A stretch of 5,932 bases of DNA, from IMG/VR virus record IMGVR_UViG_2563366939_000005; one strand, 5' to 3'. Below are positions 1 through 5,932 of the stretch, piece after piece. How positions within the stretch are numbered: position 1 is the stretch's first letter; the number at the start of each line of letters is the position of its first letter. The notes under the pieces were generated by a model that had not been told where the DNA came from, searched no databases, and saw nothing but the letters and a program-made list of their open reading frames with translations. The stretch is from a virus (taxonomy: Duplodnaviria; Heunggongvirae; Uroviricota; Caudoviricetes). A program made the position numbers and the translations under genes.

Positions 1-218
1 GCGTTTAAATCAGCAAAAGACTTTGCGCTTCCGGTCAGAATATCGTGATGCATCAGGCCGGAAACGAGCTGGCTTAATTTCGGGTAATAACCAACCACCG
101 CCAGCCATTCCTGACCGGCGTTTTTACCGCTTTCAGCTCTCTTTTTCTCGTGGAGAATAAACTGAAAGCTGTCACTGGTAACGACATAACGTTCGCCAAT
201 TTCAATACGAATACTCAT
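1..218 (-). CDS. Conserved phage early protein, N-terminal 72 codons only (possibly P2 Orf83-like); continues past window start
   Basis: Hand translation of the reverse strand from ATG at 218..216 gives MSIRIEIGERYVVTSDSFQFILHEKKRAESGKNAGQEWLAVVGYYPKLSQLVSGLMHHDILTGSAKSFADLN with no stop before position 1. The ATG overlaps the stop of the upstream TraR-like gene (ATGA). Absent from the ORF track because it has no stop in the window. It does not resemble the P2 A protein N-terminus as I recall it. Confidence 0.55.
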   Translation of the reverse strand, partial: MSIRIEIGERYVVTSDSFQFILHEKKRAESGKNAGQEWLAVVGYYPKLSQLVSGLMHHDILTGSAKSFADLN

Positions 219-439
219 GCCGTTCTCCGGTAATGTTTGTTTTTTGCTTCAAAGACTGACTGGCAGGAAACACAACGCGTGGCTGACGGATAAGCCGCAC
301 GACGGGCAGCAGGTATTGGCGCGTCACACTCTTCGCAAACCAGCGCAGAAGCACCGCAATGTTTTACCCTTGCCGCGTTAATCTGGCGCTCCAGTAATTC
401 AGCCTGTTGTTCCTGAATAAAATCTACGTTGCCCGGCAT
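215..439 (-). CDS. TraR/DksA-family C4 zinc-finger protein (P2 Orf82-like)
   Basis: 74 aa with two CxxC pairs (CEEC and CVSC) in the spacing typical of the TraR/DksA zinc ribbon. ATG at 439..437 preceded by AAGGA. Its start overlaps the stop of the upstream ORF (TAATG). Confidence 0.8.
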   Translation of the reverse strand: MPGNVDFIQEQQAELLERQINAARVKHCGASALVCEECDAPIPAARRAAYPSATRCVSCQSVFEAKNKHYRRTA

Positions 440-729
440 TACCAGTTCCTTTTGTCGTTCAGTTTCTTAAATTCATCAGCGCAATAGCTGGTGACTTCTG
501 TCGTTAATTTTGTCAGTTCATCCACGGAGGAAATTTGCTTATGAAATACAGCGCGTTTAACAAGTAAATTGACCACATCAGATAGGAGATTTAATTTATC
601 CGCATAAATGGCTATAGTTGATTCCACCATATCCCCAGTGTTTTTATCGCGTTTAATATCAGCTAGCGACAAATCACCATTTTTCATAACTGAAATCTTC
701 AACCAGTTATTAAGCAATATACTTTTCAT
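439..729 (-). CDS. Hypothetical small protein, 96 aa, AT-rich; candidate prophage accessory (moron) gene
   Basis: Uninterrupted ORF starting at ATG 729..727, coupled by ATGA overlap to the ORF upstream and by TAATG to the TraR-like gene downstream. GC about 35% by hand count (103 of 291), clearly below the flanking phage genes. No recognisable motif. Confidence 0.6.
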   Translation of the reverse strand: MKSILLNNWLKISVMKNGDLSLADIKRDKNTGDMVESTIAIYADKLNLLSDVVNLLVKRAVFHKQISSVDELTKLTTEVTSYCADEFKKLNDKRNW

Positions 730-971
730 TCGCTATATGCCCTCTCCGCAGAATCAATCATTTCCCGGCCATTATCGGTAATACAGAAACCTTCTCTTGA
801 TTTGGTCACAAGCCCCCATTTCCCCATTGCTATAAATGCTTTTTCCACACGACTAGGCCAGGAGTGGAAGACATCGCTTGAAGGATGTAGTGGAGTCTTG
901 TCATCTAATTTTTTAAGTAATGAAAGTTGATAATCCGTTAAGCGTTTCCTGAACCATTTTGTATTTGTCAT
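726..971 (-). CDS. Hypothetical small protein, about 81 aa (possibly P2 Orf81-like)
   Basis: The ORF track entry 726..977 begins at a TTG. The ATG two codons in (971..969) has an AGGAAA Shine-Dalgarno about 7 nt upstream, so I place the start there. GC about 41%. Stop overlaps the next start (ATGA). Confidence 0.55.
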   Translation of the reverse strand: MTNTKWFRKRLTDYQLSLLKKLDDKTPLHPSSDVFHSWPSRVEKAFIAMGKWGLVTKSREGFCITDNGREMIDSAERAYSE

Positions 972-985
972 CTCCAACTTTCCTG

Positions 986-1198
986 TTATTTATTGAGTCC
1001 TAGATTATGGAATTTGGCAGACTCCTGACTGAGCAACTCGACTATCTCCACGCGGGATAACTCCGCCTTTGTGATGTGGCGAATCATGGCATCAAGATGA
1101 GACGAAAAGCGCGTTGCTGCGTCGGCCTGTGCTTCGGTTCTGGCCTGTTGCAGCATTAATGCGTATTTACCGCACTGATTTTCAGAAACTGTATGCAT
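986..1198 (-). CDS. Hypothetical small protein, 70 aa (P2 Orf80-like position)
   Basis: The ORF track entry 986..1231 begins at TTG inside a T8 run. The internal ATG at 1198..1196 is preceded by GGAGA with a 5-nt spacer, giving [18 protein letters not shown].... Sits immediately after gene B as in P2. Confidence 0.6.
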
Positions 1199-1212
1199 GA
1201 CTTTCTCCAGGC

Positions 1213-1240
1213 AAAAAAAAGCCCCGCACAATTAAGTGCG
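1213..1240 (-). terminator. Possible weak intrinsic terminator or attenuator between B and the orf80-like gene
   Basis: On the minus strand a 5-bp stem (1240..1236 pairing with 1229..1225, loop AATTAA... read as TTAATT) is followed by GGGC and then eight T (1220..1213). The stem is short and the T-run is not immediately adjacent, so this is weak. Confidence 0.25.
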
Positions 1241-1261
1241 TTAAAAACTCTGGTTAATTAC

Positions 1262-1762
1262 TTAATGCAGATATTGCTCTGGTTTTACCGACGTCAGAAT
1301 TGTCGGTGCATACTCAAACAGGCTGAATAATTCACGTAATGCACGGAATAAAGCATCACGCCAGTAACATGACTCTTCATTAATTCGCCAGTATGGCTGG
1401 TTAAATTCTTTTTCTGTCAGTCGTGCGTGCATAAATAAAGTGCGACGCTGACTGACTGTTAAAAAACTAATATATGCATACTCACTTGCGCCAACCTGAC
1501 GGCGTTTTGAGAATGCCCCGCGCAATTCATCAATTGCACATACCAGTCGTTCACGTTCGACGTCGTTCATTTCTTCAAAACGCATCGTTGCGTGACGCTG
1601 TTTTAACTGCGCATGAAAGCAAACCGTTAGCCGTTCGCGTTCCATCATCTGATTATAATAATCGCATGTCTCCTGCCAGCGAGGGACGGCCAGATGCTTA
1701 CCAATTATCCGGCGCATAGTTGCTGGCTGTTTTTCAACGAGATTGAGCGTCATCACTGTCAT
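1262..1762 (-). CDS. B: P2-type replication protein B
   Basis: 166 aa, the same length as P2 gene B product. The translation (…RLTVCFHAQLKQRHATMRFEEMNDVERERLVCAIDELRGAFSKRRQVGASEYAYISFL…YAPTILTSVKPEQYLH) matches my recollection of P2 B closely. ATG at 1762 overlaps the upstream stop (ATGA). Confidence 0.85.
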   Translation of the reverse strand: MTVMTLNLVEKQPATMRRIIGKHLAVPRWQETCDYYNQMMERERLTVCFHAQLKQRHATMRFEEMNDVERERLVCAIDELRGAFSKRRQVGASEYAYISFLTVSQRRTLFMHARLTEKEFNQPYWRINEESCYWRDALFRALRELFSLFEYAPTILTSVKPEQYLH

Positions 1763-1929
1763 TTCCAGACCCTCCGGCTTTTCAGAAAGGTCAGAGCCTT
1801 TTTTAACGGACTCTGTTTTTTGGTACGGATAATGATTCCCTTACGTCCCTTCCCGTGGGTGATGGTGAAGTCAATCGCCCTGGGGCTTTCGTTACGCAAT
1901 AACTGAGCAATACAACGCGGCTCATTCAT
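1759..1929 (-). CDS. Small basic protein, 56 aa (P2 orf78-like position between cox and B)
   Basis: The ORF track gives 1759..1995 (78 aa), but that start would overlap the cox 3' end by 56 nt. The in-frame ATG at 1929..1927 lies 10 nt after the cox stop and has AAGGTGGA about 5 nt upstream. C-terminus is very Lys/Arg-rich (GKGRKGIIIRTKKQSPLKKALTFLKSRRVWK). Confidence 0.45.
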   Translation of the reverse strand: MNEPRCIAQLLRNESPRAIDFTITHGKGRKGIIIRTKKQSPLKKALTFLKSRRVWK

Positions 1930-1939
1930 CCTTTCCACC

Positions 1940-2311
1940 TTAAGCCGCACGGCCATGTCTTGATTTGCTGTAACTAATGCGATTTTTCCAGTCATGCCAC
2001 TCGGTCGGAGCCTCTTCGACTAGTTGTGCCGCATACTTATCCCACTCACGACGATTTACCCATAATTCAGCTTTCCCTCTTGGTTTTAATGGGTCTGTCA
2101 TATAGAAGGCTGGCAGCTTTCCCGCTTTAGCCATTTCAGCCACCGCGCGTGGTGTCTTACCGATGTAAAGAGCAAACCCCTCTTTCGACAGCAAATCTGA
2201 TGGGCGCTCTGAAATCTGAATGCTTTTGCGTTTGGCTTCGTTTTCGAAACTTGCCTCATCGCTAGTTTGACAAGAAATTTCTACATTTGTCGTCACTTTG
2301 CTATCCTCCAT
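1940..2311 (-). CDS. cox: Cox-family excisionase / early-promoter repressor
   Basis: Residues about 40-110 (GFALYIGKTPRAVAEMAKAGKLPAFYMTDPLKPRGKAELWV…WHDW) align with P2 Cox as I recall it (FAKLIGKSTGAVRRMIDKGKLPVIDMTDP…). First gene of the minus-strand operon, divergent from C. Start is uncertain: ATG at 2311, or GTG at 2296 which has a GGAGGA Shine-Dalgarno at ideal 7-nt spacing. Confidence 0.8.
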   Translation of the reverse strand: MEDSKVTTNVEISCQTSDEASFENEAKRKSIQISERPSDLLSKEGFALYIGKTPRAVAEMAKAGKLPAFYMTDPLKPRGKAELWVNRREWDKYAAQLVEEAPTEWHDWKNRISYSKSRHGRAA

Positions 2312-2411
2312 AAGATTTGTAATTCACCAACTGGAGCCATCTAGAGCCTTTTTGAGTGCATCACAAATTGCCAAGTGGCCATATAATTGGAGATTAGCAA
2401 AATTATGTCAA
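2312..2411. promoter_or_regulatory. Divergent lysis-lysogeny switch region between cox and C (candidate promoters and operator repeats)
   Basis: About 93 bp between the divergent cox and C starts. Minus strand has a consensus -35 TTGACA (2411..2406, overlapping the C start codon), a 17-nt spacer and a -10-like AATTAT (2388..2383). A 9-bp direct repeat TNGAGCCNT occurs at 2332..2340 and 2342..2350, one helical turn apart. Plus strand has TATAAT at 2382..2387 without a well-spaced -35. Confidence 0.4.
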
Positions 2412-2704
2412 GTGAACAAAGCGAGAAATTAAAGCTCATCCGTGAATCCGAACGCCTTAAAACTAAGGAACTTGCTGAATTAATTGGAATTAATTACTAC
2501 ACATATCATGGATATGAATCAGGGAAATCAAAAATGCCTATGGAAGCAGGTATGAAGCTGTTTAAGCATCCACGCTTTCGCAAGTATCGTGACTGGTTCA
2601 TGTTTGATGAAATAGATCCCGAAGCTGGACAAATAGCCCCGGCTCTCGCACACATTGGGCAAGACTCAACAACCTTGCACCACTCAGACCAAAAGACTGG
2701 CTGA
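2405..2704 (+). CDS. C: P2 C-type immunity repressor
   Basis: The ORF track entry starts at TTG 2387; the ATG at 2405 gives a 99-aa product, the size of P2 C. The C-terminal third (…DEIDPEAGQIAPALAHIGQDSTTLHHSDQKTG) matches the conserved P2 C region as I recall it. Immediately upstream of int on the same strand, as in P2. Confidence 0.85.
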   Translation: MSSEQSEKLKLIRESERLKTKELAELIGINYYTYHGYESGKSKMPMEAGMKLFKHPRFRKYRDWFMFDEIDPEAGQIAPALAHIGQDSTTLHHSDQKTG

Positions 2705-2797
2705 CGATTTATTCAGCATATGTGTGCAGTAAATGTACGAAAGAAAATTGCATTAATTTTCAAGTAGTAGAAGTAAACAGCGTCATCGGAGGGCTTT

Positions 2798-3793
2798 ATG
2801 TCTATTAAAAAGCTCGATGATGGTCGTTATGAAGTGGACGTCAGACCGCAGGGTACAGATGGAAAACGTATCAGGCGGAAATTTAAAACTAAGGGTGAAG
2901 CTCAAGCATTCGAACGTCATGTACTGGTTAACTACCACAACAAAGAGTGGTTGGAGAAGCCAGCCGACCGCCGAACTCTTACAGAGTTGTTAGGCAGATG
3001 GTGGATATATCACGGAAAATCACATGAGCGTGGAGATATTGAACGGGGGCGTTTGACGACAATAATCGCCAAATTTGCAGAAATGGGAGTATCCAGAGCT
3101 GACCAGCTAACAAAGAAAACGATAACTGATTATCGCGTTGTAATGATGAACGATGGTCTAAAACCAGCCAGCGTAAATCGGCATCTGGCAATAATGAGCG
3201 GGATGTTCACCAAATTAATTGACGCCGGTGAATACCACTCTCACAACCCGTTCCGTGAGGTTAAGCGGTTACGTGAAGCTGTTACGGAAATGGCTTTTTT
3301 GTCCAGTGAAGAGATTACGCGGCTGTTATCCATGCTTGATGGTGATGAATTAAATGCGACTCTGGTCTGCCTTTCTACTGGTGGACGCTGGAGTGAAGTG
3401 TCTAATTTAAAAGCTGAACACATCATTAACCAGATGGTTACGTTTATGAAAACTAAAAACGGAAAGCGCAGGACAATTCCCGTTTCGCCGGACTTGATTA
3501 AACGGATCAAGACCAAAAATTCAGGCAGGCTTTTTAATGCCAGTTACTACAAAGTGCGCAACGCTCTCAGGGAAGTAAAACCCGATTTACCTGACGGACA
3601 GGCAGTGCATGTTTTGAGGCATACATTTGCCACACATTTTATAATGAATGGAGGTAACATAATCACATTGCAGCGCATCCTGGGTCATTCTAACATTCAG
3701 CAAACTATGACCTACGCACACTTTGCACCGGATTTCTTACAAGATGCTGTGACTCTTAACCCGGTGTCAGGAATGTCCATAATGCGTCCATAA
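2798..3793 (+). CDS. int: Tyrosine recombinase, P2-type phage integrase
   Basis: 331 aa with ATG preceded by GGAGGG. Catalytic signature present: box I Arg (LSTGGRWSEV), HxxR (HVLRHTFATHF) and the nucleophile Tyr (LGHSNIQQTMTYAHF). N-terminus MSIKKLDDGRYEVDVRP resembles P2 Int (MAIKKLDDGRYEVDIRP as recalled). Confidence 0.95.
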   Translation: MSIKKLDDGRYEVDVRPQGTDGKRIRRKFKTKGEAQAFERHVLVNYHNKEWLEKPADRRTLTELLGRWWIYHGKSHERGDIERGRLTTIIAKFAEMGVSRADQLTKKTITDYRVVMMNDGLKPASVNRHLAIMSGMFTKLIDAGEYHSHNPFREVKRLREAVTEMAFLSSEEITRLLSMLDGDELNATLVCLSTGGRWSEVSNLKAEHIINQMVTFMKTKNGKRRTIPVSPDLIKRIKTKNSGRLFNASYYKVRNALREVKPDLPDGQAVHVLRHTFATHFIMNGGNIITLQRILGHSNIQQTMTYAHFAPDFLQDAVTLNPVSGMSIMRP

Positions 3794-3824
3794 ACCAGAG
3801 TTAACTAGAGCCAATTGAAGCGAT
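3794..3824. other. Approximate prophage-chromosome junction (att core somewhere between the int stop and the 5' region of pflA)
   Basis: The last phage gene ends at 3793 and the host pflA frame opens at 3825. The core cannot be delimited without the other prophage end. The AT-rich stretch 3825..3860 followed by GC-richer sequence suggests the true junction may lie inside the annotated 5' end of the pflA ORF. Confidence 0.3.
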
Positions 3825-4622
3825 ATGAGTAATTTAACTAATTGTAATACAACAGAAAATACCGCTGCGGCGGGAGCTACCAAGTCAGTTATTGGTCGCA
3901 TTCACTCCTTTGAATCCTGTGGAACCGTAGACGGCCCGGGTATTCGCTTTATCACCTTTTTCCAGGGCTGCCTGATGCGCTGCCTGTATTGTCATAACCG
4001 CGACACCTGGGATACGCATGGCGGTAAAGAAGTTACCGTTGAAGATTTAATGAAGGAAGTGGTGACCTATCGCCACTTTATGAACGCTTCCGGCGGCGGC
4101 GTTACCGCATCCGGCGGTGAAGCAATCCTACAAGCCGAGTTCGTTCGCGACTGGTTCCGCGCCTGCAAAAAAGAAGGCATTCATACCTGTCTGGACACTA
4201 ACGGTTTTGTTCGTCGTTACGATCCAGTAATTGATGAACTTCTGGAAGTGACCGACCTGGTAATGCTCGATCTCAAACAGATGAACGACGAAATCCACCA
4301 GAATCTGGTAGGCGTTTCCAACCATCGTACACTCGAGTTTGCTAAATATCTGGCGAACAAAAATGTGAAAGTCTGGATACGTTATGTCGTAGTACCTGGC
4401 TGGTCTGACGATGACGATTCAGCTCATCGCCTCGGTGAATTTACTCGCGATATGGGTAACGTCGAAAAAATCGAGCTCCTCCCCTACCATGAGTTAGGCA
4501 AACATAAGTGGGTGGCGATGGGCGAAGAGTACAAACTCGACGGTGTGAAACCACCGAAAAAAGAAACCATGGAGCGAGTGAAAGGGATTCTTGAGCAATA
4601 TGGTCATAAAGTGATGTTCTAA
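3825..4622 (+). CDS. pflA: Pyruvate formate-lyase activating enzyme (radical SAM glycyl-radical activase)
   Basis: Radical-SAM CxxxCxxC motif (CLMRCLYC) and a glycine-rich SAM-binding stretch. From codon 21 onward the translation matches E. coli PflA as I recall it ([40 protein letters not shown]… to …[11 protein letters not shown]). The 5' end given is the only in-frame ATG; see the finding on the start codon. Confidence 0.95.
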
Positions 4623-4672
4623 AACATCATGTGCAGGCTGAATTTCGACCTGCCTCCCCTTCCTTTAGTAGT

Positions 4673-4715
4673 AAAAAGTAAATCAGCGTTGAGAACATGC
4701 TCGACGCTGATTTAC
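4673..4715 (-). terminator. Intrinsic terminator in the convergent pflA/OMP intergenic region (mainly serves the minus-strand gene; may also stop pflA)
   Basis: Perfect 11-bp inverted repeat GTAAATCAGCG (4678..4688) with CGCTGATTTAC (4705..4715), extendable to about 16 bp with one G-U pair, loop AACATG. On the minus strand it is followed directly by five T (4677..4673). On the plus strand the T-tract is weaker and displaced. Confidence 0.55.
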
Positions 4716-4756
4716 TGGATATAATTTCCGAGTTTTAACCTTCTGATTCTACCTCG

Positions 4757-5932
4757 TTACCAGTCGGCGTAAGGTATCAGCGGCTGCGGCGGTAAATCCA
4801 TGTCGCCCTGCCATCCGGCGGCGGAATACCGCACGTAGAGCAGGAAATGGCTGGGTGCGTAATCTTTCGCCTGCTGGATATCAATTGCCGTGCCGACAAA
4901 CCAGTTGGACGTGACGCGACGCTCAAGTAACGCCCGCGCCGTGTAGCCAAAGCCCTGACTGCTGCCGCCGGCGTTGGTCTGGCTGGCGGCATCCTCTTTC
5001 CAGTCCGTCGGGATCAGGTTCATCAGCGGATAACGCGGCATGGTTTTGGTGCGTGAATGCGACCACGAGCCAGACGCGCCCAGCTCCCACGACCAGTTTT
5101 CCGTCCGCTCCCGCCACATCACCGGTATGGCAAACGACAGGTATTCCTGCGGGCTGTAGTAACCGCCCTGACCGAGTGAGTAGCCACTCAGGTCTTTGTC
5201 GTAATGCCAGATCATGTTGTTCAGGCCGATTGTGACGCGGCGATTGTTCTGGTTGATGACCTTATAGTAATAGCCCGTCATCCAGCGCACGCGCCAGTTA
5301 TCTTCGACATTTTTACCGGTTAACTGGTCGCCGCTAAGCGATGCCCAGACGCCGTTCGCTTCACCTTTATCGTAGCTCAGACTTAGCCCCACGCCATCGG
5401 CACGCACACCGCCCCATTTTTTCCCGGTATTACCCGGGGAGTCTTTCTGTCCGCCGAAGGCCAGCAAGGAACTGGAGATGGGGCGACGATGGGCGTTAAC
5501 GGTGTAACCAAGCGGCCCGATATCGTCGCTGTAACTGATGCCGCCGACCACATCCACCACGTTGAAGCCCATCGGCGTGGTGCCGATATCCCAGCTCCAG
5601 ACGTCATTTCGCCAGCCGACCGCCACGCTGGCGCCGGAATCTGACTGGCTGCGGTTGCCGCTACAGTCCTGCAACGTACAGGTGCCCCAGTTGTTATCCC
5701 ATTTACCCTCAGCGTCGGCGGAAAAACTGCCGACGTTCATATTGACGAAATCACTGCGAAAGAACATCCGTCCGTCAGAATACGGTGCATCCACCTGCAA
5801 CATGGTGGTGTGCGCTTTCAGGTCGGAGTAACCACCGGTGCCGCTCGAGCCCCAGTAGTCGTGCTCAAGGGTGACGTTAAGATCCTGCTGGCGATAGAGA
5901 TCTGCCGCATCGCTGCGCACGCCGCGCTTCAG
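4757..5932 (-). CDS. Outer-membrane beta-barrel protein, C-terminal portion (resembles the BcsC-type polysaccharide exporter barrel); 5' end beyond window
   Basis: The frame is open from 5932 to the TAA at 4757..4759; the ORF track M at 5920 is a GTG inside a longer frame. Gly/Ser/aromatic-rich, barrel-like sequence ending in an aromatic residue (…PLIPYADW), typical of an OMP beta-signal. GC about 60-65% in the sampled 4757..4816. The BcsC assignment is from memory and tentative. Confidence 0.75.
   Translation of the reverse strand: MKRGVRSDAADLYRQQDLNVTLEHDYWGSSGTGGYSDLKAHTTMLQVDAPYSDGRMFFRSDFVNMNVGSFSADAEGKWDNNWGTCTLQDCSGNRSQSDSGASVAVGWRNDVWSWDIGTTPMGFNVVDVVGGISYSDDIGPLGYTVNAHRRPISSSLLAFGGQKDSPGNTGKKWGGVRADGVGLSLSYDKGEANGVWASLSGDQLTGKNVEDNWRVRWMTGYYYKVINQNNRRVTIGLNNMIWHYDKDLSGYSLGQGGYYSPQEYLSFAIPVMWRERTENWSWELGASGSWSHSRTKTMPRYPLMNLIPTDWKEDAASQTNAGGSSQGFGYTARALLERRVTSNWFVGTAIDIQQAKDYAPSHFLLYVRYSAAGWQGDMDLPPQPLIPYADW

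Follow-up and report, generated by a model that had tools for sequence, protein, structure and literature searches.

The stretch of viral DNA analyzed here (5,932 nt; hereafter the window) is, from its first base to position 3896, the right-hand, int-proximal early/lysogeny end (attR) of a prophage of a common P2-family (Peduovirus) type. We consider it very probable (roughly 85%) that this is a prophage integrating at the start of pflA and that the chimeric pflA created by the integration would be functional in lysogens, transcribed mainly by read-through from the phage lysogenic operon Pc-C-int (Table 1).

A phage-host boundary inside the pflA reading frame

A four-way alignment of attB, attP, attL, and attR places the exchange inside a 13-bp core, GTCAGTTATTGGT, which starts on the G of the native pflA start codon and closes on the opening base of codon 6. 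We found the core in attB of K-12 (NC_000913.3 951066-951078) and of 06-00048, both of which read ...CACCGCAATGTCAGTTATTGGTCGCATTC, in attP of phage P24A7b (...GCTACCAAGTCAGTTATTGGTGACATTTTTTGA), and in both attL and attR of lysogen AF3; the window contains attR only. The AF3 attL joins host-left to phage-right sequence, and the junction in the window joins phage-left to host-right. Among 5021 prophage-free E. coli genomes, the match to the window begins at 3881, and in free-phage genomes it extends to 3896-3902. Left of the core everything is phage DNA, which takes in the 31-nt spacer and 59 nt at the start of the ORF; right of it lies host pflA. The phage arm (3794-3883) differs at two positions from attP of the free phage P24A7b and does not resemble the native sequence between pflB and pflA in K-12.

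In the original prediction the prophage stopped just before pflA, at 3824. The boundary is instead the core inside the ORF, a displacement of ~60 nt, and the phage-host fusion in the ORF was therefore missed. The distance that had been given from the int stop to the ORF, 31 nt, is correct (3794-3824, between TAA at 3791-3793 and ATG at 3825). The original prediction also proposed a search for a short direct repeat shared by 3794..3860 and the distal end; a 13-bp repeat flanks the prophage at both ends in AF3.

Table 1. Features of the window, with the evidence for each
Feature	Position	Strand	Evidence or remark
Early gene, 5' part (DUF5405 / phrog_154 'replication initiation protein' family)	3..218	-	PHROG E=1e-34; truncated at left end of window
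TraR/DksA-type zinc-finger protein, 74 aa, P2 early region	215..439	-	Pfam zf-dskA_traR E=2.9e-11
DUF5405 protein, 96 aa	439..729	-	Pfam DUF5405 E=4.3e-26
Accessory ORF, 83 aa, phrog_11056 (function unknown)	726..977	-	PHROG E=3.7e-58
DUF2732 protein, ORF of 81 aa	986..1231	-	Pfam DUF2732 E=6.1e-9
Replication protein B, 166 aa	1262..1762	-	phrog_235 E=9.6e-104
Small early ORF, phrog_273	1759..1995	-	PHROG match to residues 23-78
cox (excisionase and Pc repressor)	1940..2311	-	Pfam Phage_Cox E=5.4e-30; phrog_1831, phrog_272
Face-to-face switch promoters, predicted	2360..2411	both	Consensus scan, 10/12 matches each; same place in P24A7b
C immunity repressor, 99 aa	2405..2704	+	phrog_147 E=2.5e-40; 'C protein' in phage records
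P2-type tyrosine integrase, 331 aa	2798..3793	+	Pfam Int_N and Phage_integrase; stop TAA 3791-3793
Two direct GTCCATAA repeats	3775-3782, 3786-3793	+	Overlap int 3' end; read from sequence
Phage left arm of attP, now left part of attR	3794..3883	+	Holds IHF-like TAACTAATTGTAAT and start of chimeric ORF
Phage-derived 5' end of 265-aa ORF	3825..3883	+	ATG, 18 codons, and AA of AAG codon; 59 nt
13-bp att core GTCAGTTATTGGT	3884..3896	+	Identical in attB, attP, attL, attR
Host pflA, within codon 6 to stop	3897..4622	+	Protein as K-12 PflA from residue 2 on
17-bp perfect hairpin, terminator-like, host DNA	4677..4716		RNAfold; between convergent pflA and bcsC
bcsC 3' part, second cellulose-synthase cluster replacing ycaK-ycaN	4757..5932	-	Annotated bcsC in AF3, 06-00048

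The target ORF is still open and full length after integration, in the window and across eight types of phage arm. Residues 21-265 of the 265-aa chimeric PflA are identical to native residues 2-246; the host ATG reads AAG (3882-3884), and the arm adds 19 new residues that do not reproduce the host end they displace. The less ordinary point is that phage DNA swaps the start codon of the gene for its own in-frame start. Integration moves the native upstream region of pflA, with its Shine-Dalgarno sequence and ATG, ~31 kb away to attL, where the displaced native start heads an 8-codon stub (MSVIGDIF and stop).

The gene order in relatives agrees. AF3 has pflB, the core, ogr ... int, the core again, and pflA, with 31,099 bp between the two cores, while the closest prophage-free relative, 06-00048, has focA-pflB-pflA(246 aa)-bcsC. 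The original prediction held that pflB lies directly upstream of pflA in K-12, which we confirm, and that a prophage has displaced it here, which the relatives bear out: pflB lies beyond the 31.1-kb prophage in AF3 and adjoins pflA in 06-00048.

The prophage and its attachment site

Across 83%-90% of window positions ~1-3900, nucleotide identity to Peduovirus genomes (P24A7b, P24E6b, pro483, 11W, and others) is 93.9%-97%. The Pfam and PHROG families follow the P2 order, with int and C on the + strand and, divergently on the - strand, cox, the phrog_273 ORF, B, DUF2732, DUF5405, the TraR zinc finger, and DUF5405; both lines of evidence uphold the assignment to the P2 family made in the original prediction. 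On its left side the window stops short of gene A, and in lysogens a 91-aa DUF5405 gene equivalent to the leftmost ORF precedes it. Homologs of B are annotated as repB or PF26815 Phage_RepB in matching loci. Since relatives of the DUF2732 gene are annotated at 70-74 aa, its true start is probably internal to the 81-aa ORF; similarly, the real form of the phrog_273 ORF is probably 56 aa from an internal ATG, a 56-aa gene being present in relatives. The segment 597-997, which holds the 83-aa accessory ORF, differs from the AF3 prophage (a blastn gap), and an 81-aa ORF similar to the accessory one is present in L016.

Both switch promoters come from a consensus scan: a Pc-like promoter, ATCACA-16-TATAAT (2360-2387, +), and a Pe-like promoter, TTGACA-17-AATTAT (2411-2383, -). 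Their assignment as Pc and Pe is putative and draws on position and on knowledge of P2. The GTCCATAA repeats are likewise putative Int arm sites, fitting the complement of the P2-type consensus tgTGGaCa (PMC3448106). The whole window contains no tRNA or tmRNA gene and no Rfam family; a prophage targeting such a gene (186 / Fels-2 type) is ruled out, the att core lying outside any tRNA/tmRNA gene.

The integrase is of the class that integrates at pflA. Outside E. coli, homologs of it at 74%-99% identity adjoin pflA in eight further genera. The site is on record as MG1655 coordinate 950293 for the P2-like coliphages PhiD145 and PhiD160, and the Pectobacterium prophage ECA29 is listed with the same site identity (Nilsson et al. 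2011, PMC3448106, Table 1). Among 5426 complete E. coli genomes, 405-408 (~7.5%) have the junction, and the exact 265-aa chimeric protein is found on >1000 contigs. Adding 777, which we take to be the offset from U00096.2 to U00096.3 / NC_000913.3 numbering, converts 950293 to 951070, the 11th nucleotide of pflA and a position inside the core. The position of attB and the independent link through ECA29 place the window in the PhiD145 class of attachment specificity. The integration site at the start of pflA is thus already described, and it is neither new nor rare.

It had originally been suggested that this was an uncommon or undescribed site just upstream of an intact pflA, or else a different P2-like phage with its own att specificity. 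The latter is borne out, the integrase differing from that of P2 itself. The former is hardly tenable: pflA does lie outside the classical P2 loc sites, and the integrase is unlike that of P2, but the site is listed for PhiD145, PhiD160, and ECA29, the junction recurs in hundreds of E. coli genomes, and the boundary falls inside the ORF. It is also very improbable that, instead of the end of a whole prophage, the segment represents a stranded int-C-cox remnant or a native neighbor fixed beside pflA. The structural genes are out of view because the window (5.9 kb) stops inside the early operon, and these genes and the other prophage end are seen in relatives. Yet the early genes are all intact, with ~97% identity to viable phages, and gene A, portal, and terminase genes lie ≤10 kb away in nine out of nine loci with a 265-aa chimeric pflA (eight with the identical protein, plus AF3). 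Nor is int a fixed neighbor: ~92% of complete E. coli genomes are without it at pflA.

The in-frame leader and the expression of pflA

The eight arm types come from E. coli, Scandinavium, Pseudescherichia, Rahnella, Pectobacterium, Dickeya, Serratia, and a metagenome, and the sample covers at least eight enterobacterial genera. They have diverged to 52%-80% pairwise identity, and in every one an ATG in frame with pflA is followed by 17-19 codons free of stops. Of 41 stop triplets across the eight arms, none is in the pflA frame and the remaining frames contain 20 and 21, although these statistics overstate independence because the arm types share ancestry. Under shuffling, the probability of an open frame is 0.15-0.46 per arm type. 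Five of the eight types have AAG in place of the native ATG at attR, and all five keep an upstream in-frame ATG. Polymorphisms within types are enriched at third codon positions (17/32, P ~0.02-0.04). The attP architecture, with its IHF-like YAANNNNTTGTWT and spacing constraints, partly explains the conservation of the leader DNA, and an absence of indels alone keeps the frame.

By these patterns, the fusion of leader and pflA looks maintained across phage lineages. We lean, by a modest degree, toward the stronger proposal that the left arm of attP is an evolved, portable replacement 5' end for pflA, such that lysogeny rewires the gene of this glycyl-radical activase and does not knock it out. 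If so, lysogens would have an N-extended PflA whose gene comes third on a Pc-C-int-pflA' transcript and answers to phage immunity control instead of its own promoter; prophage excision would reverse the rewiring and restore native pflA; and the published view of ECA29 as disrupting pflA would need correcting.

In the window, the interval from int to pflA is free of any + strand terminator. The hairpin of the free phage, just right of the core, belongs to the other arm and goes to attL upon integration, which leaves the int-pflA interval without such a terminator. We infer that lysogens would make the N-extended PflA from a phage-driven transcript, to which a weak promoter-like element in the 3' end of int (3756-3783) may add. 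Support for the predicted expression and activity of the reconstituted gene comes from the absence of a terminator together with the frame and codon-position statistics. In the literature consulted, we found no published mention of the open leader in the eight arms or of the terminator-free int-pflA interval.

Integration might instead inactivate pflA, its native promoter, Shine-Dalgarno sequence, and ATG being lost, so that lysogens are PflA-deficient until excision; the open leader would then be a by-product of attP architecture or of a small phage ORF in the pflA frame. We regard this as unlikely. The loss of the native ATG in five arm types fits such inactivation, but the upstream in-frame ATG that each of them retains does not. 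ATG 3825 is preceded by a weak Shine-Dalgarno sequence (GAAG), and promoter-like matches occur at chance level (four found vs. 4.6 expected in shuffled sequence), as inactivation would have it, whereas read-through from int is unblocked by any terminator. Much of the DNA conservation can be ascribed to the IHF-like motif, and a 27-aa ORF in the free phage could be the conserved item; against this, the pflA frame is free of stops in arms as diverged as these and variation within types favors third codon positions. A review lists ECA29 as disrupting pflA (PMC13492144), but the chimeric ORF is intact, and its host part identical to native PflA, on >1000 contigs and in ~7.5% of complete E. coli genomes, a pattern that could also reflect recent integrations.

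Comparison with known systems

PhiD145 and PhiD160 share with the window a P2-type int-C-cox module and, by coordinate conversion, an attB inside the 13-bp core. Our attB/attP alignment covers 3 + 13 + 6 nt with 1 + 13 + 4 identities, figures that fit the minimal attB of 22 nt, with 18 identities to attP, that Mandali and colleagues reportedly defined in 2010. The accessions for the two integrases are AM158280 and AM159077; AJ298559 holds late genes only. The attB of these phages was described by Karlsson et al. (2006) and Mandali et al. (2010) and tabulated by Nilsson et al. (2011; PMC3448106).

ECA29, a P2-like prophage of Pectobacterium atrosepticum SCRI1043 described by Evans et al. (2010) as cited in PMC13492144 and PMC3448106, has an integrase 74% identical to that of the window. 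An integrase of this type, named for P. atrosepticum SCRI1043, lies 40 nt before a chimeric 265-aa pflA, in the same int-pflA order, and the junction is also alike: an ATG, 19 codons, and an AAG fused to pflA codon 2. ECA29 differs in its host genus and in a diverged leader, MNNSNTCFSTEKPDIAEAVK. The literature describes its pflA as disrupted, whereas the sequence holds an intact 265-aa chimeric ORF.

P24A7b, pro483, 11W, and vB_YpM_46 match positions 1-3896 at ~97% nucleotide identity, including int and the left arm of attP with the leader ORF; most of them lack segment 597-997 and, with it, the 83-aa ORF. In these four records the core is followed not by pflA but by the phage right arm (GACATTTTTTGA..., the hairpin, and ogr), because they are free-phage genomes or excised records.

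Phages that replace a gene end offer a broader parallel. After such integrations (186 and HP1 in tRNA genes; e14 and phage 21 in icd, for which they carry a replacement gene end), the phage arm makes up for the displaced end, so the target ORF stays intact. Those phages replace the 3' end with a near-identical copy, whereas at pflA the 5' end is replaced by unrelated sequence that adds 19 residues, and the gene is parted from its own promoter. In this last respect the case resembles HK022 next to torS, where the end of a prophage takes the place of the native promoter of a neighboring host gene with a role in anaerobic metabolism and the swap to phage-driven transcription has been shown experimentally (PMC13492144). 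HK022 replaces the promoter only; at pflA the start codon and N terminus are replaced as well, and phage-driven expression is the predicted outcome.

The phage-host junction within pflA

The integrase stop codon (TAA, 3791-3793) lies 31 nt from the start (ATG, 3825) of the PflA-encoding reading frame, the spacing given in the original prediction. The prophage does adjoin pflA, as that reading had it, but alignment with K-12 shows that the boundary had been misplaced by ~60 nt and that the frame does not begin with pflA. Similarity to K-12 begins only at ~3881-3884, where K-12 reads ...GAAACACCGCAATGTCAGTTATTGG... and the window ...GGGAGCTACCAAGTCAGTTATTGG...; the native pflA ATG is AAG in the window, and nothing in K-12 corresponds to the preceding 19 codons. 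The match of free-phage genomes to the window extends to 3896-3902.

We aligned four att sequences: the window (attR, phage left and host right), the free Peduovirus phage P24A7b (attP), the far prophage end in E. coli AF3, a lysogen with the same junction (attL, host left and phage right), and the empty site of K-12 (attB). From left flank through core to right flank, attB reads ..ACCGCAAT, GTCAGTTATTGGT, CGCATTCACTCC and attP ..GCTACCAA, GTCAGTTATTGGT, GACATTTTTTGATATC. The perfectly shared core is the 13-bp GTCAGTTATTGGT (window 3884-3896), which starts at the G of the native ATG and ends at the first base of codon 6. AF3 has 31,099 bp between its two cores, and pflB, which the original prediction looked for beyond the prophage, stands immediately past attL. 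An intact prophage would likewise have pflB, ...GCAATGTCAGTTATTGGTGACATTTTTTGA, a hairpin and ogr ~31 kb to the left of the window. The closest prophage-free relative, E. coli 06-00048, has the order focA-pflB-pflA(246 aa)-bcsC and the same attB as K-12; between its pflA and that of the window there are 3 differences in 741 nt, one being the start-codon T-to-A.

The E. coli-type arm contains a 5-bp inverted repeat, ACCAA...TTGGT, flanking the 8-nt GTCAGTTA. Judged from its sequence, this repeat may be a pair of Int core-binding half-sites, which would account for the A in place of the T of the ATG. On a human gut metagenome contig (OQKP01006191) the same arm and leader (the phage-derived 5' end of the chimeric frame) are joined after AAGTCAGT to non-pflA sequence (AATAGTGGCATTCGCCAGTTTCAGC...); this may reflect integration at a core-like secondary site or an assembly artefact, the contig being of low coverage.

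The start of the chimeric pflA

At attR the native pflA start is lost, and a phage start that is conserved among diverged arms stands before the gene. Integration moves the native upstream region, Shine-Dalgarno and ATG to attL, where the head of the gene is left as an eight-codon stub (MSVIGDIF, then a stop). The phage arm gives ATG 3825 and 19 codons in frame with pflA codon 2, and residues 21-265 are all identical to K-12 PflA and to the E. coli enzyme in crystal structures 3c8f/3cb8, in which the chain begins at Ser2. Since the next in-frame ATG is native Met32, which lies inside the CX3CX2C cluster motif and past its first cysteine, active PflA in a lysogen needs the phage ATG.

Diverged junctions were gathered from species-representative genomes (integrase query), a metagenome pattern scan, and contigs encoding integrase homologues. 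They comprise eight arm types (E. coli/E. albertii, two Scandinavium/Pseudescherichia types, Rahnella, one metagenome contig, Pectobacterium, Dickeya, and Serratia), whose leaders have pairwise identities of 52-80%. All eight have an ATG and 17-19 open codons in the pflA frame; the host ATG is replaced by AAG in five and kept in Rahnella and Serratia. All 41 stop triplets in the eight leaders lie outside the pflA frame (20 in one of the remaining frames and 21 in the other), and 17 out of 32 within-type polymorphisms fall at third codon positions (P ~0.02-0.04); a shuffled leader is open with a probability of 0.15-0.46 per arm type, and all these figures come from arm types that share ancestry and lack frame-breaking indels. 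A conserved YAANNNNTTGTWT motif resembling an IHF site accounts for the invariant Cys codon and for part of the DNA conservation of the leader. The free phage, too, has an ORF in the leader frame, of 27 aa. An AlphaFold model of the chimera, made from the single sequence, has a mean pLDDT of 44.7 and is uninformative on the leader.

In most arm types, the Pectobacterium arm not among them, a G-rich Shine-Dalgarno-like run (GGGAG, GGGGC, GAGG, or GGGGGA) precedes the AAG or ATG by 5-8 nt (window 3869-3884 and equivalents). The ancestral arm may have given Shine-Dalgarno and ATG directly, a state still seen in the Rahnella and Serratia arms.

Occurrence of the site and content of the window

Coordinate 950293 in the older MG1655 numbering becomes 951070 under an offset to the current numbering that we take to be +777 in this region; by this offset it falls on nucleotide 11 of pflA (950340-951080, minus strand), inside the 13-bp core. 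It is the published coordinate of the viable P2-like phages PhiD145 and PhiD160, and prophage ECA29 of Pectobacterium atrosepticum SCRI1043 is assigned the site identity "PhiD145" (PMC3448106 Table 1; Nilsson et al. 2011). ECA29 has also been cited as integrated in pflA (2026 review, PMC13492144). That the PhiD145/ECA29 site is that of the window is independently backed by an integrase named for SCRI1043, 74% identical to the window integrase in a protein search: a 265-aa radical-SAM gene lies 40 nt downstream of it on its contigs, with the same fusion structure. The PhiECO1 site (E. coli HS 916812-948276; Nilsson et al.) was rejected as a pflA site, the prophage there being of 186 type and located between rcdA and ybjL.

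We find the junction in 405-408 of 5426 complete E. coli genomes (~7.5%, ~1 in 13); with a 201-bp query, 405 match across it and all others match only from window 3881 on. Gene A, portal, and terminase lie within 10 kb in all eight retrieved loci with the identical protein and in AF3. Given this frequency and gene content, the integrase is neither a fixed native neighbour of pflA nor typically part of an isolated int-C-cox remnant, the two circumstances that would have spoken against a prophage end here. The suggestion of an uncommon or undescribed site does not hold, as the site is listed in PMC3448106 and widely occupied; its companion, a different P2-like integrase with its own att specificity, is borne out. 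A prophage next to pflA is in itself ordinary.

An assembly collection has 10,645 index blocks with exactly the 265-aa protein of the window, which is seen on >1000 contigs; NCBI and UniRef name it as plain pflA. Thousands of 265-aa "pyruvate formate lyase 1-activating protein" entries are thus phage-host chimeras with the first 19-20 residues phage-encoded, which annotation pipelines and the original prediction alike take for plain pflA.

Phage records with pflA (ON470599 and others) were considered as evidence of transduction and set aside as host DNA within partial phage records. The first ≥9 kb (at least) of ON470599.1 (Escherichia phage vB_EcoM-569R5, partial genome) is host chromosome, ycaO-focA-pflB-pflA-ycaD-ycaC-dmsCBA, so pflA matches in the phage collection do not mean phage-borne pflA. 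An integrase scan of IMG/VR gave 80 loci and few junctions, because trimming has left most contigs with 3 nt beyond the int stop. On IMG/VR contig L098, the arm next to a P2-type integrase 70% identical is a different one and leads into a pyrE-like gene (MKAYQRQFIEFAL...); the integrase clade therefore has at least one other attachment site at ~70% identity.

The ORF list and the Pfam and PHROG scans give a P2-type early/lysogeny module in the window, and sequenced Peduovirus genomes share 93.9-97% identity with window 1-3896.

Features of the window
Feature	Position	Strand	Source
DUF5405/phrog_154 gene, cut by window edge	3-218	-	Pfam/PHROG
TraR/DksA zinc-finger gene	215-439	-	Pfam/PHROG
Second DUF5405 gene	439-729	-	Pfam/PHROG
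83-aa accessory ORF (phrog_11056)	726-977	-	Pfam/PHROG
DUF2732 gene	986-1231	-	Pfam/PHROG
Gene B	1262-1762	-	Pfam/PHROG
Small phrog_273 ORF	1759-1995	-	Pfam/PHROG
cox	1940-2311	-	Pfam/PHROG
C repressor	2405-2704	+	Pfam/PHROG
Tyrosine integrase, 331 aa	2798-3793	+	Pfam/PHROG
PflA-encoding ORF	3825-4622	+	ORF list
17-bp perfect hairpin between convergent pflA and bcsC	4677-4716		
bcsC, 3' part, convergent to pflA	right of hairpin, within 4623-5932		

Segment 597-997, with the phrog_11056 ORF between the DUF2732 and DUF5405 genes, is missing in the AF3 prophage and in most matching phages; a similar ORF is present in locus L016, and it may be a small accessory gene of the early operon. C/cox immunity regions differ among prophages whose integrase and attR are essentially the same, so that one attachment specificity is paired with several immunity types: E. 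albertii NBRC 107761 has no match over window 1918-2389, and C is 99 aa long in some of the compared loci L013-L020 and 103 aa in others.

The closest relatives of the window are three E. coli genomes with pflA-bcsC (06-00048, GF43, and N3; 96.5-97% identity). The same int-pflA junction is present in E. albertii NBRC 107761, which is 92.5% identical to the window and diverges after pflA. Over 4623-5932, bcsC of a second cellulose-synthase cluster replaces ycaK-ycaN, a layout found in only 10 of 5426 complete E. coli genomes, these three included; in AF3 this cluster comprises bcsA, bcsB, and bcsC with GGDEF and EAL genes. The hairpin between pflA and bcsC is probably a bidirectional terminator. 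Between pflA (3882-4622) and K-12 there are 55 nucleotide differences, 53 at third positions, with the protein unchanged from residue 2. Their density climbs from 5' to 3' (2, 8, and 12.4 per 100 nt), a gradient that suggests a recombination tract entering from the downstream side along with the bcs island.

Proposed transcription into pflA and comparison with known systems

In P2, Pc drives C and int as one transcript. Promoter-like hexamers at 2360-2411 face each other at the position of Pc/Pe in P2 and recur in the same place in P24A7b, and a promoter-like TTAACC-16-CATAAT (3756-3783) overlies two GTCCATAA arm-type repeats; promoter-like matches occur in the window at the frequency expected by chance from shuffled sequence, so these are positional candidates only. 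Where the window has CATAAT, the arms of Rahnella, Pectobacterium, Dickeya, and Serratia have the perfect TATAAT. Scanning the window for + strand terminators gave none in the stretch from C through int to pflA, and the GC-rich hairpin (AAAGCCCCTCAACTGAGGGGCTTT) just right of the core in free P24A7b lies at attL once the phage is integrated. Read-through is expected on these grounds, and the Pc-C-int transcript of a lysogen would run on into the chimeric pflA.

Lysogens would then express PflA from the phage-supplied start under phage transcription, a reading of the sequence to which we give a probability of roughly 0.55. The rival account, that integration simply knocks out pflA, has on its side the weak Shine-Dalgarno before ATG 3825 and the displaced native start; with a frame kept open in every arm type, we consider it unlikely. 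Were expression from the phage start correct, a sizeable fraction of E. coli, Pectobacterium, Dickeya, Serratia, and Rahnella strains would have the activase of PFL (a central anaerobic enzyme), TdcE, and GrcA transcribed under the control of a common prophage. Fermentation phenotypes could change as a result, the virulence and motility effects reported for ECA29 could be related, and the system would be a clean natural case of a phage with a substitute gene start. A full-text search, with the primary PhiD145/ECA29 site papers outside its reach, yielded the 2026 review and otherwise unrelated papers, with no published mention of a phage-encoded replacement start for pflA; this conserved start is what would be new here beyond the known site.

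The prophage belongs to the PhiD145/ECA29 integration class of P2-like phages, an assignment made from att position and ECA29-type integrase (the PhiD145 record AJ298559 covers late genes only). No tRNA, tmRNA, or Rfam family was found in the window and no tRNA or sRNA target at the junction; the tRNA-targeting class of 186 and Fels-2 is excluded. The arrangement resembles HK022-torS, in which a prophage end replaces a host promoter. As in gene-end-reconstituting integrations, the end of a host gene is rebuilt; however, those restore a 3' end by a copy, whereas here a 5' end is rebuilt by unrelated sequence.

Follow-up and report, generated by a model that had tools for sequence, protein, structure and literature searches.

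Core gene orf81 and an unrelated accessory gene lie side by side in the early operon of a P2-like prophage

We have analysed two small coupled genes on the minus strand of a P2-like prophage, and have found that both belong to the P2-type early (Pe) operon but are unrelated to each other and are not partners. The strongly AT-rich gene at 439..729 is, judged by its sequence and position, the P2 orf81 ortholog, and belongs to the core set of small early genes. The gene before it (726..971, called X in the following) is absent from P2, and we conclude from the comparisons below that it should be a genuine and selected, though dispensable, accessory gene. As for its product, the reading that we prefer, to which we give a probability of roughly 0.4, is a small basic protein with a predicted winged-helix fold, which may bind DNA and act as an accessory regulator in the early phase of phage growth.

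Organization of the early operon

The window, i.e., the whole stretch of 5,932 nucleotides analysed here, runs from one end of a P2-like (Peduovirus) prophage, with the genes for immunity and early replication, into host DNA. In a megablast comparison with phage records, 75 P2-type records were matched at 90–99% identity. The repressor C gene (2387..2704), the integrase gene (2798..3793) and the host gene pflA are on the plus strand, and a bcsC-like gene is on the minus strand. The early genes are also on the minus strand, where cox (2311..1940, matching Phage_Cox), orf78 (between cox and B in gene order), B (1762..1262, 166 aa, 44.9% GC) and homologs of orf80, orf81, orf82 and orf83 can all be recognised. 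The P2-like early operon proposed in the initial annotation of this sequence is thus well founded.

The orf80 homolog (986..1198, 70 aa from the ATG at 1198) belongs to the DUF2732 family (PF10809, E 6e-9), and its C-terminal end is unlike that of P2 Orf80. It is followed by X, which encodes 81 aa from the ATG at 971 (726..971), or 83 aa if the TTG at 977 is the start (726..977), and then by the orf81 ortholog of the DUF5405 family (439..729), with 96 aa from an ATG start. The next gene (215..439, 74 aa) encodes the Orf82 homolog, a TraR/DksA-type C4 zinc-finger protein (PF01258, E 2.9e-11; TIGR02419, 76.1 bits against a cutoff of 59.7), which is 99% identical to P2 Orf82. The last one, at 3..218, is the 5' part of an orf83 homolog that runs off the window; its product is 100% identical to P2 Orf83 over 72 aa and matches PHROG 154 and PF17399 (E 9.8e-8), and by the latter match orf83 is a second, more distant DUF5405 paralog.

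The P2 record lists four genes (orf80, orf81, orf82 and orf83) between B and A, while the window has five small ORFs there (orf80, X and orf81–83), exactly the difference that had been suspected before; the alignment of the B-to-A interval with P2 identifies 726..971 as the extra ORF. The overlaps by which the two small ORFs had been described as tied to their neighbours are both present in the sequence: an ATGA at 729..726 is shared by the X stop and the orf81 start, and a TAATG at 441..437 by the orf81 stop and the orf82 start. A further ATGA (218..215) connects orf82 and orf83. There is no overlap between orf80 and X, which are separated by a 14-nt spacer on the minus strand (972..985, CAGGAAAGTTGGAG) with a Shine-Dalgarno-like AGGA. 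Scanning for structured RNA in the window has given no Rfam match at the gathering score.

The sole sigma-70-like site upstream of the operon (2383..2411, minus strand; TTGACA-17-AATTAT, 10/12 matches) is at the position of P2 Pe, and a consensus scan has found no promoter near X. After B, the terminator scan has detected a terminator-like hairpin with a T run (1225..1240, minus strand). Both elements have counterparts in the annotation of the P2 record, namely Pe itself and, at the corresponding position, a putative rho-independent terminator. Since the hairpin stands after B, RNA polymerase has to pass it in order to transcribe the genes from orf80 to A. With a single upstream site at Pe and no promoter of its own, X would be made in lytic growth or induction alone, together with the replication genes. 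Such an expression pattern argues against an exclusion function that is expressed from the prophage. The superinfection exclusion mentioned in the initial annotation is thus unlikely, considering that no promoter-like site is near X, that the Pe operon is repressed, and that PADLOC gives nothing above noise.

The AT-rich gene and P2 orf81

The protein encoded at 439..729 matches PF17399 with 91.6 bits (gathering cutoff 21.6; E 4e-26) and covers 88/88 profile positions. It also matches PHROG 265, whose label 'replication initiation protein' is an unverified database label only. As in P2, the gene is located after orf80 and before the TraR-like orf82, i.e., in the orthologous place, with X interposed between it and orf80. 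It is similar to P2 orf81 in position, in length class (96 vs 100 aa), in low GC content and in the C-terminal half of the protein, which is 96% identical. It differs from P2 orf81 in the N-terminal half, where about 48 residues are 60% identical (66.7% at the DNA level), and its start is displaced relative to P2 because X now precedes it.

The GC contents of about 35% and 41% that had been counted by hand for the pair are reproduced by computation (35.4% for 439..729 and 41.1% for 726..971). The value of about 50% given for the flanking genes was overstated, as the neighbours have 45–52% (orf82 52.0%, orf80 47.4%) and the phage part has 44.2% overall, but the low GC of the pair stands. In fact, nowhere in the phage part is the GC content lower than in orf81: for 291-bp windows of 1..3793, the mean is 44.1% with a standard deviation of 3.6%, and the minimum of 35.4% is found at 438. 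However, since P2 orf81 itself has a GC content of only 37.3%, the low GC is a trait of the orf81 family and not a sign of insertion. That is, the AT-rich ORF turns out to be the conserved orf81-type core gene with similarly low GC, which the initial annotation had named as the result that would speak against its proposal, while 726..971 is not of this kind.

We have also modelled the orf81 protein with AF2, using a 7-sequence alignment. The model (pLDDT 74) shows a 4-stranded sheet (residues 3–42) followed by two helices; it is the sheet that is encoded by the variable N-terminal allele, and the helices are nearly invariant. The predicted structure weakly resembles small nucleic-acid-binding folds. 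Searches against PDB sequences with phmmer and profiles gave no meaningful match, and the PADLOC search returned BrxC alone, with values (E 0.032, 9.8 bits) that do not rise above noise. P2 Orf80–83 are given as 'unknown' in a comparative paper (PMC3091744), and in the literature on DUF5405, DUF2732 and orf80–83 we have found no functional study.

Distribution of X

To see how widely X occurs, we have searched genome, phage and protein collections. Among 5426 complete E. coli genomes, the orf80–82 region is present in 1672 and X in 54. That is, about 3% of the E. coli P2-like prophages carry X, and about 97% of the region-carrying genomes have orf81 without X. The 54 genomes with X are the same ones that carry the orf81 allele associated with it. 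We have further inspected a spread of 60 matches, the last three of which are partial, and every full-span locus without X among them is P2-type with a length of 813–816 bp. The loci in IMG/VR follow the two-state pattern as well, either with or without X. The idea that the orf80–orf81 junction is a multi-cargo hotspot was rejected for E. coli, where these two states alone were seen. As a side observation, a few loci are longer at this junction, and our guess is that they carry IS insertions.

Only two of 50,697 phage records contain X, namely the isolated, plaque-forming phages vB_YpM_115 and vB_YpM_117, which were plated on Yersinia. X was not found on plasmids. A profile search among 5.8 billion proteins has placed the whole family in 8 clusters, and in a phmmer search over 1.8 billion representatives, the sole more distant homologs are those of a Lelliottia-type branch. 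These homologs have 74 aa, are 43% identical to X, and come from prophages of Lelliottia and relatives. There they occupy the same slot directly after orf80, followed immediately by an orf83-like DUF5405 gene and then by A, and these prophages have neither orf81 nor the TraR-like orf82. In addition, one metagenomic contig carries the window-like N-terminal allele of orf81 directly after a P2-type orf80, without X. As X occurs without orf81 and orf81 without X, the two genes are not an obligate pair.

A mosaic block around X

When aligned with P2, the window differs from it in a block of about 435 bp (~585–1019, GC 37.9%), made up of the orf80 3' end, a 278-bp stretch (720..997) and about 145 nt of the 5' part of orf81. 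The borders are apparent from the identity values: 96.8% for 1020–1271, 68.2% for 998–1019, 40% for 720–997 (45 columns aligned and 233 with gaps), 66.7% for 585–719, and 95.9% for 440–584. The 278-bp stretch thus faces 45 poorly aligned P2 bases, giving a net gain of 233 bp. Yersinia phage vB_YpM_115 matches the whole stretch at 97.8–100% identity, and the block as such is present at 97.7% identity in both vB_YpM_115 and vB_YpM_117.

We have found no direct or inverted repeats of note flanking X. A transposon-like or site-specific insertion of X was rejected, as notable flanking repeats are lacking and the flanks are diverged alleles. Because of these diverged flanks without repeats, homologous recombination is favoured, and the better explanation is that X would have arrived with the mosaic block in this way and not by a clean insertion. 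The earlier suggestion of an inserted accessory gene is therefore right for 726..971, which P2 does not have, and wrong for the AT-rich 439..729.

X is always linked to one C-terminal allele of orf80 and one N-terminal allele of orf81. On the immunity side, three or more C/cox types are found with it, and phage P2_4A7b has the immunity type of the window but no X, so the block assorts independently of the immunity module.

Predicted fold and possible function of X

Searches of X against Pfam, NCBIfam and PADLOC gave nothing above cutoff, and those against PDB sequences (phmmer and profile) gave no match at E < 0.3. The sub-threshold Pfam matches are all winged-helix families (HTH_45, Mrr_N and wHTH-PRTase_assc), with 14.4–15.6 bits against cutoffs of 25.5–29.5. 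The AF2 single-sequence model predicts an H-H-H-beta-beta-H arrangement with a pLDDT of 73 (51–55 for the other four models), and the Foldseek matches of this model at the top of the PDB list are again all winged-helix proteins (MotA N-terminal domain, MarR, MexR, CouR; TM 0.62–0.77, best E 9e-3), while nothing below E 0.01 was found in BFVD. All these fold and sequence matches of X are short of the conventional significance threshold. The structure prediction and Foldseek search that had been suggested for both proteins have thus given a winged-helix candidate for X, beside the weak resemblance described above for orf81.

Compared with MarR-type regulators (MexR 1lnw, CouR 6c9t, MepR 3eco), X shares the predicted winged-helix core (TM 0.66–0.76) and the generic 'G-L-V...G-x-x-I-T-x-x-G' pattern, which in the X family takes the conserved form G-[LY]-V...G-[FY]-C-I-T-x-x-G. 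It differs from them in being about 60 residues shorter, in lacking the dimerisation helices, and in showing no significant sequence similarity. A diverged copy of Cox was also considered for X, and was rejected with an hhalign probability of 0.6%.

By hand count, the net charge of X is about +3 for the Escherichia type and about +8 for the Lelliottia type. The conserved positions include P39, S40, K/R41, V42, K44 and A45 at the start of helix 3, as well as K5 and K9. The basic charge, together with the conservation of the N-terminal arm and the helix 3 start, favours nucleic-acid binding. At the same time, the wing tip of the Lelliottia-type X is acidic (IEVDGG), which is unusual for a wing contacting DNA, and a candidate operator was not found beside X.

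Taken with the predicted fold, these features suggest how X may work. X would be transcribed from Pe by read-through of the terminator after B, and translated from its own Shine-Dalgarno sequence, with the ATGA coupling it to orf81. In the modelled structure, it would bind DNA through helix 3 and the basic N-terminal arm, and it may serve as an early regulator or as a DNA-binding accessory factor of lytic development.

A different function is suggested by the resemblance of X to MotA, namely that X is a stand-alone relative of the MotA N-terminal domain, contacts host RNA polymerase through sigma-70 region 4 or another subunit, and helps, next to the TraR-like Orf82, in the takeover of the host. 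The first Foldseek match of X in the PDB is 1bja_A, the activation domain of T4 MotA (E 9e-3, TM 0.72, 80/81 residues), and 6k4y_M of the sigma appropriation complex is also listed. PHROG 1345, labelled 'MotA-like activator', matches the window X at E 0.0033 over residues 44–82. We further aligned the MotA N-terminal domains of five phage records, and an hhalign comparison of this alignment with the X family gave a probability of 82% and a score of 33.0 over 38 columns (wing plus last helix) at 34% identity. This score is above those of 200 column shuffles (mean 9.8, maximum 15.3) and of the winged-helix controls, E. coli MarR (14.8, probability 0.8%) and the window Cox (13.5). It also fits this reading that the Lelliottia-type X stands where P2 has orf81 and the RNA-polymerase-binding, TraR-like orf82. 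X is similar to the T4 domain in size and in the predicted helix-helix-helix-beta hairpin-helix topology, but it is a stand-alone protein of 81 aa without the C-terminal DNA-binding domain, in a temperate P2-like and not a T4-like phage.

However, the similarity covers the wing and the last helix alone, and the Escherichia-type sequence alone: PHROG 1345 gives E 0.081 with the sequence P0001 and no match with the Lelliottia type, and hhalign of the Lelliottia-type X alone against MotA yields a probability of 2%. The Pfam family of the MotA activation domain does not match X at E <= 0.1, and the TM scores of MarR-family folds are as high or higher. By hand count, the MotA N-terminal domain is about neutral, unlike the basic X, and MotA helix 1 has no counterpart in X. 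For its sigma-70 target to be exposed, MotA depends on AsiA, and the Pfam and PHROG scans returned no match named AsiA among the ORFs of the window. The resemblance is thus a weak lead, although it has come up repeatedly, and it is limited to one half of one branch of X, so that the MotA-like function is unlikely. A more specific form of it, in which X docks on RNA polymerase without AsiA or a DNA-binding domain, retunes early transcription, and replaces Orf82 in the Lelliottia-type phages, is quite improbable. Nevertheless, the MotA N-terminal domain binds protein and not DNA, and since it is the closest to X by three tests, this counts against the DNA-binding reading that we prefer.

X as a counter-defence, passenger or paired gene

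Genes that counter host defences are in general rare, patchy, fast-evolving, AT-rich, early and dispensable. X shows these hallmarks: it is rare and patchy, dispensable, located in the early operon, AT-rich (41% and 36% GC in the two types), and fast-evolving (its dN between these types is 0.6–0.68, that of orf80 0.49 and that of B 0.08). It may thus be imagined as an anti-defence factor against host immunity, or as a factor of competition with other phages or with a P4-like satellite. On the other hand, X resembles no known anti-defence protein in the Foldseek searches of the PDB and BFVD, a basic winged helix is atypical of DNA-mimic inhibitors, and its slot is two-state instead of a diverse hotspot. 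The accessory hotspots of P2 are at old/tin, between A and Q, and at Z/fun. Like their cargo, X is an accessory gene that is variable and AT-rich and is exchanged irrespective of the immunity module; however, its place is between orf80 and orf81, within the operon for early replication, it has two states in E. coli and not many cargoes, and it would be expressed from Pe and not from the prophage. The P2 defence hotspot described by Rousset et al. 2022 (PMC9122126) is elsewhere, between gpA and gpQ next to cos. Overall, we consider a counter-defence role rather unlikely.

We have then asked whether X is a functional gene at all, or a neutral or decaying passenger ORF. Its family is tiny and most relatives lack it, as described above, and damaged copies do exist: those designated P0002–P0006 are truncated or frameshifted, and at three E. 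albertii loci (L014, L017 and L037) X can be aligned over residues 1–62 alone, at 74%. Because several database copies are truncated or frameshifted, and because about 97% of the relatives are without X, the gene should be dispensable in prophages. Yet the dN/dS between two Lelliottia-type homologs is 0.25 at a dS of 0.44 (0.29 for orf80), 28 positions are invariant across the family in spite of its 43%-identical homologs, and the same slot is used in two phage lineages. In addition, the main cluster with 103 member sequences and the copies in the two isolated phages are intact. X is annotated as an 81-aa protein in RefSeq and in the Yersinia phage records, and PHROG 11056 matches it over 81/81 positions (E 3.7e-58) and also recovers the Lelliottia-type homologs (E 6e-17 and 4e-16). 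The dN/dS value, the invariant positions and the intact copies point to a gene under purifying selection and make a mere passenger improbable.

The possibility that X and orf81 form a functional two-gene module, e.g., a toxin-antitoxin-like or exclusion pair, as the initial annotation had considered, is highly improbable: although the ATGA overlap couples the two genes translationally and the Escherichia-type X always comes with one orf81 N-terminal allele (96–100% identical in about 30 loci) in the same 54 genomes, this linkage is due to one shared recombination block, and the co-occurrence fails in the Lelliottia-type phages, in the large majority of region-carrying E. coli and in the metagenomic contig described above, while no toxin, antitoxin or defence family is matched.

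Implications

The preferred reading, an accessory winged-helix regulator encoded next to a core gene, is accompanied by a correction on how GC content is used in such operons. Low GC had been read as the mark of insertion, but here the ORF with more AT belongs to the core, and it is the one with less AT that is the newcomer. The comparison has also shown that P2-like phages have, in their replication operon, a small slot of variable content behind orf80, which is previously undescribed and is separate from the cargo hotspot between A and Q.

The practical value is modest. X, a tiny orphan family (PHROG 11056), can be approached in a tractable test system, since vB_YpM_115 and vB_YpM_117 carry it and near-isogenic relatives are without it. 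If X is merely a small DNA-binding regulator, the case would be one of routine phage mosaicism. If the likeness to MotA is true, a temperate phage would have in X a minimal factor directed at sigma or RNA polymerase, and the MotA-type module, known only from T4-like lytic phages, would extend to the temperate Peduoviridae.

The prophage junction and its host

The prophage junction falls at the very start of the host pflA gene (window 3825-3890), and pflA and pflB are split apart by the prophage. In prophage-free E. coli the native start of pflA reads GCA ATG TCA GTT, while the window has ACC AAG TCA GTT, with AAG (3883-3885) replacing the native ATG. There is an in-frame ATG upstream at 3825, within the phage-side DNA, from which PflA would gain a 19-residue N-terminal extension (265 versus 246 aa).

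Adjoining pflA is a bcsC-like outer-membrane cellulose-synthase gene (4757-5920). Of 5426 complete E. coli genomes, no more than 10 match at least 80% of the host stretch that carries it, and most E. coli show only 90-95% identity to it, so the host should belong to an unusual lineage, or else bear an uncommon second bcs locus.

Immunity type and the DUF5405 paralogs

The immunity type of the window is different from that of P2. Its Cox (1940-2311) has 123 aa versus 91 aa in P2, with an identity of only 38%, while the C proteins are 51% identical. Peduovirus P2_4A7b has the immunity type of the window in common at 97-98% and lacks X, the extra small early ORF between orf80 and orf81. In the same early region, DUF5405 paralogs stand on both sides of orf82 (window 3-439), a TraR/DksA-type zinc-finger gene, namely orf81 (E 4e-26) and orf83 (E 1e-7). 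Such a bracketing pair points to an ancient duplication event on either side of a factor that binds RNA polymerase.

Related prophages

In L008, a locus of the same prophage type as the window, the known A-to-Q hotspot 3' of A, which lies outside the window, contains cargo (9304-11816): an ORF of 68 aa and the genes for a 150-aa DUF3850/ASCH protein and for two proteins (243 and 232 aa) with no Pfam match. Another related locus, L009, has ~0.8-1.0 kb of additional DNA between orf80 and A (6754-8779), and the same is seen in IMG/VR at three loci with X and one without it; in these cases A or orf83 is split. Judging by its size, the additional DNA may be an IS insertion.

Among the 54 X-carrying E. 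coli chromosomes, many have a RefSeq record that stops 736 bp past the query (e.g., NZ_CP146507.1, NZ_CP047600.1, and NZ_AP024123.1), a point that by arithmetic falls immediately ahead of where phage gene A begins. It seems that these assemblies were rotated so that the prophage replication gene comes first, this gene probably being wrongly taken for a replicon start gene.

Finally, in the prophage of Lelliottia sp. SL45 (locus L005), the B gene (4212-4712) is interrupted by an in-frame stop (…CFHA*LKQ…), and because of this stop the prophage is probably defective for replication.

Follow-up and report, generated by a model that had tools for sequence, protein, structure and literature searches.

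Elements that rebuild the end of the gene they disrupt form a known class, and the prophage at pflA described here belongs to it. Both e14 and phage 21 integrate in icd with duplication of its 3' end, the phage carrying a substitute gene end so that the target stays functional. Because these elements replace a 3' end, they need no new start codon or transcription signals, unlike the pflA prophage. In phage lambda, the RNA element sib lies 3' of int, across attP, and is parted from int by integration; the 3' end of the int transcript differs between the free and the integrated phage, and sib is an RNase III site that controls int mRNA decay. At pflA, by contrast, the structure across attP is an intrinsic terminator that also serves ogr, and its separation would result in read-through into a host gene.

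Islands and prophages with dusA-specific integrases (Farrugia et al. 2015, PMC4482086) resemble the pflA prophage in that they integrate in the 5' end of a coding gene, replace that end with element sequence and keep the reading frame, with putative promoters on the element side. However, the pflA prophage carries a P2-type integrase with Int_N rather than one of the DAI family and targets a different gene, its replacement adds a 19-residue extension instead of mimicking the lost residues, and its lysogenic operon points into the gene, with the terminator split away.

In its gene order, Cox, facing promoters, C, int, attP and ogr, the element follows phage P2 (Pc-C-int-attP; Bertani's 'split-operon' idea). 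In P2, Pc and Pe lie face to face, and Pc drives the 'lysogenic operon', in which the repressor C and the integrase are co-expressed (PMC3936717). P2 attachment sites are mostly intergenic (PMC3448106), whereas the core described here is within a coding sequence, and the host gene that follows it runs in the same direction and lacks a promoter. A literature search for a pflA attachment site or for the Salmonella relic described below found no paper. As candidates for an earlier report of the site, we discarded the E. coli HS prophage DuoHS, which is SOS-inducible and has a Tum antirepressor; the HS prophage PhiECO1, which is of the 186 type (CI) in a P2-family survey; and the UTI89 prophage PhiECO5, which is located between serS and dmsA.

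The prophage and its attachment site

We analyzed a window of 5,932 nucleotides, the whole stretch taken from IMG/VR record IMGVR_UViG_2563366939_000005 (Table 1), which contains attR, the junction on the int side of a P2-like prophage that interrupts pflA within its first codons. A P2-like lysogeny module is made up of cox and C, which diverge and have promoter-like sites facing each other, and of a tyrosine integrase gene after them. Cox is annotated likewise in phage D8 and in lysogens. The C gene sits within a listed ORF (2387-2704) and is annotated as 300 nt in related phages; its HTH_19 match is under the Pfam cutoff (24.8 versus 30.2 bits), and it is identified through its counterpart in phage D8, annotated GpC. 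Judging from their motifs, the sites within 2360-2411 would function as Pc and Pe. The int gene has a strong Shine-Dalgarno sequence (-10.0 kcal/mol) and is 98% identical to int of sequenced Peduoviruses.

Table 1. Coordinates of the features at the prophage-pflA junction, numbered from the first letter of the window
Feature	Position	Strand	Basis
cox (P2-type Cox, gene 1 of the lytic early operon)	1940..2311	-	Pfam Phage_Cox, E=5e-30
Candidate Pc promoter before C, ATCACA-16-TATAAT	2360..2387	+	Consensus scan 10/12; PWM 9.3 bits
Pe-like site facing Pc, TTGACA-17-AATTAT	2411-2383	-	Consensus scan 10/12
C, immunity repressor, 99 aa	2405..2704	+	ORF; GpC annotation in phage D8
int, P2-type tyrosine integrase, 331 aa	2798..3793	+	Pfam Int_N and Phage_integrase
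-10-like TAACAT (3655-3660) and overlapping CATAAT (3658-3663), with the equivalent of the Salmonella TSS (3667)	3655..3667	+	
P-arm Int arm-type repeats TGTCCATA (3774-3781) and CGTCCATA (3785-3792)	3774..3792	+	
int-pflA spacer, 31 nt, phage P arm	3794..3824	+	Also in free phages
Phage-supplied ATG and 19 extra codons	3825..3883	+	Identical in attP of free phages D8 and vB_YpM_46
att core / crossover GTCAGTTATTGGT	3884..3896	.	G of the native ATG and pflA codons 2-5
Host-derived rest of pflA (radical-SAM PFL activase)	3897..4622	+	Continues the reading frame opened at phage ATG 3825
Hairpins 3' of pflA (4633-4653 and 4686-4707)	4633..4707	+	Folding (4686-4707); by eye (4633-4653)

Window positions 2300-3896 match 19 phage records with at least 80% coverage and 94-98% identity (among them pro483, D8, 11W, P24E6b and vB_YpM_46), which amounts to near-identity with sequenced virions of Peduovirus, and 20 phage genomes match up to position 3896. 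Since free-phage genomes contain the same stretch, all DNA up to 3883 is phage. In alignments, the 13-bp core is the only sequence common to attL, attR, attP and attB; homology with empty-site genomes starts there, and identity to the 5' DNA of K-12 pflA runs from the core onward. The alignments show that recombination falls within this core, inside the first codons of the target gene as in dusA-type elements. The attP site lies directly 3' of int and, as in P2-like phages, carries two arm-type repeats, 11 bp apart, in each arm. The P-arm repeats, which overlap the final int codons and the stop codon, fit the P2 arm consensus tgTGGaCa (PMC3448106) in reverse complement, and the D8 P' arm contains a matching pair. 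The DNA that separates the core from the Int arm repeats is probably an IHF bend.

Displacement and replacement of the pflA 5' end

Comparison of the empty site with the lysogen showed that the native pflA promoter, which maps to the pflB-pflA intergenic region (PMC5371410), is displaced by ~33 kb to the pflB-side junction, together with the 5' UTR, the Shine-Dalgarno sequence and the ATG. The displaced native start is left with a stub of 8 codons (MSVIGDIF), which leads into a strong, bidirectional hairpin. With the native promoter and start codon cut off, pflA would have to be expressed from phage DNA. The earlier note had allowed for a native pflA promoter at positions 3794-3881 and had proposed an FNR/ArcA-regulated start there as the observation that would overturn read-through; this stretch is phage attP arm, so the native promoter does not lie in it and the proposed criterion was mis-specified. 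The suggested promoter in the AT-rich positions 3825-3860, also attP arm, would start transcription 3' of the only usable ATG.

The empty site lacks the ATG at 3825 and the 19 codons after it, which belong to attP of free virions and join pflA codon 2 in frame. The native ATG position is occupied by AAG (3882-3884), the final G of which is the first core base. The resulting frame (3825-4622, 265 aa) contains Pfam Radical_SAM and Fer4_12 domains and the radical-SAM CX3CX2C motif (CLMRCLYC in the translation), has a PflA-length domain, aligns collinearly with PflA of E. coli from residue 2 on and is labeled pflA by PGAP as a 798-nt gene. No alternative in-frame ATG, GTG or TTG was found from 3828 to the radical-SAM cysteines, and we infer that functional PflA is translated from ATG 3825. 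This ATG has almost no Shine-Dalgarno sequence (-2.1 kcal/mol, versus -6.4 for native pflA), and the 31-nt spacer before it includes an in-frame stop codon (TGA, 3816-3818). We rejected GGGAG (3872-3876) as a ribosome-binding site; it is 5 nt ahead of the AAG, which is not a start codon, and free phages have GGGGG. We likewise dismissed an origin of the arm in Providencia, a host whose PflA is naturally extended, because the DNA is dissimilar and an internal native ATG is present.

Prevalence and conservation of the junction

The junction was found in 405 of 5426 complete E. coli genomes (7.5%, ~1/13) from many hosts, including ETEC E24377A, APEC O78 and strains of ST131 and O157, at one copy per genome and in every case fused to a pflA annotated as intact. 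Nearly all of them (393/405) retain C and int upstream. The E. albertii type strain has the same junction; four other matches of the cross-species pattern scan were set aside as chance, one after direct reading and the rest judging from the organism. A scan of IMG/VR with Int matched only 99%-identical prophage calls trimmed at int.

The 20-codon extension, with its ATG position unchanged, recurs in E. coli (two variants, ~88% identical), Citrobacter, Salmonella, Klebsiella and other genera. Among five diverged DNA variants, which share ancestry and hence are not independent trials, frame 0 contains no stop codons, whereas each other forward frame contains two to four, and the frame and ATG persist at 30-40% nucleotide divergence. 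Thus, as with dusA-type elements, the element-borne in-frame start codon is kept in diverged relatives. Conservation around the ATG could stem in part from the attP function (IHF/Int binding) rather than from translation. The feature beyond chance is the recurrent pflA-fused junction; the lack of a terminator over 31 nt is not improbable by itself.

These data bear on the possibility that integration inactivates pflA, the in-frame ATG being fortuitous and lysogens tolerating the lost PFL activation. The very weak ribosome-binding site at 3825 would fit such a scenario, and in any one sequence, chance could produce 60 nt of open frame with an ATG without this being extremely improbable. Nevertheless, we consider inactivation highly improbable, given the frequency of the junction with intact pflA, the persistence of frame and ATG while other frames fill with stops, and the occurrence in Salmonella enterica of just this pflA form, with mapped transcription start sites (TSSs).

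Terminators and the C-int transcript

That C, int and pflA share a strand, with a 31-nt gap before pflA and no credible terminator, had been pointed out from the sequence and is borne out by the ORF listing, Pfam and the terminator and hairpin scans. A consensus scan detected no + strand terminator between 2235 and 4800. A scan for hairpins with U-tracts (2690-4720) returned weak bulged structures within the translated int, the best (-9.2 kcal/mol) at 3263-3296, or 3263-3304 with its U-run, and no structures from 3527 to 3900. A clean GC hairpin first occurs 3' of pflA, at 4686-4707 (-11.1 kcal/mol), and the hairpins at 4633-4707 are the first candidate transcript end past Pc. The phage's own C-int terminator sits across attP, in the P' arm (hairpin of -17.8/-19.6 kcal/mol), and is split off upon integration, so that read-through from C-int into pflA is structurally expected. 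Rho-dependent termination or decay in the 1-kb int may limit it.

A Salmonella relic and promoter candidates inside int

In Salmonella, the junction survives as a relic that lacks both C and Pc. A tblastn search with Int against this locus gave nothing significant, but blastn and local protein alignment did detect the int remnant. As the relic is the only form of pflA in Salmonella enterica, the phage-derived start must work there. In two Salmonella dRNA-seq studies, a primary pflA TSS lies inside the int remnant (PMC3293720 and PMC3963941, supplements); in total, two pflA TSSs map to the remnant, indicating that int 3' DNA can carry promoter activity. Via an ungapped alignment block, the SL1344 TSS 1010207 and its promoter string were carried to window coordinates, the TSS falling at 3667; the second Salmonella site lies ~115 nt farther upstream. 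The -10 element reads TAACAT in the intact phage and a better TAAAAT in Salmonella, where the promoter may have improved after the loss of C and Pc. By this correspondence, the region around 3655-3667 would have promoter activity in the intact phage as well. A second relic, in another genus, keeps just the last ~220 nt of int, the arm and the ATG.

An int-internal promoter is, in view of the Salmonella TSS, an equally serious source of pflA mRNA. The earlier proposal that pflA continues the C-int transcript therefore holds in its structural prerequisites, the native promoter being lost and the terminator split off, but not in its dismissal of promoters inside int, as the Salmonella TSS corresponds to 3667. 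Within the intact int 3' end itself, the best promoter-like score is reached by 30% of shuffled sequences. The candidate TTAACC-16-CATAAT (3756-3783) was rejected as a dedicated promoter, its -35 being lost in the 88% variant; conservation of its -10 follows from its place inside an Int arm-type repeat.

Likely sources of pflA mRNA

The explanation that we favor, with a probability of about 0.75, is that attR lies in pflA, the native 5' end is displaced, the phage ATG is used and the mRNA comes from the prophage, starting at Pc, inside int, or both. The two likely sources are not mutually exclusive. Transcripts begun at Pc, having lost the C-int terminator, would cross the 31-nt spacer and end at the terminator of pflA itself, and a sigma-70 promoter in the int 3' end (-10 at ~3655-3663, start at ~3667) could act as in the Salmonella relic. 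Native pflA is reportedly constitutive and not FNR-controlled; a substitute in the form of either a lysogenic transcript, itself constitutive, or a housekeeping promoter of low strength would therefore keep fermentation going while the phage occupies the site.

Each source could also act alone. If pflA were solely the distal part of the Pc-C-int transcript, it would be fully under the lysogenic switch and be lost when Cox shuts Pc. The arrangement of the genes, the separated terminator and the retention of C and int in junction genomes of E. coli all agree with this; moreover, promoter-like sites upstream of 3825 never beat shuffled sequence, and both scanned candidates within int decay in the 88% variant (TTAACC to TAAATC; TAACAT at 3691-3696 to AAACAT). 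We nonetheless regard exclusive dependence on Pc as unlikely, because the Salmonella and second-genus relics express or retain pflA without C or Pc. Conversely, a promoter in the int 3' end (~3620-3667) might be the sole origin of pflA transcripts, with too few C-int transcripts escaping Rho and decay within int to matter. The match of the Salmonella TSS to 3667, with TAAAAT there against TAACAT/CATAAT here, points in this direction, as does the retention of just that part of int in both relics; the segment is also identical in the 88% E. coli variant and Citrobacter. This identity is, however, explained by the conserved Int catalytic region NGGNIITLQRILGH, the site has neither a -35 nor an extended -10 and does not score above shuffles, and with no terminator or long untranslated stretch there is nothing to halt Pc transcripts, which leaves sole use of the int promoter doubtful too.

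Possible domestication and implications

Beyond the single lysogen, we lean slightly towards the view that this P2-like lineage carries a portable pflA 5' end in attP (start, 20 codons and transcription signals) that makes occupancy cost-free and has been repeatedly domesticated. Under this scenario, pflA would be phage-started throughout Salmonella enterica and transcribed from integrase-pseudogene promoters, with the sopD2 effector islet at the former place of the prophage, while pflA of lysogens would also be tied to the lysogenic promoter. The junction could thus fossilize, the pflA promoter and N-terminus of Salmonella appearing to be phage relics beside sopD2.

In about one in 13 complete E. 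coli genomes, as well as in Klebsiella and Citrobacter, a core anaerobic gene would depend on phage DNA for its expression, and its product would be a phage-host fusion that annotation pipelines silently record as a 265-aa PflA. The locus is a clean example, open to testing, of a core gene at which a prophage rewires the initiation of transcription as well as of translation. It also offers a natural setting in which to learn if lysogenic transcripts of P2-type phages enter host genes. For strain engineers and for comparisons of regulation, it matters that the pflA upstream region of K-12 is not homologous to those of wild strains or Salmonella.

Integration site and gene layout

The int–pflA junction is present in 405 of 5426 complete E. 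coli genomes; in the remaining ones, homology to the window begins only near 3881. The phage is an ordinary P2-like Peduovirus, represented in strain 18044 by a 33.5-kb prophage between pflB and pflA. We mapped the att core by aligning the K-12 empty site, both prophage ends of strain 18044, and attP of the free phages D8 and vB_YpM_46. The core, GTCAGTTATTGGT, consists of the G of the native ATG and pflA codons 2–5 (see table). The window contains the int-side junction, where AAG stands in place of the native ATG. Up to 3883 the window is phage DNA throughout, and this DNA includes an ATG (3825) followed by 19 more codons. Matches to the window in 20 sequenced Peduovirus genomes reach as far as 3896, the final core base, and in the free phages a 27-codon mini-ORF spans attP.

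At the pflB-side junction (strain 18044 locus, L003 10800-10950), the native pflA promoter region, Shine-Dalgarno sequence and ATG were left joined to phage DNA. This ATG now heads an 8-codon stub, MSVIGDIF, with a GC hairpin (GCCCCTCGACTGAGGGGC) about 80 nt past it, and the orphaned promoter is directed into the prophage, antisense to ogr. According to a passage of PMC5371410 that cites Sauter & Sawers 1990, the promoter and 5′ end mapped for pflA lie in the pflB–pflA intergenic region. Thus, pflA in the window is severed from the native signals that start its transcription and translation, so any expression of it must come from phage DNA.

Features of the integrated phage end, pflA and the Salmonella relic
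Feature	Position	Strand	Basis
C repressor, P2-type, 99 aa	2405-2704	+	ORF list
int, tyrosine integrase, 331 aa	2798-3793	+	ORF list; Pfam Int_N + Phage_integrase
P-arm arm-type repeat TGTCCATA	3774-3781		fits P2 consensus tgTGGaCa
P-arm arm-type repeat CGTCCATA	3785-3792		fits P2 consensus tgTGGaCa
pflA frame, radical-SAM protein PflA, 265 aa	3825-4622	+	ORF list; Pfam
att core, 13 bp, GTCAGTTATTGGT	3884-3896		empty-site, prophage-end and attP alignments
Hairpin 3′ of pflA, first credible + strand terminator	4686-4707	+	hairpin-plus-U-tract scan
Salmonella relic of the attR junction	L093 2456-4060 (LR134190.1); SL1344 1009255-1011587

The earlier note correctly described C, int and pflA as co-directional, with a 31-nt int–pflA gap and no intervening terminator (ORF list, Pfam and two terminator scans). 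A consensus scan and a hairpin-plus-U-tract scan (2690-4720) found the + strand free of credible intrinsic terminators upstream of 4686-4707, and the candidates before 4686 are weak, bulged and within translated int, the best being at 3263-3296 (−9.2 kcal/mol). This last hairpin is followed by TTTTTTG (3263-3304, + strand); termination there is unlikely during translation, and it could attenuate read-through where int translation is poor. The gene 3′ of pflA (4757-5920, minus strand) encodes a BcsC C-terminal domain (Pfam, E = 2e-120), and its place is taken by ycaK in K-12 and E24377A and by ycaD in the ST131 strain 18044, so the region 3′ of pflA is strain-variable.

The strain 18044 prophage carries an IS21-family ISEc12 between its terminase and portal genes (L003 31999-34301) and is probably defective, though the junction is kept. 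Three of the 405 junction copies lie, with chromosomal pflA, on plasmid-labelled records (e.g. NZ_CP134387.1, 88,440 bp), probably chromosomal contigs that were mis-assigned or left unplaced.

Organization of attP

The two P-arm repeats, which fit the P2 arm-type consensus (PMC3448106), lie 11 bp apart, and a matching pair is present in the P′ arm. The AT-rich stretch flagged in the earlier note separates the arm repeats from the core; IHF binds at this place in P2-type sites, and here matches to the IHF consensus are only weak. The P′ arm contains a hairpin that folds at −17.8 kcal/mol on the + strand, followed by a T-rich tail, and at −19.6 kcal/mol on the minus strand, where it has a T6 run and ends ogr; having tails on both strands, it is taken to be a bidirectional terminator. 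In the circular phage, this terminator would end the C-int transcript. Integration shifts it to the other junction, where it would keep transcripts from the orphaned native pflA promoter out of the prophage.

Source of pflA transcription

Pc drives the lysogenic operon of repressor and integrase (PMC3936717), and the resulting C-int transcript would read through into pflA. In support of this route, no terminator lies ahead of pflA, the natural one is split away, only 31 nt between int and pflA are untranslated, and C and int are kept in all E. coli junction genomes (393 at at least 80% coverage of C, int and junction; the others differ in the immunity region). A second possible source is a promoter within the int 3′ end. 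Differential RNA-seq of S. Typhimurium SL1344 identified two pflA start sites, 1010207 (primary) and 1010322 (PMC3293720 supplementary file 2), both also found in a second, independent data set (PMC3963941 supplementary file 7). The 51-nt promoter string of 1010207 falls in the Salmonella int remnant (L093 3796-3846) and, through an ungapped alignment block, corresponds to window 3617-3667, the equivalent start being 3667, 158 nt 5′ of ATG 3825. However, the Salmonella −10, TAAAAT, is TAACAT (3655-3660) in the intact phage, overlapping CATAAT (3658-3663), and may have become stronger following the loss of Pc; the candidate has no −35; and sigma-70 scoring upstream of 3825 found nothing above shuffled sequence (best 8.5 bits, equalled by 30% of shuffles). 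Because this segment codes for the conserved Int stretch NGGNIITLQRILGH, its conservation is uninformative as to a promoter.

Both sources are compatible with the data. Read-through from C-int, which the earlier note had put forward as a possibility, is structurally expected and more compelling than was argued there, since pflA has been left promoterless, a loss that the note missed; the Salmonella start sites lend indirect experimental support to an int-internal promoter. The note's interpretation is partly supported. The remaining promoter candidates from the scan were rejected, among them TTAACC-16-CATAAT (3756-3783): its −35 is gone in an 88%-identity variant and its −10 lies within an arm repeat.

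Conservation of the phage-supplied start

Sequence comparison indicates that phages of this lineage rebuild the 5′ end of their disrupted target gene, and this rebuilt end, together with its relics, is a more substantial result than the read-through question. In 405 of 405 genomes, the junction is single-copy and beside an intact annotated pflA. These genomes come from humans, livestock, birds and water and include ETEC E24377A, APEC O78, and ST131 and O157 strains; the E. albertii type strain also has the junction. The 88%-identity variant (11 genomes) has four amino-acid changes and keeps the ATG, the frame and the upstream in-frame stop.

A protein search collected related 20-residue PflA extensions from Klebsiella pneumoniae (the same as that of phage D8, 336 contigs), Citrobacter portucalensis (MSNLTHCKDKENTAITAPVK), Salmonella enterica (MSNLTNCITNESVAVTADKK and MSNLNDCIKKENTAAAAEKK), an Atlantibacter-type source (MSNLMQNIETESPVVADANK) and further genera (MTNLTNC..., MGNLIGC..., MSNTNDC...). 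Across five DNA variants differing at 13–40% of positions, the pflA frame has no stops vs 2–4 in each of the other two forward frames, and the Citrobacter locus has the identical Cox-C-Int-31 bp-pflA order. Counting against a functional start, the Shine-Dalgarno of ATG 3825 is very weak (−2.1 vs −6.4 kcal/mol for native pflA), and conservation around this ATG may be partly due to attP function.

Relics without a prophage

The rebuilt pflA end appears, from its sequence, to be fixed as a relic in other genera. The Salmonella pflB–pflA interval contains no prophage; its order is pflB, a sopD-family gene (sopD2 in SL1344), a decayed int 3′ fragment, the int stop region, GAAGCGAT, and ATG AGT AAC TTA ACC AAT TGT... 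fused to pflA. Window 3601-3858 and this locus share 71% identity over 260 nt (E = 4e-27), and Int residues about 196–300 align with a broken ORF. The extension is consistently present in Salmonella PflA entries. This fossil junction, with sopD2 between pflB and the relic, suggests that the Salmonella PflA N-terminus is phage-derived and that sopD2 occupies a former P2-like prophage site. The Salmonella PflA start is annotated in three ways (258, 265 and 274 aa).

A second relic, in Logan assemblies SRR23300977 (L097 3569-4060) and SRR23300980 (L098) from another Enterobacterales genus, has focA-pflB, a 431-bp gap and a 265-aa pflA, with no prophage; this PflA groups with proteins of Rouxiella, Ewingella and Providencia. 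What survives of the junction is the final 220 nt or so of int, with the arm repeats and the ATG extension (68% identity, E = 3e-21), and the ~130 nt upstream of the int remnant in L097 may still hold the host's native pflA promoter. Together, the relics indicate that the phage-derived start can support a working gene without C, Pc or intact int.

Related elements

Related concepts include icd, the 3′ end of which is replaced by e14 or phage 21, lambda sib, an RNA element 3′ of int that is separated by integration, and the split-operon idea for P2, reportedly from Bertani. We rate the pflA phage as joining an already known class of gene-end-rebuilding elements. Its closest functional analogue is the dusA-specific integrase family, whose islands and prophages integrate in the dusA 5′ end, put element sequence there and show putative promoters (PMC4482086). 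The literature searched, a collection with few subscription-journal papers, yielded no account of the pflA att site or the Salmonella relic, so an earlier description is possible.

The P2-type prophage PhiECO5 of UTI89 (L099 38986-40689; NC_007946.1 946985-948688) sits between serS and dmsA, not at pflA, with C and int directed into the co-directional host gene dmsA. A 300-bp gap precedes dmsA, which therefore probably keeps its own promoter, and the locus would be a useful control for C-int read-through. In strain TUM11352 (NZ_CP134384.1 3076134-3077212), a prophage adjoining hcr has the same C and first two-thirds of int (92% identity) and a different int 3′ end, as though integrase specificity and att site had been exchanged as a module. 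In C. portucalensis (L094 1-3969), the Cox-C-Int-attP module and pflA junction accompany other replication genes (an 887-aa Toprim primase, ParE-like and Rv2179c-like) in place of the P2 A/B-type genes; thus, the pflA-targeting module moves between element backbones.

Follow-up and report, generated by a model that had tools for sequence, protein, structure and literature searches.

The window, i.e. the whole stretch of 5,932 nucleotides that was analysed, carries prophage genes followed by an open reading frame for pflA, the gene of the PFL-activating enzyme, whose start region is of two origins (Table 1). By alignment to K-12, a lysogen and phage genomes, the part of the window to the left of 3884 was identified as belonging to a P2-like (Peduovirus) prophage that sits between pflB and pflA, with its int end towards pflA. 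Pfam searches recovered the P2 early region upstream of the junction (Int, a HTH repressor, Cox, B, DUF2732, DUF5405 and a TraR-type zinc finger), and both the gene set and its order (cox, C and int, with ogr beyond attP) fit those of Peduovirus. The int DNA was 98–99% identical to the int genes of 20 Peduovirus genomes, and its reading frame stops 90 nt short of the attachment core described below. In phage P24A7b as well as in lysogens, the C gene is annotated as encoding a C protein or helix-turn-helix protein 99 aa long, and initiation at ATG 2405 yields this 99-aa form. Promoter-like matches in the region occurred at chance-level number in the consensus scan; the positions of the two candidates agree with the face-to-face Pc/Pe layout of P2.

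Table 1. Features of the window around the prophage–pflA junction, and the four attachment sites compared. Coordinates are those of the window.
Feature	Position or source	Strand	Remarks
cox (excisionase / early repressor)	1940..2311	-	Pfam Phage_Cox, E=5e-30; annotated as Cox family in matching E. coli lysogens
Pc-like promoter candidate	2360..2387	+	ATCACA-16-TATAAT; consensus scan, 10/12 matches; putative function
Pe-like promoter candidate	2411-2383	-	consensus scan; faces the Pc-like candidate
C-type immunity repressor	2405..2704	+	upstream of int on the same strand; weak Pfam HTH_19 match
tyrosine integrase (int)	2798..3793	+	331 aa; Pfam Int_N and Phage_integrase; co-directional with pflA
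two direct repeats GTCCATAA	3775..3793		11 bp apart; overlap the last int codons and stop; probable arm-type Int sites (P arm), putative function
chimeric pflA ORF	3825..4622	+	265 aa; from the ORF list
phage-encoded start codon and 20-codon leader	3825..3884	+	in frame with pflA; present in free-phage attP
attR region	3825-3896		phage/pflA junction
SD-like GGGAG in the leader	3872..3876	+	-6.6 kcal/mol against the anti-SD
core region	3879-3896		inverted repeat ACCAA-N8-TTGGT, putative core-type Int sites; encloses GTCAGTTATTGGT
AAG codon	3882-3884	+	position of the native pflA ATG; AA from the phage P arm, G is core base 1
host-derived pflA part	3897..4622	+	native codons 6-246 and stop
attB	K-12		...ACACCGCAATGTCAGTTATTGGTCGCATTCAC
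attL	strain 7/2		...ACACCGCAATGTCAGTTATTGGTGACATTTTTTGATATC
attR	window		...GGAGCTACCAAGTCAGTTATTGGTCGCATTCAC
attP	vB_YpM_46, P24A7b, OU784746		...GGGGCTACCAAGTCAGTTATTGGTGACATTTTTTGATATC

In the protein encoded by the chimeric ORF, residues 21–265 were 100% identical to E. coli PflA (PDB 3C8F / 3CB8), including the CX3CX2C radical-SAM cluster motif, and the initiator Met was replaced by 20 phage residues. The Radical_SAM and Fer4_12 domains were found on a full-length core (Pfam and comparison with 3C8F), and the DNA of the host part showed 92.7% identity to K-12 with zero amino-acid changes. At the position of the native start the window reads AAG, followed by TCA GTT ATT GGT CGC (SVIGR...). 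The initial annotation had placed the ATG (3825–3827), the GGGAG and the AAG correctly, as confirmed by direct reading, and had rightly taken ATG 3825 as the sole in-frame start of the 265-aa ORF, since no other ATG, GTG or TTG occurs in frame before the Met inside the CX3CX2C motif. Its description of the Shine–Dalgarno (SD) sequences, weak before ATG 3825 and good before AAG 3882, was borne out by the duplex energies with the anti-SD (−2.1 and −6.6 kcal/mol, respectively, compared to −6.4 kcal/mol at the native K-12 pflA site). The GGGAG that it called ideal in geometry is, however, private to the window, where A3875 (GGA) stands in place of a G (GGG) found in the aligned E. coli copies, both codons specifying Gly, and a Citrobacter-type leader carries no SD-like motif at that position (+0.9 kcal/mol). 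The context of ATG 3825 is AU-rich and nearly unstructured (70-nt MFE −2.7), and the SD before the leader ATG was weak in all lineages described below. In an AlphaFold2 model based on a 30-sequence alignment (mean pLDDT 85.5), the leader was predicted to be disordered (residues 1–17 with pLDDT <50, coil), the first strand beginning at residue 24.

The origin of the two parts was assigned by comparing the occupied and unoccupied sites. Homology of the window to the unoccupied pflA locus of E. coli K-12 ceases at 3884, and further upstream the window bears no relation to the spacer between pflB and pflA. Strain 7/2 has a complete P2-like prophage of 34 kb, with P2 structural genes, at this place between the two genes; int is beside pflA, ogr beside pflB and GTCAGTTATTGGT at both ends. 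attL was read from this strain, the attL of the window's own prophage lying outside the 5.9-kb window. The unoccupied site of K-12 reads ...CGCAATGTCAGTTATTGGTCGC, the attL of the strain 7/2 prophage reads ...CGCAATGTCAGTTATTGGT joined to GACATTTTTTGA, and the free phage genomes read ...CTACCAAGTCAGTTATTGGT joined to GACATTTTTTGA, which is the same as the phage side of the junction. The predicted attP, ...GGGGGCTACCAAGTCAGTTATTGGTGACATTTTTTGA, was present in the three free Peduovirus genomes read, the contiguous site (P arm, core and P' arm, ...CTACCAAGTCAGTTATTGGTGACATTTTTTGA...) being found in vB_YpM_46, P24A7b and OU784746, and the match to the window stopped at 3896 in 19/19 Peduovirus records with full query coverage. 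Comparison of K-12 attB, strain 7/2 attL, window attR and phage attP delimited a 13-bp crossover core, GTCAGTTATTGGT (3884–3896), identical in attP and attB, whose first base is the G of the native pflA ATG. The identity ends at a T/A mismatch on its left side and at CG/GA on its right, the former being the base that distinguishes ATG from AAG. Judging from these alignments, strand exchange must have taken place within 3884–3896, and the right boundary of the prophage must lie inside the same block.

It follows from the comparison of attB, attL, attR and attP that the AAG is composed of the AA of attP and the first core base G. As read from the four sites, the AAG at the pflA start is the attR junction of a prophage, neither a mutation nor a sequencing error. 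The native pflA ATG and promoter region are intact at the attL of the lysogen (strain 7/2), ~34 kb from pflA, where the native start now opens an 8-codon ORF (MSVIGDIF and a stop). The GTCCATAA repeats at the end of int were kept in all diverged junctions, and similar repeats (GTCCACA / GACCACA) are present in the P' arm, both at attL and in attP. In attP, the leader ATG opens a 27-codon ORF, in which one residue is either A or T.

The junction is common. With a 107-nt query spanning the int-leader spacer, the leader and the core, the leader and junction were found in 394 of the 5426 complete E. coli genomes (~7%), all at 96–99% identity (best match 99.1%), with none of these 394 copies identical to the window's query. 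When a 301-nt query across the site was used, all 5426 genomes matched in pflA, ~5000 of them from the junction only and 405 across it, and the latter were always annotated as phage integrase and pflA. In the annotated E. coli lysogen regions retrieved, pflA was given as a 798-nt CDS (265 aa) from the phage ATG in 6/6 cases (WP_000067977 / WP_000067979), and the exact PflA protein of the window was present on at least 1000 contigs. The same leader occurred in Klebsiella pneumoniae on 336 contigs. Relatives of the integrase with 76–99% identity adjoin pflA on its 5' side in E. albertii, three Scandinavium species, Pseudescherichia vulneris, Rahnella ecdela and Citrobacter portucalensis, and additional leader types were located via PflA homologues. 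The integrase loci in IMG/VR were all 99% identical, mostly ended right after int and added no diversity; a scan with the leader pattern gave new copies of the E. coli type and the Rahnella type only, and a protein search with a short query returned mostly fragmentary proteins.

The fusion of leader and pflA was also found at loci from which the prophage has gone, consisting of a 3' remnant of int, the leader and an intact pflA (L112, L114 and, in Salmonella enterica, L116 and L118). Two of these decayed loci (L112, L113) have the order pflB, terminator, decayed int 3' end, leader and pflA, and L114 has a similar layout, whereas in S. enterica (L116, L117, L118) pflB is followed by an opposite-strand SopD-family effector gene, then by a decayed 3' part of int (~300 nt), the leader and pflA. 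The Salmonella int remnant was 70% identical to window positions 3601–3900 and keeps the arm-type repeats. A 265-aa Salmonella PflA with the leader MSNLTNCITNESVAVTADKK was found on at least 1000 contigs under the name 'MULTISPECIES ... [Salmonella]', while the 246-aa version of the same Salmonella core was found on 4 contigs; the leader would give rise to the tryptic peptide SNLTNCITNESVAVTADK. A 258-aa Salmonella entry (P0055) was considered as an in-frame shorter leader and rejected, since comparison with P0117 made it more likely that a different start had been called inside the 20-codon leader itself. These counts suggest that the leader-bearing 265-aa form is the normal PflA of Salmonella, apparently genus-wide. 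That the 265-aa form might be the normal annotated protein, a case the initial annotation had allowed for, agrees with the retrieved E. coli lysogen annotations and with Salmonella, but not with K-12-like references, in which pflA starts with ATG and encodes 246 aa. Salmonella is a classical formate- and gas-producing fermenter, and since its standard PflA carries the leader, the leader-bearing enzyme is probably expressed and active.

Sequence conservation of the leader was evaluated in 10 diverged lineages with 62–75% nucleotide identity to the window. All 10 had retained the ATG and a length of 20 codons, and no stop codon occurred in the pflA frame in any of the 10, against 1–5 stops in each of the other two frames; by composition, an open leader frame was expected in 0.13–0.30 of the shuffles per lineage. 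As all leaders are of equal length, conservation of the frame rests on missing stops and not on compensated indels. Variable columns were distributed over all codon positions (13, 15 and 16 of 19), indicating that the start, the length, the open frame and an N-terminal MSNLTxC-like motif are conserved, and the peptide as a whole is not. At the native start position, 8/10 lineages had AAG; of the other two, the Rahnella type had ATG preceded by a strong SD, and L112 had GTG.

Regarding the source of the leader, PflA of the Providencia type has a natural Thr-rich N-terminal extension of 16–20 residues, encoded directly after pflB and preceded by a good SD. The phage leaders showed weak similarity to this extension (z ~2.6, with 0.8% of shuffles reaching the observed score), so the leader may be derived from a Providencia-like host whose pflA has such an extended 5' end, which we regard as no more than a lead on its origin.

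Taken together, the region is the attR of a P2-like prophage with the first codons of pflA as its integration site, and the phage ATG and leader very probably keep the gene expressed in an N-terminally extended form. The phage tyrosine integrase recombines the 13-bp cores of attP and attB inside the pflA start codon, leaving the native promoter, the ribosome-binding site and the 'AT' at attL, ~34 kb away. At attR, pflA gains phage sequence ending in ...ACC AA, so that the start position reads AAG. As the crossover falls inside the start codon, the phage must supply both a start codon and an N-terminal peptide; the P-arm ATG at 3825, 19 codons upstream in the pflA frame, would then serve as the translation start, and the lysogen would make a 265-aa PflA consisting of 20 phage-encoded disordered residues followed by native residues 2–246. 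This ATG lies 31 nt past the int stop, so reinitiation is conceivable. That PflA would tolerate such an extension is in line with the predicted disorder of the leader and with the natural extension of the Providencia-type enzyme. The suggestion in the initial annotation that the native start had been lost and initiation moved onto phage-derived sequence at the att junction fits the anatomy of the junction, the upstream initiation itself being what we infer from the sequence.

The ATG and leader could instead be conserved as a DNA-level constraint of the attP P arm (Int arm, IHF and Cox sites) that has nothing to do with translation. The leader indeed lies between the arm-type repeats (3775–3793) and the core (3879–3896), in the binding zone of recombination proteins, conservation is highest over its first ~22 nt, and variable sites are spread over all three codon positions. 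The 5' third of the leader may be conserved as DNA, e.g. for binding sites of recombination proteins. As an account of the whole leader, we nevertheless regard this as unlikely, because it leaves unexplained why one frame has zero stops and the others 1–5 in all lineages, and because the ATG and the open frame are kept where int is dead and recombination is impossible (Salmonella, at least 1000 contigs).

Decidedly unlikely, in our estimate, is internal initiation at or near the native position, in which GGGAG would direct ribosomes to the non-canonical AAG 3882 or ATT 3891, alone or along with the upstream product. The SD-like element there is as strong as the native site (−6.6 kcal/mol), most lineages have a purine-rich motif here, and it is followed by a true ATG in the Rahnella type (−9.4 kcal/mol) and by GTG in L112, each at the position of the native start. 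On the other hand, the Citrobacter-type leader does without such a motif, AAG is one of the least efficient near-cognate start codons in E. coli, and the retention of AAG in 8 of the 10 lineages, including the form fixed in Salmonella, is accompanied by an upstream frame that is always open and that would be needless if translation began internally.

It is very unlikely that integration merely inactivates pflA, leaving the in-frame ATG and leader as coincidences and the lysogens without a PFL-activating enzyme. Such an outcome would accord with the removal of the native promoter, ribosome-binding site and start, with the weak SD at ATG 3825 and with the case of ECA29, a prophage of the P2 family in pflA of Pectobacterium atrosepticum, whose integration is summarised in a review as a disruption of the gene (Evans et al. 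2010, cited in PMC13492144). Also, pflA was frameshifted in one decayed copy (L016), seen in a read-level assembly. Against it, each complete junction examined had an undamaged pflA of 265 codons, the 10 diverged lineages all retained the leader ATG, its length and an open frame, the junction occurs in ~7% of complete E. coli genomes, and the leader-pflA fusion outlived the prophage in several lineages and became the standard PflA of Salmonella. The proposal of the initial annotation that a T to A point mutation at 3883 or a sequencing error had altered an otherwise normal pflA upstream region can be practically discounted: although AAG is one base from ATG and has an SD-like GGGAG 5 nt upstream, the alignment to K-12 pflA proposed with it gave no native upstream region with a single substitution but phage DNA contiguous with int and non-homologous to the pflB-pflA intergenic region from 3884 upstream, the identical AAG context is common to all 394 E. 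coli junction genomes and the free-phage attP, and the native ATG and promoter region are intact at the lysogen attL.

If pflA is translated from the phage ATG, as we favour, it would also have to be transcribed from the phage side. One option is read-through of the lysogenic Pc-C-int transcript known from P2 biology. No terminator-like site was found between int and pflA, and a hairpin, AAAAAAGCCCCTCGACTGAGGGGCTTTCTG, which follows attP in the phage, is relocated to attL on integration; the transcript could thus enter pflA. The other option is a promoter in the int 3' end or the P arm, which would seem to be needed in the decayed copies, as these lack C and most of int. No promoter above chance was identified by consensus scanning, either in the window or in the decayed copies. 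The candidate TTAACC-16-CATAAT at 3756–3783 was rejected, since the arm-type repeats overlap with it and its −10 element has not been kept in Salmonella.

The phage resembles the P2-like phages (P2, 186, WPhi; Peduovirus), which have a tyrosine integrase, the Cox directionality factor and the same order cox, C, int, attP and ogr with int beside attP. Its integration likewise involves a short core with flanking partial identity and arm-like direct repeats on both sides, and the empty site and both junctions were recovered. In contrast to these systems, its target is neither the P2 locI site nor a tRNA gene but the beginning of a protein-coding gene, its first codons, and the P arm has an in-frame start codon and leader for the target gene. 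Prophages in tRNA 3' ends, and phage 21 and e14 at the 3' end of icd, have an attP that carries a substitute for the displaced part of the gene, so that the gene stays intact. In those cases a near-identical 3' end is duplicated; at pflA, in contrast, a leader without homology takes the place of the 5' end, the product is a longer chimeric protein and the expression signals are exchanged. That a prophage repairs its integration target is therefore known; what appears less common here, as far as the sequences tell, is that the 5' coding end and the expression signals are replaced and that this arrangement is fixed in Salmonella.

In terms of expression, the closest likeness among experimentally characterised cases is to HK022 at torS, where torS is expressed from a phage promoter that lies after the int stop and ahead of the junction, and its regulation is changed (Carey et al. 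2019, eLife, PMC6814406). In both cases a host gene directly follows the prophage, whose int end faces it, the native promoter is separated from the gene (by ~34 kb at pflA), and the arrangement is widespread in wild E. coli. HK022, however, integrates between genes and leaves the torS coding sequence untouched, whereas at pflA the crossover lies inside the start codon. ECA29 shares both the P2 family and the target gene, but is reported, in the review's summary, as a disruption. It was the sole pflA precedent in the literature searched, in which no description of the junction or of the leader fusion was found, older P2 integration-site papers being outside its coverage.

A more far-reaching reading, which we put forward as a tentative possibility and lean somewhat against, is that the P arm of this integrase lineage contains a 'pflA rescue' module under selection, composed of transcription signals, the ATG and the 20-codon disordered leader, which re-expresses and possibly re-regulates PflA in lysogens. 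The module would have been captured permanently by Salmonella as a decayed junction beside a SopD-family gene, giving that genus its PflA N-terminus and expression signals. If this is true, the prophage would bring about a lysogenic conversion of anaerobic fermentation, comparable to that of HK022 at torS.

The apparent start-codon defect is thus explained, at a gene that curation could misflag as a pseudogene or as an error, and the exact attB, attP and core are now given for a very common family of E. coli prophages. A phage-derived PflA N-terminus and phage-side expression signals would be in use in ~7% of complete E. coli genomes and, apparently, in all Salmonella. If phage control shifts the levels of PflA, lysogeny would alter formate production and mixed-acid fermentation in the gut.

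The pflA allele of the window (3884..4622) was compared with E. coli alleles, from which it differed at 52-59 nucleotides with 0 amino-acid changes. These differences were unevenly distributed along the gene: their density was 0-5 per 100 nt over the first ~400 nt and 11-15 per 100 nt thereafter. This mosaic divergence suggests that a recombination breakpoint lies near 4285 and that the host belongs to a diverged Escherichia lineage. The pflA of E. albertii was no nearer to that of the window (74 differences). Downstream of pflA, the ycaK, ycaN and ycaM genes found in K-12 and in strain 7/2, an E. coli strain with a complete P2-like prophage between pflB and pflA, were replaced in the window by a minus-strand gene that encodes the C-terminal portion of a cellulose-synthase outer-membrane protein of the BcsC type (4757..5920; BCSC_C, E=2e-120). 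Isolate AF3, in which bcsC-bcsB adjoin pflA, was the only one of the 5426 complete E. coli genomes with a BcsC-type gene in this place (~93% identity).

Regarding the phage side, the window was collinear with the prophages of strains AF3 and 7/2 except at 720..997, which had no match in either of them; this segment, flanked by the DUF5405 and DUF2732 genes, is a slot of variable gene content within the P2 early operon. In the strain 7/2 prophage (locus L004, 7534-10435 and 26651-27877), the usual P2 variable loci were occupied by genes for a reverse-transcriptase family protein (together with an HTH partner), an FRG-domain protein and a Shedu nuclease, which are likely anti-phage defence cargo. 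Two sets of short repeats, one at the end of int and the other in the P' arm (the attP side opposite int), are probably arm-type Int sites, and sequence comparison showed that these putative arm-type repeats were kept in all diverged junctions.

Repeats and ORF located in the window and in comparison loci
Feature	Locus	Position	Strand	Remark
Direct repeats GTCCATAA, two copies	window	3775..3793		over last int codons and stop
GTCCACA / GACCACA repeats	L004	~8660-8700	reverse complement	attL/attP P' arm
GTCCACA / GACCACA repeats	L005	2330-2370		attL/attP P' arm
83-aa ORF	window	726..977	(-)	no Pfam match

Decayed junctions were also found. In three Salmonella enterica contigs (L116, L117 and L118), a SopD-family effector gene lay between pflB and a decayed int-leader-pflA junction, and the native pflA promoter region was absent after the pflB terminator; this gene looks like what is left of the cargo that an ancient P2-like prophage carried at the pflA att site. 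Another decayed junction, with an int fragment (42% identical) and a diverged leader MNKITDCITTDPSDLVEDKK, was located at 1800-2261 of an SRR2175557 contig (L016). In this contig, a read-level assembly, the pflA reading frame shifted after codon ~53, so that either pflA is a true pseudogene there or the assembly may be in error.

Of the 394 E. coli records that contained the leader-pflA junction, three were labelled as plasmids, not chromosomes.

Lastly, PflA of the Providencia type (loci L017-L019; proteins P0063, P0068 and P0011), encoded directly 3' of pflB, naturally bears a Thr-rich N-terminal extension of 16-20 residues. The similarity of this extension to the phage leaders was weak and of low complexity (z ~2.6); it hints that attP may derive from the 5' end of such a Providencia-type pflA.
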